DNA from: a virus
Lineage: Duplodnaviria; Caudoviricetes
Virus record (IMG/VR): IMGVR_UViG_2706795703_000001
Coordinates: 8,140-72,139 of that record
Length of the DNA: 64,000 bases
Strand: one strand, 5' to 3'
Shown: one piece after another, positions 1 through 64,000 of the stretch
Position numbering within the stretch: the first letter of the stretch is position 1
Layout: every line of letters begins with the position of its first letter
The notes under the pieces: model-generated
What the model saw: only the letters and a program-made list of their open reading frames with translations
The model's database searches: none
Told to the model about the DNA's origin: nothing
Translations under genes and position numbers: made by a program

Positions 1-1218
1 AGCAAGTCGCGGCTGATCGGCAACGGCGTGGTCTTCCTGCCCCAGGAACTCAGCTTGCCCAGCGCGCAGGCCCCGACGGCTGAGCCAGCTGACCCCGACC
101 TGCCCGTGCCCATCGTCACCGGCGTACCGGCGGCCGACGAGCTGAGTAACCTGCTGTTCCAGACCGCCGAGGCAGCGGTGGACGACGAGGACAGCCAGGC
201 CGCGCTCATCCCGCTGCTGGCCACCGTGCCCGGCGAGCACTTGCAGAAGATTTTCCACCTGAAGATCGGTAACGAAATTACCGAGGTGGAGATTAAGACC
301 CGCAACGACGCCATCGCGCGCCTGGCCATGGGTCTGGACGTCAGCCCCGAGCGCCTGCTGGGTCTGGGCAGCAACAGCAACCACTGGTCGGCCTGGCAGA
401 TCGGTGACGAGGACGTACAGCTGCACATCAAGCCCGTCATGGAAGTGCTGTGCGCGGCCATCTACCGCGAGGTGCTGGTCAAGGTACTGCGCGGCGAGGG
501 CATCGACCCCGACAAGTACGTGCTCTGGTACGACGCCAGTGGGCTGACCGTCGACCCCGACAAGACCGACGAGGCCACCGCCGCCAAGGAACAGGGCGCG
601 ATCACCCACGAGGCGTACCGCCGCTACCTTGGCCTGGCCGACGAGGACGGCTACGACCTGGAGACCCTGGAAGGTGCGCAGGCGTGGGCCCGGGACGCCA
701 TCGTGGCCGACCCCACGCTGATTACCACCCTGGCCCCGCTGCTGGAGGGCACCGACCTGGGCGAAATCGAGTTCCCCGTGCCCCAGCCAGCGCTACCGCC
801 GGGGGAGTCCGACCAGACCGACGAGGACACCGAGGGCGGCGAACCAGCCACCGAGGACAACGCGGGCAGCGACACCGCCGGGGCCGGGGTCAGCAGCGTG
901 GCCGACATGGTGCTGGCCGAGCGTCTGCTGACCACGCGGGCGCTGGGCCTGGCAGGCAAGCGCCGCGTGAACGTGCGCGACACCGCCCAGAAGGCGCGGC
1001 TGACCGGCATTGCCCCGCACGACTACCACCGCGTCATGGGCCCGGTGGCCGACGCCGACATCCCCCGGCTGATTGCAGGCTGGGACGAAGGACTCGAGGA
1101 GGAGGCGCTGGCGCTGCTGGGCATCGACACCGCCCGCACCGAGGCGCTGCGCAGCGCTGTACGCGCCCAGGTACGTCGTGAGCTGACTATGCCCGTTGTT
1201 GACGCGGAGGTGTGCTGA
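1..1218 (+). CDS. Portal protein, 5' truncated by window edge
   Basis: Frame is open from base 1. It lies directly upstream of the MuF/protease and capsid genes, has an acidic linker plus C-terminal extension, and overlaps the next gene at TGATG. Confidence 0.8.
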   Translation, partial: SKSRLIGNGVVFLPQELSLPSAQAPTAEPADPDLPVPIVTGVPAADELSNLLFQTAEAAVDDEDSQAALIPLLATVPGEHLQKIFHLKIGNEITEVEIKTRNDAIARLAMGLDVSPERLLGLGSNSNHWSAWQIGDEDVQLHIKPVMEVLCAAIYREVLVKVLRGEGIDPDKYVLWYDASGLTVDPDKTDEATAAKEQGAITHEAYRRYLGLADEDGYDLETLEGAQAWARDAIVADPTLITTLAPLLEGTDLGEIEFPVPQPALPPGESDQTDEDTEGGEPATEDNAGSDTAGAGVSSVADMVLAERLLTTRALGLAGKRRVNVRDTAQKARLTGIAPHDYHRVMGPVADADIPRLIAGWDEGLEEEALALLGIDTARTEALRSAVRAQVRRELTMPVVDAEVC

Positions 1219-3716
1219 TGTGGCCGCTGCCTGGTGAGGCGCTGAACCGAACCATCGAAGTGGAGGCGGGCATTGCCGACCTGTACGCCGAGGCCCTGAA
1301 TACGTGGTGTCACGGGGCGCGCGCTGCGGTCCTGCCTGAGCTGCCGACCAGTGAAAACGATGTTCTCACTGCTGCTGGGAGTTTGCCGCCTGAGCCTGGT
1401 TCTTCCGATGAAAACGCCGGGGTCTGGGACCAGCTATCGACTGAGCTGATCCTAGCAGGTGTGTCAACTCTGTGGGCGTTGTCGCTGGTAGAAGCAATGA
1501 ATGGGATGGGTATTGACTTACCGAATATTGACCTGACCGGCCGTGATGCGCCGGTCATACCGTCTTCGGTTGCCCGTGCCATTACTTCGACTAGCGAAGT
1601 AGCTGTAGAAGAACTTCGAGCAGCGGTGGACACGGTCGAGTCGGTGCCTGCGCTGCGCCAGGCCCGCGACGACTACGTGGCTACCCAGCGCGAGGCGGTG
1701 GCAGCGGTACCGGCCGTGGTGCAGGACAAGGTCAGGGCAGCGGTGGACGCGGTCAAGGTGGACGCCGCCCAGCATGACCCCATGCACGTGGACAACGACG
1801 TGCCGATTATCGAGGTCTACGTGACCCGCCAGCGCGAGGCAGCGGCGGCGGTGCTGACCCCGGGCAGCCCCGAGCTGCGCGACGTCGCGCGCAACGAGGG
1901 CTACCAGGCCGCCAGCATCCAGAACGCTGCGGTGGTGACCGCCGCCGCCCAGTCCGAGGACGAGCTGGAGAAGGTCTGGATTGCCACCATTGACGGCAAG
2001 ACCCGTCACACCCACTTCGCTGCCGACGGCCAGCGCGCACCCCTCGCCGGTAAATTCACCGTCGGTGCTGCCCTGCTGGAATTTCCGGCAGACCCCGCAG
2101 GCCCGGCGGCCGAGGTGAAGAACTGCCGTTGCCGGGTCGGCATCCTGGCACCGGACGAGGAGCTGCCTGACGAGGTCGACCGTCACACCGAGCGGCTGAA
2201 TGGCCGCGACAGCGTGCAGGTCAACCGCAAGGGCAGCCAGGCCGACGAAATCCAGCGCCGGGCCAAGCAGGGCACGATCCGCGCCCGTGACGACGAGGAC
2301 GGGGTAGGCCGCACGGCCAGCGCCGCACCAAGTGAACAGGAGTACGACATGCCCCAGCCCACCCCGGCCGACACCGCTGCCGCCCTGGCCGCTGCTGCCG
2401 ACGATGACGCGGCCGAGACCTTCCGCACCTTCACCGACCAGCCCATTGCGTTCGTCGGCGTGGAGACCAGCGACGGCCGGATGCTGGCCACCGACATCGA
2501 GTTCAGCGTGCGCACCCCGCCGCTGCCGATGATGTGGACCAAGCAGACCGGGTACGGCCACGAGGACGCCTTCACCGTCGGGGTCATCGAGTCGGCCCGC
2601 GTCGACGGTGACACCGTGCGCGGGTCGGGCTACTGGCTGAACACCACCGAGGCCGACGAGGCGTTCAACGAAGCCAGCCACAAGGTCAGCCGCCCCAGCG
2701 TTGACCTGGCGCGCACCGAGTGGATGCTGGCCGACGAGGACGGCAAGGAAATCACCGAGGAGCAGTGGTGGGACATGCCGCCCGACGCCAAGGTGCTTCA
2801 GGTCATCACCGCCGGTGAGCTGATCGGGACCACCATGGTGGCCACCCCCGCCTTCGGCGACACCATGATCGAATTCAACGACGAGCGCGAGACCCGCGAT
2901 GCTGCGCTGGTTGCCAGCGCCGCCGAGTCGTTCCGGCCCCGCGTCTACAAGGCCGAGCTGTTCGCGGACCCCCAGCTGTCGGGCCCGACGCTGCCAACCA
3001 TGGACCCCGACACCGGCCGCATCTTCGGACACCTGGCCTGCTTCGGTGCCTGCCACCGCAGCATCCAGGCCGAATGCGTGGTGGCCCCGCGCAACGGCAC
3101 CGACTACGACGAGTTCCACACCAGCCCGGCGGTGCAGCTGGACAACGGCACCCGCCTGGCCGTGGGACGGCTGACCGTCGGCACCGGCCACGCGCCCGAC
3201 AGCCTGCGCGGTGGCCCAGCCCTGGCGCACTACGACAACACCGGCACCGCCTGGGCACTGGTCCACGTCTACGAAGATGCCCATGGCATTGCCTTCAGCG
3301 GCGTGGCTGCACCCTGGGCGACGGCCGAGCAGATCGAGGAGGGCCTGTCCAGCCCGCTGTCGGGCGACTGGCGCGACTTCGGCCGGGGCCTGAAGCTGAT
3401 TGCCGCGCTGTCGGTCAATACCCCCGGCTTCGCCGTGCGCGGGCGCGAGGGCGACATGGGCCAGCCGGTCGCGTTGGTGGCCAGCCTGGGCCCCGACCCG
3501 CGCAAGCTGGCCGGGCAGCGTCAGGCGTTGGGGGCCAACGACATTGCCGACATCGTGGCCCGTGCCGTCACCACCGCCCTGGCCCAGCGCGACACCGACG
3601 CCGAGCTGGCGGTGCTGTTCGACCAGGCCGACGAGCAGCTGGGCCCGCTGCCGCAGCCGCTGACCCCCGACGAGGAAATCGACGCGCTGCTGGCCGACGC
3701 CGAGGCAGGTGCCTGA
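1218..3716 (+). CDS. MuF-like minor head protein / capsid maturation protease fusion (832 aa)
   Basis: MuF motif KVWIATIDGKTRHTH...NCRC is followed by a protease-like region (ETSDGR...SVD). ATG 1218 overlaps the portal stop. Confidence 0.8.
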   Translation: MWPLPGEALNRTIEVEAGIADLYAEALNTWCHGARAAVLPELPTSENDVLTAAGSLPPEPGSSDENAGVWDQLSTELILAGVSTLWALSLVEAMNGMGIDLPNIDLTGRDAPVIPSSVARAITSTSEVAVEELRAAVDTVESVPALRQARDDYVATQREAVAAVPAVVQDKVRAAVDAVKVDAAQHDPMHVDNDVPIIEVYVTRQREAAAAVLTPGSPELRDVARNEGYQAASIQNAAVVTAAAQSEDELEKVWIATIDGKTRHTHFAADGQRAPLAGKFTVGAALLEFPADPAGPAAEVKNCRCRVGILAPDEELPDEVDRHTERLNGRDSVQVNRKGSQADEIQRRAKQGTIRARDDEDGVGRTASAAPSEQEYDMPQPTPADTAAALAAAADDDAAETFRTFTDQPIAFVGVETSDGRMLATDIEFSVRTPPLPMMWTKQTGYGHEDAFTVGVIESARVDGDTVRGSGYWLNTTEADEAFNEASHKVSRPSVDLARTEWMLADEDGKEITEEQWWDMPPDAKVLQVITAGELIGTTMVATPAFGDTMIEFNDERETRDAALVASAAESFRPRVYKAELFADPQLSGPTLPTMDPDTGRIFGHLACFGACHRSIQAECVVAPRNGTDYDEFHTSPAVQLDNGTRLAVGRLTVGTGHAPDSLRGGPALAHYDNTGTAWALVHVYEDAHGIAFSGVAAPWATAEQIEEGLSSPLSGDWRDFGRGLKLIAALSVNTPGFAVRGREGDMGQPVALVASLGPDPRKLAGQRQALGANDIADIVARAVTTALAQRDTDAELAVLFDQADEQLGPLPQPLTPDEEIDALLADAEAGA

Positions 3717-3937
3717 TGTGCGGCTGCAACGGTGGCGCGGGCAGCGGCAACCGCAACGACACCATCGGCTACTACGTCGTGCTGCCGGGCGGGGCCATGC
3801 TGCCCGACGGGGTCAACCCCACCGACCCTGCTGCTGGGGAGCCGCCGTACGCCTTCTACCAGGAGGCGCACAACCAGGTGGTACTGAACGGCGGGGGCAC
3901 TGTGCGCCGCCTGCGCCGGGTGCCAGCAACCACCTAG
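3716..3937 (+). CDS. Small head-region protein (73 aa, MCGCNG...)
   Basis: TGATG coupling to the protease gene; GC-rich third codon positions; Cys-rich N-terminus. Confidence 0.7.
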   Translation: MCGCNGGAGSGNRNDTIGYYVVLPGGAMLPDGVNPTDPAAGEPPYAFYQEAHNQVVLNGGGTVRRLRRVPATT

Positions 3938-4080
3938 CTAGGCGGCGACTTTGCGGCAGCGATGCCGTTTGTTGCACACACCTTCGTTACTGTCGACCAC
4001 CAGAGAGTTCCCGCCCGCGTTATGTACCGGGGGACGATCACCGAAAGCCATGTACGCGCTGCTTAGACAAGGAGTTCGCA

Positions 4081-5886
4081 GTGTTCGTCTCCCCCGCTCC
4101 GCATTACGGCGTGAGCTTCCGTGCCCGCAAGGTGGGCCAGTTCGACCACCAGATGCCTGCCACGCTGCCGACCGACGCCGCCGCCCTGGCAACGCTGATC
4201 GCCAGCGCCGAAGCAGACATCAACGTCTACCGCGCCCGCCGTGGTGCAGGCGAGAAGCTGACCGGCGCTGACGCCACCCGGCTGAAGTCGCTGCTGGCCG
4301 ACGTCGGCACCCTGGCCGCCGCGCACGCCACCGCCGTGCTGGCCGATCAGGAGGCTGCCCCGGCTGACGAGGCTGAGCTGGACGCGCTGCTGAACCCGCC
4401 CGCTGACGAGGCCCCGGCCGACGAAGCGCCTGCGGACGAGGCACCGGCGGCCGACGACGAGGGCGACGCCCCCGCCGACGACGCCGACGCGCCAGCCGAC
4501 GCCCCGGCTGTGCCGGTCGCTGCCAGCGCCACCCCGACCAACGGCACCCGCCCGGTCAACTTCAGCGCGGCCAATGGTGGCACCCCGCCCCCGGCTGGCA
4601 ACGGCGAAGGCCCGACCCCCGGCTGGATCATGCAGCCCGGTGTCCCCGGGTACAAGGCCGGTCAGGACAAGGTCGGCTTCGCCCAGCTGGCCCGCCAGCT
4701 GGACACCATCCGGCCCGGCAGCCGGTCGGTGCGGGCCAACCGCCCCGACAAGCACATGGACGGCCAGTCCTTCAGCGCCCAGGTCGTGTCGGCGCTGACC
4801 CGTGACATGCCGGTGGTGGACGACGCCCACGCGCTGGTCGCGGCCATCAACAAGGCCACCAGCGAGGTCAAGGGCGAGCGCGTCACGGCCGAGTCGCTGA
4901 CGGCGGCCGGTGGCTGGTGCGCCCCGTCGGAGCAGCTGTATGACTTCTGTGACGTCCCCGACGCCACCGACCTGCTCAGCCTGCCCGAAATCACCATCAA
5001 TCGCGGTGGTGTGCGCTGGCCGCGTGAGCCCGATCTGTCCGGCATTTTCGAGGACTTCGAGTGGTTCTTCACCGAGCCGGAACTCGAGGCCGTCGACGGT
5101 GTCACGGGCTTGCCTACTGCCGTCAAGCAGTGCGTGGAAATCCCGTGCCCCGAGGACTTTGACGAAATCCGCCTGAACGCCGTGGGCTGGTGCGTCGAAG
5201 CGGGCATCCTCCAGGAACAGGGCTGGCCGGAACTGATCGAGTGGTTCATGCGGTCGCTGACCCAGGAGCACCTGCGGGCGCTGTCGCGCCGGTCGATCCT
5301 CAACATCGTCGCCGGGTCGGGTGCCGCCAAGGTCATCCCGCCCACGTCGGTCATGGGGTCGGTTGCGTCGGTGCTGAACAGCATTGCGCTGATGGCCACC
5401 AACATCCGGCTCAAGCGTGGTCTGTCGCGCACCGCCACCATCGAGGGCATCGCGCCGTCGTGGTTCTTCGAGGTGCTGCGCGCTGACCTGGCATTCCGCG
5501 AGGGCACCGACACGTTCGCCGTGTCGGACGCTCAGATCCTGGGCTGGCTGACCGCGCGCAACATCGCGCTCCAGTTCGTCGGTGACTGGCAGACCCGTGG
5601 CGCGGGCCTGCCGGGCAACCTGGACACCCTGGTGTGGCCGTCCACCGTGCAGCTGGTGCTGTACCCGGCGGGTACCTGGTTCCGGTCGATGAGCAACGTC
5701 ATTGAGCTGGGCGTCATGTACCCCAAGGAACAGCTCCAGGTCAACCGCTTCACGCGGATGTTCACCGAGGACGCCATTGCGGTGGGCAAGCGCTGCGGCG
5801 AGTCGGTCCTGGTGACCATCCCGCTGGACGTGACCGGTGCCATTGGCCAGCGCGAGTACCTGGCAGCCAATACGCCTGCACCGTAA
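4081..5886 (+). CDS. Major capsid (hexamer) protein with N-terminal scaffold-like region (601 aa)
   Basis: SD AAGGAG precedes GTG 4081. Acidic PADEA repeats in the N-terminus, then a capsid-like domain (AAGGWCAPSEQLYDFC). Position follows the protease gene. Confidence 0.85.
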   Translation: MFVSPAPHYGVSFRARKVGQFDHQMPATLPTDAAALATLIASAEADINVYRARRGAGEKLTGADATRLKSLLADVGTLAAAHATAVLADQEAAPADEAELDALLNPPADEAPADEAPADEAPAADDEGDAPADDADAPADAPAVPVAASATPTNGTRPVNFSAANGGTPPPAGNGEGPTPGWIMQPGVPGYKAGQDKVGFAQLARQLDTIRPGSRSVRANRPDKHMDGQSFSAQVVSALTRDMPVVDDAHALVAAINKATSEVKGERVTAESLTAAGGWCAPSEQLYDFCDVPDATDLLSLPEITINRGGVRWPREPDLSGIFEDFEWFFTEPELEAVDGVTGLPTAVKQCVEIPCPEDFDEIRLNAVGWCVEAGILQEQGWPELIEWFMRSLTQEHLRALSRRSILNIVAGSGAAKVIPPTSVMGSVASVLNSIALMATNIRLKRGLSRTATIEGIAPSWFFEVLRADLAFREGTDTFAVSDAQILGWLTARNIALQFVGDWQTRGAGLPGNLDTLVWPSTVQLVLYPAGTWFRSMSNVIELGVMYPKEQLQVNRFTRMFTEDAIAVGKRCGESVLVTIPLDVTGAIGQREYLAANTPAP

Positions 5887-5906
5887 GGCAGGCCGCACGT
5901 CAGACT

Positions 5907-5960
5907 GAGGGCGGGCGAAGTGGACAACCCGAGGCCGTCCGCTTAGCCCGCCCTCTTCTC
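5907..5960 (+). terminator. Long hairpin plus weak U-tract between the two capsid genes (terminator/attenuator)
   Basis: GAGGGCGGGC (5907-16) pairs with GCCCGCCCTC (5946-55). Inner stem AAGTGGAC/GTCCGCTT. Followed by TTCTC. Confidence 0.65.
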
Positions 5961-5979
5961 GTCTACCCAGGAGGACCAC

Positions 5980-6768
5980 ATGACCGCCCCCGTTATCGAC
6001 GTGGTGCATTTCGACGTGCCGCCGGTCAACCCGACCACCTACGGCCTGTATGGCGCGGTCGGCACCTGGCAGACCGACGACGAGCCCAACCGCTGGCATC
6101 ACGGTGTCGAGTTCCGCAGCACCGGCAACTACGGCGGCGAAGGCAGCTTCGGGGTCTGGAACGCCCCGTGGTGCGGTGACCCGGTCCCCGCCGATCAGAT
6201 CAAAGACGGCGAGCGCCCCGGCAACCTGGACCCATTCGAGCGCACCGTGGTGTGGGCCTATGACGAATGTGACCTGACCGCGCCCAGCCGCGCAGAGGTC
6301 CAGGCGCGTGCTGCCCAGGTGCTGCGCCTGGAGGAACAGGTGGCAGTCGAGCGGGAGTTCGCGGCGCGGATGCTGCTGGACGCCGCCGACGTCGCTACCC
6401 CGATCCCCACCGCTGCCAGCCTGGCCCAGGCCGTCGGCGCGCTGGAGGCGGCGGTGGCGCTGACCAATACCCAGGCATACCTGCACATCGCGCCGCAGTG
6501 GGTGGCCCTGGACACCGACCTGTTCAAGAAGTCCGGCACCACCTGGACCAGCCCGCTGGGCAACATCTGGGTCATCGGTGGCGGCTACGTCGACGGCCTG
6601 GAAGACACCATCGTGGCCACCAGCCAGCCCTACGGCTGGCGCGACGAACCGACGGTGCGCACGGCCATAGACGAGCGGGCAAACATCTTCGCCGCAGTGG
6701 CCGAGCGTAGCGTTCTCATCGGATACGAGGCGGTCATTGCCGCTGTGACCATCACGCCCACCCCGTAA
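5980..6768 (+). CDS. Major capsid pentamer protein (262 aa)
   Basis: SD AGGAGG; immediately after the major capsid gene; cluster B-type arrangement. Confidence 0.7.
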   Translation: MTAPVIDVVHFDVPPVNPTTYGLYGAVGTWQTDDEPNRWHHGVEFRSTGNYGGEGSFGVWNAPWCGDPVPADQIKDGERPGNLDPFERTVVWAYDECDLTAPSRAEVQARAAQVLRLEEQVAVEREFAARMLLDAADVATPIPTAASLAQAVGALEAAVALTNTQAYLHIAPQWVALDTDLFKKSGTTWTSPLGNIWVIGGGYVDGLEDTIVATSQPYGWRDEPTVRTAIDERANIFAAVAERSVLIGYEAVIAAVTITPTP

Positions 6769-6778
6769 GGAGCACGAC

Positions 6779-7612
6779 ATGCCCGCAGGCATCATCGCCA
6801 CCGTGGACAACGGCTACGCCACCATCGACTTCGTGGACCCGGCGCTGCGCGGTCCGGCGTTGCAGGAACTGATCGAAATTGGCGGGCCCGCCAGCGTGGA
6901 GACCATCACCCGCGACGGCCCGCGTCGCAAGTACCGCGTGCTGGTCGGCAACGCCCAGACCGCCGGACTGCTGGACGGTGACGAGGTCGGTGACGTCTGG
7001 TCTGCCGGGCGCGACACCGGGGCGGCAGCGGCGACGGTGGCGGCCGACCCCAACGTGAACCCGGGGTCGGACAATGCCAATTGGCACACCCCGGTGGCCG
7101 AGTACACCAGCGCCAACGCCTACGTCGGCAAGGTGCCCAACGCCACCGTGCTGCACAACCGCAACCAGGTCTACACCGGTGACGCCAACAGCACCGGCGG
7201 CGACGTGCAGCACCCGCCGACCCACGCCGAGGTCATCGCGGGCGTTCAGGCGGCCAAGACCCCGCCCACCGAGGGCTTCGCTGCCCCGCAGGCGCGGGCG
7301 GCCATGGTCGCGGGCAGCCTGGCTGAGCAGACCAGCGCGCTGGGCAGTGACCCGGGCGGCTGGGCAGAGCAGCCGGGTACCGACGAGGGGGCACCGGCTG
7401 ACGCCCCCAGCGCCCCGCAGGGCGACGAAACCGCCACCGGCGACACAACGACCGCCGACACCCCCGCCGAATATCCTGATGGCGAGCCGACGGTGGACTG
7501 GACCCGCAAGCAGCTGGACGCCTACGCGCTGGCCGTGAAGGGCCTGGACACCACCAAGCTCGACAGCAAGGCGGCTGTGCTGGCTGCGATCAACGAGGCA
7601 CCCAAGGAGTAG
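6779..7612 (+). CDS. Virion-associated protein with C-terminal HeH/LEM-like helical domain (277 aa)
   Basis: SD AAGGAG; C-terminus PTVDWTRKQLDAYA...SKAAVLAAI. Confidence 0.65.
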   Translation: MPAGIIATVDNGYATIDFVDPALRGPALQELIEIGGPASVETITRDGPRRKYRVLVGNAQTAGLLDGDEVGDVWSAGRDTGAAAATVAADPNVNPGSDNANWHTPVAEYTSANAYVGKVPNATVLHNRNQVYTGDANSTGGDVQHPPTHAEVIAGVQAAKTPPTEGFAAPQARAAMVAGSLAEQTSALGSDPGGWAEQPGTDEGAPADAPSAPQGDETATGDTTTADTPAEYPDGEPTVDWTRKQLDAYALAVKGLDTTKLDSKAAVLAAINEAPKE

Positions 7613-7615
7613 CTG

Positions 7616-8017
7616 ATGACCGGTCATCAGACCGCCACCAGTGTGCGCGCGTGGCTACAGGCCCGCATCCCCGCCAGCTGGCGTGAAGCCTGGTACCGCA
7701 TTGCGTCGGGTCTGGTCATGTTCCTCTTCGCCTTCGGGCTGCTGACCGCCGACGCGGTGACGCTATGGCTTCAGCTGGCCGTGGCCACCGTGACGCTGCT
7801 GTTCGCGCTGCTGTATACGACCAGCCCGGTGCGCATCGCCTTGTATGCCATCGTGGCCCCGGTCGGTGCGGTGCTGCTGTTCTACGGCGTGGTTGACGAT
7901 GTGCGCTGGGCCTTGATCAGCGCCGCCGTCGCCCAGGTCTTCGGTATCACCACAGCGGCGGCTAAGACGGTCACCGTCGATACTGGCGGTGCAGGCATTG
8001 GCCCGACACGGCAGTGA
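7616..8017 (+). CDS. Holin-like membrane protein (133 aa, about 4 TM segments)
   Basis: Multiple hydrophobic segments; SD AAGGAG; cluster B-like position. Confidence 0.65.
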   Translation: MTGHQTATSVRAWLQARIPASWREAWYRIASGLVMFLFAFGLLTADAVTLWLQLAVATVTLLFALLYTTSPVRIALYAIVAPVGAVLLFYGVVDDVRWALISAAVAQVFGITTAAAKTVTVDTGGAGIGPTRQ

Positions 8018-8379
8018 CAAACCCGTGGGACGACGGTCCCCGACACCGGTCCTGGGCATCCAACACGATGCTCTCGTTTGTGCTGCTCATTGTGCTGATC
8101 ATTGCCACGGTGGTCAGTGACTACTTCGGTGAACCGCCGAACTACCTTGTCGGCCTGCTGGGCACGGCGGCCGGTGCATTCTTTGCCGCCATTGGCAGCG
8201 ACAAGCAGAAGCGCGACGCCGAGACCCGCGACATTGCCATCACGGCTGAAAAGACGGCACGCCGCGCCGAGGCCAAGGCCGACCATGACGGGGTCATTGA
8301 GACCACGCCGCCCGCCACCCCCGGGGAGGGCGTCGGAAGTGCCGGGGACGGGGACGGTGGGGGCGGTGGGCAACGGTGA
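8014..8379 (+). CDS. Membrane protein (121 aa, 2 TM)
   Basis: Two hydrophobic helices then a charged tail; GTGA overlap. Confidence 0.7.
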   Translation: MTNPWDDGPRHRSWASNTMLSFVLLIVLIIATVVSDYFGEPPNYLVGLLGTAAGAFFAAIGSDKQKRDAETRDIAITAEKTARRAEAKADHDGVIETTPPATPGEGVGSAGDGDGGGGGQR

Positions 8380-8987
8380 CCGCTGTACTTGAACTTGTCT
8401 ACAGCTTCCCATTCGCCACTGGGCTGGTGGTCGGTGTGGTCGGTCAGCGTGCGTACGCCCACGGCGTGGCCAAGTACCAGGACGTCCACCACCCCCTGCC
8501 CAGCGGTCGGCACCGCAAGGTGCCCGGCATCAGCCGCGTCTGGGTAGCCGGGCTGGTGCTGCTGGCCACCCTGGGCTACGTGCTACTTCAGACCGGCCAG
8601 ACCGAGGCCAAGTACCGGGGACTGGCGCGCAGCATGTACGACTGCCAACGCGAGTTCAACCAGGCGCTGAAGGCCCGTAGCCAGATCACCACCGAAAACG
8701 ACCGCATCAGTACGCAGCAGCGCGATCTGTTCACCGCCCTGGACGAGGCGGCGGGGACACTGGTCGACCGCCAGCTGAACCCACCGGCCGACATTGCCGC
8801 GCTGCCCATGGACAGCCCCCGGCGGCTGGCGTGGAACGAGGACGTGGCCCGGGTGTACTACCAGCGCACCAGCAAGCTGCGCGGCCAGATCGCTGACCTG
8901 CGGGCCGAGCAGACCCGGCTACAGCACGAACGGGCTGCGCACCCGCTGCCGGAACCGACATGCGGCAGCACGCCGCCCGGGGCCTAG
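8376..8987 (+). CDS. Membrane protein with coiled-coil C-terminus (203 aa)
   Basis: Two TM segments then heptad-like helices; GTGA overlap. Confidence 0.7.
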   Translation: MTAVLELVYSFPFATGLVVGVVGQRAYAHGVAKYQDVHHPLPSGRHRKVPGISRVWVAGLVLLATLGYVLLQTGQTEAKYRGLARSMYDCQREFNQALKARSQITTENDRISTQQRDLFTALDEAAGTLVDRQLNPPADIAALPMDSPRRLAWNEDVARVYYQRTSKLRGQIADLRAEQTRLQHERAAHPLPEPTCGSTPPGA

Positions 8988-9069
8988 CTGCACCGTCGCC
9001 GCCTAGTGTTTGGGACAGCCTCGGAGACCGACCTGGCGCGTTGCGCCTGACACCAGGAGGAACCAGCCA

Positions 9070-9876
9070 ATGCCTGGCATCCAGCCCGTCAAGGGCCGCC
9101 GCCTTCGGGCTACTAAGATCAACGGCTGCGGTATGCCACTCGCTGGCCCCCGCAATCGCCTCGTCACCTCCGGCTACGTCAGCCTGACCTTGACCGCTGT
9201 CATGCGCGAGGCCCAGGACTTGACGCAGGACAACGCCGAGGGCAAGGAGTGCTACAGCGACCGCACCCCGCCGGAGCGCCGCTGGTACACCCCGCAGCTG
9301 GAGCTGTGCAACGTCAACACCGGTCTGCTGACCATGTTCACCGGCTGGGAGAACGTGCTCAGTGCCGATGACCTGCCGGTCGGCTACCGCGACCAGAAGG
9401 AAATCGAGACCGACCTGGGCATTGCCCTGGAGCTGTGGACGGCGGGCAAGTCGGACGAGGATTGCGACGACATCCCCACCACTGACGCCGCGTTCACCGC
9501 GCCCGGCACTGGCCGCAGCTTCGGCTACTTCCTGCTGGGTGGCACCGAGTGGACCCCCGGCGACATCACCATCGGGGCCACGGTGTCGACGTTCACCCTG
9601 ACCGGCCGCACCATCGCCATGCCGTACTGGGGCAAGGGCCCCTACAACGTGCAGGAGGACGACACCGGGGCGGCTGGTCGTCTGGTGACGCCGACCAGCA
9701 AGAAGGAGCACCTGACGGTGTTCCGCACCATGATTGCCCCGCCGGAGCCCACGCCGGGCACCGAGCCGGTGCCGCTGGCGACCAACAGCCTGTTCGTCGC
9801 GCCGGACTTCTACTACGGCGGGCCGACCAGCGAGCCGCCCGCCGACGTGGCACCCGAGCAGCCTGCGATCCCGTAG
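9070..9876 (+). CDS. Major tail protein (268 aa)
   Basis: SD AGGAGG, ATG 9070. MPGIQPVKGRRLRATKINGCG N-terminus is typical of actinophage tail tube proteins. Confidence 0.8.
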   Translation: MPGIQPVKGRRLRATKINGCGMPLAGPRNRLVTSGYVSLTLTAVMREAQDLTQDNAEGKECYSDRTPPERRWYTPQLELCNVNTGLLTMFTGWENVLSADDLPVGYRDQKEIETDLGIALELWTAGKSDEDCDDIPTTDAAFTAPGTGRSFGYFLLGGTEWTPGDITIGATVSTFTLTGRTIAMPYWGKGPYNVQEDDTGAAGRLVTPTSKKEHLTVFRTMIAPPEPTPGTEPVPLATNSLFVAPDFYYGGPTSEPPADVAPEQPAIP

Positions 9877-9899
9877 GCTGGTCTGCATCAGCGAAGCGA

Positions 9900-9930
9900 C
9901 AAGGCCCCCGGTCATTGACCGGGGGCCTTG
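9900..9930. terminator. Bidirectional intrinsic terminator
   Basis: Perfect inverted repeat CAAGGCCCCCGGTCA-T-TGACCGGGGGCCTTG between convergent genes. Confidence 0.8.
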
Positions 9931-9942
9931 CCGTTGTGTGGG

Positions 9943-10203
9943 TTAGGCGGCAGCTGCGGCCACCGCCTCGTTGACCAGGTCGTAGGTGCCATAGCCGTTG
10001 CTGTAGAGGCGGCGCACCTGGGACGGCAGCAGGGTCAGGCGGGCGGCGGCACCGAAGGCCACAGTGACGTCGTCGGTGGCGTGGACCTCGAGGATGGCGC
10101 GGGCCAGTCGGACCTCGTCGGTGCTGCTGCCCAGGTGGGCGGCGGCCTCGCGGATGCGACGGTCGAGGACGGCGGCGGCGAGGGTGCGGGTGGTGTGGGC
10201 CAT
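9943..10203 (-). CDS. Hypothetical protein (86 aa), antisense insertion in the virion operon
   Basis: SD AAGGAG, its own promoter cassette upstream and a terminator downstream. Confidence 0.75.
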   Translation of the reverse strand: MAHTTRTLAAAVLDRRIREAAAHLGSSTDEVRLARAILEVHATDDVTVAFGAAARLTLLPSQVRRLYSNGYGTYDLVNEAVAAAAA

Positions 10204-10224
10204 GGTGACTCCTTGTGCTGGGCG

Positions 10225-10283
10225 GCGGGTCGGTCCCGCTTGCTTGTGTCACCACACTAACCCGCCTAAGTCGGGTAAGTCAA
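10225..10283 (-). promoter_or_regulatory. Operator-promoter cassette 1 (TTGACT-N18-TAGTGT) with leader hairpin
   Basis: -35 at 10278-83, -10 at 10254-59, spacer palindrome CCCG-N7-CGGG, hairpin at 10225-39. Confidence 0.8.
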
Positions 10284-10331
10284 CACATTCGTAGAAGAAA
10301 CTTCCGCACGTCGTCGGGCTACCCTGACCAC

Positions 10332-11066
10332 GTGGCTTTCACATGGCCGGTAGACCGGTCCGACTTCCCGGCCCTGCCGGACGACACCGACCCGGGGTAT
10401 CCGGCGGCGGTGCTGGAGCAGACCGCAGCCGCCGACCTGGCCGTCCGCGTGCTGCACGCCCTGACCGGCCGCCAGTTCGGACTGCACGAGCACACCGTGC
10501 GCCCCTGCCGTGCCGACATGCCCATCTACGCCCCCGGCGGCGTCACCAGCTACGTACTCAGCTGGGAGGGCGACCGGTGGCTGTCGTGGTCCTGTGGGTG
10601 CCTGGGTGGCTGCAAACGCGGTGGGCCCCGCCAGGTCCACCTGCCCGGCCCCGTCTACGACATCATCGAAGTCAAGATCGCCGGGGTGGCCATCCCGCCG
10701 ACGACTTACCGCGCCGAGGGAAATGTGCTGTACCGGCTGGGGGCACCCTGGCCCGTGCAGGACTTCGGTAACCCTGCCGGTGAGGCCCGTACGTGGACGG
10801 TGACCTACCGCCGGGGCATTCCCGTGCCGTCGGGCTTCGCGGCGCTGACTGGCCTGCTGGCCAAGGAATTCCTGGCGGCGCTGAACGACGAAGGCCGGTG
10901 CCGACTGCCGCGCACCGTCACTACCGCCAGCCGCAACGGGGTCACCTACCGCGCCTATGACCCCGCCGTCATCTACGCCAACGGCAAAACGGGTCTCCCC
11001 GAAATCGACCTGGTGCTGGCGTCGGTCAACCCGCACGCGCTCATGGCCGCCCCGACGGTGCGCTGA
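10332..11066 (+). CDS. Head-to-tail adaptor (244 aa), probably leaderless
   Basis: GTG 10332 is 6 nt after TACCCT. Motifs VTYRRG...LAKEF and TGLPEIDL fit adaptor proteins. Confidence 0.7.
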   Translation: MAFTWPVDRSDFPALPDDTDPGYPAAVLEQTAAADLAVRVLHALTGRQFGLHEHTVRPCRADMPIYAPGGVTSYVLSWEGDRWLSWSCGCLGGCKRGGPRQVHLPGPVYDIIEVKIAGVAIPPTTYRAEGNVLYRLGAPWPVQDFGNPAGEARTWTVTYRRGIPVPSGFAALTGLLAKEFLAALNDEGRCRLPRTVTTASRNGVTYRAYDPAVIYANGKTGLPEIDLVLASVNPHALMAAPTVR

Positions 11067-11593
11067 TGACCAGCCCGTGCCGCACCGACCCGGCCATGGA
11101 AGTCATCGGCGGCGTCACCACCGCGCTGGCCGAGTTCTTCCGCGCTGACCAGGTGTGCCCGCCCATGGTCGGGGCCACCGCCAATATCCGTTTCTTCGCC
11201 GGTGACGGCGCACCGCTGGCGGCGTGGGACAGCCACGCCAGCCAGGGCTGCAATGAGCCGTTCGTCTGGGTGCGGGCCATGCGCCGCTACCAGAGCCAGA
11301 CCTTCCCGAACCCCACGGTGGCCACCAACTGCAAGCTGCTGCGCGTGCTGCCGGTGGAGGTCGGCGTGGCCTGGTGCGCGGTGGTCGACCAGGAGCCCAA
11401 GTGGTCGGACTACGCCCACGAGGCGGCGGTGTCGATGGATACCGCGTGGCGGCTGGAGACCGCGCTGTGCGCCGCCGCCACCACCCTGCGCAACGACGAC
11501 AGCGAGCGCCTGGTGGGAACCGACATCGTCAACCCGTACGGTCCAGAGGGCGGCGTCATTGCTTGGATCGCCACCCTGTACGCCAGCTACTAG
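11066..11593 (+). CDS. Head-tail connector / tail completion protein (175 aa)
   Basis: TGATG coupling; position between the adaptor and the chaperone. Confidence 0.55.
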   Translation: MTSPCRTDPAMEVIGGVTTALAEFFRADQVCPPMVGATANIRFFAGDGAPLAAWDSHASQGCNEPFVWVRAMRRYQSQTFPNPTVATNCKLLRVLPVEVGVAWCAVVDQEPKWSDYAHEAAVSMDTAWRLETALCAAATTLRNDDSERLVGTDIVNPYGPEGGVIAWIATLYASY

Positions 11594-11603
11594 GAGGAAC
11601 ACC

Positions 11604-11945
11604 ATGGCCAAGGTCACCATCGAAGGCAGCATCACCCCCAGCACTTTCCTGGCCCGGGGTGCGCGCGTGACGGTGCAGCGCACCGAACGGGTGGAGCGGC
11701 TGATCAAGGCCGGGTTCGTGGTCGAGGTGCCCGACGCGCGCACCGACACCGAGCGCGAGGCTGACGACCAGGCGCAGGCTGCCCGCGACGAGCTGGGGGT
11801 GCCCGCGCGCAACGCCAGCCGCGACGATTGGGCAGAGTTCCTGGCCAGCCACCCCACCGGCGGGTTCGTCACCGAGGGCAAGAACCGCGACCAGCTGATT
11901 GCCGAGTGGGACGCCTACGACGCCCCGGCCGACGCCGAGGAGTAG
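11604..11945 (+). CDS. Small virion-region protein with SAP/HeH-like C-terminus (113 aa)
   Basis: SD AGGAGG, ATG 11604; PARNASRDDWAEFL...KNRDQLIA. Confidence 0.7.
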   Translation: MAKVTIEGSITPSTFLARGARVTVQRTERVERLIKAGFVVEVPDARTDTEREADDQAQAARDELGVPARNASRDDWAEFLASHPTGGFVTEGKNRDQLIAEWDAYDAPADAEE

Positions 11946-11949
11946 ACCC

Positions 11950-12363
11950 ATGGCGGCCACCGTCCGCATCCACATCAACGAGCCCGAGCTGGAACGCCAG
12001 TCCGGTGCGATATTCCGTGGCAAGCACCGCAGCCTGACCCGCCGCATCGCCACCCAGGCGCGTGCCGACGTGCCCGTGCGCACCGGCAACCTGGGCCGGA
12101 CCATCGGGGAGCTACCGCAGCGCTACCGGCCTTTCCACGTCGACGGTGGGGTGGAAGCCACGGCCGACTACGCGGCGGCGGTGCATGAGGGCAGCCGTCC
12201 CCACCGCATCACCGCCCGCCACGCCAGCGCGCTGCGCTTCGTCTGGCACGGGCGCGTGGTCTTCCGCAAGTCGGTGTGGCACCCCGGGGTACGGTCGCGC
12301 CCGTTCCTGCGCAACGCCGCCCAGCGCATCGCGGCCACCGACCCCGACATTCGCATGACGTGA
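11950..12363 (+). CDS. HK97 gp10-like head-tail joining protein (137 aa)
   Basis: PVRTGNL...YAAAVHEG...HPG...PFLRNA motif pattern. Confidence 0.7.
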   Translation: MAATVRIHINEPELERQSGAIFRGKHRSLTRRIATQARADVPVRTGNLGRTIGELPQRYRPFHVDGGVEATADYAAAVHEGSRPHRITARHASALRFVWHGRVVFRKSVWHPGVRSRPFLRNAAQRIAATDPDIRMT

Positions 12364-12424
12364 CTACCCCGACAACGCTGGTATTCTCGCGGCCGGAATA
12401 CCCCATCGCCTCGGGAGGGCACCC

Positions 12425-12967
12425 ATGACCACGTTCGGACCAGAAGGCACCAAGATCACCCCGCAGGAGCCCGACGCCGCCCAGCTGGTGCCGCCTGCGG
12501 ACTACTGCGCGCCGGACGACGACAAAGACCCGGCCCCCGATGACGGCCTGGTCGAAGTGACCCGCGTGCTGTCGGAGGTCGACGCGGACAACGCCGACGT
12601 GACCGTGGTGGAGCCCGACGAGGCCCCCGGCAACGCGGTGGCGCTGATCGAGCGGTTCGACGTCACCGCCACCGACGAGGTCTGGAAGTTCGACTTCCTA
12701 GAGTTCCAGGGCGACAAGCTGGGCATCCGGCTGCCGCAGCGTCAGGCGCTGGCGGCGTTCTCCCTGGCGTCCAGCAAGTACGTGGCCATGGGCGTCAAGA
12801 ACGACCTGACGGGCCTGTTCATTGCCCGGCACCTGTCGCCGGAAAGCTACGGCCGGGTGTTCAGCCGCCTGATGGACCCCGACGATGCCGCCTACACCGT
12901 CGACACCGTGGGCGAGCTGTTCAACGCGATTGTTACCGCTGCCATTGACGCAGACGACGAGGATTAG
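12425..12967 (+). CDS. Tail assembly chaperone (180 aa)
   Basis: Immediately upstream of the tape measure gene; SD GGGAGG; similar to the 29144 ORF. Confidence 0.7.
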   Translation: MTTFGPEGTKITPQEPDAAQLVPPADYCAPDDDKDPAPDDGLVEVTRVLSEVDADNADVTVVEPDEAPGNAVALIERFDVTATDEVWKFDFLEFQGDKLGIRLPQRQALAAFSLASSKYVAMGVKNDLTGLFIARHLSPESYGRVFSRLMDPDDAAYTVDTVGELFNAIVTAAIDADDED

Positions 12968-12994
12968 CAACGCCCCCTGGGATAGCCTGACCGG

Positions 12995-15900
12995 GTGACC
13001 GATGTCGGCAAGATCAGCCTTGGCGTTGAAATACATGCCGATGACCTGACTGCCCAGCTCGGTGAGGCTGTCCGTCGGGCCGTGCTGCCCACGCTGGACA
13101 AGCTGAACCGCAAGCTAAACGAGGTCCAGCGAGAATATCGCAACACCGGCAACGCGGCTGAGCGCAGCGCCGACAAGCAGGTGCGCCAGCTGCGCCGCGT
13201 GGCAGCTGAGGCCAACGCCACCGCCGCCGCTGTACGGGCGGCCACCACTGCCGCCTACGGGGGCCCGCGCACCGGTGACCCCGTCCCGCGCATCGAACGC
13301 CAACGACGCTCTACCGACGGGCTGGCCACCAGCACCGCCCGGGTGGCCGCAGCCCAGGCCGACCTGAACACGTCCATCGACATCTTCGGCCGCCGCAGCC
13401 CCCAGGTCATCGCCGCCCAGCAACGCCTTGACCGGCTACAGGCCGCCCACACCGCCCAGCTGATACGGGCGGCGTCGGAGTCGCGCGCCAGCACCAACAC
13501 CCGGGTGCGCGACTACGAACGGTTGGCACGCGCGGCCGAGGAGTCCGCAGCCCGGCAGATGGCGGCCAACCGCGTCTCAGCTGGCGGCGGCGGTGCTGCC
13601 AATCGCGGCGGTGGCCGTCGCGGGGTGCTGGGATTCCTGACCGGCCCCACCGGGCTGAACAGCATTGCCCTGGGCGCGTCGGCGCTGCCCGCAGTGGCAA
13701 CGGGCGTTGTCAACATCGTGGGCGCGGTGCAGCAGCTGGGCCAGGCCGGTCTGGCACTGCCCGGCATCTTCGCTGGCGGCGCGGCGTCCATCGGTACCGC
13801 CGTCATCGGCTTCAAGGGCCTGGGCGACGCGGTCAAGGAATTGAACGAGGCGGCCAAGTCCGGCGACTACACCAAGGCCAACGAGCTGCTGAAGGACATG
13901 GCACCGGCGGCGGGCGAGGTGGCGCGCGAGGTGTCGCGGCTGACCCAGGGCCCGCTGAAAGACTTCCAGAAGGCCATTGCCCAGCCCATGCTGGCCGGTG
14001 TCGCCGGTGACCTGACGACGTTTACCGACAAGGTGCTGCCCCGCGCGCAGACCGGCATGGGCAAGGTGGCCACCGCGTGGAACGGCACGCTGAAGACGTT
14101 GCTGCGCGAGGGGTCCAGCGACAAAACGCTGTCGCTGATGGACCAGATTTTCGGCAACACCGCCGAGGGCCAGACCCGGGCCAACAACGCCATCAAGCCC
14201 CTGATCAGTGCGTTTGGCACCTTGGCCAAGGAGGGCAGCTATTTCCTGCCCCGGCTGGGCGACGGCATTACCAAGGTCACCGAGCGCTTCGACAAGTTCA
14301 TCCAGAAAAACACCGCCAACGGCAACATCTTCCGATGGATTGATGAGGGCCTGAACGGTATGCGGGCGTTCGGCAACGCCATCCTCAACGTCTTCAAGAC
14401 GATCACGGGGCTGACCAAGGCGGCGGGCGCACTGAACGGCAGCCTGTCCGGCGACGGCGGTTTCCTGGGCTGGCTGGAGCGGTCGACTAAGGCCATGTCT
14501 GACCTGACCAACAGCGCCGACGGCCAGGCCAAGCTGACCCGGTTCTTCCGCGACGGGCGCGAAGACCTCAACCGCTGGGGCGATCTGCTCAAGGACATTT
14601 GGCCTGCGCTTAAGCAGATCATTGAGGGTTTCCAGGCGTGGGGCGACATCATTTTCCCCGTCGTCAAGGCCCTGGGCAGCGTCGCCGGGGCACTGGGCGA
14701 AGTCCCGGGGCTACTCCAGTCCATCCTGGTGGGCTTCCTGGCCTGGCGCACCATCGGCGGCATCGTCGGCGGCATCACCGGCAAGATCAAGGGCATGAAC
14801 GCCGCCGCAGCTGCGGGCGGCGGGGCGGCCGGTGGCTTCGGTAAGGGCCAGGCGGCGCTGCTGGGCGGCAGCCTGCTGCTGTCGGGCACCACCATGCAGC
14901 GCAACGCGGGCACCAGCACCACCAGCGGCGTGCTGGGGGCCTTGCAGACCATCGGCGGCGGTGCAGTCCTGGGCGGCACCATCGGCAGCGTCATCCCCGG
15001 CGTCGGCACCGGCATAGGCGCGGTCGTCGGCGGCGTCGCAGGCGCGGCGCTGGCCGGGTATAACGCCCTGGTCAACCAGAACAAGGTGGCCACCGAGGCG
15101 GCGGCAGCTGCGGCTGAGAAGTGGGCGGCGACCAACGAGCGCAGCCACCAGGCCATGCTGGTCAACAGCCAGGCGATCAAGTCGATGAACGATGCGCTGG
15201 CTGAGTCCGGCGGCAAGCTGGACGCCAATTCGCAGGCGGCGGTCGGCCAGCAGATCGACGCCATACCCGAGCGCCTGGCCGGGGCGTATGACGAGGCGAC
15301 GCTGAAGGGCATTGCCACCGCCCTGGGCGACGTCAACATGACCACCGACCAGATGGCAGCGACCATCACCGGCAGCCAGGCGCAGTTTGACGCGCTGACC
15401 GCGCGGCTGAACAACATGGGCCCGGCCGGACAGATCGCCGCCGCCCAGCTGGCCACCATCCGCGATAACACCCTGGGCGCTGCCCAGAACGCCAGCCTGG
15501 CCGCGCCGCTGCTACAACAGCTGTCCGACAAGTTCGGCGGGCTGGCCGGAGCCCAGGTGGCGGTGCAAAACGCCTTCGCCGCCATCCCCGAAGACGTACC
15601 GGTGAACATCAACATGCCCAACGGGCAGGCGGTGTTCGACATCCTCAAGGAAATCGGTGCCCAGATACAGGTCAACAAAGACGGCCTGATCAACGTCACC
15701 GCCCCGTTGGCCCCGTCGACGCTGGAGCAGCTGAAGGCGCTGGGCGTGCAGATTCAGCAGAACAAAGACGGCACCATTGTGGTGCAGCTGGACCAGGCCC
15801 GTTACCAGGACACCATCGCCAAGCTGGGCACCGTCGGCCAGCTGTACGACGATCTGTTCCGCAAGTCCGGCGCGCTACCCCTGCCGCCGGTCCCCGGTCC

Positions 15901-18900
15901 CCAGCGCAACAACGCCGCCGACCCGTTCCAGCTACCCGGCGGTGCTGACGGCATGGTTGTGCCCGGCTACGCGCCCGGCCACGACATTGTCAACGCCGTG
16001 CTGGCCCCTGGCGAAGGCGTGCTCATCCCCGAGGCCGTGCGCGGGCTGGGTGGCCCGGCCGGGGTCTATGCCATCAACAGCCGCTACCGCAGCGGGCTGA
16101 GCAAGCGCTACTACGCCGACGGCGGCGTGCATGTCGGCAGCGGCGCGCTGCCCGGGCCGCCCGGCGGCGAGACCGAGCTGGGCGTGCTCATGCAGATTCG
16201 TGACCTGCTGGCGGGTAAGGGTGGCGTCGGCGCGGTGGCAGCGACCGCCAGCGCCACCGACACCATTGCCAAGGCCAGCACCGGCACCACCGGCCAGACC
16301 ATGGGCCCCTTCGGTACACCGATCAAGGCGCGCAATCGCGGCTACGAGGCAGCGGCGGCAGCCATCCAGGCGCTCGGTGGTGACCCAGAGAAGTGGATCG
16401 GGGCCGACCCCACCACCTACATCGCCCCGACCGCCAGCGGCGCGCTGGGCGGCACTACGGCGGCATTGCCGGGCACCGTCGACATCGCCGCGCTCCAGAA
16501 GTTCGCACTGACCGGCAACACCGCCGACCTGCCGCCGGGGCTGTCGATGAATGACCCCGTCGTCACCGCCATTGTCGGGGCAAGGAACAAGAAGAAGGGA
16601 CTGAGCGACCAGGCCATCAGTGACCTGGTCGGCCAGGGCCTGGCCCCCGGTGGCTTCACCGGCACGCTGGACTCCGACAACACCAGCCTGGTCAAGGCGC
16701 TGGAGCGGCTGCGCACCAAGGGCACCAAGGTGCCGGGCGGCACGGCAGCGGTGGCGGGGTCCACCGGCGTGCCCATGTACGGCATCCCTGCGGGTGTCAT
16801 GGACCCCATCAGCGCCTACGCGCAGCAGCACACCGGCGGGCAGTACAGCTGGGGCAGCAGTGACCTGGCGGCCGGGCTGAGCGACTGTAGCGGCGCGGTC
16901 AGTGACCTGGTCGAAATCATCACCCAGGGTCAGGCCACCAGCAAGCGCCTGTTCAGCACCGCCGACGCGGGCAGTGTGCTGTCCAGCCTGGGCGCGGTGT
17001 CCGGCGCGGTGCCGGGCGCGCTTCAGATCGGCTGGTCAGCCGAGCACATGCGCGCCACGCTGCCCAACGGCGTGGCTTTCGAGTCCGGCGGCGGGACCGG
17101 CCAGGGTGCCACCTACGGCGGCAACGCCAAGGGTGCGGCCGGTATGCCGAACATCATGTCGCTGCCGGTCAACGGTGTGCCCCTGGGCGCGGGCATGTCC
17201 GGCGCACTGCCGGGCGGCGCAGCTGGCGGCGGCACCCCGGTGTTCGTCACGAACTGGCCCGGCCAGGGTCAGGCCCCGCCCGGGGTCAACGCGCTGCTGG
17301 GTGGGCTGGCCAGCGGTGGCGGCCAGGCGGCGCAGAACGTCCTGGGCGACGTCATGGGCGCGGTGGCCGGGGTCGGCCAGGAGGGCTGGGCGACCAAGGG
17401 CGCGACGTACGCCCAGCTGTCGCAGCTGACCAAGGAGGGCAACCCACTGGCGCTGGCCAAGGCGTTCGGCCTCAATGTCGAGGACTTCACGCGCCAGGGC
17501 GGTGCGGGTACCGACGTCGAGAAGAATGACCAGGCTTATGACGCCAGCGGTCGGCTGTTCAGCGACACGTCGGCGCTGTTCGACCGCACCCTGACCAGCC
17601 TTAACGCCCAGCTGGACGCCATGCGCCAGCAGATGGTCGACGTCATCGAGCAGGTCAGCCAGAAGCTGAACGACAGCGCACTGGAGCCGGTGGTCAAGGC
17701 GGGCGTGCAGTCGGCACTGGAGGGGCTGAAGGACAGCGTCAGCAGCGCCATCGGCACCGCCATGGGCAACGCCGCCGCCCCGCCCATCGCGGAGGCGGTC
17801 AGCAGCGCGGTGTCCAGCCTGCCCATCGACAACAGCGGCGCGGGCAACGTCGGCGGCAACGCAGCAGGCGCGGTCACCGGCGTGCTCGGTATGGCCGCAG
17901 GCGGCGCGGTGTCCGGCGGCGTGGCAGGCAAAGACAGCGTTCCGGCCCTGCTGATGCCGGGCGAGTTTGTGCTGAACACCACCGACGTGGCCCGCATGGG
18001 TGGCACCGCCGGGGTGGAGGCTGCCCGGCGCAAGGGCTTTCGGCACTACGCCACCGGCGGCGGGGTCATCGGCAACGACACCGTCGGCGCGGAGTTCTTC
18101 GGGGTCAGTCAGGTGCCGATCATCGGTGCCATCGTCAACCTGCTGGTGCGGGTGCTGCTCCAGGTCATCGGTGTGCAGATCGAAGTACGCGACACCATGA
18201 ACGAAATGTCGTCGGACTTCCGGCAGTTCCGTGGTGACGCCTTCCAGGCATTCGACGCCCAGGGCCGTCTGCTCAACGACACGTCGGGACTGATCGAGCG
18301 CACCAGCAGCAGCGAGGAAACCGCAGCTGAGGAGCGTATTCGCATCCTCAAAATCGTCATCCAGGCGCTTATCAAGTACATCATCGAGAAGGTCATCGTC
18401 CCCATTACCAAGGCGGTGGCCAACGCGGCTATCCAGGCCGGGGCGTCGGCAGCGGGTGCAGCGGTCAACACCCAGGCCCCCGGCGCTGGCGGCATCGTGT
18501 CCAGCCTGATCAGCAGCGCGGGCCAGGCCGGTGTCGACATCGCCGCCGAGGTCGGTACCGACTTCGCCCTGGCCATCAGCGAGACCCTTATCGACATGGT
18601 GGGCGACCAGCTGCAATCGTCCTTCCCCGACCTGATGGCCGGGGTGTTCGGCGGCGGCGCGCTGGCGTCGATCTTCGATCCCGCCGGTGGTTTCCTGGGC
18701 ACGCTGATCGGCGGTCTGCTGTCGGGCATCACCGCGATCTTCGGTGGCCTGTTCGGCGGCGCGTCCACCGTCATCCCCGGCACCCCGTTTGACGAGGGCG
18801 GCCTGGCCGTCGGCAAGGGCTATTTGCCCAAGGCAGTGGACGACGCCGAACTGGTGCTCAGCCCGACCGAGACCGACCTGTTCGGGCGGTTCGTGTCGGC

Positions 18901-19024
18901 GCTGGAGCGCGGCGGGTTTGGCGGCGGTGGCAGTCGCACCGTCCACGCCCCCATTACTGTGATCGGCGGCGGCACCGACACCGCCGACGCGATTGAGAAC
19001 CGCTTGCTCAAGCTGATGCCGTAG
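12995..19024 (+). CDS. Tape measure protein (2009 aa) with NlpC/P60-like domain
   Basis: Longest ORF; Ala/Gly-rich helical repeats; YSWG..DCSG..H motif near 16.8-17.1 kb. Confidence 0.95.
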   Translation: MTDVGKISLGVEIHADDLTAQLGEAVRRAVLPTLDKLNRKLNEVQREYRNTGNAAERSADKQVRQLRRVAAEANATAAAVRAATTAAYGGPRTGDPVPRIERQRRSTDGLATSTARVAAAQADLNTSIDIFGRRSPQVIAAQQRLDRLQAAHTAQLIRAASESRASTNTRVRDYERLARAAEESAARQMAANRVSAGGGGAANRGGGRRGVLGFLTGPTGLNSIALGASALPAVATGVVNIVGAVQQLGQAGLALPGIFAGGAASIGTAVIGFKGLGDAVKELNEAAKSGDYTKANELLKDMAPAAGEVAREVSRLTQGPLKDFQKAIAQPMLAGVAGDLTTFTDKVLPRAQTGMGKVATAWNGTLKTLLREGSSDKTLSLMDQIFGNTAEGQTRANNAIKPLISAFGTLAKEGSYFLPRLGDGITKVTERFDKFIQKNTANGNIFRWIDEGLNGMRAFGNAILNVFKTITGLTKAAGALNGSLSGDGGFLGWLERSTKAMSDLTNSADGQAKLTRFFRDGREDLNRWGDLLKDIWPALKQIIEGFQAWGDIIFPVVKALGSVAGALGEVPGLLQSILVGFLAWRTIGGIVGGITGKIKGMNAAAAAGGGAAGGFGKGQAALLGGSLLLSGTTMQRNAGTSTTSGVLGALQTIGGGAVLGGTIGSVIPGVGTGIGAVVGGVAGAALAGYNALVNQNKVATEAAAAAAEKWAATNERSHQAMLVNSQAIKSMNDALAESGGKLDANSQAAVGQQIDAIPERLAGAYDEATLKGIATALGDVNMTTDQMAATITGSQAQFDALTARLNNMGPAGQIAAAQLATIRDNTLGAAQNASLAAPLLQQLSDKFGGLAGAQVAVQNAFAAIPEDVPVNINMPNGQAVFDILKEIGAQIQVNKDGLINVTAPLAPSTLEQLKALGVQIQQNKDGTIVVQLDQARYQDTIAKLGTVGQLYDDLFRKSGALPLPPVPGPQRNNAADPFQLPGGADGMVVPGYAPGHDIVNAVLAPGEGVLIPEAVRGLGGPAGVYAINSRYRSGLSKRYYADGGVHVGSGALPGPPGGETELGVLMQIRDLLAGKGGVGAVAATASATDTIAKASTGTTGQTMGPFGTPIKARNRGYEAAAAAIQALGGDPEKWIGADPTTYIAPTASGALGGTTAALPGTVDIAALQKFALTGNTADLPPGLSMNDPVVTAIVGARNKKKGLSDQAISDLVGQGLAPGGFTGTLDSDNTSLVKALERLRTKGTKVPGGTAAVAGSTGVPMYGIPAGVMDPISAYAQQHTGGQYSWGSSDLAAGLSDCSGAVSDLVEIITQGQATSKRLFSTADAGSVLSSLGAVSGAVPGALQIGWSAEHMRATLPNGVAFESGGGTGQGATYGGNAKGAAGMPNIMSLPVNGVPLGAGMSGALPGGAAGGGTPVFVTNWPGQGQAPPGVNALLGGLASGGGQAAQNVLGDVMGAVAGVGQEGWATKGATYAQLSQLTKEGNPLALAKAFGLNVEDFTRQGGAGTDVEKNDQAYDASGRLFSDTSALFDRTLTSLNAQLDAMRQQMVDVIEQVSQKLNDSALEPVVKAGVQSALEGLKDSVSSAIGTAMGNAAAPPIAEAVSSAVSSLPIDNSGAGNVGGNAAGAVTGVLGMAAGGAVSGGVAGKDSVPALLMPGEFVLNTTDVARMGGTAGVEAARRKGFRHYATGGGVIGNDTVGAEFFGVSQVPIIGAIVNLLVRVLLQVIGVQIEVRDTMNEMSSDFRQFRGDAFQAFDAQGRLLNDTSGLIERTSSSEETAAEERIRILKIVIQALIKYIIEKVIVPITKAVANAAIQAGASAAGAAVNTQAPGAGGIVSSLISSAGQAGVDIAAEVGTDFALAISETLIDMVGDQLQSSFPDLMAGVFGGGALASIFDPAGGFLGTLIGGLLSGITAIFGGLFGGASTVIPGTPFDEGGLAVGKGYLPKAVDDAELVLSPTETDLFGRFVSALERGGFGGGGSRTVHAPITVIGGGTDTADAIENRLLKLMP

Positions 19025-19032
19025 GAGGCAGC

Positions 19033-20466
19033 GTGGCGTTCCGTGGCTACTTCGCCTTAGACGGTGTTGAGTTTGCTAACAGCAGCCGGGTGGTCGCGCA
19101 CATTGGTGCCAACATTCCCACCATGGACCTGGGGGTATTCGGGGAGCCAGGCGATTGCTCGCTGACCCCGGTGGACGGTAGCCCGCTGCTGGCCGAAATG
19201 CCCGCCAGCAGCGTGCCCATCGGGCCGGGGCGGCTGCTGGGGACAGTCCCCGACGGCACCCGGCTGTACGGCCCGAAGCTGGGCCTGGTGGGCGACTGCT
19301 GGACCCCTGACAATATGTGCTTCGGGTGCCGTGACGCCGTTGCCTTCGATGACAGCTGGCCCGCCCTGGCCGACATGCTGGACCACAGCATCTACCGGCC
19401 CGAGCTGGCACCGTGGTACACCACGCGGGTGCCGGAATCAGGCGAGTTCGGCGGGGTCTGGGTGATGGACGTCAAGGGCCTGGACACCACACCGACCCAG
19501 CGCGACATCACCGAGACCGCCGGTGCGGGCGGCGTACCCGGCCCCGTGCGCAACCCCAGCCGTACCGTGACGTTCGACGCCCTGCTGATCGGCTGCACCA
19601 ACGCCGGAGTGACCTACGGCCTCCAGTGGCTGACGTGCCTGCTGCGGGGCACCGACGCCGACGAGGGCAGCGTGCTGCGCTACCTGGCCGCGCACCCCGG
19701 CGGCAGCACCGCCGACCCCGTGACGCTCATCCGCGAAGTCCACGGGGTGGTGCTGACCCAGGAGCCGCAGATACAGGACGCGGTCAACGCCGCCCGGCAC
19801 CCCAACAGCCAGGCCACGGTGTACCGCGTGCAATGGACCATGACCGTGACCCGGCCGTATGCCTACAGCCCGCCGGTCGACGTCGCGGTGGACTGGGACA
19901 CCACGGTGCTGGAGCCCATCAGCTGGGTGCACGGGGCCGACTGCAAAACCCCCGCCAGCTGTGCCGACATGCCGGTGTTCCTGGCCGAGGGCTGCTCGGT
20001 CGAGCGCATCGAGGTGGTCAGCACCCCGCCGCCGACGTGCGGCGGCTGTATGCCGGTCTGCGCGGTCGAGACGCGGCTGTTCGAGCTGCCGACGTTCGAC
20101 ACCCCATATCGGTGCCGCGAGACAGCGGTGACGCTGCGGGTGACCAACAACAGCGAGGACACCCTGACGCTGCAAGCCTGGTACCGCCGCCGCAACACCC
20201 GCGAGCAGTGCAACGACCAGCTGCACCCCGTTCAGCTGACCGGCGTGCCCAGCCAGGGCACCGTAGTGCTCGATGGCATCAGCGGGGGCTTCTGGCTGGA
20301 GTGGGCCGGGCGCAAGCGCCGCCCCTTCTACATGGTCAGCACCCCCAGCGGGGCCCCGTGGCGGCCAGCGGTCATCGACCGCAGCCAGGACTGGGAGCTA
20401 GTGGTGGTCACCGACGGCGCTGCCACCTTCGACATGGGCATGACCCTGGTGGACCGGGAGGTGTGA
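19033..20466 (+). CDS. Minor tail protein (distal tail-like, 477 aa)
   Basis: First gene after the tape measure; SD AGGAGG. Confidence 0.75.
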   Translation: MAFRGYFALDGVEFANSSRVVAHIGANIPTMDLGVFGEPGDCSLTPVDGSPLLAEMPASSVPIGPGRLLGTVPDGTRLYGPKLGLVGDCWTPDNMCFGCRDAVAFDDSWPALADMLDHSIYRPELAPWYTTRVPESGEFGGVWVMDVKGLDTTPTQRDITETAGAGGVPGPVRNPSRTVTFDALLIGCTNAGVTYGLQWLTCLLRGTDADEGSVLRYLAAHPGGSTADPVTLIREVHGVVLTQEPQIQDAVNAARHPNSQATVYRVQWTMTVTRPYAYSPPVDVAVDWDTTVLEPISWVHGADCKTPASCADMPVFLAEGCSVERIEVVSTPPPTCGGCMPVCAVETRLFELPTFDTPYRCRETAVTLRVTNNSEDTLTLQAWYRRRNTREQCNDQLHPVQLTGVPSQGTVVLDGISGGFWLEWAGRKRRPFYMVSTPSGAPWRPAVIDRSQDWELVVVTDGAATFDMGMTLVDREV

Positions 20467-20467
20467 T

Positions 20468-21550
20468 GTGGCAGTCGTTACCGACGATCTGCTGGTCAGC
20501 CTGCACACCGCCCAGGGTGATGGCGTCTACCAATTCACCCCCGACGACTACAGCGGCCTGAACTGGACGCGCGACCACCGCGACACCAGCCGCTGCGATC
20601 TAACGGTGCCACCGCTGCTGCCCGGCGGCAGTCGGCTGCCGGACATCGTCTACTGGCACCACTGGCTGACCGTCTGGGACGGTGACCGGCTGGGCAGCGC
20701 CGAGGGCGTGCTGTGGACCGGGCCTATCAAGAAAATCCGCGACAACCGCGCGGGGCTGACGCTTCAGGCCGTCGACCACAGCGCCTACCTGGCCCGCACC
20801 CGCAACCCGATGACCAAGCGCTGGGACGCCGCCGACCCCGCCACGGTGGCCGGTGAGCTGTGGTCGGCCATGGTGTTGGCCCAGGGTCTGCGCACCAGGC
20901 CGGTGGTGCTGGCCGACCCCGAGGGCGACCGCTACGACTTCCAGGTGGTCACCGATGAGAAGACCCTGGACCAGACCCTGGGGGACTTGGTCAGCTACGG
21001 CCTGCGCTGGTCGGTCGTCGCGGGCACCCCGGTGCTGGGCCCGCTGTCGCTGGAGCCGGTGGCCACCCTGGGCGAGGAGCACTTCCTGGGCGACGGCATC
21101 GACTTCGTGCGCGACGGCAGCGCGGTGGTCAACAACGTACTGGTGCGGGGCCCGGTCAACCTGGCCCGCGCGGCGGTGGACTTCTACGGCCAGAATCTTC
21201 AGGCAATTGTCAACGTGGACAACATGTCTGGGGTCAGCAACGTCACACGTGCCGCCCAGCAATATGTGCAGTCGGCCGGTCGGGTGCGCACCACGCTCGA
21301 GCTGCCCGGCAGCACCGTGCTGTCCCCGACCGCGCCGGTGTCCATTGACCAACTGATGCCCAGCGCGCGGTTCATTATCGAGGCCCGGGGCACCCGGCAG
21401 CTGATGGCGCTGACCGGCTGCGAGGTCGACCGCCGCGCCGGTGCAGCTACCGTGAAGGTCAGCATGGAGACCGTCGAGGAGAAGATAGAGCTGACCAGCC
21501 AGAAGACCGGTCAGGCGCTGACCCTTGGTGCCGGGGCGGCGGGGCGGTGA
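20468..21550 (+). CDS. Minor tail protein (hub-like, 360 aa)
   Basis: Second gene after the tape measure; SD GGGAGG. Confidence 0.75.
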   Translation: MAVVTDDLLVSLHTAQGDGVYQFTPDDYSGLNWTRDHRDTSRCDLTVPPLLPGGSRLPDIVYWHHWLTVWDGDRLGSAEGVLWTGPIKKIRDNRAGLTLQAVDHSAYLARTRNPMTKRWDAADPATVAGELWSAMVLAQGLRTRPVVLADPEGDRYDFQVVTDEKTLDQTLGDLVSYGLRWSVVAGTPVLGPLSLEPVATLGEEHFLGDGIDFVRDGSAVVNNVLVRGPVNLARAAVDFYGQNLQAIVNVDNMSGVSNVTRAAQQYVQSAGRVRTTLELPGSTVLSPTAPVSIDQLMPSARFIIEARGTRQLMALTGCEVDRRAGAATVKVSMETVEEKIELTSQKTGQALTLGAGAAGR

Positions 21551-23844
21551 CCGCGCTGCTGGTGCCGGGGCGCACCCCGCAGAACGACGCCGAGCTGGCC
21601 CGGTCCTTCCATGACCGTCTGCGCAAGCTGGAGACCGCCAGCACCGTGCGCGTCGGCCCGTGGGTGCTGTCCAACGATCCGACCACGGGCAACCTGCGGG
21701 CCACCCGGCCGGGGCAGACCGTGGTTATTGACGACCAGGGCGCAACCCAGACCCTGGACGCCGCCAGCCTGAACCTGTCCGGCTACGTCACCGACAAAGA
21801 GCTGGTAGACGCGCTAAGCCAGATCGACACCGGCGGCTCGCTGGAGTCCATGTGGTCTGACCTGTACACCGCGCTGACGGGCCTGCTGAACCCGGTCAAT
21901 GCGCTGGCGGCGCTGGCCAACTTCTTCAAGGTCGAGCTGGGCAGCCCGATCACCAGCAATCGCCTCCCACTCATCCCGCTGTCGCACATCCGGCCGGTCA
22001 ACCCGAACCTGCTGCTCGACGGCAGTTTCGATGACGAGGCCACGCTGTCGGGCTTCCCAGACTGGGACTACGACGAGGCCGACGGTCGCAGCCGCCCCGG
22101 TAGCGCCTACACCATGGCCGACGGGCTGACCCACACCATCCGCAGCAACGCGGTGGAGGTGGAGGCCGACGACGAGCTGGACGCGGAGGTGTACGCCAAG
22201 TGGGTGGGCCTGGTGGTCAGCGCCGCCACGCCCATTCAGCTGGCCATTGCCAGCTACGACGAGAACGACGTACTGATCGGCGGCGCGCCTGCGGTGGTGG
22301 CCAGCGCCGGGGCAGCGGGCAACAGCGGCGGGACCAACGGCTGGGGCACCAAGCTGAGCGTTACCGGGTGGAGCCCGCCCAGCAATGCCAAGTACGTGGT
22401 GGTGGAACTGACGGTGACCCCCGGCGCGACCGGCGGCACCGTCAAGTACGACGATGCGGCGCTGCGCAAGACCGGCACCCTGCCCCAGCAGTACATCACT
22501 GGGCTGGTCGACGCACTATCGGGGCTGTGGGCAGGTGTGCAGGCCCGCATTGACGACTTCATGGACCTGCTGGATGCCTTCGGTGGTTTCGTCATCGGCA
22601 CCGGCCAGGGCCAGCTGACCGACGTGATTACCCGGCTGCAAGCGCTCAACCCGCTCACCGGTGTGTTCGACGCCAGCAAGCTCGGCAACCTGGCCAACAT
22701 CCCGGCCATCGGCCAGGACAAGATCATCGGCCTGGTGGACGACCTGGCCGACGCGGTGGCCAATGGTGGCCAGACCGTGCGGGATGCGATCGTGCAGGCG
22801 CTGACGGGTGCGGTGCCGCCGGGCGGCGCGACAGACGCCAACGTGATCAGCGCGCTGACCAGCATTCCGGCCACGTTGGTGCAGAGCGCGGTGGAGGGCG
22901 CGAGCAACATTGACGACGCCATCCAGCAGGCGCTGAACGCCGTGGTGGAAGGCGCGAGCGGCGTGCTGAGCGCGCCCGGCACCTTCGTGGACATGATCAA
23001 CCAGCTGGCGGGCCTGCGGAACAGCGCCGCCGGTGCGAACGCGGCGGTGGTCAATCTCCAGGCGACCGTGGCCGGGCTGGACCCGGCGGCGTCGTCGGAG
23101 GTCATCAACTTCGGCGAGTACGTGGACGCGGCCACGCCGCCCAGCATGTTCACGAAGTTCTCCGACACCGGTTCCGGCGCGCTGATCACCAGCGCCGGTG
23201 AGCTGCGCTGGGACAGTGCCAGCGCTGGGCGCGAGCTGTACCTGTTCAACGGCGGCCCACTCCAGACCGACCTGTTCGAGGTGTCGGTGGTGCTGCCGCA
23301 GGTGCCGACGCACGGCTGGTTCGGTGCCGACAGCACGAACTACATCTGGCTGATCGGTCGGTCGAATGCGGGCAGCACTGCCCTGGTGGCGGCGCGCCTG
23401 GCCTGGGATGAGATTCGCCTGTACAACCTGGCGGGCGGCACGTTTACACAGTTTGGCCCCACCATCAGCGAGAGCGACCTGCTCACCGCCGGTTGCTCGG
23501 TCAGCTTCAAGGGCGGCACGGTGGCCGATCCCCGGTACTTCCATGTGTCCATCAATGGCACCAAGAAGCTGGTCTACACCGACGGCTCCGGTGGCCCGCC
23601 GGTCACGGTGCTGGGGCCGGATTACCGGAACTGTGGCCTGGGCGTGGAGAAGGGCAGCAGCTACCTCACCGCCACGGTGAGCACCTGGTCCATGCTCGAC
23701 GGCGGCAGCAGCGCCGGGTCCGGTGTGGTGGCCGGTTACACCGCCGCTGGTCTGACCAACCTGAACCTCTGGAAGGGCACCGCCGCGCAGTACGCGGCCA
23801 TCCCGACCAAGAACCCGAACACCATCTACGTGGTGAAGAACTGA
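21547..23844 (+). CDS. Minor tail protein / central fibre (765 aa)
   Basis: GTGA overlap; beta-sandwich-like regions; C-terminal TAAQYAAIPTKNPNTIYVV motif. Confidence 0.8.
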   Translation: MTALLVPGRTPQNDAELARSFHDRLRKLETASTVRVGPWVLSNDPTTGNLRATRPGQTVVIDDQGATQTLDAASLNLSGYVTDKELVDALSQIDTGGSLESMWSDLYTALTGLLNPVNALAALANFFKVELGSPITSNRLPLIPLSHIRPVNPNLLLDGSFDDEATLSGFPDWDYDEADGRSRPGSAYTMADGLTHTIRSNAVEVEADDELDAEVYAKWVGLVVSAATPIQLAIASYDENDVLIGGAPAVVASAGAAGNSGGTNGWGTKLSVTGWSPPSNAKYVVVELTVTPGATGGTVKYDDAALRKTGTLPQQYITGLVDALSGLWAGVQARIDDFMDLLDAFGGFVIGTGQGQLTDVITRLQALNPLTGVFDASKLGNLANIPAIGQDKIIGLVDDLADAVANGGQTVRDAIVQALTGAVPPGGATDANVISALTSIPATLVQSAVEGASNIDDAIQQALNAVVEGASGVLSAPGTFVDMINQLAGLRNSAAGANAAVVNLQATVAGLDPAASSEVINFGEYVDAATPPSMFTKFSDTGSGALITSAGELRWDSASAGRELYLFNGGPLQTDLFEVSVVLPQVPTHGWFGADSTNYIWLIGRSNAGSTALVAARLAWDEIRLYNLAGGTFTQFGPTISESDLLTAGCSVSFKGGTVADPRYFHVSINGTKKLVYTDGSGGPPVTVLGPDYRNCGLGVEKGSSYLTATVSTWSMLDGGSSAGSGVVAGYTAAGLTNLNLWKGTAAQYAAIPTKNPNTIYVVKN

Positions 23845-25184
23845 TGCCAGTTTTCATCGGTGACGAGACCATCGACACTCTGCTGAACCAGCTGGGCCAG
23901 GACTACGACAGCGTGTATATCGGCAGCGACAAGGTGTGGCCGGACATCACGTTCCCCTACACCCTGGTGAACACCAACGTCACCGGCGCGGCCATCCCAC
24001 CGGGCGCGACCGGCGCATGGGTTCACCTCTGGGGCCGGGGCACTCCTGGCGGCAACGGCGGGCACGAGGACGGCACCCCGTCCAATGGTGACGCACCGGG
24101 CGGCTCGGGCGGCGGCGGCGGCGGGCACGTGCACAAAATCTTCATCTACGTGGAGGACATGGGCTCGGACTGGTCGCTGTTCTACGGGCCAGCTGCGGGC
24201 GCTCCCAACCGCTTCATCACGGGCGGCATCGACCTGATCGCCAACAGCGCCAACGGCGTGAACGGTGGCACCGCCGTGGCCAACGGGCTGACCGCCGACT
24301 ACTACTCGCCACGGGCATCCAATGGCGGCAACCGGGGCCAGGACTCCAACGGGGGCGGTGCAGGCGGCGCGAACGGCGGTAGTGCCAGCTGGACAGGTGA
24401 CAACGCACCGAACACCAGCCCGCCCGGCCAGCGCGGCATCGGTTCCAACGGCGGCACCAACGGCGGTACTGGCGGCATCGCCTACGGCTCAGGCAACGCG
24501 CATCACTACGCCAGCGGTGGCGGTGGCGGTGGCGGTGGTGGATACACCGCTGGCGGTCCCGGTGGCGCGGGCACACAGAACACGGGCGGCACTGGCGGGT
24601 CCGGCGGCGCGGCGCGTGCCGAGGTCATCTGGACCAACGAGATTGTTCCCAAGGACAAGACCTGGGAGTACGCGCCCGGTGCGTGGAGCTGGACCGTACC
24701 TGCCTGGGCGCAGACCGGATGGGCGGTCGACCTGATCGAGTTCGGCGGCGGCAAGGGCGGCAACAACGGCGGCAGCACCAGCGCCGGAAACGGTGGCCTG
24801 GGCAGCGTCGGCGTCGGCCAGACGCTCATCATCGGTACCGACATTGCCCTGGGCGGCACCCTGAGCGGCAACGTGGGCAGCGGCGGCGCAAGCAACGGCG
24901 GCAACGGCGGGAACACCACCTGTACGCAGACCGGCCTCACCAGCAACGGCGCAACGGGCACCAACAGCGCCCAGGCGGGCACGGCGGCCACCGGCGTCAC
25001 CATCGGCGGCAAGACCTACGGCGGCGGCGCTGGCGGGTCTACGGGTAGCACGACGTCGGCAGGGCAGGCGGGCAGCCCGCCGGGCGGTGGCGGCCAGGGC
25101 GGCGGGTCGATCTTCTTTGTCGGCCAGGCTGGTGGCGTCGGCGGCGAGGGCCGGGTGTACGTGCGGCTGCGGCAGGTGGTCTAG
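23844..25184 (+). CDS. Glycine-rich minor tail protein (446 aa)
   Basis: ATG 23844 at a TGATG overlap; two GGGGG/GGxGG glycine-rich domains. Confidence 0.8.
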   Translation: MPVFIGDETIDTLLNQLGQDYDSVYIGSDKVWPDITFPYTLVNTNVTGAAIPPGATGAWVHLWGRGTPGGNGGHEDGTPSNGDAPGGSGGGGGGHVHKIFIYVEDMGSDWSLFYGPAAGAPNRFITGGIDLIANSANGVNGGTAVANGLTADYYSPRASNGGNRGQDSNGGGAGGANGGSASWTGDNAPNTSPPGQRGIGSNGGTNGGTGGIAYGSGNAHHYASGGGGGGGGGYTAGGPGGAGTQNTGGTGGSGGAARAEVIWTNEIVPKDKTWEYAPGAWSWTVPAWAQTGWAVDLIEFGGGKGGNNGGSTSAGNGGLGSVGVGQTLIIGTDIALGGTLSGNVGSGGASNGGNGGNTTCTQTGLTSNGATGTNSAQAGTAATGVTIGGKTYGGGAGGSTGSTTSAGQAGSPPGGGGQGGGSIFFVGQAGGVGGEGRVYVRLRQVV

Positions 25185-25186
25185 CG

Positions 25187-26344
25187 GTGACGGGCTGGTT
25201 CCAGGCCCTGTCGCCGCCACCGCTGCCCGCACCGGGCTGGTTCGACAGCGAGGCCACACCACAGCCGCCGGAGCCCGACGTGGCCTGGTGGGCGGTGCTT
25301 ACCGTCGACATGGCCCACACCGTGGCGGCGGTCAACACCATGGAGCTGGGTGCGTTCAAGGCCCTGGGCATCGTCCACAGCGTTCACGCCACCCACCAGC
25401 TGGCGCTCCAGGCGCTGCTGCGGCTGAACGTGGCGCACAGCGTCACCGCACAGAACACCCTGGCCTTCCAGGGGCTCTACATGCTGGACATGTCACTGGC
25501 GCTGAGCGTGCAGCACGCGCTCACCCTGGCCCGCGTGAAGGACATCGCGGTGCCCATGCCGGTGGCGGTCGGCCACCAGCTGACCCTGGCCCGCGTGCTG
25601 GACATGCAGCTGGAGCACGCCCTGGCCAGCAGCCAGGTGCTGACGCTCCAGAAGTACCGCACGCTGGCCGTGACGCAGAACGTGGCGGTCGGCCAGTCGC
25701 TGGACCTGGCCAAGGTGCGCACCCTGGCCATGGCGCACAGCCTGGGCGTCACCCACCAGATGGCCATGGGCTTCCCGCCGACGGGCCTGCCCGCCCCGGC
25801 CAACTTCACCACCGCCGGGGCTTACACCTACGTGTTCCCGCGCAACTGTGACTTCGTGGACGCGGTGCTGCTCGGGGCCGGGGGCGGCGGGGCCAGCTCG
25901 GGCACGTTCTACACACTCAAGGGCTACCCCGGCGAGGCGGGCGTCTGGGCCACCGCCACCCTCCAGCGCGGGCTGACGCTGGCGTGGACGGTCACGCAGT
26001 TCACCGGCCAGGTGGGCACGGGCGGCGCTCGCGGTAGCGGTGGCTTCACGGGCACCGCCGGGCAGGCCGGTACCGCCACCACGTCGGCCGCAACCGGCTG
26101 GGGCGGGCTCAGCGGCGCGGGCGGTGCCGGTGGCATTGCGAACGCCACGGGCACCAGCGACAACGTGGGCCGGTCACCGGGGAACATCACGTACAACGGC
26201 ATTCCGTACACGGGCGGCGGCACGCAGAGCACCAACGGCGCAGCCGGTAACCCGCCTGGTGGCGGCGGTGCGGGCGGTTCCAACTTCGGCGGGGCTGGCG
26301 GTGTCGGCGCTGCGGGGGCGGCTCGTTACAGGGCCTACCAGTAG
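25187..26344 (+). CDS. Minor tail protein with ~18-aa repeats and glycine-rich C-terminal domain (385 aa)
   Basis: Repeats such as VAVGHQLTLARV; YTYVFPRNCDFVDAVLLGAGGGG. Confidence 0.75.
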   Translation: MTGWFQALSPPPLPAPGWFDSEATPQPPEPDVAWWAVLTVDMAHTVAAVNTMELGAFKALGIVHSVHATHQLALQALLRLNVAHSVTAQNTLAFQGLYMLDMSLALSVQHALTLARVKDIAVPMPVAVGHQLTLARVLDMQLEHALASSQVLTLQKYRTLAVTQNVAVGQSLDLAKVRTLAMAHSLGVTHQMAMGFPPTGLPAPANFTTAGAYTYVFPRNCDFVDAVLLGAGGGGASSGTFYTLKGYPGEAGVWATATLQRGLTLAWTVTQFTGQVGTGGARGSGGFTGTAGQAGTATTSAATGWGGLSGAGGAGGIANATGTSDNVGRSPGNITYNGIPYTGGGTQSTNGAAGNPPGGGGAGGSNFGGAGGVGAAGAARYRAYQ

Positions 26345-26354
26345 GATCACGACC

Positions 26355-26747
26355 GTGGCTGTGGGAATGACCGCCTACTTGGCGAACAAGTTGCTGGACC
26401 ACGTGTTCCGCAACGTGGCATACACCCCGCCAGCTGTGGTGTACTTCCGGCCGCACATCGGTGACCCCGGCGCGCTGGGCACCGCCAACGGGTCGGCGAA
26501 TACCACGCGCTACGCGATGAGCTTCGGCGTGGCCGGGGCCAGCACCGCCGGGCAGATCGCCCTGACCAACTTCCCCGAGCACACCCTGAACGCCACCGAG
26601 ACCATCACGCACGGTTCGATCTGGGACGCCGCCAGCGGCGGCAACTGCTTGATCACCGGCCAGGCCACCGTCAGCAAGGGCGGCGTCAGCGGTGACATCA
26701 TCCGGCTCGCTTCCGACATCGTGGGCATCACGCCCATTGCCGCATAG
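26355..26747 (+). CDS. Small tail fibre-family protein (130 aa)
   Basis: GTG 26355; AYLANKLLDH...ITHGSIWDAASGGN motif common in actinophage tails. Confidence 0.7.
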   Translation: MAVGMTAYLANKLLDHVFRNVAYTPPAVVYFRPHIGDPGALGTANGSANTTRYAMSFGVAGASTAGQIALTNFPEHTLNATETITHGSIWDAASGGNCLITGQATVSKGGVSGDIIRLASDIVGITPIAA

Positions 26748-26756
26748 GAGACACCC

Positions 26757-27110
26757 ATGCCCGCACTCACCTGGTCGGTGGCCTGGGAGGTCGCTACACC
26801 GCCCGTGGAGCTGCTGCCTGCCCAGCCCGTCCCACCGACGCCGCCCGGCGACGACGCCGACGAGGCGGCGGCGCAGCAGTACAGCGACGATTACGCCGCC
26901 TACGAGGTGGCCCTGGACGCGGCCTATCACCAGACCCAGACCGTGCTGGCCGATGAGCAGTGGTGGTCAGTGACGCGGCTGGAGTTCACAGACGAGGCCG
27001 AGGCCCGCGCCACGCTGCCGACCATGGTCCGCGCCAACGCCAGCAGCCCCTACGCGCGCAACTTCCGTCTGGAGACATCCCCGCCCCGGGTGTGGTCCCC
27101 CGTAAGCTGA
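26757..27110 (+). CDS. Tail-region hypothetical protein (117 aa)
   Basis: SD AGGAG; codon bias. Confidence 0.7.
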   Translation: MPALTWSVAWEVATPPVELLPAQPVPPTPPGDDADEAAAQQYSDDYAAYEVALDAAYHQTQTVLADEQWWSVTRLEFTDEAEARATLPTMVRANASSPYARNFRLETSPPRVWSPVS

Positions 27111-27114
27111 GCGC

Positions 27115-27768
27115 GTGACCACGCCCAGCGTTTGCGTAGCGGAGAACCTGGTCGTCGGTGACGACGGCAAGCTACGCCTGGCCCCGTGGTCGGTCCCGCG
27201 CAACGTCGTGGACATCCTGGCCCGCAGCGGCGCTGACACCACCAAGCTGCTGGAGACGTCGACGCTGCCCGGCCGTCTACTCATCGACGTGCCGCCGGAG
27301 GCCGTGCTGTGGACCAACACCACCCCGGTGGACCACATGGTGCGCATCGTGGTCACCCGGCGCTGGAAGCGGTGGATCACCAGCAACCCGAACGCGGTGC
27401 AGTTCCGTGACCGCTGGTCTACCGCCGTCACCCCGGCGGGCAACGACGCGGTGATGCCTGCGGTGCCGGTGGTGTCGGGCATCTTCAACAGCCAATGCGG
27501 CAGCGCCGGTGACCTGGGCAGCAACACCGTGGCCGAGCCCGTGCCGGGCAAGTTCTGGGGCTGGTGGGGCACCAACGCCAGCGAGGAGTGGATAGAGCCG
27601 GTGGCCCCTGGTGACACCCTGCGCGTGGCCTACCGCTGCTATGTCTGGACCCCGCCACCCTTCAGCGACAACGCGAACAAGAACGCCCCCGCCCACGAGG
27701 CCGAGGCGGGCTACACCCGCATCCAGCTAACGGCCTTCCCCAAGCAGGGAAAGCTGGTGACCGGATGA
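27115..27768 (+). CDS. Minor tail protein (217 aa), paralogue 1 of 3
   Basis: GTG 6 nt after TAAGCT; beta-rich sequence. Confidence 0.7.
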   Translation: MTTPSVCVAENLVVGDDGKLRLAPWSVPRNVVDILARSGADTTKLLETSTLPGRLLIDVPPEAVLWTNTTPVDHMVRIVVTRRWKRWITSNPNAVQFRDRWSTAVTPAGNDAVMPAVPVVSGIFNSQCGSAGDLGSNTVAEPVPGKFWGWWGTNASEEWIEPVAPGDTLRVAYRCYVWTPPPFSDNANKNAPAHEAEAGYTRIQLTAFPKQGKLVTG

Positions 27769-28367
27769 CCAGCCTGAAGCTATGCACCGCCGAATACATG
27801 CTCAGCGACGTGCGCGGCGTCGGCGTACGCAACACCTGGCTGCCCCAGGTCATAGCCGAGCAGTTCCTGGAGTCCACGAAGGACGGCGAGATAAAGCTGT
27901 CCCCCGACCCGGTGACCATGATTGACGGCGATTTGACCTGGTACAACAACAGCCCCGACCGGGTGCGGGTGTGGGTGCTGGTCCACCGGGCACCCCGCAG
28001 CATCGTGGCGCAGAACCCGGCCACCGTGGTCATCCACGACGCTTGGGCCCACCAGGTCGGTAAGTCCCCCAGCGCGGACTACCCCAGCGTCATGCAGGAC
28101 ACTTTCGGCGGGCGCTTGCAGGTGGACCGCGCCAGCGTGGCCAAGGACTTGCTCCAGTTCGGTCGGTTCTTCCTCGACGGTGACGACAGCCAGACCTACG
28201 TCGATCTGGGTGTGGTGCCGCCTTATCAGTCGTTCCACTTCCGTTACCTGGCCGCTGTCCAGACCCCGGGCGTCTGGACACAGCCCAGCGAGTTCGAGCC
28301 GCGCTGGGAGGCATACGCGCGGTGGACCCGGTTGGTGGCCCTTGGCAGCCCGGTGGGGGCGCTGTGA
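27765..28367 (+). CDS. Minor tail protein (200 aa), paralogue 2 of 3
   Basis: ATGA overlap; shares W.N.SP and V.R.PR motifs with its neighbours. Confidence 0.7.
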   Translation: MTSLKLCTAEYMLSDVRGVGVRNTWLPQVIAEQFLESTKDGEIKLSPDPVTMIDGDLTWYNNSPDRVRVWVLVHRAPRSIVAQNPATVVIHDAWAHQVGKSPSADYPSVMQDTFGGRLQVDRASVAKDLLQFGRFFLDGDDSQTYVDLGVVPPYQSFHFRYLAAVQTPGVWTQPSEFEPRWEAYARWTRLVALGSPVGAL

Positions 28368-29116
28368 GCGATTGCGTAGACGAGACACACCTGCAAGAGC
28401 TGGACGGGGTCATCAGCCCCCAGCCGTGGATGCAGTGGCGGCACGTCGGCGGCGTGGAGGCCCCCAGCAAAACGGGCAACTACAACGTCACCATGACGTC
28501 AGGCGGCCTGGGCACCGTCGACGTCTTCGGCACCATCGGCAGCCTGTTCGGCAGCCTGTTCTCGTCCATCCCACTGCTGTTCGGCAAGTCGTCGCCGCTG
28601 GCCGGGCTGCTGGCGTCGGCCAGCGCGGGCGGCAACAAAAACGACCTGCTGCACGCGCTTCAGCTGAGCTGGACCAACGGCAGCCCCGTGGCCCAGGACG
28701 TCTACGGGCTGATCACGCGCGGCGGTGCGCGGGTCAGCCTTCAGCCGCGCAGCCGGGGCGGGCTGGTGCTGCGCAGCGGCTACGCCAAGCACGCCAGTGA
28801 CCCCGGCACCCTGACCGACAGCTCCATGTTCGGCGTCGGTGCCGACCTGGGGCGCGGCGGGACACTGAGCCTGGGGACGACCTACGGCGTGGCCGAGCAC
28901 CGCATGAACAGCGTGACCATCCCGCTGGCACCGGAGCGCACCGGCTGGCTGCGCCTGGCCCCCGGTGAGACCATCACCGCCGCCCTGGAGCTGCGCTTTA
29001 TCAGCGAGTTCTGGGAAAACACCACCATCGACGGCGGCGACACCGGCAGCGAGTCGAGCTACACCACCGGCGCAACGCGCCTGGACCTGTTCGCGGTACC
29101 GGTAATCTCTGGGTGA
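28364..29116 (+). CDS. Minor tail protein (250 aa), paralogue 3 of 3
   Basis: GTG 28364 at a GTGA overlap; WTNGSP motif. Confidence 0.7.
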   Translation: MSDCVDETHLQELDGVISPQPWMQWRHVGGVEAPSKTGNYNVTMTSGGLGTVDVFGTIGSLFGSLFSSIPLLFGKSSPLAGLLASASAGGNKNDLLHALQLSWTNGSPVAQDVYGLITRGGARVSLQPRSRGGLVLRSGYAKHASDPGTLTDSSMFGVGADLGRGGTLSLGTTYGVAEHRMNSVTIPLAPERTGWLRLAPGETITAALELRFISEFWENTTIDGGDTGSESSYTTGATRLDLFAVPVISG

Positions 29117-29143
29117 CTACCCCTCCGGCCTCGGGAGACTGCC

Positions 29144-29506
29144 TTGCTGTACGAACCGCCCCCAGGGTTTGACGATTGCGAGGCTGACGCCGACGCAGCC
29201 CCGACGCCTGCCAGCTGGCCGTACCACGAACTGGAGGTCGAGGGGGTGGGCACGCTGCACGCCCGGCGACCACTGCCCAACGCCATCCCCAACCTAGCCG
29301 GGGCTGCGCGGGCCAAGATCAAGCCCCAGGCGCGCATCGACCACCTGGACCTGTTCGTGCAGAACCACCTGGCCGAGGGCGAGTTCGAGACGCTGCTGGC
29401 GCGCATGATGACCGAGGACGACATGCCGCCGGACGCCATGCTGCGGGTCAGCCGCGCGATTGCGACGGCGGGCACTGCCCGCCCTACACGGCGGTCATCT
29501 ACCTAG
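29144..29506 (+). CDS. Second tail assembly chaperone (G-like, 120 aa)
   Basis: Aligns by eye to the 12425 chaperone; ends ..ARPTRRSST; TTG start with SD GGGAG. Confidence 0.65.
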   Translation: MLYEPPPGFDDCEADADAAPTPASWPYHELEVEGVGTLHARRPLPNAIPNLAGAARAKIKPQARIDHLDLFVQNHLAEGEFETLLARMMTEDDMPPDAMLRVSRAIATAGTARPTRRSST

Positions 29507-29823
29507 CGTTGATGGCCGCGCACAATTGGCGGGCGTTGCGCACCCGCGCGTGGGAGAAGGGCCACGACAACCTGATGGGTGCCCCGACCATGCACGTGGT
29601 GCTCGACGCCATGGAGCAGTTGGGGCTGGAGTCGGCAATGTCGGGCGTCAAGTCCAACGCTGAAGCCCAGTCGGCCATGGCGTCGTTCTATGCCAAGCTG
29701 TACCGCCCCGACCCCACGGCATACAAGGTCAACGGCGAGGGCTATATGCCGCCACCGCCCGGGTTCAGCGACGAGGAAATGGAAGCGTCGTTTGACGCCT
29801 TCCTGTCCAGCGGGGCACGGTAA
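29485..29823 (+). CDS. GT-like C-terminal part of the chaperone, reached by probable -1 frameshift at C-CCT-AC (29482-29487)
   Basis: The -1 frame reads PYTAVIYLALMAAHNWRALR across the G stop; no SD before 29509. Confidence 0.55.
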   Translation, partial: YTAVIYLALMAAHNWRALRTRAWEKGHDNLMGAPTMHVVLDAMEQLGLESAMSGVKSNAEAQSAMASFYAKLYRPDPTAYKVNGEGYMPPPPGFSDEEMEASFDAFLSSGAR

Positions 29824-29870
29824 CCACCGCTAAACACCGCTGGGGACGGCTGGGCAGCTATCCTGCACCC

Positions 29871-30290
29871 ATGGCTATAACGACGGTGCTGATGGATACC
29901 AGCGCTCCGTCGGGCTCAAAGCTGGACCCCGCTTTCGCTGCCGAGGTCGCGGCGGTAGCCCCAGGCAACATCGAGCCGGGCGAAGTCGACACCATCCACC
30001 TGGCTGACGAGTCGGTCACCAGACCCAAGATCGCCCCAGGGGCCGTAGACAGCCCCCAGATTGCCACCGGCGGCGTGAAGGCGGTCAACGTGGCCGCCGG
30101 TGCCGTCGGCACGCCCGCGCTGGCTGACGGGGCCGTGACAGCCGCCAAGGCCGGGGTGGGCGTGGTCACCGCCTACGACAGCGCAGGCAACCCTGTCACG
30201 CGCAAGGAGGTGGAGGTGACCACGGCGCAGTACAACGCGCTGGTCACCGCTGGGACGGTCGACCCGAACACCCGGTACTTCGTCAGCTGA
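29871..30290 (+). CDS. Tail fibre adaptor-like protein (139 aa)
   Basis: ADxAVTxxK 10-aa repeats; C-terminal TTAQYNAL...DPNTRYFV; leaderless start after TATCCT. Confidence 0.7.
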   Translation: MAITTVLMDTSAPSGSKLDPAFAAEVAAVAPGNIEPGEVDTIHLADESVTRPKIAPGAVDSPQIATGGVKAVNVAAGAVGTPALADGAVTAAKAGVGVVTAYDSAGNPVTRKEVEVTTAQYNALVTAGTVDPNTRYFVS

Positions 30291-31426
30291 TGCCGGTCTA
30301 CCAGGGCGCGGCCAACCACCCGGCGTTCACGCGGTGCTACGTCGGCACCCAGCGCTACCGCAAAATCTACGACGGCACCACACTGGTGTGGTCCGACACC
30401 GCCATCCACGACGGGTTCGACTGGGACGGCTGGCTGCAAGGCTGGATTAACGAGCTGTGCAGCGCCGAGGACTTGGGCGAGCTGATCAGCGACGGCTACG
30501 GCATGATCGTGGACGGCCTGGGCAACGTCGTCGGTTCGACCGTGGCCTACATTCAGGACGGCGTGAACGAGACGGGCAAGCTGGTGGCCAACGCGGGCAC
30601 CAGCCTGGTGGATGCATACTGCGGGGCCTGGGGCGGCAGCGCGCCGCCGGACGGGCTCATCGGCCTGGTGAACGGCATTCCGATCATCGGCGGCATCCTG
30701 GCCGACTGGCTGGCCGGGGACATCGACATCGAAAGCATCATCGGCAGCCTGCCGGTCATCGGCAATATCGCCAAGCAGATCGGCCTGTTGCCCGACAGCG
30801 CCGGGCACCTGCTGGACCCGCTGAACTACGTCATTGACGAGCTGGGCAACGTGGTCGGGACACTGACCTGCGGCAAGTACACCAACATCGGCGGCGGCAT
30901 AGGCGAGGACATCTGCTACGTCATCGGCGTGGTCGAGCAGGCGGCGCGGCTGCTGGTCCCCGACGGCCTGATGTCGCTGGACCAGCGCATCAGCCGGGTG
31001 CGGCACCCCACCACGCTGACAGCTGATGACGGGTGGCTGGAAGTGCAGATCGCCAACAGCGGCAGCCCCGGCTTCAGCACCCAGGTCTTCCGGCGCTACG
31101 CCAACGACGGCAGCGGGGCGCGCGGCGTGGGCATGGACTTCACCGACAACGCGGCGTCGATTGTGCGGCGCGTCGGCGGCGTCGACGCGCTGGTGGGCCC
31201 CAACATCTGCCGCTACACCGAGGGCGACGTGCTGACCATCGACCAGACGGGCAACCTGCACACCTTGCTGCTGAATGGCACCGACGTAGGGCAGTGGGAC
31301 GATAGCGGCGCTACGGCGGCGTCAGGTGCCTCAAACCGCTCTGTGGGCATGGTCATGCAAGGGGCCAAGGAATTTCTTGGCTCCCGGCGCTTCAGCCCGG
31401 CGCTGAATTACCTTGACGCTGGCTAG
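30290..31426 (+). CDS. Minor tail / receptor-binding candidate (378 aa)
   Basis: TGATG coupling; N-terminal KIYDGTTLVW docking motif; beta-sandwich C-terminus. Confidence 0.7.
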   Translation: MPVYQGAANHPAFTRCYVGTQRYRKIYDGTTLVWSDTAIHDGFDWDGWLQGWINELCSAEDLGELISDGYGMIVDGLGNVVGSTVAYIQDGVNETGKLVANAGTSLVDAYCGAWGGSAPPDGLIGLVNGIPIIGGILADWLAGDIDIESIIGSLPVIGNIAKQIGLLPDSAGHLLDPLNYVIDELGNVVGTLTCGKYTNIGGGIGEDICYVIGVVEQAARLLVPDGLMSLDQRISRVRHPTTLTADDGWLEVQIANSGSPGFSTQVFRRYANDGSGARGVGMDFTDNAASIVRRVGGVDALVGPNICRYTEGDVLTIDQTGNLHTLLLNGTDVGQWDDSGATAASGASNRSVGMVMQGAKEFLGSRRFSPALNYLDAG

Positions 31427-31606
31427 CTCGCGGCTGTCGCGGTAGCGCAGCCAGGACCATATACCGATCAATCCGGCCCCGGCGGCGGCGGTCACACCGG
31501 GGTGCGGATTGACGGTGAAAAACGACACGGCGAGCAACAGCGTTCCAGTTCCACCCATGAGGGCGACAGTAACGGGTCGGCTGTCGCGGCGCGCGTGCCT
31601 GGTCAT
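31331..31606 (-). CDS. Small membrane protein (91 aa), overlapping the 3' end of the convergent tail gene
   Basis: ATG at a TAATG overlap with the upstream gene; two hydrophobic segments. Confidence 0.55.
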   Translation of the reverse strand: MTRHARRDSRPVTVALMGGTGTLLLAVSFFTVNPHPGVTAAAGAGLIGIWSWLRYRDSRELASVKVIQRRAEAPGAKKFLGPLHDHAHRAV

Positions 31607-31812
31607 TACCGGCCGCCCCACCAGCCACGGCCTGGGCGCTCGGCGTGCCAAGCGTCGATGGTCTCCTCTTTCCAGCCCTTGTGGCGGCCCACCATCACAT
31701 CATGCGGTGGCAGGTCGATGCCGGACAAGCTGCGCACCGACTTCATGCCCAGGCGCTTGGCCACGTCCTGGCGGGACAGGTACACCGGCACCTTGCGTTC
31801 GGTGGTGGTCAT
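31606..31812 (-). CDS. AlpA/excisionase-like HTH DNA-binding protein (68 aa)
   Basis: YLSRQDVAKRLGM...LPPHD...GWKEETIDAW pattern. Confidence 0.75.
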   Translation of the reverse strand: MTTTERKVPVYLSRQDVAKRLGMKSVRSLSGIDLPPHDVMVGRHKGWKEETIDAWHAERPGRGWWGGR

Positions 31813-31814
31813 GG

Positions 31815-32240
31815 CTACGCCGTCCTCTCCCGTGGTGTGTTCCCCGACATCGTAAGGGTTATCACCGGCGACTCGTCGTCATCAGCAACGATCACGGCGG
31901 CGCGTCCGGCCACCAGACGGTGCCACTCCTGCCCCGGGGCATTGCTGACAGCTACCACCAGCAGGCGGTTTGCCGTCTCCTCGGCTGCGGCGATGATCTT
32001 GGCCACGTCGTCATCGAAGGCGTCGGTGACGCCTTCTACCTTGGTCAGCAGCCCCGGCGGGCAGGCGTCCTGGCCGGACTCGATGCGCTGGTAGTCGCGG
32101 CGGGACTTGCCCAGCATGACGGCCATTTCGCGCTGGTTCAGGCCCACGTACATGCGGTGGGCGCGGATGATTTCGCCGAACCCGTGCTCGTAACCCTCGG
32201 GCCTGACCTCCCGGGCGGGCTGGTCTGCGGTGATGGTCAT
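31815..32240 (-). CDS. XRE-family HTH protein (141 aa)
   Basis: IIRAHRMYVGLNQREMAVMLGKSRRDYQRIESG; ATG 32240 with SD AAAGGA. Confidence 0.8.
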   Translation of the reverse strand: MTITADQPAREVRPEGYEHGFGEIIRAHRMYVGLNQREMAVMLGKSRRDYQRIESGQDACPPGLLTKVEGVTDAFDDDVAKIIAAAEETANRLLVVAVSNAPGQEWHRLVAGRAAVIVADDDESPVITLTMSGNTPRERTA

Positions 32241-32308
32241 TGTGTTCTGTCCTTTCGTGGTGGTGGCCCCGGCACCGAGGGGCGGTGCCGGGGCCATGGG
32301 CTGGCGGG

Positions 32309-32929
32309 TTACCAGCCCATCTTGTCGGCGCAGACGGGGCCGATGCCCCGGGCGCGGCTGTCGTCGTTGGTCAGCTGCCGACCGCACACCCCGCACTCGC
32401 CAATCTCGTGGCCGTAGCGGGCGCTGGCGACCTCGGCACCGGCGGCGGCGATGCGGGACAGGATGGCCCGTCCCTGCTTCATGCTCAGCTTCTGCTCGTC
32501 GCCGCCGATGACCTGCTTGACGAAGACGTACCCGGCCCAGCGGCCGGTCTCGGGGCGGTCCACCTTGTAAAACGCGGTGCCGTTGACCGCGTGGACCTGG
32601 GTGTCGATGGCGTATCGACCGGCGGGCACGGCCACCTTGGTGTCGGCGGCAGGGGCCTTGGCGCGGCCGGTGTAGCCCTCAGCCTTCAGGCGGTCGATGT
32701 TGGCCGACACGGTGCGCTGGCTGCCGTTGTTCTCCAGGTACATGTCGATGCTGACCTGGGCGGCCAGCATGTCCGCGCCGGACGCCTGGGCCTTCTCGGT
32801 CATCAGCGCGCGCAGGTAGTCGACGCTGGCCGGGCTGGCGGGCTTGATGTAGGCGGCCGGGTCACCGGCGGTCTGGACGGCCCCGTGCGCGTCGGCCTGG
32901 GCGCTGATGGTGTCAAACGGTGTTCCCAT
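32309..32929 (-). CDS. DUF6011-like zinc-finger protein (206 aa)
   Basis: C-terminal CGVCGRQLTNDDSRARGIGPVC; SD AGGAG. Confidence 0.75.
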   Translation of the reverse strand: MGTPFDTISAQADAHGAVQTAGDPAAYIKPASPASVDYLRALMTEKAQASGADMLAAQVSIDMYLENNGSQRTVSANIDRLKAEGYTGRAKAPAADTKVAVPAGRYAIDTQVHAVNGTAFYKVDRPETGRWAGYVFVKQVIGGDEQKLSMKQGRAILSRIAAAGAEVASARYGHEIGECGVCGRQLTNDDSRARGIGPVCADKMGW

Positions 32930-32947
32930 GGTGTGCTCCTAGTTGCG

Positions 32948-33009
32948 GCGGGTCAGTCCCGCGTGGCTGGTATGTGACCAGACTAGACCGACTTAGGCGG
33001 GTTAGTCAA
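32948..33009 (-). promoter_or_regulatory. Operator-promoter cassette 2 (TTGACT-N18-TAGTCT) with leader hairpin
   Basis: -35 at 33004-09, -10 at 32980-85, hairpin at 32948-62. Confidence 0.8.
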
Positions 33010-33034
33010 CACCGGCATTGATACGATCAGCCCC

Positions 33035-34732
33035 GTGAGCTTCATCCGGTCAAAATTCGCGCCCCGGGCCCTGCTGACCGTCGACCAGTGGATAGCCATA
33101 TTCGTGGCGGTGGCCGACGAGCTGGACATGCCGGACAAGCGCGGCGCGGTGATCTGCGCCGCTATGTGCGCCTTCCAGGAAGCCGGGGCCGACCTGGACG
33201 ATGGCCGGGGCAGGCAGATATGGATCCCCGGCAACATGGCCGACCCGTGCTATGCCGCCGACCCCGACGCCTACCCGCACGACAGCGAGGGCAACGACGG
33301 CCAGAGCACCGGCCCGTTCCAGCAGCAGATGAACCGGCCCGGCACTACGCCGTGGGGCTGGGGCGGCAACTACGGCGACTGCACCGGCACCCGCAAGCGC
33401 ATGGACCCCTGGGACTCCACCCGCATGTTCTTCGGATGGCCGGGCAGCGGGCTGCGGGACAAGGGCTACGACGCCAGCAGCGCCCAGGCCGCCAACGACA
33501 GCATCCAGCGGGTCCAGGGCAGCGGTGTGCCGTGGGCCTACGGCCAGCACTGGGGCCTGGCCCAGGCGGCATACGCCCGTTACCTGGGCAACCCGATCCC
33601 GGCACCGCCCAGCCCTGGCGGCGGCGGTCCTGCACCGGCGCTGGCCCCAAACCCCGACTGGCGCGGAGACCCCCTCTATCTGCCCCAGCTACTGCGCGCG
33701 TTTGGGGTCAGCGTCACCACCTACACCGACGCCGACGGCATTCCGTGGGACCAGCGCGGCCACGGCGACTTCGGCCGTATCAGCTGGGTGCTGTGGCACC
33801 ACACCGGCAGCGTCAACGAGACCGACAACGGCATTGCCCACCACCCGGCGCTGGGCCTGGCCGCCAATATGCTGATCCACCCCGACGGTCACGTGGTGCT
33901 GACCGGGTCCGGCATTGCCTGGCACGGCGGGGCGGGCATATACCCCGGCATACCCGAAGACAACATCAACGGCATCAGCATCGGCATCGAATGCAGCTAC
34001 GGGCCCGACCGCAACGGCCAGTACACCCTGCCCTGGCCGACCGCGCAGATGAACGCCATGATCGCGGTGGGCGGTGCCATCAGCTGGTTCTTGGGCGACA
34101 CCCTGCCACCCAGCCACCAGATCGCTCACAAGGAATGGGCGGGTCGGGACAACCCGCTGGGCATCAATAAGCAAGGCAAGCCCGACCCCGGCAACCTCGA
34201 CATGACCTGGTTTCGCGCGCAGATCGCCGCGCGTGCCACCGCTGGCCCTACCGACCAAGGAGACGACTGGATGAGCAACCCCGACGCGCTACAGATGTTG
34301 GCCGACATTCACCGCGAAACGGTGACGCAGAAATCGCCCAGCCGGGCGTTCGTGGCCGAGGACGGCAAGCAGATCGACACCCCACTGGGCATCCTGTGGA
34401 ACGTCGACGGCAACGCCTGGACCCTGGTGCTGACCGAGGGCTACTGGAATGACGTGCCGCTGGCCGTCGCGGTGGTCGAGGACATTGCGGCCAACGGGGT
34501 GCGGCAGACCAGCTGGGCGGGGTCGGCCGACAAAGACTCCGACGTCAAGTTCAACCAGTGGCTGCGCGACTTCGGCCAGGCGTACTGCCAGGGCCTGGTC
34601 CGGCGCAAGGCGCAGTGGAATGCCATGTCGGCGGCCATCATCGCGCTGTCGGCCGCGCAGGCGGCGACGCCCAAGGCAGCCCCGCGCAAACGGGCGGCGA
34701 AGAAGGCCACCGCGACCAAGGCCGACCAGTGA
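33035..34732 (+). CDS. lysA: Lysin A (endolysin, 565 aa): N-terminal lysozyme-like domain, amidase-2 domain, C-terminal domain
   Basis: Amidase motifs LWHHTG, IGIE, AHKEW, KPDPG; directly upstream of lysin B. Confidence 0.9.
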   Translation: MSFIRSKFAPRALLTVDQWIAIFVAVADELDMPDKRGAVICAAMCAFQEAGADLDDGRGRQIWIPGNMADPCYAADPDAYPHDSEGNDGQSTGPFQQQMNRPGTTPWGWGGNYGDCTGTRKRMDPWDSTRMFFGWPGSGLRDKGYDASSAQAANDSIQRVQGSGVPWAYGQHWGLAQAAYARYLGNPIPAPPSPGGGGPAPALAPNPDWRGDPLYLPQLLRAFGVSVTTYTDADGIPWDQRGHGDFGRISWVLWHHTGSVNETDNGIAHHPALGLAANMLIHPDGHVVLTGSGIAWHGGAGIYPGIPEDNINGISIGIECSYGPDRNGQYTLPWPTAQMNAMIAVGGAISWFLGDTLPPSHQIAHKEWAGRDNPLGINKQGKPDPGNLDMTWFRAQIAARATAGPTDQGDDWMSNPDALQMLADIHRETVTQKSPSRAFVAEDGKQIDTPLGILWNVDGNAWTLVLTEGYWNDVPLAVAVVEDIAANGVRQTSWAGSADKDSDVKFNQWLRDFGQAYCQGLVRRKAQWNAMSAAIIALSAAQAATPKAAPRKRAAKKATATKADQ

Positions 34733-36054
34733 CCGCCCCGTGGCACCAGCCCAACACCGTGGGCGACGTCGACGCGGCCATTGTCCTGGCCAAGCAGAAG
34801 CTGGCCCGCTACAGCTACGGCAAGCCTGCCAACGACGGCACGCCGATCTACACCGTCGCATTCGGCACCGCGCTGGCTGAGTACCAACGTCGCCGCAACA
34901 TCGAAATTGACCAGGGCAAGTACCCCGGGCCCAAGATGACCAAGCCCGGCGAGCTGGACTACGCCACCAAAATTCAGCTGGAAATCGTGCCGCGCGCAGG
35001 CGGTGGGGCCAACCCACCGGCGGTGACCCGGCTGGGTGACGTGCATTACCTGGGCGCACCAGGCAGCGGGGCAGGCTGGTGGATCGGACCGTCGTTCGAC
35101 GTGGGCGAGTGGCTGAAGGAAAACCTGGGCGTGCACCACTGGCCGCTGGGCTTCCCCATTGGCGGCTACCTGGGGCTGATGGGCGGGGATAGCGCCCAGT
35201 CCTACATCGACACCGTCGCGCTGTGCGGGGCCGAACTCGAACGGCGTATCCGTGAGGACGTGCTGCCGCTGTACGGGGTGCAGCTGGCCCCCGGCGAGAC
35301 CATCAGCATGGAGGACACCGACGCGCTGCCTGCGGGCTTCAAGCTGCTGGTCAGCGGCTACAGCCAGTCAGCTGAGGCGGTGGTGCGGGCGTGCGAGCGC
35401 CTGTTCGGCGACGGCGGCATTTACGCCGCGCTGCGGTCCTACCTCACGGGCGTGCTGGTCTTCGGCAGCCCCGTCCGGCAGGGCGGGCCGACGCGCTACG
35501 GTCGCAGCCCGCGCGGCAAGGGCATCAGCGGCTACGTCGCCCCTGCCTGGCTGGCGGCGCTGCTCATCGACGTGGTCACCGAGACCCCGACCGCGCCGGA
35601 CTTCTACGCCTGCAACGTCAGCCCCATTGCCACCGCCGTCTACGACGTGGTGATCCATGCCGAGACCGAGCTGCCGTTCGTGGTCTACCTGGCCAAGCTG
35701 GCAATTCCGGCCATCCTGGGCCTGGTCAGCGGCGGCATCTTCGGCCCCGGCGGCGTCGGCGGGGTACTGACCAGCGCGGCCACGGTGCCGATCCTGGCAG
35801 GGCTGACCGGCATGACCGGCGGCCAGCTGCTGCCATTCGTCAACATGGCCCAGGGTGCCGATGACGACGTGCTGGCACCCCTGCGGGCGGCGCTGACACC
35901 GACGGGGCTACTGACCAGCCTGCCCGAGCTGATTGGCCTGTTGCTGGCACTGCCCGGCATCCAGACCCACGGGGAATACCACCTGCCCAAGAGTGAATTC
36001 GGTGGGCGCACCGGCGTGCAGGTTGGAATCGACCAGCTCAGGGCACTGCTGTAA
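34729..36054 (+). CDS. lysB: Lysin B (cutinase-like mycolylarabinogalactan esterase, 441 aa)
   Basis: GTG 34729 at a GTGA overlap; GYSQS nucleophile elbow, FGSP, C-terminal HGEY. Confidence 0.85.
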   Translation: MTAPWHQPNTVGDVDAAIVLAKQKLARYSYGKPANDGTPIYTVAFGTALAEYQRRRNIEIDQGKYPGPKMTKPGELDYATKIQLEIVPRAGGGANPPAVTRLGDVHYLGAPGSGAGWWIGPSFDVGEWLKENLGVHHWPLGFPIGGYLGLMGGDSAQSYIDTVALCGAELERRIREDVLPLYGVQLAPGETISMEDTDALPAGFKLLVSGYSQSAEAVVRACERLFGDGGIYAALRSYLTGVLVFGSPVRQGGPTRYGRSPRGKGISGYVAPAWLAALLIDVVTETPTAPDFYACNVSPIATAVYDVVIHAETELPFVVYLAKLAIPAILGLVSGGIFGPGGVGGVLTSAATVPILAGLTGMTGGQLLPFVNMAQGADDDVLAPLRAALTPTGLLTSLPELIGLLLALPGIQTHGEYHLPKSEFGGRTGVQVGIDQLRALL

Positions 36055-36093
36055 TCTGCGCATAGCGGCTCTCGTGGTTGTGGGTCCAGCGGG

Positions 36094-36135
36094 CAACGCC
36101 CCGACACCTGGGGAAGGTGTCGGGGCGTTGTTTGT
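36094..36135. terminator. Bidirectional terminator between lysin B and the replication block
   Basis: 16-bp perfect stem CAACGCCCCGACACCT / AGGTGTCGGGGCGTTG followed by TTTGT. Confidence 0.85.
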
Positions 36136-36146
36136 GCCGGGGACTG

Positions 36147-36764
36147 CTACAGCGACTTGCGCCATTCCTGGTAAATCGCCTTGTCCTCGTCGGACCCGGC
36201 GGCCAGGATGTAGGGCGCGGACTGACCGGGCTTCTTGTTGCCCTTCACGATCCGGCCCAGCAGCCACGCGGTGCCCTTGTCCAGGGCCTTCTTACCCTCG
36301 CGCACCAGCGGCTTGTTGTACACCATGATGTCCTCGATGCGTTCGCCCACCTTGTAGGTCTCAAACACCTCGATTTCGCCATCCTTGTTCAGGCAGGCCA
36401 CGCCGTCGTCGGTGGCCACGGCCACCGTCATGTTCGGCGTACCCGCCTCCGGCAACGTCAGCGGGATGATGTCGAAGCGGACGAACTCCGACTCCTCGCC
36501 GGGCTTGCTGACCGTGGTGGCCATGCTGCCGTGTTCGGTGGCGTGCATGAGCACCAGCTGGCCCAGGAAGGCCATGGGCTTGTAGCCGCTGATGCCAGTG
36601 GGGTCACTGGCGGCGAAGGGGTCACCCTTGCCCAGGGTGGTCTCCTCGCCCACGTTGGTCACGTCGTCAGCACCGGGCAGCGGTGCCTTCTCCTTGGCCG
36701 GTGCGGCAGCGGCGGGCTTGGCGGCGGTGGCGGTGCCGCCCTTCTTGTCAAACGGGCTTCCCAC
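36147..36764 (-). CDS. Putative ssDNA-binding protein (205 aa)
   Basis: SD AAGGAG; next to the exonuclease; beta-rich core with GNKKPGQSAPYIL. Function inferred from context. Confidence 0.55.
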   Translation of the reverse strand: MGSPFDKKGGTATAAKPAAAAPAKEKAPLPGADDVTNVGEETTLGKGDPFAASDPTGISGYKPMAFLGQLVLMHATEHGSMATTVSKPGEESEFVRFDIIPLTLPEAGTPNMTVAVATDDGVACLNKDGEIEVFETYKVGERIEDIMVYNKPLVREGKKALDKGTAWLLGRIVKGNKKPGQSAPYILAAGSDEDKAIYQEWRKSL

Positions 36765-36800
36765 GGTATTGCTCCTTGTGTTGGTGTTGGTGTTGATGGG

Positions 36801-38138
36801 TTACAGCAGCTCAGCGACGGTGCCGCCAAACTCGTTCAGTTCGTCGTCCCAGACGTCCTGATACGTCTCATAGACCGCCTGCCCCTCTTCGGCGGTCGTA
36901 ATCTCCGACAGTGCCAGCCGCGCGGTGGCGTAGCGCACTGCCTCCTTGCTGGGCATGGGCACCGCGTGCTGCGGTACCAGCTTCTCGGCCTCCTTGCGGC
37001 GGCGACGGGCGTCCAGGCTGGCCACCATGGTCTCAGCGCCCCAGGTCAGGTCGATGGTGATGGCGGCGGCGCGGTCGGGCTGGTTGCTGGGCACGTGCAG
37101 CAGGATGGCGAAGTCGTCGCGGATGTCGGGCATGGGCTCCCATCCCTTGCCGTCGATGGTCAGCATCTTGGTGGCCCAGCCATAGACCCCGCCGACCTGC
37201 ACGCCGAATGGCAGCCAGCTGTACTCCAGGGACTTGCTGGACTTGACGTCACCCAGCACCAGCTCGCCGGTGGTCACCAGCTTGAAAATGCGGTCGATCT
37301 TGCCCGCCACCGGCTCGTCGCCCCGGTCGTTCAGCACCGTGCGTTCGACGTACTCCGGCAGCGCCACGATGCCCCGGTGGGCCATGACCTTGCGGGCGTA
37401 GTGCACGTGGGGCTTGACGACGTCGGGCACCTGGTGCAGCAGCACCAGCCCGCAATCCAGGGCTTCCAGCCAGGCGTGGACACATTCGCCCAGTTCGCGG
37501 GCGTCGGCCCCGCCCATGCAATTGTCGATGGTCTCCAGCACCGCGTTGATGCGGGTCACCTTGGGCTGGTTGGTCGCTTCGTCCAGCAGGCCGATCAGGT
37601 CGGCGGCGGTGACGCCTTCGGGGCTGCCATCGTCGTAGACCTTGGTGGCCGGGTCCATACGCAGCAGCGCCACCACCCGCCCGACGGTCTCGCGCATGGC
37701 CCATTTGTGCAGGCCGCTGACGTCGTCCAGTGTCTTGGCAATGGTGGTGGCCCGGGGGTAGCCGGTGGGGCGGCCGGTGGTCGGGCTGGGCAGCTGGTAC
37801 CAGCCCCACCCGTTGAACTTGGACTCGGCGCGCGGCGGGGCCGGGGGCAGCGGGTAATGCATCCACTGGGTGACGCGCGCCACCGCCTGGAAGTCCTCGG
37901 TCAGCTCGGTGGGGCCAGAACGTGCCATGGTGGGCGTCTCCTCGGTGTTGGGGGTGGTTGTGTCGGCCGGGGCCGTTTCGTGCGCCTGCGGGGCAGCCAG
38001 GGGCTCAGGGGCCCCGTCTGCGCGGTAGTCGGGGTGGGCCTGGTTGATGTCGGCGGTCCACCCGTCACCCTTGGTCTCGCGGTACCAGGTGGTGCCGTTG
38101 GTGTCGGTGCGGGCCGGATGCATCAGCGCAAACCTCAC
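36801..38138 (-). CDS. PD-(D/E)xK / Cas4-like exonuclease (445 aa; strong alternative start at 37928, 375 aa)
   Basis: PRATTIAK, E..V......AGKIDRI....LGDVKS...QV..Y motifs. Confidence 0.75.
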   Translation of the reverse strand: MRFALMHPARTDTNGTTWYRETKGDGWTADINQAHPDYRADGAPEPLAAPQAHETAPADTTTPNTEETPTMARSGPTELTEDFQAVARVTQWMHYPLPPAPPRAESKFNGWGWYQLPSPTTGRPTGYPRATTIAKTLDDVSGLHKWAMRETVGRVVALLRMDPATKVYDDGSPEGVTAADLIGLLDEATNQPKVTRINAVLETIDNCMGGADARELGECVHAWLEALDCGLVLLHQVPDVVKPHVHYARKVMAHRGIVALPEYVERTVLNDRGDEPVAGKIDRIFKLVTTGELVLGDVKSSKSLEYSWLPFGVQVGGVYGWATKMLTIDGKGWEPMPDIRDDFAILLHVPSNQPDRAAAITIDLTWGAETMVASLDARRRRKEAEKLVPQHAVPMPSKEAVRYATARLALSEITTAEEGQAVYETYQDVWDDELNEFGGTVAELL

Positions 38139-38323
38139 GCCGACCTCCGCAGCCAGCCGCGCACCGTGGACGGGTCACGGCGCAGCTTGCGGGCAATCTG
38201 GCCGGGCGTCAGGCCCCGGGCGGCCATGTCGACCGCCTGGGCAATCAGCTCGGGGCTGGCCGGTGGCTGGCGCTTGGCCAGCTGGGGCGCAGCCAGGGCG
38301 GTGACCGCCCGACCCCGGCGCAT
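38135..38323 (-). CDS. Small HTH protein (62 aa)
   Basis: GLTPGQIARKLRRDPSTVRGWL; coupled to the helicase stop. Confidence 0.7.
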   Translation of the reverse strand: MRRGRAVTALAAPQLAKRQPPASPELIAQAVDMAARGLTPGQIARKLRRDPSTVRGWLRRSA

Positions 38324-40023
38324 CACGCCTCCAGCCCACGGTCGAGCACCCGGCTGGTGACGCGGATGCTGATTTCGTCGGACAGCCGCGCCTTGGTCAT
38401 GTCCTCGGCCAGCACGATGCCCAGGCTGGCGGCGTAGTTCAGCTGGGCCTGGCTGGGGGCCTGGTTGTTGCGCCATGACGCCTTACGTTCGGGCAGCTGC
38501 TGGTCCGACTCGACAATCCACACCTCGGCGTTCTCCAGCGCGGTGGTCAGGTCGGTGTAATCCGGCTCGTCGCACGGGTACCTGCCGCTAGCGGTTACCC
38601 AGCCCCCGCGCTTGACGCGGGTACCAATCTGACCGATGGCCCAGCGGGTGCTGGCGACGTCGTCGCGGGCGGGCATAACCCCATCCTCGGGCCAGACAAA
38701 TACCACCTGGTTGTTTTCCATCAGCGGCAGGAAGGGCACCCCGCCGACGGTCTCCATCCACACCAGGTCGCTGTTGGCCAGCAGGTCGATGCTGACCATT
38801 TCGACGGGGCCCTGGCGCACCACCTTGATGTCGGGCTCGCCACCGCCCAGCAGCTCCTCCAGGTCGGGCTCGATGTCCTGGCCCGCCTCGTCCACCTCGC
38901 GCACCTCTGCGCCGGTGTCCAGCTGGGTCAGGCTGACCAGCTTCATGGCCCGCGCCGACCCGGCCAGGTCCAGCACCAGGGCGTCGGACTTGTCGGGGTA
39001 CAGCCGCAGCGCGCGCCCGACCATCTGGCTGTAGAGGTTACGGCTGCGGGTCGGCCGGGCCAGCACCACGGTGTCGCACATCGGGAAGTCCGCGCCCTCG
39101 GTCAGCACCTGGACGGTCACCAGTGCGCGGGCGGTGCCGTCACGGAAGCTGTCGTAGACCGGCAGCCGGTCGGCGTACTGCATGGCCCCGGTGACCGCGA
39201 CGGCGGGGAAATCGGCTTCGGTCAGCGCGTCGGCGATGTGGTGGGCGGCGTCGACGCTGGCGGCGAAGATGATCGGGCGGCGGTCGGCGGCGTGCATCTT
39301 GATGGCGTCCACGACGTACTCGGTGGCGGCCTCCATGACCTCGGCCAGCTCGCCCTGGTGGAAGTCACCGGCGACGCTGCGCACGTCGTTCAGGGCGTCC
39401 AGGCCCTTGATGCGCACGGTCAGCCCGCGCGGCTGGACCAGGAAACCCTTCTTGATGGCCCAGCGAATATCCTTCTCGTAGCTGATCTTCTGGATGACGT
39501 CGCCCAGGCCAATGACCCCGCGTTCGTTGCGGTACATGGTGGCGGTGAACCCGGCCATCAGGGCGTCGTCGTAGCCGCCCAGCTCGCTGAATGTGGTGTG
39601 GAAACCTTCGGCACCAGCGTGGTGGACCTCGTCCCACAGGATGACGTGGCGCTTGCCCAGGGCGTGGCGGCGGTGGGCCGTGGCCAGGGTCTGCAACGTG
39701 GCGAAGACGATGGGGCAGTGGTGGTCATCCACCTCGGCGCGCACGATGCCGATGTGGTCGGGGTCGATGGTGGGGTCGACGGCCAGCAGATCGCGGCGCA
39801 TCTGGTCCAGCAGTTCGCCCCGGTGGGCCAAGGCGACAACGCGCTGGCCCCGGCGGTAGGCGCGGCGGGCGACTTCGCCGATGACGCTGGACTTGCCGGA
39901 CCCGGTCGGGAGGACGACACCGACGCGGTTGCTTCCTTCGGCCCAGTCGCGCTCTACGGCGTCGGCGGCTGCCACCTGGTAGTCGCGGAGCTGGCGCGGG
40001 GCCGGTACTGCGGTGCTGGTCAT
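38323..40023 (-). CDS. Superfamily II DNA helicase (566 aa)
   Basis: LRDYQ, LPTGSGKS, DEVHH, GFTAT, VLTEGADFP, QMVGRALR motifs; ATG 40023. Confidence 0.92.
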   Translation of the reverse strand: MTSTAVPAPRQLRDYQVAAADAVERDWAEGSNRVGVVLPTGSGKSSVIGEVARRAYRRGQRVVALAHRGELLDQMRRDLLAVDPTIDPDHIGIVRAEVDDHHCPIVFATLQTLATAHRRHALGKRHVILWDEVHHAGAEGFHTTFSELGGYDDALMAGFTATMYRNERGVIGLGDVIQKISYEKDIRWAIKKGFLVQPRGLTVRIKGLDALNDVRSVAGDFHQGELAEVMEAATEYVVDAIKMHAADRRPIIFAASVDAAHHIADALTEADFPAVAVTGAMQYADRLPVYDSFRDGTARALVTVQVLTEGADFPMCDTVVLARPTRSRNLYSQMVGRALRLYPDKSDALVLDLAGSARAMKLVSLTQLDTGAEVREVDEAGQDIEPDLEELLGGGEPDIKVVRQGPVEMVSIDLLANSDLVWMETVGGVPFLPLMENNQVVFVWPEDGVMPARDDVASTRWAIGQIGTRVKRGGWVTASGRYPCDEPDYTDLTTALENAEVWIVESDQQLPERKASWRNNQAPSQAQLNYAASLGIVLAEDMTKARLSDEISIRVTSRVLDRGLEA

Positions 40024-40080
40024 GTGCGGGTGCTTTCGTCTATGTGGTTGTGGTGCTGGTGTTTGTGTTGTGTGGTGTGC

Positions 40081-40157
40081 CGGTCGGCCGGGGTGACCTG
40101 GATGCAGCCCGGCCGACCGACTCCCACAAACTAACCCGACAGTGGCGGGTAAGTCAA
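40081..40157 (-). promoter_or_regulatory. Operator-promoter cassette 3 (TTGACT-N18-TAGTTT) with a 12-bp leader hairpin
   Basis: -35 at 40152-57, -10 at 40128-33; stem 40081-92 pairs with 40108-19. Confidence 0.8.
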
Positions 40158-40382
40158 CTAGGACCGGTAATCGTCCTCGGCGTCTGTGAAAACGTCCACG
40201 TCGCGCATCTGCGGAACGTCGTCCAGCTCCAGGGTGACCGTGACGCCTTCGCGCACGTTGCCCAGCTGGGCCAGCATGTCGCGTACCTTGTCGGTGATGC
40301 GCTGCTGCGCCTCCTCGATGTCGGTGGCGAAATGCGGGTCGATGTCCACCGAGGTCACGACGCGCGCCCGTATGACAATCAT
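40158..40382 (-). CDS. Hypothetical protein (74 aa)
   Basis: ATGA coupling with the upstream gene. Confidence 0.6.
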   Translation of the reverse strand: MIVIRARVVTSVDIDPHFATDIEEAQQRITDKVRDMLAQLGNVREGVTVTLELDDVPQMRDVDVFTDAEDDYRS

Positions 40383-40777
40383 GCGGCGATCCATCCCGGC
40401 TCGTCCCAGAGCGGTGTGTTGACCGCGCCCGGGGCGTCGCTGACGTCGTAGACCTCGACCCCGTTACTGCGGAACGGCACATAGCGTTCGGGGTAGTAGT
40501 TGCAGATGCGGTAATAGGTACCCGAGCAGCTGCTGTAGGCGTTGATGGTGTGGGCGGGGGTATAGAACTCGCGGTAGCGGGTCCAGCTGCCGTCGGCCCT
40601 GCGCGGGGTGTCGCAGAGGTCGCGGGCGGTGCCCTTGCCCAGCCAGATGCCGGTGGTGGTCTGGCAGTGCGTACCCGGGGGCAGCACGTCGGCCTTGGCG
40701 TCAGTGGTGGAAGCGGCGAAGCCGATCACCAACAGGGCGCTCAGGCTGACGATGGCCAGCGCTATGCGGCGCTTCAC
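40379..40777 (-). CDS. Secreted CDGP-like protein (132 aa)
   Basis: Signal peptide (MKRRIALAIV...AKA); LCDTPRRADGSWTRYREF. Confidence 0.7.
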   Translation of the reverse strand: MKRRIALAIVSLSALLVIGFAASTTDAKADVLPPGTHCQTTTGIWLGKGTARDLCDTPRRADGSWTRYREFYTPAHTINAYSSCSGTYYRICNYYPERYVPFRSNGVEVYDVSDAPGAVNTPLWDEPGWIAA

Positions 40778-41238
40778 GATGCCACCTCGTTGGCTGCGGC
40801 CTGGAAGACGTGGCCCAGCTTGGTCAGCCCCAGCAGCTTCAGCTCGTTGGCGCTGACGGTGTCGCCGGTGGCCGCCTTAAGCACCTCCAGCAGCGCCCGG
40901 GTCTCGGTCACCTGCACCGCCGACAGCAGGCCCTGGGGCTTGGTGACGGCCTTACGGATGTCGTAGTCGGCGGGCGGGGCGTAGAAGACGTACTCGACGT
41001 CCGACAGCCCCAACGCCTTGTGGGCGTCGAACTTGGTGGGGGCGGCGTTGCCCGCCTTGCGCAGCTGCTTGCTCAGCCAGTCGCGCAGCTGGGCCATGGC
41101 CTGCGGGGACCATTCGCCCCGGTGGTTGTCCTGGTAATCCTTGATGGCCCGGGCGTGGTCCTTCTGGGCCTTCTCGTGGTTGGTCAGTGCCGCCTGGGCA
41201 GTCTTGACCAGCGCAGTGCGACTGAATGAAACGGACAT
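40774..41238 (-). CDS. Hypothetical protein (154 aa)
   Basis: SD AAGGAG; first gene after cassette 4. Confidence 0.75.
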   Translation of the reverse strand: MSVSFSRTALVKTAQAALTNHEKAQKDHARAIKDYQDNHRGEWSPQAMAQLRDWLSKQLRKAGNAAPTKFDAHKALGLSDVEYVFYAPPADYDIRKAVTKPQGLLSAVQVTETRALLEVLKAATGDTVSANELKLLGLTKLGHVFQAAANEVAS

Positions 41239-41282
41239 AGCGGTGGTTCTCCTTCGTGGTTGTGTACTGCGGTGTTGTGGGG

Positions 41283-41312
41283 AGACTAGCCCGACATAGG
41301 CGGGCTAGTCCA
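41283..41312 (-). promoter_or_regulatory. Operator-promoter cassette 4 (TGGACT-N18-TAGTCT)
   Basis: Spacer AGCCCGCCTATGTCGGGC; variant -35; no leader hairpin. Confidence 0.7.
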
Positions 41313-41320
41313 CTCCCGTT

Positions 41321-44134
41321 TTAGTCCTGGTCGTTGACTTCGGCAGCGGCCAGTACACGTGCCTGCTCGGCGGTGTTCACGCTGGGGATGTAGCGCGCCC
41401 CCGACGGGGTGCCGGTCAGGGTCTCAATCAGCCCGTAGCGCAGGCCACGGTCCACGGCTTCGGCCACGCGCTGCTTCCAGTAGACCGGGGTGTCCTTCCG
41501 GCTGAGCGCGTAGGCGTCAGGGCGCACGGCCAGGGCAATCTCGGTGCGCGTCGCACCCTGCTGGGTCAGGTTGTCGACAAACTCGCGGATGCGGATCGCG
41601 GTCTCCACCACGGTCTCCGGCAGCGGCCTGGCCAGCACGACGGCACCCTGCATCGGGTCAACGTCACCGTTGGGCCCGGTGATCAGTGGCGCGGACACGT
41701 CACCGCCCAGGTCATGGTTCAGCATCAGCAGCGGGATGGGGGTTTCCAGCTGCTCGGCGTTCTTCTGCTTGCTGGTGGTGATTTCGATGCACTTGCCGGG
41801 TAGCCGCCCGTCGGCGTCGGCAATCTGGGTGATGTCCCAGGTAGCCATGCGCACCAGCAGCTCGCTGTCCAGTGCCCCGTTCAGTGCGCTGGACCCCCGG
41901 GCGGTGTCGGGTGCGCCCTTGGCGGTGTGGTGCACCACCATGACCCCCGCGTTGGTCAGCTCGCGCAGCTTGTCGAACCGGCGCACGGCCTTGCCCACGT
42001 CGGTCGCGCTGTTCTCCTCCAGCCCGGCTGACATGCGGGCGAAGGTGTCGAAGACGACCAGGCCGATGCCCTGGCGGGCGATGTAGGCGGCGATCTCGCC
42101 CCACGCCTCGTTCTGGGCGCTGACCAGGATGATGCCGTTGCCCAGCAGCAGGTCATCCTCCAGTTCGACGTCGTGGGCATCCTCCCACGCCTTCAGGCGC
42201 TGCACCGCACCCGACAGACCTTCGCCAGGCAGGTACAGCACGCGGGTTTTGCGGGTGGTCCGGCCCTGCCAGTTCTTGCCGGTGGCGATGTGGCACAGCA
42301 TGTCGAGCACCACGGTGGACTTGCCGACCCCGGGCGGGCCGATGACCGACGACAGCCCGCCGTGTTCGATCAGCCCGTCGATGATGTACTCCGGCGGCGG
42401 CATGTCGCGCCAGTGGCTGAAGGGCGCGATGCGGGGCACCCCGTTGTGCGGGGAGTCGAACACGTCGGGGTCGGGGTCGTCCACCTCGTCGGCATACGGG
42501 CTGTCGGCCTTGCCGAAGTCGGCGGGCAGGTCGCTCAGGTCGGCGGCGTAGTCCACCGGGGTGTCAGCCAGCCGCTCCTCCACCAGGTCGGGGGCTTCGA
42601 TCAGATGGTCCTCGGCGGCGTCGGCGGTACCGCTGTGGTGGTACCACTGGCCTTCCGACTCGAAAGCGTCGTCCGGCCCGATGGTTGCGCCGCACTGGCA
42701 GACCACCGTGTTGTCCTCGGCCTGGTCCTCGGGATAGATGTTGCGGTCCTGCTGCTCACGCACGGCCAGCTCGGACTCGTCAACCTGGGGCAGGTCGAAC
42801 TCGCCGTCGCCGTTCATCTTGTGCTCGCGATCGACACCCTTGGGGTCCAGGCCCGGCTCCACGCTCAGGTCCGGCGTCACGTCCATGTCGTCCATGGCCT
42901 TGCCGACGTTGCCGCCGTAGTTGATCAGCGCCACCGCCTGGAGCTTGCTGATGGTGCTGGTGCCCTTGTCAGCCACCCACTGGTCAAACGGCTCGGCGGG
43001 GTTGTCGGTCCAGATGTGCAGCGGCGCGTTCGTCTCGGTGTAGCGCCCGGCGGTGCAGCCGGTGTCATGCGCGGTGGCCGACTTCGGGCTGGCGTGGGTG
43101 CCGGGGGCGGTCCACACCGCGCACCCGCACCCGTCGGCACGCGGGGCCGGGGTCCACCCCAGCGGTTCCAGGATGTTGGCCCAGGTGACCGTCTCAGCCC
43201 AGGCGTCGATGGCGGTAGCCAGTTCGGTGGCCTCGGGGCTGTCGGCGTTGGCGGCGGCGCGCTGCACCCGGCGTTCGCCAGCTGCCATGATGGCCTGGCC
43301 CAGCCAGTCGGGCAGTTCGTAAACGTGCCCCAGCTGCTCATAGGCCCCCTCGGGCCGGGTCGACGGCGGGATGAGGACGTAGCGGCGGTCCCACAGCACG
43401 GCGAACCCGTTGTCGCCGCCCCAGGTCATGGCACCGATGTGGCGGGGCAGCACCGGCAGCAGTTCGTCGGGGACGGTGAACCAGAAGTGCCCGCCGTCGG
43501 CGTGGGCCCACGTGGTCGGGTCATCGGGGTCAGCGTCGGGCCCCAGCTGGCCCGGCGTCAGCACGGTGGGGGCCGGGCGCTGGGTCGGGTCATCAATCTC
43601 GGCGGCCTCGAACCAGCGGTCTACCTGGGCGGCGGTGTCGCAATCCACGACGACCACGCCGCTGCTGCCGACCTCGACCGCCAGGTTGACGGCGGCGGGC
43701 TTCACCATGACGATTTCGCCCGCGTCGAACGCCTTCTTGGTGTAGTTGACCTCGTCGCCGGTGACGACTGCCCCGCCTGCGGCGTCGACCCCGTCGGTGA
43801 CCACTACCGCCCACGTGCTGAACAGTTCGATGTAGCGCTTCAGGTACCGCTCGAGTGTGGCCTTGTCGCTGGTGGCCAGCGCCAGCCCCGATGCGCTCTT
43901 GACGGTGTGCCAGTCGCGGCGACCGGCAGCCTGCGCGGCCTCCTGGGCGGCCTTGTCGTCCTTCTTGCGGGCCAGCGGGGTACGCAGGTCGGCAGGGGCC
44001 TTGCTGTCGGGGTAGATAAACATCAAGTTCAGGCCCAGGTCAGCGGCCTGCCGGACGTACGCGCGGACGGCGTCGTGGTTGGTGTTGTCGATACCGGAGC
44101 CCAATACGGCCTCCAGCGGTTTCGATCCCAGCAT
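41321..44134 (-). CDS. Bifunctional primase/polymerase fused to RepA-like AAA helicase (937 aa)
   Basis: Prim-Pol motifs VVVDCD and GGHFWF; Walker A GPPGVGKS; Walker B VVFDT. Confidence 0.9.
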   Translation of the reverse strand: MLGSKPLEAVLGSGIDNTNHDAVRAYVRQAADLGLNLMFIYPDSKAPADLRTPLARKKDDKAAQEAAQAAGRRDWHTVKSASGLALATSDKATLERYLKRYIELFSTWAVVVTDGVDAAGGAVVTGDEVNYTKKAFDAGEIVMVKPAAVNLAVEVGSSGVVVVDCDTAAQVDRWFEAAEIDDPTQRPAPTVLTPGQLGPDADPDDPTTWAHADGGHFWFTVPDELLPVLPRHIGAMTWGGDNGFAVLWDRRYVLIPPSTRPEGAYEQLGHVYELPDWLGQAIMAAGERRVQRAAANADSPEATELATAIDAWAETVTWANILEPLGWTPAPRADGCGCAVWTAPGTHASPKSATAHDTGCTAGRYTETNAPLHIWTDNPAEPFDQWVADKGTSTISKLQAVALINYGGNVGKAMDDMDVTPDLSVEPGLDPKGVDREHKMNGDGEFDLPQVDESELAVREQQDRNIYPEDQAEDNTVVCQCGATIGPDDAFESEGQWYHHSGTADAAEDHLIEAPDLVEERLADTPVDYAADLSDLPADFGKADSPYADEVDDPDPDVFDSPHNGVPRIAPFSHWRDMPPPEYIIDGLIEHGGLSSVIGPPGVGKSTVVLDMLCHIATGKNWQGRTTRKTRVLYLPGEGLSGAVQRLKAWEDAHDVELEDDLLLGNGIILVSAQNEAWGEIAAYIARQGIGLVVFDTFARMSAGLEENSATDVGKAVRRFDKLRELTNAGVMVVHHTAKGAPDTARGSSALNGALDSELLVRMATWDITQIADADGRLPGKCIEITTSKQKNAEQLETPIPLLMLNHDLGGDVSAPLITGPNGDVDPMQGAVVLARPLPETVVETAIRIREFVDNLTQQGATRTEIALAVRPDAYALSRKDTPVYWKQRVAEAVDRGLRYGLIETLTGTPSGARYIPSVNTAEQARVLAAAEVNDQD

Positions 44135-44165
44135 GTGGTGCCTTTCGTGGTTGTGGTGGGTCGGT

Positions 44166-44852
44166 CTAGGTGTGGCGGCCGGGCTTGGCGGCGATGGCCC
44201 CGCCCAGGGCGGCGTAACCGATCATGTCGGCCCAGCTGTCGGCGTGGTCGATGGTCACCGTCAGCCGTGACGCCTTCAGCAGCACCATGCACAGCGCCAC
44301 CTGCTCGGCGCTGACGTCGATGCCCAGCACGGCCGACCACAGTTTCCCGGTCTGGTCGAAGTTGTCCAGGGCGTCGCCGTAGTCGGCGTTGCGGGGGCCG
44401 TTGACCAGCCCGGCGGCGGTGGCGCACAAGTCCCCTGCCCGCTGGGCGGTGCTGCGCTGGTCCATGATCTTGTCGCGCTGATCGGGGGTGATCATGCCCG
44501 CTTCCACGGCTTCGTCAATCGACCGTTCAATGGCGGCGTCGAATGCCTCGGCGGTGCGCTGGCGCGTGGTCTGCGCGTCGGCCCATGCGATGTAGTCGGC
44601 CTCGGTGGCGAACCGCACGTGCGGCGGTGGCACCCCGGGGGTCGGGGCCCCGTGGCGGCGGCAGTCCATGCCGGGCAGCGACCAGCAGCTGCACGGCGGA
44701 TCCAGCTTCATACCGACGACCTGCTGGTGGCGCTGGACCCAGTCGGATACGACGTGGCATCGGCACCCGATGACGTGGTTGTCGTTGGGGCATTCGTCGC
44801 TGGGGTCTGGGGGCAGCATCGGCGGGCCGAAATCCTCGTCAGCGTCAGGCAC
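44166..44852 (-). CDS. DUF6378-like protein (228 aa; in-frame extension to 44993 possible)
   Basis: C-terminal PRNADYG...NF...LW...VALCMVLLKASR...DSWADMIGY; SD AAGGAG before GTG 44852. Confidence 0.7.
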   Translation of the reverse strand: MPDADEDFGPPMLPPDPSDECPNDNHVIGCRCHVVSDWVQRHQQVVGMKLDPPCSCWSLPGMDCRRHGAPTPGVPPPHVRFATEADYIAWADAQTTRQRTAEAFDAAIERSIDEAVEAGMITPDQRDKIMDQRSTAQRAGDLCATAAGLVNGPRNADYGDALDNFDQTGKLWSAVLGIDVSAEQVALCMVLLKASRLTVTIDHADSWADMIGYAALGGAIAAKPGRHT

Positions 44853-44989
44853 TGCGGTCTCCTTCGTGGTGGTTGTGGTTGCGGTGGTACCGGGCAGCCT
44901 AGCCGCGCCGATGACGGCCTTGAATGCCCCGCAGGTGCAGGCGATCCCGGCCGGGGTCAGGAACTCGCACCCCGGGGCGTGCAGCACGG

Positions 44990-45184
44990 TCACGACCGCG
45001 TCCAGGTGGTGACGGTCTGGCGGCTGACGCCCAGCGCCCGGGCCAGGTCGGCGCGGCTGACGCCCTGGGCGCGGTACTGCTTGGCGGCGCGGCGGGCGGC
45101 GGCCATGGCGCGGTCGACGTCGCGGCGGGCGGTGGCCAGCTGCTGCCCGGCGTGCTCCAGGTGGCGGCGCTGTTCGTCGGTCAT
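44990..45184 (-). CDS. Small HTH protein (64 aa)
   Basis: GVSRADLARALGVSRQTVTTW; ATGA coupling to the polymerase. Confidence 0.75.
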   Translation of the reverse strand: MTDEQRRHLEHAGQQLATARRDVDRAMAAARRAAKQYRAQGVSRADLARALGVSRQTVTTWTRS

Positions 45185-47007
45185 ACCTTGGCCCATGCCC
45201 TTCCCATGTCGGCGCGGTCGGTGCGCAGCACGGGGGTGCGCTGCGCCCAGGTGATCAGGAACGGCGGTGGGGTCAGCATGATGCGCTGCACCGCCTCGGC
45301 CACCTCGGTGTCGACCACCAGTTCGTCGTGCATGGCCAGCTGTAGGTGGTCGGCCAGGCCCTGGCGTTCCATCTCCACAATGCTGGCGGCCAGCACGTCG
45401 TAGGCCGACCCCTGGATGGCGTAGTTGACCGCCTTGTATTCAAACCCCGGGTCGACCGGCAGGATGCGCCCGCCAGCGGTGACGACCCGCCCGTAGGTCT
45501 CAGCCACGTTCTGCACCTTGCGCATCCAGCGTTCGCAGCCCTTCATGGCCTCGAACATCTGGCGGCGTATCTGGGCGGCCGACTCTTCGGTGTGGCCGAT
45601 GTTGCGGGCCAGCTTGGCGGTGCCCAGCCCGTACATCGTGCCCAGCAACACCACCTTGGCCACCGGGCGTTCGATCCCGGCGCTGCGCATGATCGGTTCG
45701 TAGAGGTCTTCGCCCGCCTCGAACGGGGCCAGAAATTCCACGTCCTGGGCCATCAGCGCCATGGTCACCGGCTCAATCTGGCTCCAGTCAATACTGGTCA
45801 GGCCCTGCCCGTCGTCGGTGATGATGGGCCGGGCGTCGGCGGGGAACTGCTGGAGTTCGGGGCTGCCGTAGGACATGCGTCCGGTGGCGCTGGCACCCAG
45901 CACCCCGACCTGGGGGTGGCACCGGCCGGTGACCGCCGCCTGACGGCTGACCTTCTCCAGGTATCCGGTGACCTTGTCGATGACCGCCAGCTTGCGCTGC
46001 GCATCGGCCAGCGGGTGGTCCAGGGCCTCCAGGTCGGCCTTGGTCGCGCGCAGCTGCTTGGTCGGGGTGCGCGGCCAGTTCGCAGGCAGCTCGCCCCGGT
46101 CATACAGGTACTGCACCAGCGCCTTGCCCTTGCCGCTGCCGCCTTCCAGCCCGTGCGCGGCCAACTCGGCAATGGCCAGGTTGCGGTCGACGTCCACCTG
46201 TTCCTGGTAGCGGTCGAGGTAGTCCATGTCTACGGCCAGCCCGACCGCTGACCGGCGCAGCATGACCCGGTGCACGGTCTCCTGGGTCCACAGCAGCTGC
46301 TCGGCCTCGGCCTCGGTGGTGGCCCCGTAGGTGACGAACGGGTGGTCGGTGGCCCAGTGGTGCGCCTTGGCCCGCATGATCGGCTCGACCGCCAGGGTGG
46401 CCACGGTGTCGGCCATGGCCCCGTAGCGGTAGACGGGGCTGGTGATGTCCATGCCCTCGAAACCAGCGGCCTGGGTTTTGTACCCGGCGGCTTTGAACGC
46501 GCGTTCCAGCCCGCCCTTGTCGTCGGTCAGCCCCAGGTGCCGGACCGACAGCGCGGTCAGGTTCTTGGGCACCATGACGTCGGGCACGGCGAAGCGGGTG
46601 ATCAGCAGGGTGTCCACGATGCGCTTGATGGTGCTGTCGGTGATCAGCCCCGCGTGGTACAGCGGCGGCACGTCAAACGGGGCGTTGTGGAAGATGACCC
46701 AGCTGGCATGGTGCAGCAGCGCCACGGTGACCTCGAAATGGTTCTGGTCGCGCTGGGGGTCCAGCAGGATGGTCTGCACCCCGCCGTCGGGGGTGGTCCA
46801 GGCGGCGGTGACGCAGTTGATCGTGAAGACGTTATCCAGACCCGGGGTCTCGATGTCGAAGGCGATGGGCTGGCTGCGGAAGTCGTACCCGTTGATGAAC
46901 CGGTCAGCCGCCCGCACCGCCTCGTGACCGGTGGCCATGGTCGCGCCCAGCAGCGGGTCATACCAGGCGCGGCTGGGTACCCGGGGCACTGCACTGGTCT
47001 GGGTCAC
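45181..47007 (-). CDS. DNA polymerase I-like (family A) with 3'-5' exonuclease (608 aa)
   Basis: Exonuclease motifs FDIET, HNAPFD, YGAMD; polymerase motifs IDWSQIE, K...GTMYG, MHDEL. Confidence 0.92.
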   Translation of the reverse strand: MTQTSAVPRVPSRAWYDPLLGATMATGHEAVRAADRFINGYDFRSQPIAFDIETPGLDNVFTINCVTAAWTTPDGGVQTILLDPQRDQNHFEVTVALLHHASWVIFHNAPFDVPPLYHAGLITDSTIKRIVDTLLITRFAVPDVMVPKNLTALSVRHLGLTDDKGGLERAFKAAGYKTQAAGFEGMDITSPVYRYGAMADTVATLAVEPIMRAKAHHWATDHPFVTYGATTEAEAEQLLWTQETVHRVMLRRSAVGLAVDMDYLDRYQEQVDVDRNLAIAELAAHGLEGGSGKGKALVQYLYDRGELPANWPRTPTKQLRATKADLEALDHPLADAQRKLAVIDKVTGYLEKVSRQAAVTGRCHPQVGVLGASATGRMSYGSPELQQFPADARPIITDDGQGLTSIDWSQIEPVTMALMAQDVEFLAPFEAGEDLYEPIMRSAGIERPVAKVVLLGTMYGLGTAKLARNIGHTEESAAQIRRQMFEAMKGCERWMRKVQNVAETYGRVVTAGGRILPVDPGFEYKAVNYAIQGSAYDVLAASIVEMERQGLADHLQLAMHDELVVDTEVAEAVQRIMLTPPPFLITWAQRTPVLRTDRADMGRAWAKV

Positions 47008-47588
47008 GGGGCCACCTGGTTCCAGGCGTCGGCCAGGGCCTCGCGCAGCTCGTCGGCAGTGGCGTCGTCACCCACGCGGCTGATGGCCGCGAACAGTGCG
47101 TCCTCCAGCTCCTGGCGCATCTCGGTGCGACCCTGCTTGGTGCCCAGCTCCTCGGCGTCGGCCACCTTCTCGGACAGCTCGTCCTCGGTGTACATCGTCT
47201 CGTTGTCGATGTCCTCCTGGGCCTGGGCACCGTCGGCGTGGCCCTCGTCGTACTTGGCTGCCAGCTGATCATCGGTGACGGCCGGGCCAGCCATGGAGCC
47301 AGCGGTGCCCGGCGGGCAGGTGTACTGGCCGGTCTCGGTGTGAATCCAGCCCCGATCCGGCCCGTTGGTGGTGTGCACCGGATGGCTGCACTCGGGGCAC
47401 GCACCCCGGTCGGTCAGGTACTCGGTGGCGATGGTCAGCGGGTCGGCCACCGGCGGGAATGTCTCCAGCTCAACGGCGGCGCGCTTCATGCGCTTGAGCA
47501 TCGCGGCGCTGACGTTGCCCACGATGTCACCGTGGTTCTCCAGCAGGGCCACGGCGGCGTTCAGCTCGGCTGCGGTTGGGGTGGTCAC
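47004..47588 (-). CDS. Hypothetical protein (194 aa)
   Basis: GTGA overlaps; codon bias; CPECSH motif. Confidence 0.7.
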   Translation of the reverse strand: MTTPTAAELNAAVALLENHGDIVGNVSAAMLKRMKRAAVELETFPPVADPLTIATEYLTDRGACPECSHPVHTTNGPDRGWIHTETGQYTCPPGTAGSMAGPAVTDDQLAAKYDEGHADGAQAQEDIDNETMYTEDELSEKVADAEELGTKQGRTEMRQELEDALFAAISRVGDDATADELREALADAWNQVAP

Positions 47589-48295
47589 TCGTACACCTTT
47601 CCAAGGACAAATTCGGCCGACTCCTTGGTCAGGCCACGGGCTTTAAACGGTCGCAGTGCGTCGGCAAATTCGCCCAGCAGCGGCACCTCGTCGGGCTTGA
47701 GCATGACCGGCGCGCCGCGTACCGGCTTCGGTCCCTCCCAGCCGTCCACGCTCAGCTCGTCCACCCGGCCATCGCTGTAGCGCACCCGTACCCCGCCCAG
47801 GGGCGGCGCGGTGACATCCACGACCACCTGGACAATCTCGGTGCCCGCCTCGGGCTCGCCGGGGTCCAGGTAGTCCTGGAACTGAGTCGCCAGCGCCAGG
47901 GTGACGGCCGCTGGCCCGCCCCGGCCGGTGTTCACGCGGGCGGCGCACTCCAGCGCCTTCTCACGCGCCCAGGTGCCGCCGTGGTCGGCCACACCGCTGA
48001 GCATGGGCAGTTCGCTGCCCAGGTATTCCGCGTTCTGGTAGTCGCCGACGCGCACCACCGTGGCGGGGTAGGTGACCCCGGCGGCGGCGATGGTCTGCGG
48101 ATCCCAGCCACCGGGGCTGATCCACACGTCCACCGTGGGGAAGCCCGACTCGGTGCTGACCTCGCGCCGGATGAACGCCACCGCCTCGCTGGTCGGGTCA
48201 CCGACGATGCGCAGCCAGCTGATGATGGTGCCGTCGGGCAGGGTGCGCAGATGGGCCTCGTCGCGGATCACCGCCACGTCGTTGTAGGTGGTCAC
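47585..48295 (-). CDS. Hypothetical protein (236 aa)
   Basis: GTGA overlaps; codon bias. Confidence 0.7.
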   Translation of the reverse strand: MTTYNDVAVIRDEAHLRTLPDGTIISWLRIVGDPTSEAVAFIRREVSTESGFPTVDVWISPGGWDPQTIAAAGVTYPATVVRVGDYQNAEYLGSELPMLSGVADHGGTWAREKALECAARVNTGRGGPAAVTLALATQFQDYLDPGEPEAGTEIVQVVVDVTAPPLGGVRVRYSDGRVDELSVDGWEGPKPVRGAPVMLKPDEVPLLGEFADALRPFKARGLTKESAEFVLGKVYE

Positions 48296-48723
48296 CGGTC
48301 ACCGCCGTCAGCAGCGACACCGGCCACGGTGGTTTCGTAGTCGGTCAGGCCCTTGGCCACGGCTGCGGGCAGCGCGTCGCGGTTCACCCCGGTGCTGTAG
48401 CTGTTGAACTCCCGCTTGCGGTAGCTGTTGGCGTTGTCACTGACCTCGCCGGACACCAGGCGGCGCGGCCCCGACAACGTCACGCTCATCAGCACGCCGT
48501 TGGTCCACTTGGCGCGCACCAGGGCGGGCTTGAAGCTGACGCTGCGGCTGAACTCGGCCAGCATGTCGGGCACCAGGGCCTGCACAGCGAAGTCGGCGCG
48601 GTGGCGCACGATGTGGGTGTCGGTGTAGCCCTTCAGGCCCTGGGGCTCGGCGTAACGCCGGGTCTCCACAGTGTTGGTGCTGTCCAGCCACTGGAGGGGG
48701 CCCAGGGGGTCGGTCGTGGGCAT
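48292..48723 (-). CDS. Hypothetical protein (143 aa)
   Basis: ATG 48723 after a CA-rich leader. Confidence 0.65.
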   Translation of the reverse strand: MPTTDPLGPLQWLDSTNTVETRRYAEPQGLKGYTDTHIVRHRADFAVQALVPDMLAEFSRSVSFKPALVRAKWTNGVLMSVTLSGPRRLVSGEVSDNANSYRKREFNSYSTGVNRDALPAAVAKGLTDYETTVAGVAADGGDR

Positions 48724-48755
48724 AGCGGTTCTCACTTTCGCGGTTGTGGTGGGTG

Positions 48756-49064
48756 CTACTTGTCGATGATCGGGTCGACCAGGTGGGGGTAGTCGCTGTA
48801 ATCGGCGGGTGGGTTGACGCTGACGGGGTGCATGACGTCCAGCGTCACCTCCCGTTCGGCACCGTAGCCGTAGGTCAGGAACACCTGGTCGGACTTGCTG
48901 CTGATCTGGCACAGCTCGGCGTCCACCATCGTGGTGATCTGGCGGTAATCGTCATAGGTGCTGAAGCGGATGGTCAGGCCGATATGGTCCATGGCGTTCA
49001 GCTTGCCCGCTGCCACCACCCGCCAGGTGCTGGGGACCGTTGCCGGGGCCGTTGCCTTGCTCAC
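48756..49064 (-). CDS. Hypothetical protein (102 aa)
   Basis: GTGA overlap; codon bias. Confidence 0.65.
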   Translation of the reverse strand: MSKATAPATVPSTWRVVAAGKLNAMDHIGLTIRFSTYDDYRQITTMVDAELCQISSKSDQVFLTYGYGAEREVTLDVMHPVSVNPPADYSDYPHLVDPIIDK

Positions 49065-49396
49065 CGGGCACCGCCCAGCACGAAGTCGACCAGGGTGGTG
49101 GTCGGCAAGGTCGGGCGGTACAGCCCCGGCGGTACGCCCTGGGCGTTGTCGGGGCCGCAGATGTGGTTGCCGTGCAGGCGGCAGTCGAACGCCGGGTCAT
49201 CCTCGGCGGGCTCCAGGCCGGTCACCATGAAGACGTACTCGGCATAGGTCACCGACTGGCCGGTGGCGGCGTCGTCGGGCACCGCCTTGTCGGTGTTAGG
49301 CCAGACCAGCGCGGCACCGATGGGCATACCGACGGCCAGGCCGACCAGAAGCCCGGCGGTGAATACCACCGCGCGGTCGGAATTGGTAATGGGCAC
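49061..49396 (-). CDS. Membrane-anchored protein (111 aa)
   Basis: N-terminal TM helix; FDCRLHGNHICGP motif. Confidence 0.7.
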   Translation of the reverse strand: MPITNSDRAVVFTAGLLVGLAVGMPIGAALVWPNTDKAVPDDAATGQSVTYAEYVFMVTGLEPAEDDPAFDCRLHGNHICGPDNAQGVPPGLYRPTLPTTTLVDFVLGGAR

Positions 49397-49423
49397 GTGA
49401 GTGGTCCTTCCAGGTCAACCGTA

Positions 49424-49481
49424 GCGGGACTGTCCCGCTGGGGTGACTAAGGTTATAGCTTATTGACCGTTGCCCCGTCAA
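49424..49481 (-). promoter_or_regulatory. Promoter TTGACG-N18-TATAAC with the conserved leader hairpin but no spacer palindrome
   Basis: -35 at 49476-81, -10 at 49452-57, hairpin at 49424-38. Confidence 0.7.
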
Positions 49482-49877
49482 CTACTTGCCCGACACCGGC
49501 GGGCGAACACCTGTCTGGGCCCATGCCTGACCACGCTGCATCTGGTACAGCAGCGACAGCGACCGGGCCACGTCGGGCGGCAGGGTGGTCAGCAGCAGAC
49601 CCCACTGGCCGCCGCTGATCGCGCGGTCACCGACCACCGCCGGACGCGCCATCAGTTCCTGGCACATCGCCACGAACGGGCCGAAGCGGTTGGCGTCCAC
49701 GCGCTGGGTCACCGCCGCCCCCAAGGCGAACGCCAGGGCGATGGTGGGTGCGGCCGACAGCGGGGTGGTGTCGGCGAAGGTCGGCTCGGGCACGGCGGGC
49801 AGTCGCCGGGATGGTCCGGTGCCGGGCGGGTAGCCACTGGCGGTGTGTTGGCTGCCGTCGTCGTAGGTGTCGGTCAC
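49482..49877 (-). CDS. Hypothetical protein (131 aa)
   Basis: Downstream of the 49950-49979 promoter; codon bias. Confidence 0.6.
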   Translation of the reverse strand: MTDTYDDGSQHTASGYPPGTGPSRRLPAVPEPTFADTTPLSAAPTIALAFALGAAVTQRVDANRFGPFVAMCQELMARPAVVGDRAISGGQWGLLLTTLPPDVARSLSLLYQMQRGQAWAQTGVRPPVSGK

Positions 49878-49949
49878 TGCCCCAGACTAGCCCGCCCTTG
49901 TCGTGGTTGTCACCGGCGTCAGCCTCAGGCGCGTGCGCGCGGGCGCGTC

Positions 49950-49979
49950 AGCGTACCGGAATGACCCCCATTTTGTCAA
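49950..49979 (-). promoter_or_regulatory. SigA-like promoter TTGACA-N18-TACGCT
   Basis: Consensus match at the head of the leftward block. Confidence 0.65.
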
Positions 49980-49985
49980 GGGGCC

Positions 49986-50015
49986 TTGCATAGACCTTGA
50001 CATGGACACTAGGCT
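49986..50015 (+). promoter_or_regulatory. Candidate rightward promoter TTGCAT-N18-TAGGCT
   Basis: Back-to-back with the leftward promoter; precedes a structured non-coding stretch. Confidence 0.5.
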
Positions 50016-50218
50016 GGCCCGCTAGCGCCTACCAGCCAGTGACCCCCGTCTTCGGCAAGAGAATGAGTTTTACTAAGACAAGCGGTTGACACGGGCTGGT
50101 AGAAGAACCGGGGCGACGCCCACGGGGCCCTACCCGCCCCCGGCCTCGCCGGGCGGGTATCCCCAACGGCCATGCCAGTGGTTGCCGAAGCGGTTATTAG
50201 TGGGTTAGCGTAAATGTT

Positions 50219-50962
50219 ATGACCACAACCAAGCGCACGACCACAGCACCCAAGGGTGATGTGCGGACAGAGACCCTGGACGAGTTCGATGACCTGCTGG
50301 GCGAGTACGCCAATGGCGAGACGGACTTCGCCTACCTGGTGCGGTCCCTGTGGGCCACCCGCGAAGGGATCAAGCAGCTGGACGCTGCACGCAAAGCAGT
50401 CTTCGAGCACGTCAAGGCCGCCCACACCCTGGGCCATACCACCGTGGCCGGGTACCGGCTGAAGATGACCAGCCCACCGGAGCCGACCGCCTACACCAGC
50501 GTGGCCAGTGCAGCGGTGAAGACTGCCGACGTGGCCGCGTGGCGGCGGGCGCAGGCCCTGGCACCGTTCGTGCAGGTGAAGGCACCGGCGGGGATGGCGG
50601 TGGCAGAGGAAGCGGTGCCGGAGGAGGCGGCGGTGGACTTCGTCGCACCCGAGGCGGCGGTGGTCTGCTACAAGGAACACCCCGCGTGGGCCCGGCTGCG
50701 CGAGCTGCGGGTGGTGGAACAGGAGACCCTGGGGCGGCTGGAGAAGCTGGCGGCGGATTTCGGCTGGGACGGTGACCTCAAGGTTTTCGCCGATGGCTGG
50801 TCGGTGCAGCTGCGGCGCTTGCAGTTCAGCGCGGAGAAGCTGGCAGCGACCGACCCGGCGGTGTTTGACCGGTGCGCAGTGACCAAGCTGAAGGTGGTCA
50901 ACCCGCACGTCATCGTGGCCAGGGTGCGCGACGACGGCACAGAAGACGACGGCGTGGAATAG
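50219..50962 (+). CDS. Hypothetical protein (247 aa) with a duplicated coiled-coil/beta module
   Basis: Leaderless ATG 7 nt after TAGCGT, with TTGCCG 18 nt upstream; codon bias. Confidence 0.75.
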   Translation: MTTTKRTTTAPKGDVRTETLDEFDDLLGEYANGETDFAYLVRSLWATREGIKQLDAARKAVFEHVKAAHTLGHTTVAGYRLKMTSPPEPTAYTSVASAAVKTADVAAWRRAQALAPFVQVKAPAGMAVAEEAVPEEAAVDFVAPEAAVVCYKEHPAWARLRELRVVEQETLGRLEKLAADFGWDGDLKVFADGWSVQLRRLQFSAEKLAATDPAVFDRCAVTKLKVVNPHVIVARVRDDGTEDDGVE

Positions 50963-51012
50963 CCCCGTGAGCTGCGGCGATGGTGTTGGTACTAGCGCCG
51001 CAGCAAAATACG

Positions 51013-51028
51013 GGTTATATGTATAACC
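51013..51028. promoter_or_regulatory. AT-rich palindrome GGTTATA-TG-TATAACC abutting the RHH start codon (putative operator)
   Basis: Perfect 7-bp inverted repeat ending 1 nt before the ATG. Confidence 0.6.
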
Positions 51029-51286
51029 ATGGTCCAGATAAAAGGCCCCCGCCGGGGCCGCCCACCCGGCCCAGCCAAGTTGCTGGTGCCCGTCAAAATG
51101 CTGCCTGAGCAGCGCAAACGCTTCAAGGTGATGTGTGCTGCGCAAGGCGTCAGCTACGAGGAGAAAATCGTGCAGTGGATGGACAACGAGGAGGCCAACG
51201 CGCGGCGTAAAGCTGCACGTCAGGCCCACCCCTTGCACCAGCCCAAGCCCGCCAGCTACTACCCCGGCGGTGGTCGTAATGGCTGA
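51029..51286 (+). CDS. Ribbon-helix-helix-like DNA-binding protein (85 aa)
   Basis: LLVPVKMLPEQRKRFKVMCAAQGVSYEEKIVQWMD pattern. Confidence 0.65.
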   Translation: MVQIKGPRRGRPPGPAKLLVPVKMLPEQRKRFKVMCAAQGVSYEEKIVQWMDNEEANARRKAARQAHPLHQPKPASYYPGGGRNG

Positions 51287-51611
51287 GGGCGGCGCGGTGG
51301 CTGGCCCCGGCCCGGCCGACGACGACAGCGTGGCCGCCATGCTGTCGCCTGGGGCAACGGTGTGGACGGGGCTGCCCGTCACCTGCACCAGCTGTCACAA
51401 CGCCGGTATGCCGGTCATGGGGCAGGACGGCTGGCAGCTGCCCGTCCACGGCCGGGTGCAGCAGGAGTTCCCCTTCGGCATCGTCACCTGCCCCGGGTCC
51501 ATGACGCCGGTGACGGCCATGCAGACCCCGCAGGCCATGACCGACCGCATCGAGCAGCACGTGGTGGACGCCATGCCCCCGCGCATTAACGAGGAGTACG
51601 ACACACCATGA
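51279..51611 (+). CDS. Cys/His-containing hypothetical protein (110 aa)
   Basis: CTSC...H...CPGS; ATG 51279. Confidence 0.6.
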   Translation: MAEGGAVAGPGPADDDSVAAMLSPGATVWTGLPVTCTSCHNAGMPVMGQDGWQLPVHGRVQQEFPFGIVTCPGSMTPVTAMQTPQAMTDRIEQHVVDAMPPRINEEYDTP

Positions 51612-51763
51612 CGCCCTGGACGCTGCCCCCGTGGCAGGTAGCCCTCATGCGCACCATCGGCGCGCTGCCGGATAAGGCCCAGCTGGTGGCGGCGATGCCA
51701 CGCCAGTACGGTCACCGGCTGCGCGGTCACCGCCTGATCAGGACGGGGCAGCGCCGTGGATGA
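51608..51763 (+). CDS. Hypothetical protein (51 aa)
   Basis: ATGA coupling and SD GAGGAG; fills the gap between ORFs. Confidence 0.5.
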   Translation: MTPWTLPPWQVALMRTIGALPDKAQLVAAMPRQYGHRLRGHRLIRTGQRRG

Positions 51764-52277
51764 ATGGCCCGAGCTGGAGGAATTGGCCCGCGCCGTCGAC
51801 GCCTGGCGCGACTGGCCCGTGGCGCTGCCCGTCGACGCCCAGCGCGTCATCGACGCGGCCGGGCCGGTGGTCGACAACTACCGCAGCCAGAAGGTGCTGA
51901 TCGAGCACTACAAGAACATGCCGCCGATCAGCCTGGAGACGTTGCGCCACCAGGGTCTGGTGTCCACCGAGCAGTACGCCCGCCAGGTCGGCATCCCCTT
52001 CCACCGCACCTGCTGCACGTCGACCATCGACCAGGCCCACCTGGCCAGCTGCGCCCAGTCCGACCACGGCCAGACCCTGCCGACCGCAGCGGTAGCGGCA
52101 GCTGAGGCGGCGGCCGACGCCGCCCTGGACGGCCTGGGCCTGACCGGCTACAAGGCGGTCATGGAGGTGGCCGGGCTGGACGACCAGGAGGTGGCCTGCC
52201 CTGGCGGGTGCGGCATGTACTACCGGCCGTTGTTTAGCTGCCACGTCTGCCCCGGGCCACCGGCGGCGACGACGTGA
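51756..52277 (+). CDS. Hypothetical protein with Cys-rich C-terminus (173 aa)
   Basis: Codon bias; CPGGCG...CHVC. Confidence 0.7.
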   Translation: MDEWPELEELARAVDAWRDWPVALPVDAQRVIDAAGPVVDNYRSQKVLIEHYKNMPPISLETLRHQGLVSTEQYARQVGIPFHRTCCTSTIDQAHLASCAQSDHGQTLPTAAVAAAEAAADAALDGLGLTGYKAVMEVAGLDDQEVACPGGCGMYYRPLFSCHVCPGPPAATT

Positions 52278-52504
52278 CCCACCTGACCGCGCCCGGCGGC
52301 TGGCGGCTGCCCACCGAGTACGTCTACGAGTTCACCGATGTACCCGCGCCCGTGGTGGACATGCTGCTGCCCGGCTTCACCATCGTCAGGGGCGGCATCC
52401 GCTACCCCATCGGCCCGGTCCGGCACTACCGATGGCGTGCCCGTGCCCGCTGGGGTAGGCGCATCAAGCGCGTGCTGTTCGGTGTGCAGTGGGTCGACCG
52501 GTGA
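52274..52504 (+). CDS. Hypothetical protein (76 aa)
   Basis: GTGA overlaps at both ends. Confidence 0.65.
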   Translation: MTHLTAPGGWRLPTEYVYEFTDVPAPVVDMLLPGFTIVRGGIRYPIGPVRHYRWRARARWGRRIKRVLFGVQWVDR

Positions 52505-52689
52505 CCCTGGACCACACCAACCGCGACATCACCCGGTCACGGGTGGACCAGGCCACCGCCTGCTACTACGCCCGCAGCCGCCGGGTCATCGTCGTGGCCG
52601 ACAAGGGCGACTTCAGCGCGGCCATGCGGGCGCTGACCGAGCTGCGCGACCACGTGGGGGCAACCCATGGGGAACAATCGGCACCATGA
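52501..52689 (+). CDS. Hypothetical protein (62 aa)
   Basis: GTG 52501 coupled to the upstream stop. Confidence 0.6.
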   Translation: MTLDHTNRDITRSRVDQATACYYARSRRVIVVADKGDFSAAMRALTELRDHVGATHGEQSAP

Positions 52690-53306
52690 GCGGCACCGAT
52701 GACGACGACGGCAGCACCGTCAGTGACGCCGACCTGGGCGCGCTGCTGGACGAGGAGCTGCTGGCCCGGCGCACCAAGGTCATGTTCCTGCGCAACGCCG
52801 GGGCCACCTGGGCGGCGGTGGCCAAGGAGGTGGGGGCGGCGGTGTCCACCGTCCGCAAGGATTACAAGATCGTCTGCCGCGACATCAACAACGAGCAGCC
52901 CGCTGACGTGGTGGCACGTCACCGCGCGGTCATCTTCGATATCCAGCGTGCCAACTACCCGGCCATGATGCGCGGGGACAAGGATGCCGCCGCCATCGTG
53001 CTGCGCGCGCTGGACCGCGAGGCCAAGCTGCTGGGCCTGGACGCCCCGACGCGGATCCTGGCCGGGGTCAGCGACGTGGAGTTCGCCAACGAGGCTGCGC
53101 GGCTAATTGACCGTATCGTCACACTGGACCCCACAACCATGAAGGAGCTAAGCCGTGCCACCAGTTCAGGCCCCCGCATCATCGACGCCGAACCCGCTGA
53201 CGTTCCCGCTGACGCGCAAGGTGCTACGCAACCTGCGCCGGTGTCTGCGGCGCAACGTGACGCTGACCCCGGTGCCGACGATGACGACTGGAGCAACATC
53301 GCCTGA
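52686..53306 (+). CDS. HTH protein, possible terminase small subunit (206 aa)
   Basis: HTH LRNAGATWAAVAKEVGAAVSTV, then the helical hairpin AAAIVLRALDREAKLLGLDAP. Confidence 0.55.
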   Translation: MSGTDDDDGSTVSDADLGALLDEELLARRTKVMFLRNAGATWAAVAKEVGAAVSTVRKDYKIVCRDINNEQPADVVARHRAVIFDIQRANYPAMMRGDKDAAAIVLRALDREAKLLGLDAPTRILAGVSDVEFANEAARLIDRIVTLDPTTMKELSRATSSGPRIIDAEPADVPADAQGATQPAPVSAAQRDADPGADDDDWSNIA

Positions 53307-53820
53307 CCCGCACCAGAGCTGGACGGTCAAACACACCGCCCAGCTGGTGGAACGCCACGAGGTCTACGCCACCACCGCCGAGGACCGCCCCGACGTGGCC
53401 AACTACGGCGACGCGGTGGCCGCCATGTTCGACCAGGCCCGCGCCTGGCACGACGCGCACAACCTGGCCCCCATGGACCTGGCCCGCTTCGTCCGCGTCG
53501 CCGCCGACGGCAAGCCCGCCGCCGTCGGGGTCAGCTGGACGGTCACCGTCGGCCGGGGCGACATCAGCACCGACCAGCGCCTGCCCGGTGTCATGGACGC
53601 CTGGCGGTGGTCGGCACGCTTCCACCACTGGCGTCGGGTATTCAACCGCCTAGACGGGCGTCAGGGCCGTCTGTTGGCCGCCCGCGACGACGCACGCGGG
53701 GCCACCGTGCACAAGCTCTTTCCCGAGCACGACCGCGCGGCCGACACCGTGGTGCCCTGGGCCCAGCTACCGCCGGAGCTGAACGTGACGCCGTTTGACC
53801 CGCCCCCGGCCACCCAGTAG
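53281..53820 (+). CDS. Hypothetical protein (about 179 aa, start uncertain)
   Basis: Codon bias in the 53155-53820 frame. Confidence 0.6.
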   Translation: MTTGATSPDPHQSWTVKHTAQLVERHEVYATTAEDRPDVANYGDAVAAMFDQARAWHDAHNLAPMDLARFVRVAADGKPAAVGVSWTVTVGRGDISTDQRLPGVMDAWRWSARFHHWRRVFNRLDGRQGRLLAARDDARGATVHKLFPEHDRAADTVVPWAQLPPELNVTPFDPPPATQ

Positions 53821-53834
53821 CTATCCTGACCGCT

Positions 53835-54068
53835 ATGGGCCTCGATGACCGCAACCCCGCCACCGTCCACCTGGCACGCCTGCTGGAGCCGAACCCGAAC
53901 TTGCCGGACCGGATGCACAACGTGGCCGACGTCGCGGCCTGTCACCGCGACAAGATGCTGGAGCTGCTGGGGGACGGGCCCGAGCTGACCGCCGGGCTGC
54001 GCAAGCTGCTGGAGGCCAAAGACTGCTTCGTGCGCCAGGCGCTGCTGGACGAGGTCGATGGGCAGTGA
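53835..54068 (+). CDS. Small helical protein, Acb2/Tad1-like candidate (77 aa)
   Basis: GPELTAGLRKLLEAKDCFVRQA; leaderless ATG 7 nt after TATCCT. Confidence 0.7.
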   Translation: MGLDDRNPATVHLARLLEPNPNLPDRMHNVADVAACHRDKMLELLGDGPELTAGLRKLLEAKDCFVRQALLDEVDGQ

Positions 54069-54304
54069 CGGCCGACGACCAGCTGGAGCCGGTGACCATA
54101 GTCGACAAGCGCGCCCAGCGTCGTGCCGACAAGGTGCTGACCGAGCACCTACGCAACGCCCAGCGCGACCAGCTGGCCGCCAACGTGCGCCAGCTGGCGG
54201 GCACCACCTGGTGGGCCGCCCAGTCCAGCCCGACCCCCGACGAGGTGCTGGCCAGCCGTGACGCCCTGGTCATGGAGGCCCGGATGCAAGGGCTGGACGT
54301 ATGA
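54065..54304 (+). CDS. Hypothetical protein (79 aa)
   Basis: GTGA and ATGA couplings. Confidence 0.65.
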   Translation: MTADDQLEPVTIVDKRAQRRADKVLTEHLRNAQRDQLAANVRQLAGTTWWAAQSSPTPDEVLASRDALVMEARMQGLDV

Positions 54305-54876
54305 CCGCTGACCCTGACACCGACGAGCCCGACTGCCGGGGCTGGGTGCCCGACTACCAGCTGGTGCCCGCGATCCTGGCGGGATCGGCCACCACCATGG
54401 CCGACCTGACCCCACCCGACCGCGCCTGGGCGGTGGCGGGGCTACTGCGCGAGGGCCACACCGCCGAGCAGATCAAGGATCGGATGGGGTGCAGCTTGCG
54501 GCTGGTGCGCACCGTGTCAGCCTGGGCGGCCACGGCGGTGTGCCAGCTGCTGCAAGCCGAAGCCGAGCACTTCGCGGACACCTACCGGATGCAGGACGTG
54601 GAGCTACGGCGGCTGACGGCCGACCTGGTCACCGCCAACGCCACCGCCGACCGCTACCAGCGCCAGCTGGCGCGGCTGCTGGACAGCTACCTGGTGGGCG
54701 AGTCGGGCCCCAGCTTCCCCAAGTGTGGACACCCGAAGACCAGGTACAACACCTATACCGCCCCGAAGACGGGGAAGACGTCGTGCCGGATGTGCCACTG
54801 TGACGCCCAGCGGGCCTATGAACAGCGCAAGGCGGCAGCGTCAGCACTGCCGCCTTCGTCGCCGGTGGGTCAGTAG
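54301..54876 (+). CDS. HTH / coiled-coil / zinc-ribbon protein (191 aa)
   Basis: GHTAEQIKDRMGCSLRLVRTV; CGH...NTY...CRMC. Confidence 0.7.
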   Translation: MTADPDTDEPDCRGWVPDYQLVPAILAGSATTMADLTPPDRAWAVAGLLREGHTAEQIKDRMGCSLRLVRTVSAWAATAVCQLLQAEAEHFADTYRMQDVELRRLTADLVTANATADRYQRQLARLLDSYLVGESGPSFPKCGHPKTRYNTYTAPKTGKTSCRMCHCDAQRAYEQRKAAASALPPSSPVGQ

Positions 54877-55127
54877 CCGTAGTCCTCGGCCGGGGCGTCG
54901 GCATCCTCGAAGAGGTCTTGGTCGTAGGCCCCGCCCAGGCGGCCGAAGTTGGCACCGTAGCGCTGGCCGCTGTCCTTCGTGACCACCTTGGCATCCTCGC
55001 CGTAGGTGTCGATGGCTTCCTGCACGGCGGCGAGCAGGTCGGCCAGGGTCATGTCGGTGCTGACCTGGTCGGCGGCGTATCCCTGGTTGTTGTCGGTGGC
55101 CATGATGACGGTGACGTTGCTGGACAT
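54870..55127 (-). CDS. Acidic hypothetical protein (85 aa)
   Basis: SD AGGAG after cassette 5. Confidence 0.75.
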   Translation of the reverse strand: MSSNVTVIMATDNNQGYAADQVSTDMTLADLLAAVQEAIDTYGEDAKVVTKDSGQRYGANFGRLGGAYDQDLFEDADAPAEDYGY

Positions 55128-55147
55128 GTGGGTCTCCTGACTGCTGG

Positions 55148-55208
55148 GGCGGGTCGGTCCCGCCGGGCTGGTGAAGACGAAGTTACCCGCCTATGTCGGG
55201 TAAGTCAA
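55148..55208 (-). promoter_or_regulatory. Operator-promoter cassette 5 (TTGACT-N17-TAACTT) with leader hairpin
   Basis: -35 at 55203-08, -10 at 55180-85, hairpin at 55148-64. Confidence 0.85.
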
Positions 55209-55226
55209 ACGGCGTAGTGTCGGCCC

Positions 55227-55547
55227 ATGGCCAAGACGAAGGCCCGCAAGGGCACTAGACGCGCCGGTGCGCTACGTGGCGGCACGCGAAAAATCGCTCG
55301 TTCCCGCAGGCCAGGCACCATCGCGCTGCACGCCAAGGCAGGCGGCATTGCCACCTTCGCCAAGGGTGGCGGGGGCGGCTACCGGGGCTTCAAATCGAAG
55401 AAACAGTGGCGCTGGGCCTGGGCGACGAAACAGCCGTGGGCGCGCAAGAAGTCCCATGAGACCGCCGGGGGACCGAAGGTGCGCTACCGCCGGTTACCGG
55501 CCAGCAAGCACAGCGGGCACAAGGGCACCAGACGCCCCAAGTCCTGA
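55227..55547 (+). CDS. Highly basic Arg/Lys-rich protein (106 aa)
   Basis: About 30% K+R with one acidic residue; leaderless ATG 6 nt after TAGTGT. Confidence 0.75.
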   Translation: MAKTKARKGTRRAGALRGGTRKIARSRRPGTIALHAKAGGIATFAKGGGGGYRGFKSKKQWRWAWATKQPWARKKSHETAGGPKVRYRRLPASKHSGHKGTRRPKS

Positions 55548-55564
55548 TAACCACCTGATAACCA
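55543..55564. repeat. Tandem 11-bp duplication CCTGATAACCA x2
   Basis: Read directly; contains ATAACC (reverse complement GGTTAT). Confidence 0.8.
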
Positions 55565-55566
55565 CG

Positions 55567-56049
55567 TCAACCGAACGCGCCCAGCGCGCTGGCCAGAAAC
55601 ACCAGCGACAGCAGCGCGGTCAGGGCGATATAGCCGATCTGCCGCCAGTCGGCTGCTTCGCGGGCCCGCTCGGTCACCACCGCGTCGTCGTCTTCCCACG
55701 GGGACACCCACAACGCCGGGGTGCCGACGCCCGGCCCCAGGCAGCCCCGGCACAAGAACGCCCCGTCGACGGTCCAGCGCATGTCGGCCCGGTACCGCGT
55801 GGTGTCGCAGCCCCGGCACCAGTCCGCGCGGTCATCCAGCAGGCTCTGGACACCGGGCTCCACCACGGGCTTGGCCGGTGGCGGGGCCACGTTGTTGGCC
55901 AGCGGCGTGAAGGCAAACCCGTCGGGTACTTGGCGCACGGTGCCGCCGGTGGGGCTGGCGTGCAGCTGGGCCACGGCATCGCCCAGCTTCTCGAACTGCG
56001 CCGCCTCCAGACCGAAGCCCTTGGCAGCCACCCGGGGTACTCGTCCCAT
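55567..56049 (-). CDS. Zinc-finger protein with C-terminal TM helix (160 aa)
   Basis: CRGC...CRGC; hydrophobic C-terminus. Confidence 0.65.
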   Translation of the reverse strand: MGRVPRVAAKGFGLEAAQFEKLGDAVAQLHASPTGGTVRQVPDGFAFTPLANNVAPPPAKPVVEPGVQSLLDDRADWCRGCDTTRYRADMRWTVDGAFLCRGCLGPGVGTPALWVSPWEDDDAVVTERAREAADWRQIGYIALTALLSLVFLASALGAFG

Positions 56050-56435
56050 TACCGCACCTCCAGGGGTACATCGCAGGTCTCAGCGTGGGCGGCCAGGTAG
56101 TGCGCCCCGCAGGCGGTGCAGTGGTCAGCGTCGTCGTAGGGGTCGGTGGCCGCCCGCAGCGCCGCGCTTATCCGCGCGCCCTGGCGGCAACTGCACCCGG
56201 CGCAGTGCGGGCCACGGATGTTGCTCCGGCGGTAGGTGCCGCCCTGGCTGCCAGGGACTAGCCGGTCGGCAATCACCTCGTCCTCGGTCACCAGCCGTCC
56301 GCACTCCCAGCAGGGCACTTTCGTGCCGTCGCCGCCGAACCCGGCCTCGGGGCTTACCAGCCACTTGCGCCGGGCGCGCCGGTCGTAGCTGCTGCCGCGC
56401 TCGTTGCGGTTGCTCCGACCGCAGATGCTGCTCAC
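56049..56435 (-). CDS. HNH-like protein with substituted catalytic residues (128 aa)
   Basis: CWEC...ADRLVPGSQGG...NI...CAGCS; GTG 56435. Confidence 0.7.
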   Translation of the reverse strand: MSSICGRSNRNERGSSYDRRARRKWLVSPEAGFGGDGTKVPCWECGRLVTEDEVIADRLVPGSQGGTYRRSNIRGPHCAGCSCRQGARISAALRAATDPYDDADHCTACGAHYLAAHAETCDVPLEVR

Positions 56436-56578
56436 TTGGTCACCACACTGGGCGGGTCGAATACCAGCCGCCAGCGGTCGCCCGTCCACAGCAGCACCCA
56501 CCAGTGCCGCAGGCGGTGCCGGTCGCCGTCGAACAGGCGCTCGACGTCGGTACGGCTGGGCAGCCCCGGCCCGGTCAC
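56432..56578 (-). CDS. Hypothetical protein (48 aa, Trp-rich)
   Basis: GTGA couplings at both ends. Confidence 0.55.
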   Translation of the reverse strand: MTGPGLPSRTDVERLFDGDRHRLRHWWVLLWTGDRWRLVFDPPSVVTK

Positions 56579-56784
56579 CCGTCGCCTTCCAGGTCGAACT
56601 CCTCGGCGTAGGCGGGCAGAAACTCGCTGGCCGGGCGGGGTAGGCCGACGGCCAGACTGGCGTCGAACCGGGCCAGCACGTCGGTCAGGTAGGCGGCGTG
56701 GGCGGGGCTGGGCGCGTGCTCGATGCGGTGGGTGATCTTGCGCCGCTGCCGGGCCACGTTCATGTCCGGCTGTACCGACTTCAC
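56575..56784 (-). CDS. Hypothetical protein (69 aa)
   Basis: GTGA couplings; codon bias. Confidence 0.65.
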   Translation of the reverse strand: MKSVQPDMNVARQRRKITHRIEHAPSPAHAAYLTDVLARFDASLAVGLPRPASEFLPAYAEEFDLEGDG

Positions 56785-57002
56785 GGTTTACCCCGCCCAC
56801 GGTGGGCATCCTGGCCCCTGAGCTGGCGGCAGCTGAGCGCCACGTGCCGCCGGGCCAGGCCGGTGCGCGGGTCGATGATCGGGCGGTGTTGCGTGTTGGT
56901 GGTCCTGCCGCAGTATTCGCACCTGTCGAACGTGCCTGCCATCGGCTGGCCGCTGCCGGGGCACCATGGCGACTTCTGGGCAGCACCCTTGGTCCTGGTC
57001 AT
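56781..57002 (-). CDS. CPGS-type zinc-binding protein (73 aa)
   Basis: CPGS...CEYC...RRH; ATGA coupling. Confidence 0.6.
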   Translation of the reverse strand: MTRTKGAAQKSPWCPGSGQPMAGTFDRCEYCGRTTNTQHRPIIDPRTGLARRHVALSCRQLRGQDAHRGRGKP

Positions 57003-57487
57003 TTCGTCCGCACCACCGTGGTCACGGTCGCGCCGGGCTGCACCTGGTCGGCCCAGCTGTCCCCGACCTCCATCAGCACCCCCGCACCGTCGTGGACGAC
57101 GAACCGGCCGTCGTAGGTGACAGCGGTACGCACGGGCATGACCAGCGGCCGGTCCACCGTGGTCTCGGCCAGGGTCAGGTGGTCGGTGTGGCAGGCCCGC
57201 CACGGGGCCCACCACGGCCGGGCGCCCCAGGCGGCCACCAGCGCCACCATGACGGTGCCCGGTGCCACTTCTGTGGCCGGGTCCATGACGGCGGGCTGGG
57301 TGGCCAGCACGTGGGCCTGGCGCACGTCCAGGCGGTGCTTAATGAGCACGTTGACGACCAGGGCCAGGCAGCCACCGATGACGGCGCTGCGCAGGTCCAT
57401 GACCGCTCCCAGGACGGTGGTGGCCAGCAGCACCCCAATGGTGCTGCCGACCAGGGTGGTGACCACAATGCGGCTCAGCGGTGCCAT
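56999..57487 (-). CDS. Membrane protein (162 aa)
   Basis: Two N-terminal TM helices. Confidence 0.65.
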   Translation of the reverse strand: MAPLSRIVVTTLVGSTIGVLLATTVLGAVMDLRSAVIGGCLALVVNVLIKHRLDVRQAHVLATQPAVMDPATEVAPGTVMVALVAAWGARPWWAPWRACHTDHLTLAETTVDRPLVMPVRTAVTYDGRFVVHDGAGVLMEVGDSWADQVQPGATVTTVVRTK

Positions 57488-57624
57488 GGCTCGGCCCCCG
57501 TGCCGGTGCTGATGTTGTGGTCAAAGCACCAGCCATAGCGGTGGTGGCAGCCCGGCCCGCACGGCAGCAGGCCCACGGCGCGCATCACCTCGGCCAGCTC
57601 GGCGTATGTCATGTTGGCATCCAT
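57475..57624 (-). CDS. Hypothetical protein (49 aa)
   Basis: TGATG coupling; Cys/His-rich. Confidence 0.5.
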   Translation of the reverse strand: MDANMTYAELAEVMRAVGLLPCGPGCHHRYGWCFDHNISTGTGAEPWHR

Positions 57625-58028
57625 CACTTGCCCTCCAGCTTCTGCCGCAGCGCGGCCAGGTCGGCGTCGTCCAGGGGCGGCACCACCGGATCCAAGATCA
57701 GCGGCAGCTCCACATCGTGGGTGTTGCACCAGACCGTGACCGGCCCCGGCCCGCCGTAGGTGAACGTCAGGCGGCAGTCCAGCTGGGCGTGGACCCCGAC
57801 CTCGGGGTTCATGTTGGGCAGCCAGCCATTGACCAGCCGCACCTCGGCCTCCTTGGGCTGCTGAGTGCTGTAGTTGGCCCAGTCGTCAGCGCCGGGGCGG
57901 TTGTTGGACTTGCGGGTCGGCGGCTGCTCGGCGGCGGTGGCAATGCGCTCCAGCGCCGCCACCGCGCGCTTGGCCAGGTCAATGGCGTCACGGGTGGGGC
58001 CGGGCAGCATCGAGGCGATGTTAACCAT
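57624..58028 (-). CDS. Hypothetical protein (134 aa)
   Basis: Codon bias; SD-like GAAGGGA. Confidence 0.65.
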   Translation of the reverse strand: MVNIASMLPGPTRDAIDLAKRAVAALERIATAAEQPPTRKSNNRPGADDWANYSTQQPKEAEVRLVNGWLPNMNPEVGVHAQLDCRLTFTYGGPGPVTVWCNTHDVELPLILDPVVPPLDDADLAALRQKLEGK

Positions 58029-58284
58029 GGGTAGGTCGTCCCTTCGTGGTCAGTGCTAGACCTGCGCGGCGCAGGTCGGCAATGGTGTTCTTCAATGCTC
58101 GGTGGTCGCTGGGTGTCGACGGCATGGTGGTCACCAGCTTGCCGTCGACGTACACCCGCAGGTGCTGGTTGCGGCTGTGTTGAACGTCGCCGCCGACCGC
58201 GCGAATGGCGTCGACCAGGGCCTTGACGTCGGCGCTGCATTGGCCAGGTCGGTGTCGGCCGGTGCCTGCTACGGGCAATCCCAT
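58021..58284 (-). CDS. HicA-like toxin (87 aa)
   Basis: LVDAIRAVGGDVQHSRNQHLRVY...VTTMPSTPSDHRALKNTIADLRRAG; SD AAGGAG. Confidence 0.65.
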   Translation of the reverse strand: MGLPVAGTGRHRPGQCSADVKALVDAIRAVGGDVQHSRNQHLRVYVDGKLVTTMPSTPSDHRALKNTIADLRRAGLALTTKGRPTHG

Positions 58285-58342
58285 GGTGGTCTCCTTGGTG
58301 GTTGTGGCGGGGCCGGTCACCCGACCCCGCCGGGGTGGTTGG

Positions 58343-58618
58343 TTACTCGTTGACCTCGCCCACCCAGGCCACCGCGCGCACGGCCTCGGCGGCGCTGGCC
58401 CCGGTGCCCGGGGTGGTCTCGATGATGACGATGCGCTCGGTACGACCGTTGTGGCGGTAGGTACCGCGCAGCGTGCCGTCGAACTGGAGGTCGTCCAGGG
58501 TGATGGTGCGGTGCAGCATGGTGGCCACCTGAAGGGCGTGGCCGATGGTGACCGACGGGTCGGTGGTCTCGACGTCGGTCTGGGTGCCACGGCTGGTGAT
58601 GATGCTGAAGGTGGCCAT
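58343..58618 (-). CDS. Hypothetical protein (91 aa)
   Basis: SD AGGAG after cassette 6. Confidence 0.75.
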   Translation of the reverse strand: MATFSIITSRGTQTDVETTDPSVTIGHALQVATMLHRTITLDDLQFDGTLRGTYRHNGRTERIVIIETTPGTGASAAEAVRAVAWVGEVNE

Positions 58619-58638
58619 GTCGGGCTCCTGTCTGCTGG

Positions 58639-58719
58639 GGCGGGTCGGTCCCGCCGGGCTGGTGACATGAAACTACCCCGACATAGGCGGGTTAGTCAAC
58701 TACTCCAAGCAGGCAATTT
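58639..58719 (-). promoter_or_regulatory. Operator-promoter cassette 6 (TTGACT-N18-TAGTTT) with leader hairpin and upstream AAATTGCCTG
   Basis: -35 at 58694-99, -10 at 58670-75, hairpin at 58639-55, upstream element at 58710-19. Confidence 0.85.
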
Positions 58720-58851
58720 GGCGTGGTGTCGTCGCACCTTGCCGTTGGCCTTGATAGCGAAGTGCCCGCCGCAGGCGGGACAGTAGGCGTGACCGCGAAA
58801 GGTGCGGGCCGGGGCCTGGTCAGACCCCGGGCACCGCACCATGTCAGTCAT
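58696..58851 (-). CDS. CPGS-type zinc-binding protein (51 aa), not in the ORF track
   Basis: Translated by hand: MTDMVRCPGSDQAPARTFRGHAYCPACGGHFAIKANGKVRRHHAKLPAWSS. Confidence 0.6.
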   Translation of the reverse strand: MTDMVRCPGSDQAPARTFRGHAYCPACGGHFAIKANGKVRRHHAKLPAWSS

Positions 58852-59302
58852 CGACCGCCACGCCGGGCACGCTGTCGGGCAGCAGGTAGTCCAGCACCAC
58901 CGGCGGCCGGGTGACCACGCGGTGGTCGGGCACCAGACCGGTCAGGCTGGGCCGGTACCAGCCACCACAGCCCGCGCACTGCACGAACAGCTGGCGGGCA
59001 GGGCCTGACACCGTGACGTCGTCGGTGTCGCGCGGGCGGGTCCGGCTGCCTGCACACCGCTGGTCGGCGGGGATGACCAGGTGATCGGGCAGCAGCGCGT
59101 TCAGCTGGGCGGGGCCGTTGGTCACCGTCGGAGCCTGGTCTGGCCGTGACGCCGCCCAGGCGGCGGGCAGAAACCCGCCGCTGGACAGGAAGCCGTGCAG
59201 TCCCAGCACCAGCTCGCACAGCCGGTGGATGTCGTCGTGGTATTCCGACTGGTCGGTGCGGGCGATGTCCAGCATTTCGGCCAGGGCGGCGTCGGGATCC
59301 AT
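58844..59302 (-). CDS. Hypothetical protein with C-terminal CAGS zinc module (152 aa)
   Basis: MDPDAALAEM N-terminus; CAGS...CAGC...PDH. Confidence 0.7.
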   Translation of the reverse strand: MDPDAALAEMLDIARTDQSEYHDDIHRLCELVLGLHGFLSSGGFLPAAWAASRPDQAPTVTNGPAQLNALLPDHLVIPADQRCAGSRTRPRDTDDVTVSGPARQLFVQCAGCGGWYRPSLTGLVPDHRVVTRPPVVLDYLLPDSVPGVAVDD

Positions 59303-59895
59303 CAGTAGGTGTCCCTGTCCCGCAGCGCGGCGATGATGAATCCCCGCCCCGGCTGGTCAAACGGGCTGGGGCCGGTGCCCACGCGCGGCACCTCCGCGCG
59401 CACCAGCGGGTCCACGACGCCGCCGGGGCTGTAGGTGCCTGCCACCCGGCCGTAGCTGCCCATGCGCTCGGCCACCGGCTCCTCCTCGGCCGGGTCGGGC
59501 CCGATGCGCTTGAGGCCGACGACCACGTGCAGGCTGGGCCAATTGGCCTCACCGATGAACTGGAGCAACCCCGGCCAGTTCAGCCGGTCGGTGTTCTGGC
59601 CGGTCACCGTCCAGCGGGTGCTCTGGCCGACGCGCCAGCCCACGGCGGCGTAGGCGTACTCCCGCCCGGCCTGGTACTTGGTGAAGGTCACCGCGACGGA
59701 CCCGGCATCGCCCAGATCGGGCTGCTTGGGCTTGCGCTCCTCGCGGCGGCGCAGCTCCTCGGCGGCCACCAGCCGGTCGATGCGCGCGGCCTCCTCGAGC
59801 ATGGCGGCGGCCTGGTTGCGCAGGTGGATGGCGTTGCCCAGGGTGGGCGTCGGGTCAGCCGCTACGGCCTTCTCAGCGTCGGTGTCGTTGGACAT
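59302..59895 (-). CDS. Hypothetical protein (197 aa)
   Basis: SD AAGGAG; TGATG coupling downstream. Confidence 0.75.
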   Translation of the reverse strand: MSNDTDAEKAVAADPTPTLGNAIHLRNQAAAMLEEAARIDRLVAAEELRRREERKPKQPDLGDAGSVAVTFTKYQAGREYAYAAVGWRVGQSTRWTVTGQNTDRLNWPGLLQFIGEANWPSLHVVVGLKRIGPDPAEEEPVAERMGSYGRVAGTYSPGGVVDPLVRAEVPRVGTGPSPFDQPGRGFIIAALRDRDTY

Positions 59896-59924
59896 GGGTG
59901 GCTCCTTCTTGGTTGTGGTGGGGA

Positions 59925-60155
59925 CTACGGGGCTTCGACGTCGTCAGCCGGGCCGGAGCCGTAGCTGCTGGGGTGCTTGGCGGTGGCGCAGCGCGCGTTC
60001 TTGGCGGCCATGCCGATGCCGTGCTTGGCGTTCACGAACGCGGGGTTCATGCACGCTTGGTCATAGACCGGATAGGTGCCGGTCTCGGCGCTGGCGGTCG
60101 CGGCACCGAACAGGGCCAGCCCTGCGGTCAGTGCGGCGGCGATCAGGTACTTCAT
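59925..60155 (-). CDS. Small secreted protein (76 aa)
   Basis: Signal peptide MKYLIAAALTAGLALFGAATASA; two Cys; SD AGGAGG. Confidence 0.7.
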   Translation of the reverse strand: MKYLIAAALTAGLALFGAATASAETGTYPVYDQACMNPAFVNAKHGIGMAAKNARCATAKHPSSYGSGPADDVEAP

Positions 60156-60195
60156 GGTGGTTCCTCCTGTGGTTGTGGTTGTGGTTGGTCGTGCG

Positions 60196-60266
60196 CTCCA
60201 GGGGCGGGAATCGAACCCGCGAGGTTGGCTCGTCAGCCGTGGCGACTCCATCGCGCCAGCCCTGGA
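60196..60266 (-). ncRNA. tRNA-like element (71 nt) with normal acceptor, D and T arms but a shrunken anticodon arm
   Basis: Acceptor TCCAGGG/CCCTGGA; D stem GGCG/CGCC with GG in the loop; T arm GCGGG-TTCGATT-CCCGC; third arm GGCT-GACG-AGCC; no encoded CCA. Confidence 0.7.
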
Positions 60267-60270
60267 AGGT

Positions 60271-60307
60271 GGTGCCAGGCCAGTGGTCAGTTCACCGGCC
60301 TGGCACC
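60271..60307 (-). other. 15-bp RNA hairpin between the DUF932 stop and the tRNA-like element
   Basis: GGTGCCAGGCCGGTG-AACTGAC-CACTGGCCTGGCACC with one G-U pair; no U-tract. Confidence 0.7.
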
Positions 60308-60313
60308 GGTCTA

Positions 60314-61363
60314 CTACACCGGCATCAGGGCGGTAAACGCCCGTGCCTTCATGTCGGCCACGTCCACCGACGTCAGCGTGCGCTGGGCCCGCCGGATCGC
60401 CGCCTCCTCGTCGTCGTCCACCTTGGCCGCCAGCGGGGCCTTGTGGTCCAGGTACTCGGTCATGGCGTTGTACACCCCGAAGGCGGTGCCCTTGAAGGGC
60501 GCGACGGTGGCGGCGGTGTCGTACAGGCTGGCCACCGCGCGGGCCTTGGCCTTGCGCCCGTCGGCCTGCTTCTGAGTGGTCGACCCCTCGACGTTCCAGA
60601 TGTCCTCCAGCACGTCCAGCACCTCGATGGACCCCATTTCGCGGGCAATCAGCCGCTCGCACTGTTCCACGAAGGTGTCGCGGTAGGCGAAGGTGACGCC
60701 CAGCAGCTGGCGCACTTCGGCCAGGCGCTTGGTGGGGTCACCGGTGTGGCGCAGGCTGACCGACGACCGCGCCGCGTTCTCTGCCATCCGCTGGGTGTTG
60801 GCGCAGACGATGCGCACGGGGCTGATCAACGCCCGCAACGGGTACTCGCCGGTGTGGTTGTTGAGCAGGCAGATGTACAGGTCGGTGATGTCCAGCTCAC
60901 CGGTCACCGGGCTGCGAAACTCCATGTGACCCGGCAAGCGCATGGTCACGAAGGTGTCGCGGCCACCGCGCAGCGCCCCGATGGTTTCGATGTGCGCCCC
61001 GCCCTCGTCCACCAGCGACGACAGCATCGGCGTGGTCTCCTCGTTGCTGAAGGGCACCCAGCGGTTGCCGACCACGCCCAGCGCCTCGGGCTGGTGGTTG
61101 ATGGGATTGTCGCGCAGCACCACGTGGCGGTCGGGCACCGCCAGGGCGTACTGCTCGCCGCCGTCGGTGGTGTACTTGGCCACCAGCGGCTGCTTGCGGA
61201 CGTTCCAGCCGCGCATGTGGGCGGCGTCGAGGGCCTCGTCCACGGTCATCAGGTGACCGACGGGGGTGCCCAGCTTGTGCCAGGCGTCGACGCGCCCGTT
61301 GCGGTCCACGCGGCTGTCGGCGTAGCTGGCCTGGCCGTCGGTGATGTCGATTTCGTGCGCCAT
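60314..61363 (-). CDS. DUF932 / TIGR03299-like phage-plasmid protein (349 aa)
   Basis: AWHKLG, LGVVGNRW.P..N, ETIGALRGGR, NNHTG...PVRIVCANT, NAMTEYLDH; ATG 61363 with SD AGGAGG. Confidence 0.85.
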   Translation of the reverse strand: MAHEIDITDGQASYADSRVDRNGRVDAWHKLGTPVGHLMTVDEALDAAHMRGWNVRKQPLVAKYTTDGGEQYALAVPDRHVVLRDNPINHQPEALGVVGNRWVPFSNEETTPMLSSLVDEGGAHIETIGALRGGRDTFVTMRLPGHMEFRSPVTGELDITDLYICLLNNHTGEYPLRALISPVRIVCANTQRMAENAARSSVSLRHTGDPTKRLAEVRQLLGVTFAYRDTFVEQCERLIAREMGSIEVLDVLEDIWNVEGSTTQKQADGRKAKARAVASLYDTAATVAPFKGTAFGVYNAMTEYLDHKAPLAAKVDDDEEAAIRRAQRTLTSVDVADMKARAFTALMPV

Positions 61364-61428
61364 GGTGATCCTCCTTGATCGTTGGTTGTGGTTGGTTGCG
61401 CGTTGGCCAGCCGCGCCCCTGGTCGGCC

Positions 61429-61758
61429 CTAGCGGACCAGCGCGCTGTCGGTGACGGTGTAGCCGTCGGGCAGCAGGCCCTCCAGGCGCTCGGCCACGTC
61501 CAGCGGCTGGACGTCGCCGGGCACCGTGATGGTCACGGTGACCGACTTGGTGGTGGCCAGGGTGGCGGTGACCACGGGCCCGTAGGTGGGCACCCAGTTC
61601 CCGGTGCGTACCAGCCCTGCCTCGCCCACGGCGGTGTAGGCGTCGGACTTGTCGGCCGCCGACCGCAGGCGGGTAATGGGCCCGTCTGCGGCCTGCACCC
61701 ACACGTTGCCGGTCACGGGGTTGAAGTACGCGGCGGCAGGGTAGGTAATGGCGGCCAT
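61429..61758 (-). CDS. Hypothetical protein (109 aa)
   Basis: SD AGGAG after cassette 7. Confidence 0.75.
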   Translation of the reverse strand: MAAITYPAAAYFNPVTGNVWVQAADGPITRLRSAADKSDAYTAVGEAGLVRTGNWVPTYGPVVTATLATTKSVTVTITVPGDVQPLDVAERLEGLLPDGYTVTDSALVR

Positions 61759-61777
61759 GGTGGCTCCTATCTGTTGG

Positions 61778-61858
61778 GGCGGGGCGGTCCCGCCGGGCTG
61801 ACAGGTATGAAGTTACCCGACATATGCGGGCAAGTCAAACGGTACGACCAGGCAATTT
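61778..61858 (-). promoter_or_regulatory. Operator-promoter cassette 7 (TTGACT-N17-TAACTT) with leader hairpin and upstream AAATTGCCTG
   Basis: -35 at 61833-38, -10 at 61810-15, hairpin at 61778-94, upstream element at 61849-58. Confidence 0.85.
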
Positions 61859-62006
61859 AGGTCAACATCAGGATCATTATGCACATCAGCGGGGCCAAGG
61901 CGACGACAGCCGCCGCCTTCTCGCCCCGGCTGTCGCGGTCAGCGACGTGCAGCCCGATGCAGCCGGTCAGGCTGATGAACGCCAGCACCAGCACCGTGGC
62001 GTTCAC
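61857..62006 (-). CDS. Small 2-TM membrane protein (49 aa), not in the ORF track
   Basis: Hand translation MNATVLVLAFISLTGCIGLHVADRDSRGEKAAAVVALAPLMCIMILMLT; GTGA coupling. Confidence 0.6.
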   Translation of the reverse strand: MNATVLVLAFISLTGCIGLHVADRDSRGEKAAAVVALAPLMCIMILMLT

Positions 62007-62431
62007 GGGCGGAACCACGTTTCCATCTGGGCGGGCGTCGGGGTGCCCGTCGGGTCCGGTGCGGGCCAGCTGGCCTCGATGCCGATGGCGGTGTCGCCCA
62101 GCGGCACGATCTTTCCGTCGGCGTCCAGGCGGGGGTGGTCGGCGTTCGGATCGCAGACGTCACAGCACCACCCATGCCAGCCAGGATCGCCGCAGACCCG
62201 GCACGGCAGGGTAGCCAGTACCTGGTCCAGCGTCAACGGCGTGGGGCTGTCGACCATGGCGGCAAACAGGCCGCCGTCGGTCTCGCGGAACACCTTGTCG
62301 CGGCGCTCTGCGCGGGTCTCACGCGCCAGCTGGGCGGCCCAGCGGACATGGGCGGTGTCGGCGGCCCGGCGGTTGCGTCCGGCGGCCTTGCGACCAAACC
62401 AGCCGCAGGCGGGGCAGTAGATAGCGTGCAT
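62003..62431 (-). CDS. Cys-rich hypothetical protein (142 aa)
   Basis: CPAC...CRVC...CCDVC; coupled to the upstream stop. Confidence 0.65.
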   Translation of the reverse strand: MHAIYCPACGWFGRKAAGRNRRAADTAHVRWAAQLARETRAERRDKVFRETDGGLFAAMVDSPTPLTLDQVLATLPCRVCGDPGWHGWCCDVCDPNADHPRLDADGKIVPLGDTAIGIEASWPAPDPTGTPTPAQMETWFRP

Positions 62432-62652
62432 CACGACGCCACCCGACGCGCTGCCCAGTAGGCAGCGTTCTCGCCCAGCTCGAAGTCCACAATGGCGCTG
62501 GCCAGGGCCCAGTCGGCGGCCTCGGCGTCCAGGGTGTTCTCCAGGGTGCTGGTGATGCCCAGACCCACGGGGCAAGCGGTGTCGTGGTCGGTGACGTAGC
62601 CGCCGCAGCTGTCGCAGGTGGGCGGCTCGGTGACGTCGGCGGGGTCAAACAT
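62431..62652 (-). CDS. Hypothetical protein (73 aa)
   Basis: SD AGGAG; CDSC...H..C motif. Confidence 0.7.
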   Translation of the reverse strand: MFDPADVTEPPTCDSCGGYVTDHDTACPVGLGITSTLENTLDAEAADWALASAIVDFELGENAAYWAARRVAS

Positions 62653-62657
62653 GGTGG

Positions 62658-62864
62658 TCAGCTCCTGGTCTGGTAGTGGGCGGCAATCTGGGCGGTCAGG
62701 GCCTTGATGTGCGGGCCCAGCAGGCTGGCGGCGTACTGGTCCCCGCTGGCCTCCAGCGTGGCCTTGGCCGTAGCCAGGGTCTCGCGGGCCTTCTGGGCCT
62801 GGGCCACCGCGCTGCGGCTGGTGACGGGCTTGCGGGTGTCGCGCACCCGGCTGGCGGTAATCAC
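62658..62864 (-). CDS. Hypothetical protein (68 aa)
   Basis: SD AAGGAG before GTG. Confidence 0.7.
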   Translation of the reverse strand: MITASRVRDTRKPVTSRSAVAQAQKARETLATAKATLEASGDQYAASLLGPHIKALTAQIAAHYQTRS

Positions 62865-62876
62865 GGTCTGGTCTCC

Positions 62877-63014
62877 TTACTCGGCCGCGTCGAAGGCGGC
62901 GAAGAGGTCGTCAAGGGTATGGATGCCGTGGGCGGCGAGGTTGGCCGCAACGGCGGCGCGGTCGCGGGCGTCGGCAACGCGGGCGTTGTGCTGGGCGATG
63001 GTGTTGTCGACCAT
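62877..63014 (-). CDS. Hypothetical protein (45 aa), not in the ORF track
   Basis: SD AAGGAG after cassette 8; MVDNTIAQHNARVADARDRAAVAANLAAHGIHTLDDLFAAFDAAE. Confidence 0.7.
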   Translation of the reverse strand: MVDNTIAQHNARVADARDRAAVAANLAAHGIHTLDDLFAAFDAAE

Positions 63015-63033
63015 GGTGGGCTCCTTGTGCTGG

Positions 63034-63114
63034 GGCGGGGCTGTCCCGCCGGGCTGGTGAAGACGAAGTTACCCGCCTATGTCGGGTAAGTCAAGCGCTA
63101 GGACCAGGCAATTT
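63034..63114 (-). promoter_or_regulatory. Operator-promoter cassette 8 (TTGACT-N17-TAACTT) with leader hairpin and upstream AAATTGCCTG
   Basis: -35 at 63089-94, -10 at 63066-71, hairpin at 63034-50, upstream element at 63105-14. Confidence 0.85.
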
Positions 63115-63137
63115 ACCCGGCCCTAGCGCCTGACCGG

Positions 63138-63896
63138 CTACGCGCGGGGCGTGGGCAGCCCGGCCGGGTTCTCCGGCGTCGGCACGTACTGGAGCCAGCG
63201 CCGGATGGTCTCGCGGCCGGTCGCCTCGTCCATGCCCACCGGAAGCTCCAGCTTGCCGCTGTCCAGCGCGGCGTAGATGAGCGCGTGGACCGACTCGCCC
63301 AGCAGCTGGCGGTGGGTGGCGGGCCGACCCTTGGCGTTCATCCGCTGGGCCTGGGCGTCGGCCTTGGCCGCCTGGGCGGCGTCGATGGCGGCCAGCTCGC
63401 GCTCGATGGCAGCGGTGCGCTCGGCCTCGGTCGGCACGTTGCCCTCGCGGGGCGCGCTGCCCACCACCGACTTGCGCGACTTCTTCGGCGCGGGCTCGGT
63501 CAGGAAGTCCAGGCCCTTGGCAATGGCCGGGGCCAGTTCCTCGGTGACCGGCGCGGCCTTGGCGGGCTTGGCACCCTTGGCCAGGATCAGGGCGTCGATG
63601 GCGGCCTCGGGCCAGCCCTTATCGGCGGGGAAGTCACCGACGTGGGCGGTGCCCTTCACGGCGGTCGGGACGGCCTCGACCACGGTGGACTCGTAGCCCT
63701 CGCGGGCGAAGTACTCCCCGACCTTGCCGCTGCGCGCCTTCTCGGCGGCCTGCGGGGACTTGTGCCAGCTGTACGGGCCCCAGGTCTCCCCGTCGCTGCC
63801 GCTGGTCATCAGCACGTGGGTGTAGGGCATCGTCGGGCTGGTTCGCGTGAAGGTCTGCCCGTTGGGGGCGGTGGCGGTGAAGGTGATGCTGGCCAT
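63138..63896 (-). CDS. Hypothetical protein (252 aa)
   Basis: SD AGGAGG after cassette 9. Confidence 0.75.
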   Translation of the reverse strand: MASITFTATAPNGQTFTRTSPTMPYTHVLMTSGSDGETWGPYSWHKSPQAAEKARSGKVGEYFAREGYESTVVEAVPTAVKGTAHVGDFPADKGWPEAAIDALILAKGAKPAKAAPVTEELAPAIAKGLDFLTEPAPKKSRKSVVGSAPREGNVPTEAERTAAIERELAAIDAAQAAKADAQAQRMNAKGRPATHRQLLGESVHALIYAALDSGKLELPVGMDEATGRETIRRWLQYVPTPENPAGLPTPRA

Positions 63897-63917
63897 GGTG
63901 GTCCTCCTGGTTACGGT

Positions 63918-63975
63918 GGCGGGTCTGTCCCGCCGTGGTGAAAGCGAAGTTACCCGCCTATGTCGGGTAAGTCAA
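63918..63975 (-). promoter_or_regulatory. Operator-promoter cassette 9 (TTGACT-N17-TAACTT) with leader hairpin
   Basis: -35 at 63970-75, -10 at 63947-52, hairpin at 63918-34. Confidence 0.85.
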
Positions 63976-64000
63976 CTCGTCAGGTGATACCCTGCCCACC

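Follow-up and report, generated by a model that had tools for sequence, protein, structure and literature searches.

The focal cassette and its hairpin family

Positions refer throughout to the window, the whole 64,000-nucleotide stretch of phage DNA that was analysed, which covers bases 8140–72139 of a 72,139-bp virus record. The nearest relatives of this phage are B4 mycobacteriophages, among them Cooper, Nigel, Stinger and Prince, with about 80% nucleotide identity, so it belongs to Cluster B, the ICTV subfamily Bclasvirinae. At the focal locus, a promoter, an operator lying in its spacer, a hairpin and an SD sequence with its start codon follow one another on the minus strand (Table 1), with 15 nt separating the -10 from the hairpin. 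The gene that they serve has no homologue in ten relatives. Within its leader, the focal hairpin has a predicted pair probability of 1.00.

Table 1. Positions in the window of the focal cassette, the hairpin copies and a comparison leader
Feature	Positions	Strand	Details
Focal promoter	55180–55208	-	-35 TTGACT (55203–55208), 17-nt spacer, -10 TAACTT (55180–55185); read directly from the sequence
Focal operator	55183–55203	-	21-bp palindrome TTACCCG-N7-CGGGTAA; fills the promoter spacer
Focal hairpin	55148–55164	-	6-bp stem GGCGGG/CCCGCC; loop ACCGA (sense strand)
SD and start codon	55125–55138	-	SD AGGAG (55134–55138), ATG (55125–55127); serve the 85-codon orphan gene 54870–55127
Inserted unit	54877–55226	-	Cassette and orphan gene, between two plus-strand genes
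Hairpin copy	10224–10240	-	Loop ACCGA; outer pair A.C; 5' of DUF7185 gene 9943–10203
Hairpin copy	32947–32963	-	Loop ACUGA; heads the DUF6011/XRE-HTH/68-aa excisionase-like operon
Hairpin copy	49423–49439	-	Loop ACAGU; outer pair A-U; no operator in the promoter spacer
Hairpin copy	58639–58655	-	Loop ACCGA; 5' of orphan gene 58343–58618
Hairpin copy	61778–61794	-	Loop ACCGC; 5' of gene 61429–61758
Hairpin copy	63034–63050	-	Loop ACAGC; 5' of a 45-codon orphan gene
Hairpin copy	63918–63934	-	Loop ACAGA; 5' of gene 63138–63896
Comparison operator-promoter with a different leader	40040–40135	-	Longer, 19-pair hairpin; before a helicase-like gene

The pattern GCGGG-N5-CCCGC occurs ten times in the window, against an expectation of 1.08 ± 1.11 from 100 dinucleotide-preserving shuffles, none of which reached ten. 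Eight of these matches form one family, read on the minus strand as GCGGG-ACNGN-CCCGC, with GCGGG starting at 10225, 32948, 49424, 55149, 58640, 61779, 63035 and 63919. Each follows a SigA-type promoter (a TTGAC-type -35 and a TANNNT -10) of leftward genes and lies 20–28 nt 5' of an ATG or GTG that has an SD. The enrichment, the context and the conserved loop led us to reject a chance GC palindrome or a terminator. The remaining two, at 27706 and 29468, fall within coding sequence with loops of another kind and were not counted as family members. The second of them (29468–29482, plus strand) sits in the tail-assembly-chaperone gene, directly 5' of CCCTAC. UncleHowie, Acadian, Reprobate and BirdsNest keep it at the equivalent place in the gene, their loops differing by changes of the synonymous type.

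The original prediction had listed eight such copies, always between the -10 and the SD and oriented with transcription. All eight were found where it had put them, the last five of its coordinates including an extra outer G; the minus-strand loops are exactly those it gave, and every window copy (8/8) has the claimed placement. The orientation also holds beyond the window: all window copies are on one strand, while two more copies, at genome positions 2292 (loop ACCGA) and 5849 (ACCGT), are on the plus strand before plus-strand genes, and eight plus-strand copies in relatives carry their asymmetric loops in the sense orientation. One copy had been said to follow a promoter with no operator, as is the case at 49424 (TTGACG-18-TATAAC), where an operator-like palindrome sits just upstream of the -35.

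Taken as a unit, the cassette is about 90 bp long, consists of the -35, a palindromic operator in the spacer, the -10, the hairpin and the SD, and occurs about ten times per genome; of these parts the hairpin is the best conserved. Two classes of operator fill the -35/-10 spacer in Cluster B. The class TTACCCG-N7-CGGGTAA, placed after TTGAC.., is found in B1, B4, B5 and Birdsnestvirus, while the class ACAATACC...GGTATTGT is found in B2 and B3. A divergent XRE-HTH protein (31815–32396; 36–60% identity to its homologues) is a candidate operator binder.

Conservation of the hairpin across Cluster B

The ten complete relatives that we compared are Cooper, Bane1 and Prince (B4), Reprobate and Acadian (B5), BirdsNest and Zenteno07 (Birdsnestvirus), UncleHowie (B1), LizLemon (B2) and Philly (B3), whose portal-region proteins are 48–84% identical to those of the window. 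Every one of them (10/10) holds 6–13 hairpin matches, against 0–4 for a reversed-pattern control. Almost all of these matches stand in an early-promoter context, with the consensus G-GCGGG-AYNGN-CCCGC-C, and the hairpin is constant across subclusters although promoters and operators differ. Conversely, few early promoters, in this phage or in any of the ten relatives, lack the hairpin behind them. For example, the copy at 32947–32963 has an orthologue in all ten relatives, and in the 11-phage alignment of its leader (window 32908–33032) the hairpin accounts for 14 of the 27 invariant columns; loop changes there are confined to positions 2, 3 and 5, with A1 and G4 constant throughout, and the operators differ.

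In a scan of IMG/VR for the 17-mer, multi-copy carriers were found only among Cluster B-like contigs, the remaining hits being single chance matches or unrelated GC hairpins. Rfam returned no family at E <= 1 for window 54000–64000.

Flanks and preferred loops are homogenised within each subcluster (ACGGA is preferred in B3, ACAGC/ACCGC in B4 and ACCGA in B5), which indicates concerted evolution of the cassettes. Concerted evolution does not, however, explain the stem and the A1, Y2 and G4 that different subclusters have in common.

Some hairpins of the relatives lack a promoter. At genome coordinates 65029 in Cooper, 63679 in Bane1, 65671 in Prince, 69883 in Zenteno07 and 70139 in BirdsNest, all on the minus strand, an intercistronic hairpin stands between a stop codon, which it directly follows, and an SD. 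Its stem is longer and different, while its loops (AAGGC, ACCGU) fit the same A-N-N-G-N family. Similar repeated cassettes also occur in unrelated phages, on six IMG/VR metagenome contigs with GC contents of 0.47–0.64; their design is a TTGAC-type promoter, a hairpin GGGGCGGG-GCAAU-CCCGCCCC, a U-rich run, an SD and a start codon, in 2–3 copies within a few kb.

Compensatory changes in the stem and asymmetry of the loop

We scanned the 11 genomes, with no constraint on stem or loop sequence, for any 5-bp stem with a 5-nt loop near a -35-like word, TANNNT and an SD with a start codon. Of the 82 hairpins recovered, 78 have the stem GCGGG/CCCGC, and the other four are Watson–Crick compensatory variants: GCCGG/CCGGC in Zenteno07 and BirdsNest, and CCGGG/CCCGG and TCGGG/CCCGA in Philly, where a second CCGGG/CCCGG locus is also present. 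A copy in Reprobate has lost one nucleotide and now pairs in another register, GGCGG/CCGCC around a 6-nt loop. A single-sided stem mismatch was seen just once.

In an alignment of 79 copies, 98.9% of the cells pair, three of the six pairs have changed on both sides, and none of 500 shuffles reaches the covariation score. The outer pair, which was not used in the selection, is G-C in 66 copies, A-U in nine and something else in four (Fisher p = 3e-10, for sequences that are related). The independent compensatory events are few, about 4–6, and paralogous cassettes share ancestry. Covariation across relatives was a check that the original prediction had itself named, and compensatory stem changes are what it brought out. 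The loop shows a different kind of constancy, with A1 in 82 of 82 hairpins, Y2 in 79, G4 in 80 and T5 in only eight. Since A1 has no mirroring T5, the hairpin is not a symmetric dimer site. We conclude that the hairpin is a folded, strand-specific element whose pairing is under selection.

These observations bear on the idea that the element works as double-stranded DNA, either as a second operator or roadblock at about +5 to +21 or as a recombination linker, which we consider improbable. Such a site would be well served by the perfect 6-5-6 palindrome, whose half-sites are separated by one helical turn and whose centre lies near +13, and we counted that centre against an RNA reading. Classical operators, lacO1 among them, also lie near +13. 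The hairpin-headed operon encodes universal DNA-binding proteins (the 68-aa excisionase-like protein, 57–91% identical), Cluster A stoperators, which are mentioned in PMC3203893, show that orientation alone is no proof of RNA function, and the cassettes coincide with mosaic junctions, while the PeSL stem-loops of other phages have been proposed as recombination targets (PMC2839356). Against these points, double compensatory changes outnumber single half-site changes (about 4–5 loci against one), which fits base pairing, whereas independent half-sites would produce the opposite. The centre of the element is asymmetric, as the counts for A1 and T5 show, the 1-nt deletion variant keeps its pairing while altering the half-site spacing, and the distance to the SD and start codon is kept even where the promoter is 27–33 nt away or absent.

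There are no G.U variants among the main-hairpin copies, so pairing in RNA and pairing in single-stranded DNA are not formally distinguishable, while the place of the hairpin in a predicted transcribed leader makes RNA the natural reading. Most likely the hairpin is transcribed and read by sequence, its transcription being predicted from the promoter geometry.

Structure of the leaders and possible stabilisation in cis

In the modelled leaders (n = 85), the mean pair probability of the hairpin is 0.94, with a fold of -11 kcal/mol that leaves the SD open. If transcription starts at the eighth nucleotide after the -10, the predicted 5' tail before GCGGG is 4–10 nt, or one fewer before the 6-bp stem; it is 8–9 nt in this phage and 4–6 nt in B1, B2 and B3. 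At its other side the hairpin ends 1–15 nt before the SD and 13–40 nt before the start codon.

Such leaders invite comparison with the 5' stabilisers of E. coli ompA (hp1), B. subtilis ermC and the T7 phi10 leader, which likewise have a stable 5'-proximal hairpin upstream of a strong SD. Hairpins of this type act by structure alone, are not conserved in sequence and tolerate few unpaired 5' bases. The Cluster B hairpin differs in that its sequence and loop are fixed and in that the predicted 8–9-nt tail in this phage exceeds the few that are tolerated.

A purely cis-acting 5' stem-loop would shield the mRNA from 5'-end-dependent decay by RNase E/J and keep the SD unpaired; its uniformity would come from concerted evolution together with a narrow optimum in which the 5' arm is rich in purines, the 3' arm in pyrimidines, and a single C fixes the register. 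We regard this as unlikely to be the whole answer, although a good deal agrees with it. The predicted hairpins are 5'-proximal, above all where the tail is 4–6 nt, the fold is stable with an open SD, and flanks and loop preferences are homogenised within subclusters. Another leader of the same phage (40040–40135) uses a different 5' hairpin, the relatives have promoterless intercistronic hairpin-SD arrangements, and unrelated low-GC phage contigs show analogous cassettes of promoter, GC hairpin and SD. Moreover, the principle is known for ompA and ermC, where 5' structures stabilise mRNA, and for obstacles to RNase E scanning (PMC7148126).

What speaks against a role in cis only is the degree of constancy. 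A1, Y2, G4 and the three inner pairs are fixed across subclusters though promoters, operators and proteins have diverged, the last to about 50% identity. The comparison leader at 40040–40135, in which a long CA-rich tract fills the space between hairpin and start codon, shows how a hairpin kept for structure behaves: among four B4-type phages with about 80% identical DNA it has three compensatory pairs and two G.U changes. That hairpin drifts freely while the main hairpin does not, and the invariance of the latter therefore exceeds what structure needs.

Insertion of the focal cassette and mosaic junctions

The focal unit lies between a 191-aa gene (54301–54876) and a basic-protein gene (55227–55547), both on the plus strand and immediate neighbours of each other in Cooper, Bane1, UncleHowie, Acadian and Reprobate. 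Prince shares the cassette at the same site (54877–55226) but carries an unrelated 58-codon gene behind it, and its nucleotide homology resumes exactly at the start codon (55125). For Cooper and Bane1, homology resumes just past the -35, at 55211. Thus the focal cassette was inserted there, and the basic protein adjoins the hairpin only by accident.

The short sequence GGCGTAGTGTCGGCCCATG before the basic-protein gene is a remnant of the ancestral stop-codon/start junction and not a leaderless promoter. TAGTGT had been considered as a leaderless -10 of that gene and was rejected, being a remnant of the stop-codon context of the upstream gene.

A similar boundary is seen at 58640, where the cassette is conserved while its downstream gene is not, and homology breaks at the adjoining start codon, at about 58600. 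Among the first genes after the ten cassettes, five have no homologue in any of the ten relatives. These results indicate that the cassette marks mosaic-exchange junctions and often carries orphan genes.

The boxB analogy and the search for a binding partner

The original prediction had likened the element to lambda nut boxB. In a lambda-style system, an arginine-rich phage protein, such as the product of the 55227 gene, would bind the nascent hairpin and make the polymerase ignore terminators; we consider this very improbable for Cluster B. The geometry fits, as in lambda and P22 nut sites with N, a 5–6-bp stem with a 5-nt loop in an early leader, and a very basic 106-aa protein is encoded beside the focal copy. 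The loop, however, is A-Y-N-G-N and not G-N-R-N-A, and the orthologous alignment has no conserved boxA-like block 5' of the hairpin, where only -2 (A) and -1 (G) are conserved. The sites are also more numerous than in lambda or P22, about ten per genome, and several head single-gene units. The early operons showed no excess of terminators: terminator-like sites number six against 4.9 expected, three of the six being the operators themselves, with the reservation that mycobacterial terminators are poorly predicted. At 55148 the promoter drives one 85-codon gene that converges on plus-strand genes, so antitermination would be purposeless there and would carry the polymerase into a plus-strand operon in the antisense direction.

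The basic protein fares no better as a partner. It has clear homologues in B1, B4 and B5, that is in six of the ten relatives, all of which carry the hairpin; LizLemon (B2) and Zenteno07 have only weak matches of 28–31%, and no match was found in Philly (B3) or BirdsNest. In most relatives no cassette separates its gene from the plus-strand gene upstream, which it follows directly. We therefore rejected it as the hairpin partner, its homologues being patchy and its neighbourhood due to cassette insertion, and no N-like protein is common to all carriers. With the wrong loop class, no boxA, single-gene operons and a basic protein that is not universal, the proposal of antitermination is not upheld. 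The broader claim of a protein-binding RNA element survives in part: the element is folded and strand-specific, and its invariance fits a specific partner, while the nut/boxB analogy does not extend beyond the 5-bp/5-nt geometry. The original prediction had also suggested protection of mRNA from a HicA-like toxin, but the open reading frame concerned (58021–58284, minus strand) has no Pfam match at E <= 0.05, which leaves this idea without annotation support.

Searches with Pfam, PHROGs, NCBIfam, PDB sequences and the ESM Atlas recognised no RNA-binding fold among the proteins common to the ten relatives. What all ten have in common among small proteins is a winged-helix protein resembling excisionases, one of the XRE-HTH type and a DUF6011 zinc ribbon, besides several with no assigned function. 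The excisionase-like protein (31606–31812, minus strand; present in 10/10 relatives) is the best-conserved small non-structural protein of Cluster B. A CsrA-like reading of the loop as ANGGA was rejected, as only the loops ACGGA and AUGGA, found in about a quarter of the copies, would satisfy it, and mycobacteria are not known to have CsrA.

A proposed role in early gene expression

On the evidence of sequence comparison, we take the hairpin to be a real regulatory tag of early promoters; its exact job, which may be mRNA protection, translation control or protein docking, we infer. The best explanation, to which we give close to an even chance, is that it is a 5'-leader stem-loop of SigA-made early mRNAs that is partly structural and partly a docking site, and that it defines a post-transcriptional early regulon. 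The host SigA RNA polymerase would make the early mRNAs, in which the hairpin begins about 4–10 nt after the predicted start. It would give each of them a stable structure near the 5' end, beside the SD, and so insulate the ribosome-binding site. It would also serve as the docking site of one conserved trans-acting factor, of host or phage origin, and the docked factor may govern the stability or the translation of all early mRNAs jointly.

Docking by one factor is probable since the three inner pairs and A1, Y2 and G4 show no drift. The operators co-vary with subcluster while the hairpin does not, and the reader would therefore be a host component or a very conserved phage protein.

A stronger form of this explanation, which we consider possible but would not call probable, treats the hairpin as an RNA "address tag", with one conserved protein reading A1, Y2, G4 and the GGG:CCC stem on every early mRNA. 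Such a protein might switch the early programme post-transcriptionally, by shutting off translation at a set time, by shielding the RNA from decay induced by infection or, less likely, through modification of the polymerase.

Relation to known elements

A close parallel to the cassette is offered by the PeSL (promoter-early stem-loop) cassettes of the T4-type phages RB49 and phi1 (Arbiol et al. 2010, PMC2839356). Both are units of about 100 bp in which an early promoter for a host sigma factor is combined with a G/C stem-loop and an SD, and both recur many times in a plastic early region, preferentially before orphan genes and at insertion or replacement sites, which in the present phage include the junctions at 55125 and about 58600. 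PeSL stem-loops, however, lie mostly within or upstream of the promoter, terminate upstream transcription and vary in sequence, whereas the Cluster B hairpin stands downstream of the -10, is predicted to be transcribed and is invariant across the subfamily, and its cassette adds a palindromic operator. The position after the -10 and the lack of a U-tract argue against a PeSL-like terminator or attenuator role.

The SAS and ESAS elements of Cluster K mycobacteriophages are likewise short, oriented repeats that occur throughout their cluster and precede the start codons of genes with non-structural products; binding by a factor of the host or the phage has been proposed for them (Pope et al. 2011, PMC3203893). 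SAS is 13 bp long and asymmetric, overlaps the SD and lies 3–7 bp from the start codon, while the inverted repeats of ESAS have no compensatory support and differ by subcluster (PMC3203893). In contrast, the Cluster B hairpin is separate from the SD, has a compensatory stem, occurs together with promoters and does not differ between subclusters. Neither is it a 13-bp GGGATAGGAGCCC-like SAS, having a different sequence and a larger distance to the start codon.

The stoperators of Cluster A share with the hairpin a high copy number, an orientation with transcription and a location in leaders and intergenic gaps. Each stoperator is an asymmetric stretch of 13–14 bp that the immunity repressor recognises as double-stranded DNA and that has no capacity to pair, while the Cluster B element has palindromic arms with compensatory variation.

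A description of this hairpin was not found in the searchable full-text literature, though a mention in closed literature is possible, and a B1 preprint that reports many strong promoters at the right end does not mention it. This agrees with the original prediction, which knew of no such system in mycobacteriophages. The kind of element is thus known from PeSL, SAS/ESAS and the 5' stabilisers, while this hairpin, invariant in sequence throughout the subfamily and with a conserved pentaloop, appears to be an undescribed variant.

Implications for Cluster B phages

Few groups of sequenced mycobacteriophages are larger than Cluster B (493 Mycobacterium phage records were matched when a portal-region protein was searched), and the gene regulation of this cluster is essentially uncharacterised. 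If the address-tag reading is true, these phages would have a second, RNA-level layer of control above their DNA operators; comparable RNA-level control of mycobacteriophage early genes was not found in the literature searched. The cassette itself, with a strong SigA promoter, an operator, a structured leader and an SD, is a ready-made mycobacterial expression module, and it provides a concrete model for the movement of orphan genes between actinophage genomes. That 17 nt remain the same at some ten promoters in each genome, in every subcluster tested, while promoters, operators and proteins diverge is a strong sign of an unrecognised control point in Cluster B.

Follow-up and report, generated by a model that had tools for sequence, protein, structure and literature searches.

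How does a phage from a group regarded as free of tRNA genes come to carry, between two genes of one operon, a segment with the outline of a tRNA, and what might such a segment do there? The question arises in a lytic mycobacteriophage of the genus Coopervirus (cluster B4), of whose 72,139-nt genome a stretch of 64,000 nucleotides (hereafter the window) was analyzed. No tRNAs are predicted in cluster B4 phages (PMC4472886), which for B4 agrees with the remark in an initial annotation that cluster B phages generally lack tRNA genes. The segment, a 71-nt element on the minus strand (60196..60266), lies in a rightward-arm operon and is tRNA-shaped, as judged from its fold and from shuffled controls. 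We refer to it as type A.

A tRNA-shaped element that cannot decode

Read on the minus strand, the acceptor 5' strand (60266-60260) forms seven Watson-Crick pairs with the acceptor 3' strand (60203-60197). A CU dinucleotide leads to the D arm (60257-60241; 4-bp stem and 9-nt loop containing GG), and 2 nt separate the D stem from a mini arm (60238-60227) that stands in the place of the anticodon arm. A variable region of 6 nt (60226-60221), a T arm of 5 bp with the canonical loop TTCGATT (60220-60204), and the discriminator G at 60196 complete the element. The 7-bp acceptor, the 5-bp T stem with a TTCRANY loop, and G18 G19 are canonical tRNA features, and all stems were perfectly paired. The T-arm motif, GGTTCGATTCC, fits the t-element consensus GGTTCRANYCC. 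Whether the element was folded by itself or within the full spacer, the cloverleaf had the minimum energy. The departures from a tRNA were equally clear. Positions 8 and 14 are both C in all three type A variants, so that the U8/A14 tertiary pair is missing; CCA is absent from the encoded 3' end; and instead of a 5-bp anticodon stem with a 7-nt loop, U33, and an anticodon, the mini arm has 4 bp and the 4-nt loop GACG, a configuration likewise kept in Magpie and Cooper. The initial annotation had read 60266-60196 in the same way, and its stems, loops, missing U8/A14, and missing CCA matched ours base for base.

That annotation had also expected tRNA finders to report a pseudogene or nothing, and they reported nothing: ARAGORN, run on the window in tRNA and tmRNA mode, found 0 genes, and Rfam gave no tRNA match in the window at gathering thresholds. 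The general tRNA model RF00005 scored the element at 14.5 bits against a cut-off of 29, and the element was the sole candidate for a tRNA model across the 72,139-nt genome. A generic tRNA descriptor (seven Watson-Crick acceptor pairs, a 4-bp D stem with a GG loop, and a 5-bp T stem with a TTCRANN loop) matched the window once, at the element, and matched none of 300 dinucleotide-preserving shuffles; a relaxed version matched 1 of 300. The cloverleaf topology of the element was regained in 0 of 1000 shuffles. The structure is not due to chance, and the argument for this rests on topology rather than on energy because the fold-energy z-scores of the isolated cassettes were modest (-0.3 to -2.7). 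The element is thus tRNA-shaped but unable to decode, as follows from the dimensions of the mini arm, the score of less than the cut-off, and the silence of ARAGORN. Two other RNA classes were considered and rejected. A tmRNA was dismissed on the empty ARAGORN tmRNA search and the length of merely 71 nt, and a YrlA or other Y RNA on the absence of any Rfam match even at E values up to 10 and on the four neighboring genes, which are either DUF932 or without a Pfam match.

The gene upstream of the element (60314..61363, minus strand) encodes a 349-residue DUF932 protein similar to Nigel gp88 (Pfam PF06067, E = 4.8e-48). A link of DUF932 to tRNA biology was sought, and the search returned no solved relative, no informative literature, and a protein family of unknown function (PHROG 1221). 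Directly after the stop codon of this gene stands a 15-bp stem-loop (60271..60307, minus strand) with one G-U pair, the loop AACTGAC, and no U tract, confirming the hairpin that had been noticed 4 nt upstream of the element. It was found in all Coopervirus alleles, including those in which the element is missing, with compensatory changes, and distant relatives also have a hairpin 3' of the homologous DUF932 gene. The stem-loop is probably a 3'-end stabilizer and not a terminator. The 4-nt linker ACCU (60267..60270, minus strand) joins it to the element, and a cut by RNase P is predicted between 60267 and 60266.

On its 3' side, the element is followed by a 40-nt CA-rich leader (60156..60195, minus strand) with the Shine-Dalgarno sequence AGGAGG at 60168-60163. 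The CGCA with which this leader opens is part of the leader consensus and is present in the empty alleles too. A small gene of 76 codons (59925..60155, minus strand, start at 60155; PHROG 8425, unknown function) comes next. The initial annotation had described a CA-rich leader and a gene for a secreted protein at this place. The leader was borne out, whereas secretion rests on a signal-peptide-like N terminus, judged from the translation by eye; some relatives label the product a membrane protein. Neither promoter-like nor U-tract terminator-like sites were found between the DUF932 gene and the 76-residue gene, and the promoter-like site TTGACT-17 nt-TAACTT, a consensus-like match only, lies at 61810..61838 (minus strand). 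Because no such site separates the flanking genes, the element is placed by its sequence context within one transcription unit, in the orientation of the operon, as had been claimed.

The spacers at 61364-61430 (minus strand) and 59896-59924 have the same design, consisting of a hairpin, a CA-rich leader of the CGCAACCAACCACAACC type, and a Shine-Dalgarno sequence. The cassette slot can be described as one such operon spacer carrying an insert. An RNase E homologue has been reported for cluster B phages (PMC4472886), and an enzyme of this kind encoded by the phage could bear on the processing of structured spacers.

Alleles of the cassette slot

As evident from a comparison of Coopervirus phages and their kin, the slot holds four to six mutually unrelated tRNA-shaped inserts, or none. 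Type A, the form in the window, occurs in Magpie, Zemanar, Apex, Heath, BobbyK, Frederick, Fortunato, Hangman, Bane2, and Mithril and, diverged, in Cooper (middle arm of 4 bp with a 4-nt loop); in Bane1, ~36 nt of it are flipped and the middle arm is disrupted. Nigel, phi1_186018, Stinger, and RawrgerThat carry type B, of unrelated sequence, with a middle stem of 3-4 bp. Type C, with a middle arm of 10-11 bp and no clear D arm, was seen in ChrisnMich, and type D, with a middle arm of ~10-11 bp, in Hydro, VioletZ, and JAMaL. Outside Coopervirus, Imvubu (genus Imvubuvirus) and Rinkes (no genus in the record) have a C-like form with a middle arm of 8 bp. The slot is empty in BrownCNA, Adawi, Prince, and Mudslide, where this was seen, and in Lolalove, Austelle, and Waleliano, where it was inferred. 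When filled and empty alleles were compared, the limits of the insert ran exactly from position +1 to the discriminator. Three states occur within the single ICTV species Coopervirus brownCNA: type A in Mithril, type D in Hydro, and the empty slot in BrownCNA. Because the slot holds unrelated tRNA-shaped inserts or stands empty, the allele comparison shows the element to be dispensable and exchangeable, as judged by what occupies the slot from phage to phage.

Eight representative cassettes were folded. Each formed a four-way junction whose minimum-energy structure was identical or close to the centroid, with a closing stem of 6-7 bp, a D-like arm, and a central arm of widely varying length. 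The four-way topology was found in 0 of 1000 shuffles for any cassette. A T-like arm of 5 bp and 7 nt sits in all types immediately next to the 3' side of the closing stem. The sequences of types B, C, and D and of the Imvubu and Rinkes cassettes show no relationship, and all inserts lie in the sense orientation. The acceptor and T stems are intact in every type, and the abnormal part is the middle arm, which in every insert is 1-2 bp too short or 3-6 bp too long (range 3-11 bp). Types C and D and the Imvubu and Rinkes forms furthermore have non-canonical T loops and weak D arms. A canonical tRNA was found in none of the ~21 filled slots, and ARAGORN rejected all inserts. Only one insert, the type B form of RawrgerThat (533-603 of locus extract L012), exceeded the Rfam tRNA cut-off, at 38.3 bits; it has a 3-bp anticodon stem and is unannotated.

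The near-identical type B insert of Nigel (L001 1829-1898) is annotated as tRNA-Ile, although ARAGORN called neither of the two, and its sole match in an Rfam scan at E <= 10 was the tRNA-Sec model (21.7 bits, cut-off 47). The insert of phi1_186018 likewise bears the annotation tRNA-Ile. Elsewhere the start of the small gene has been over-extended through the cassette, as in Cooper gp92 (L004 1768-2142), Stinger gp88 (L011 500-874), and JAMaL gp91 (L014 557-850). At the empty slot of Adawi, gp90 (L015 540-848) extends through the hairpin and the leader. The likelier true start, by comparison of the sequences, is the ATG common to all relatives, which follows the CA-rich leader and the Shine-Dalgarno sequence.

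The flipped segment of Bane1 (locus extract L010 ~430-470; window 60285-60250) takes in the 3' arm of the hairpin together with the 5' half of the element, so that neither structure is left intact; a true rearrangement and an assembly artefact are both conceivable. In a wastewater contig of 2143 nt, both flanks matched and 105 unrelated letters replaced window positions 60160-60267, i.e. leader and element. This may hint at a further natural cassette type. The public sequencing runs each contained at most 0.13 of the sampled words of the stretch, and the four runs that were examined gave contigs alone, from which RNA ends are not apparent. A scan for the conserved hairpin recovered only the known Zemanar and ChrisnMich copies among viral contigs and nothing among metagenome contigs, and a search of viral contigs with the DUF932 protein gave only Cooper and two distant relatives without a cassette.

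No tRNA-like element was found 3' of the DUF932 gene in KayaCho, Phaedrus, Rosebush, Reprobate, Saguaro, or one Gordonia phage. In other genera of Bclasvirinae and in more distant phages, this gene is followed by the hairpin alone or by the hairpin and a promoter. In KayaCho (L088 ~1575-1610), the hairpin is followed, in the place of the cassette, by the promoter-like sequence TTGACA ... TAACTT and a leader hairpin, from which it was deduced that the junction is an operon boundary in that genus.

Conservation and tRNA ancestry

The element of the window is 98.6% identical to that of Magpie, compared with 78% for the DUF932 gene, 89% for the small gene, and 83% for the leader. Divergence at fourfold-degenerate sites is 0.37 and 0.17 in the flanking genes, and the element differs at 1 of 71 positions, which deviates from the neutral-site rate at P <= 2.6e-5 even with the lower value. 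For the window compared with Cooper, and with the nearer gene alone as neutral yardstick, the excess conservation was not significant (P = 0.15). Part of the identity to the Magpie group could stem from recent recombinational transfer rather than from purifying selection. The Cooper variant differs by 8 substitutions and 1 deletion, all of which lie in loops or preserve pairing; in its mini arm, one pair has changed from U-A to C-G, a double compensatory change, and another from G-C to G-U. All 20 of the 20 pairs are kept in all type A variants, whereas 43-62% pair in a slid register, and conservation within type A reaches the loop sequence as well as the pairing. The covariation set for type A consists of only three distinct sequences, and 173 of 500 shuffles reached the observed score, so that this control, unlike the slid register, carries no information. 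Between Imvubu and Rinkes, two double compensatory changes were found in the T stem, around the same loop. Structural conservation, which the initial annotation had named as a test and the lack of which it would have accepted as refutation, is thus evident in the kept pairs and in the compensatory change of the mini arm. That annotation had overlooked the polymorphism of the slot.

The frame formed by the acceptor stem and the T arm of type A was found in 63 bacterial tRNAs, 46 of them tRNA-Asn(GTT) and 9 tRNA-Gln; none of the 63 is mycobacterial. For types C and D, the T arm and the acceptor have counterparts in tRNA-Asn genes of Microbacterium phages; for type B, the 3' half agrees with tRNA-Met genes of enterobacterial phages. 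U1-A72 and G73, which are typical of Asn and Gln tRNAs, are present in all forms except type B. Because their acceptor and T-arm parts match bacterial and phage tRNA genes, the cassettes are by sequence resemblance tRNA-derived, type A from a tRNA of the Asn type. The canonical tRNAs of these Microbacterium (Asn) and enterobacterial (Met) phages agree with the cassettes in acceptor, T arm, and discriminator. The element of the window differs from them in having no functional anticodon arm, a score of less than the cut-off, no U8/A14, and no call by a tRNA finder. That the element might be just a decaying canonical tRNA had been named as a possible refutation. Origin from a tRNA is borne out by these matches, but decay is not, the element being more conserved than its coding flanks and its changes preserving the pairing.

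Possible functions and known counterparts

We consider the cassettes to be best explained, with a probability of roughly 45%, as a non-decoding, t-element-like module that would be cut by RNase P and RNase Z, punctuating the transcript and releasing a small tRNA-shaped RNA. What the element keeps of a tRNA is recognized by RNase P, RNase Z, and the CCA-adding enzyme; the ribosome and most synthetases depend on what it has lost. According to this proposal, the "top half" of a tRNA would be maintained, i.e. the acceptor stacked on the T arm together with the elbow of D and T loops, with the anticodon arm reduced to a stub, and the whole would form an exchangeable cassette between the conserved stem-loop and the CA-rich leader. 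Host RNase P would cut at the predicted site, 4 nt beyond the hairpin, so that the DUF932 mRNA would end shortly after this protective structure, and RNase Z or an equivalent 3' activity would cut after the discriminator at 60196. The products would be a ~71-nt tRNA-shaped RNA, probably CCA-tailed, and a downstream mRNA beginning at the CA-rich leader. Such a module would be dispensable and would be exchanged among phages by recombination. Several findings count against this explanation. Seven related phages have an empty slot (four seen and three inferred), and Bane1 carries the inversion; we deduced from both that the element is non-essential and that the design of hairpin and leader works alone. 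In types C and D and in Imvubu and Rinkes, the non-canonical T loops and weak D arms may make the cassettes poor substrates of RNase P and RNase Z. The absence of U8/A14 in type A also speaks against a processing module.

The released RNA might instead act in trans as a tRNA mimic or decoy, occupying or misleading a host factor whose recognition of tRNA depends on acceptor stem and elbow but not on the anticodon. Candidate targets would be a defence toxin that modifies the acceptor or a tRNA-maturation or amidotransferase enzyme that reads U1-A72, which together with G73 is common to all forms but type B. Nucleotidyltransferases of the MenT/AbiEii type and tRNA-pyrophosphorylating toxSAS enzymes are candidate toxins that act on the acceptor end. 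Presence or absence and allele swaps at one slot, with three states in one ICTV species, are reminiscent of accessory or counter-defence loci, which vary among phages; every type lacks decoding ability and keeps the tRNA outline, and in type A the loops are conserved and not the pairing alone. On the other hand, the types are alike in shape only and have no common sequence, the T loops of C and D are degenerate, and many relatives manage without the element on the same laboratory host, so that a mimic of this kind appears unlikely. A decoy for anticodon nucleases is unlikely because the element has no anticodon loop, and sensing by Rel or a T-box, raised in the initial annotation, requires codon or specifier pairing, for which the element has no counterpart. 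A broader version, in which a rapidly exchanged family of anticodon-less mimics would be excised from the early transcript and sponge host factors reading acceptor and elbow in trans, their turnover reflecting an arms race, strikes us as rather more doubtful still. The proposal that the slot once received functional phage tRNAs (Asn, Ile/Met) of which neutral relics are left draws on the tRNA ancestry of all types, the 38.3 bits still reached by RawrgerThat type B, the empty alleles, the Bane1 inversion through the element, and the erosion of D arms and T loops in types C and D. It has to contend with the much stronger conservation of type A relative to adjacent neutral sites, the compensatory changes in type A and between Imvubu and Rinkes, damage that, in three or more independent lineages, is limited to the middle arm and spares the acceptor and T stems, which stayed perfect, and the ~21 filled slots, all sense-oriented, with not one canonical tRNA among them. 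We regard such pseudogene decay, too, as an unlikely account.

The remaining explanations fared considerably worse. The sharp cassette boundaries and the name "integrase" given to the adjacent DUF932 gene in phi1_186018 (L002 735-1781) would suit a recombination site, be it an attP-type core or a target of site-specific or homing recombination. That label looks unfounded, since the DUF932 protein contains no integrase domain according to Pfam and PHROGs. Moreover, cluster B has been described as non-temperate (PMC4472886), no mycobacterial tRNA is among the 63 that share the 3' half of the element, and the full cloverleaf including its 5' half is kept, which an attP core would not need; this explanation is therefore very improbable. 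That the element works as a decoding tRNA in spite of its unusual anticodon arm is hardly credible: against the annotation of the Nigel allele as tRNA-Ile and the passing of the Rfam cut-off by the RawrgerThat allele stand the 4-nt loop of type A, which leaves no anticodon triplet in a 7-nt loop, its 14.5 bits, the type B anticodon stem of merely 3-4 bp, and the rejection of all inserts by ARAGORN.

Processing elements and mimics resembling tRNAs are already known. In plant mitochondria, RNase P cleaves the 5' side of t-elements and RNase Z their 3' side, which generates mRNA ends and sets stable RNAs free (PMC1920247). Like the phage element, t-elements have a non-canonical cloverleaf and a GGTTCRANYCC T arm, and they lie within a longer transcript beside stem-loops. 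Their ends have been mapped experimentally and small RNAs with C/A tails are known for them, whereas the phage element is known here from its sequence; furthermore, they are organellar and not viral, and no polymorphism of unrelated cassette alleles has been described for them. The mascRNA and MEN-beta modules at the 3' ends of MALAT1 and NEAT1 are excised by RNase P and RNase Z, CCA-tailed, and not aminoacylated, and the 3' end of the upstream RNA is protected. The likeness lies in a tRNA-shaped module with a reduced anticodon arm; the difference is that these are eukaryotic nuclear lncRNAs with a triple helix rather than a hairpin upstream, and there is no homology. The TMER RNAs of MHV68 are viral, processed by host tRNA enzymes, and uncharged, and they serve as processing handles for adjacent RNAs; they differ in being driven by Pol III, in releasing miRNA hairpins, and in belonging to a gammaherpesvirus of animals. 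YrlA and other bacterial Y RNAs, which occur in Mycobacterium smegmatis and some mycobacteriophages, mimic tRNA via D and T arms (PMC4201824). YrlA goes with a Ro60 gene, and the mycobacteriophages in which it occurs, ET08 being one, encode Ro60. A loop closes the tRNA-like domain of YrlA, to which a Ro-binding helix is attached. In the phage element, unlike YrlA, the acceptor stem is built from the two termini of the RNA, and there is no match to an Rfam Y RNA. Our literature searches brought up no earlier account of tRNA-like elements in cluster B phages or of such a polymorphic slot in any phage.

The usual explanation of phage tRNA genes is that they help with codon usage or make up for tRNAs that host defences have cleaved. 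The findings presented here concern lytic phages that are reported to be free of tRNAs and that retain tRNA-shaped RNAs without decoding ability. These cassettes are invisible to standard annotation and are buried in over-extended CDS calls in several GenBank records. The type A, type D, and empty alleles within one ICTV species provide natural near-isogenic sets. The occurrence of unrelated versions at one operon slot points to use of the tRNA outline itself, for processing or for mimicry, and the module would then be a bacterial-virus counterpart of mitochondrial t-elements and mascRNA.
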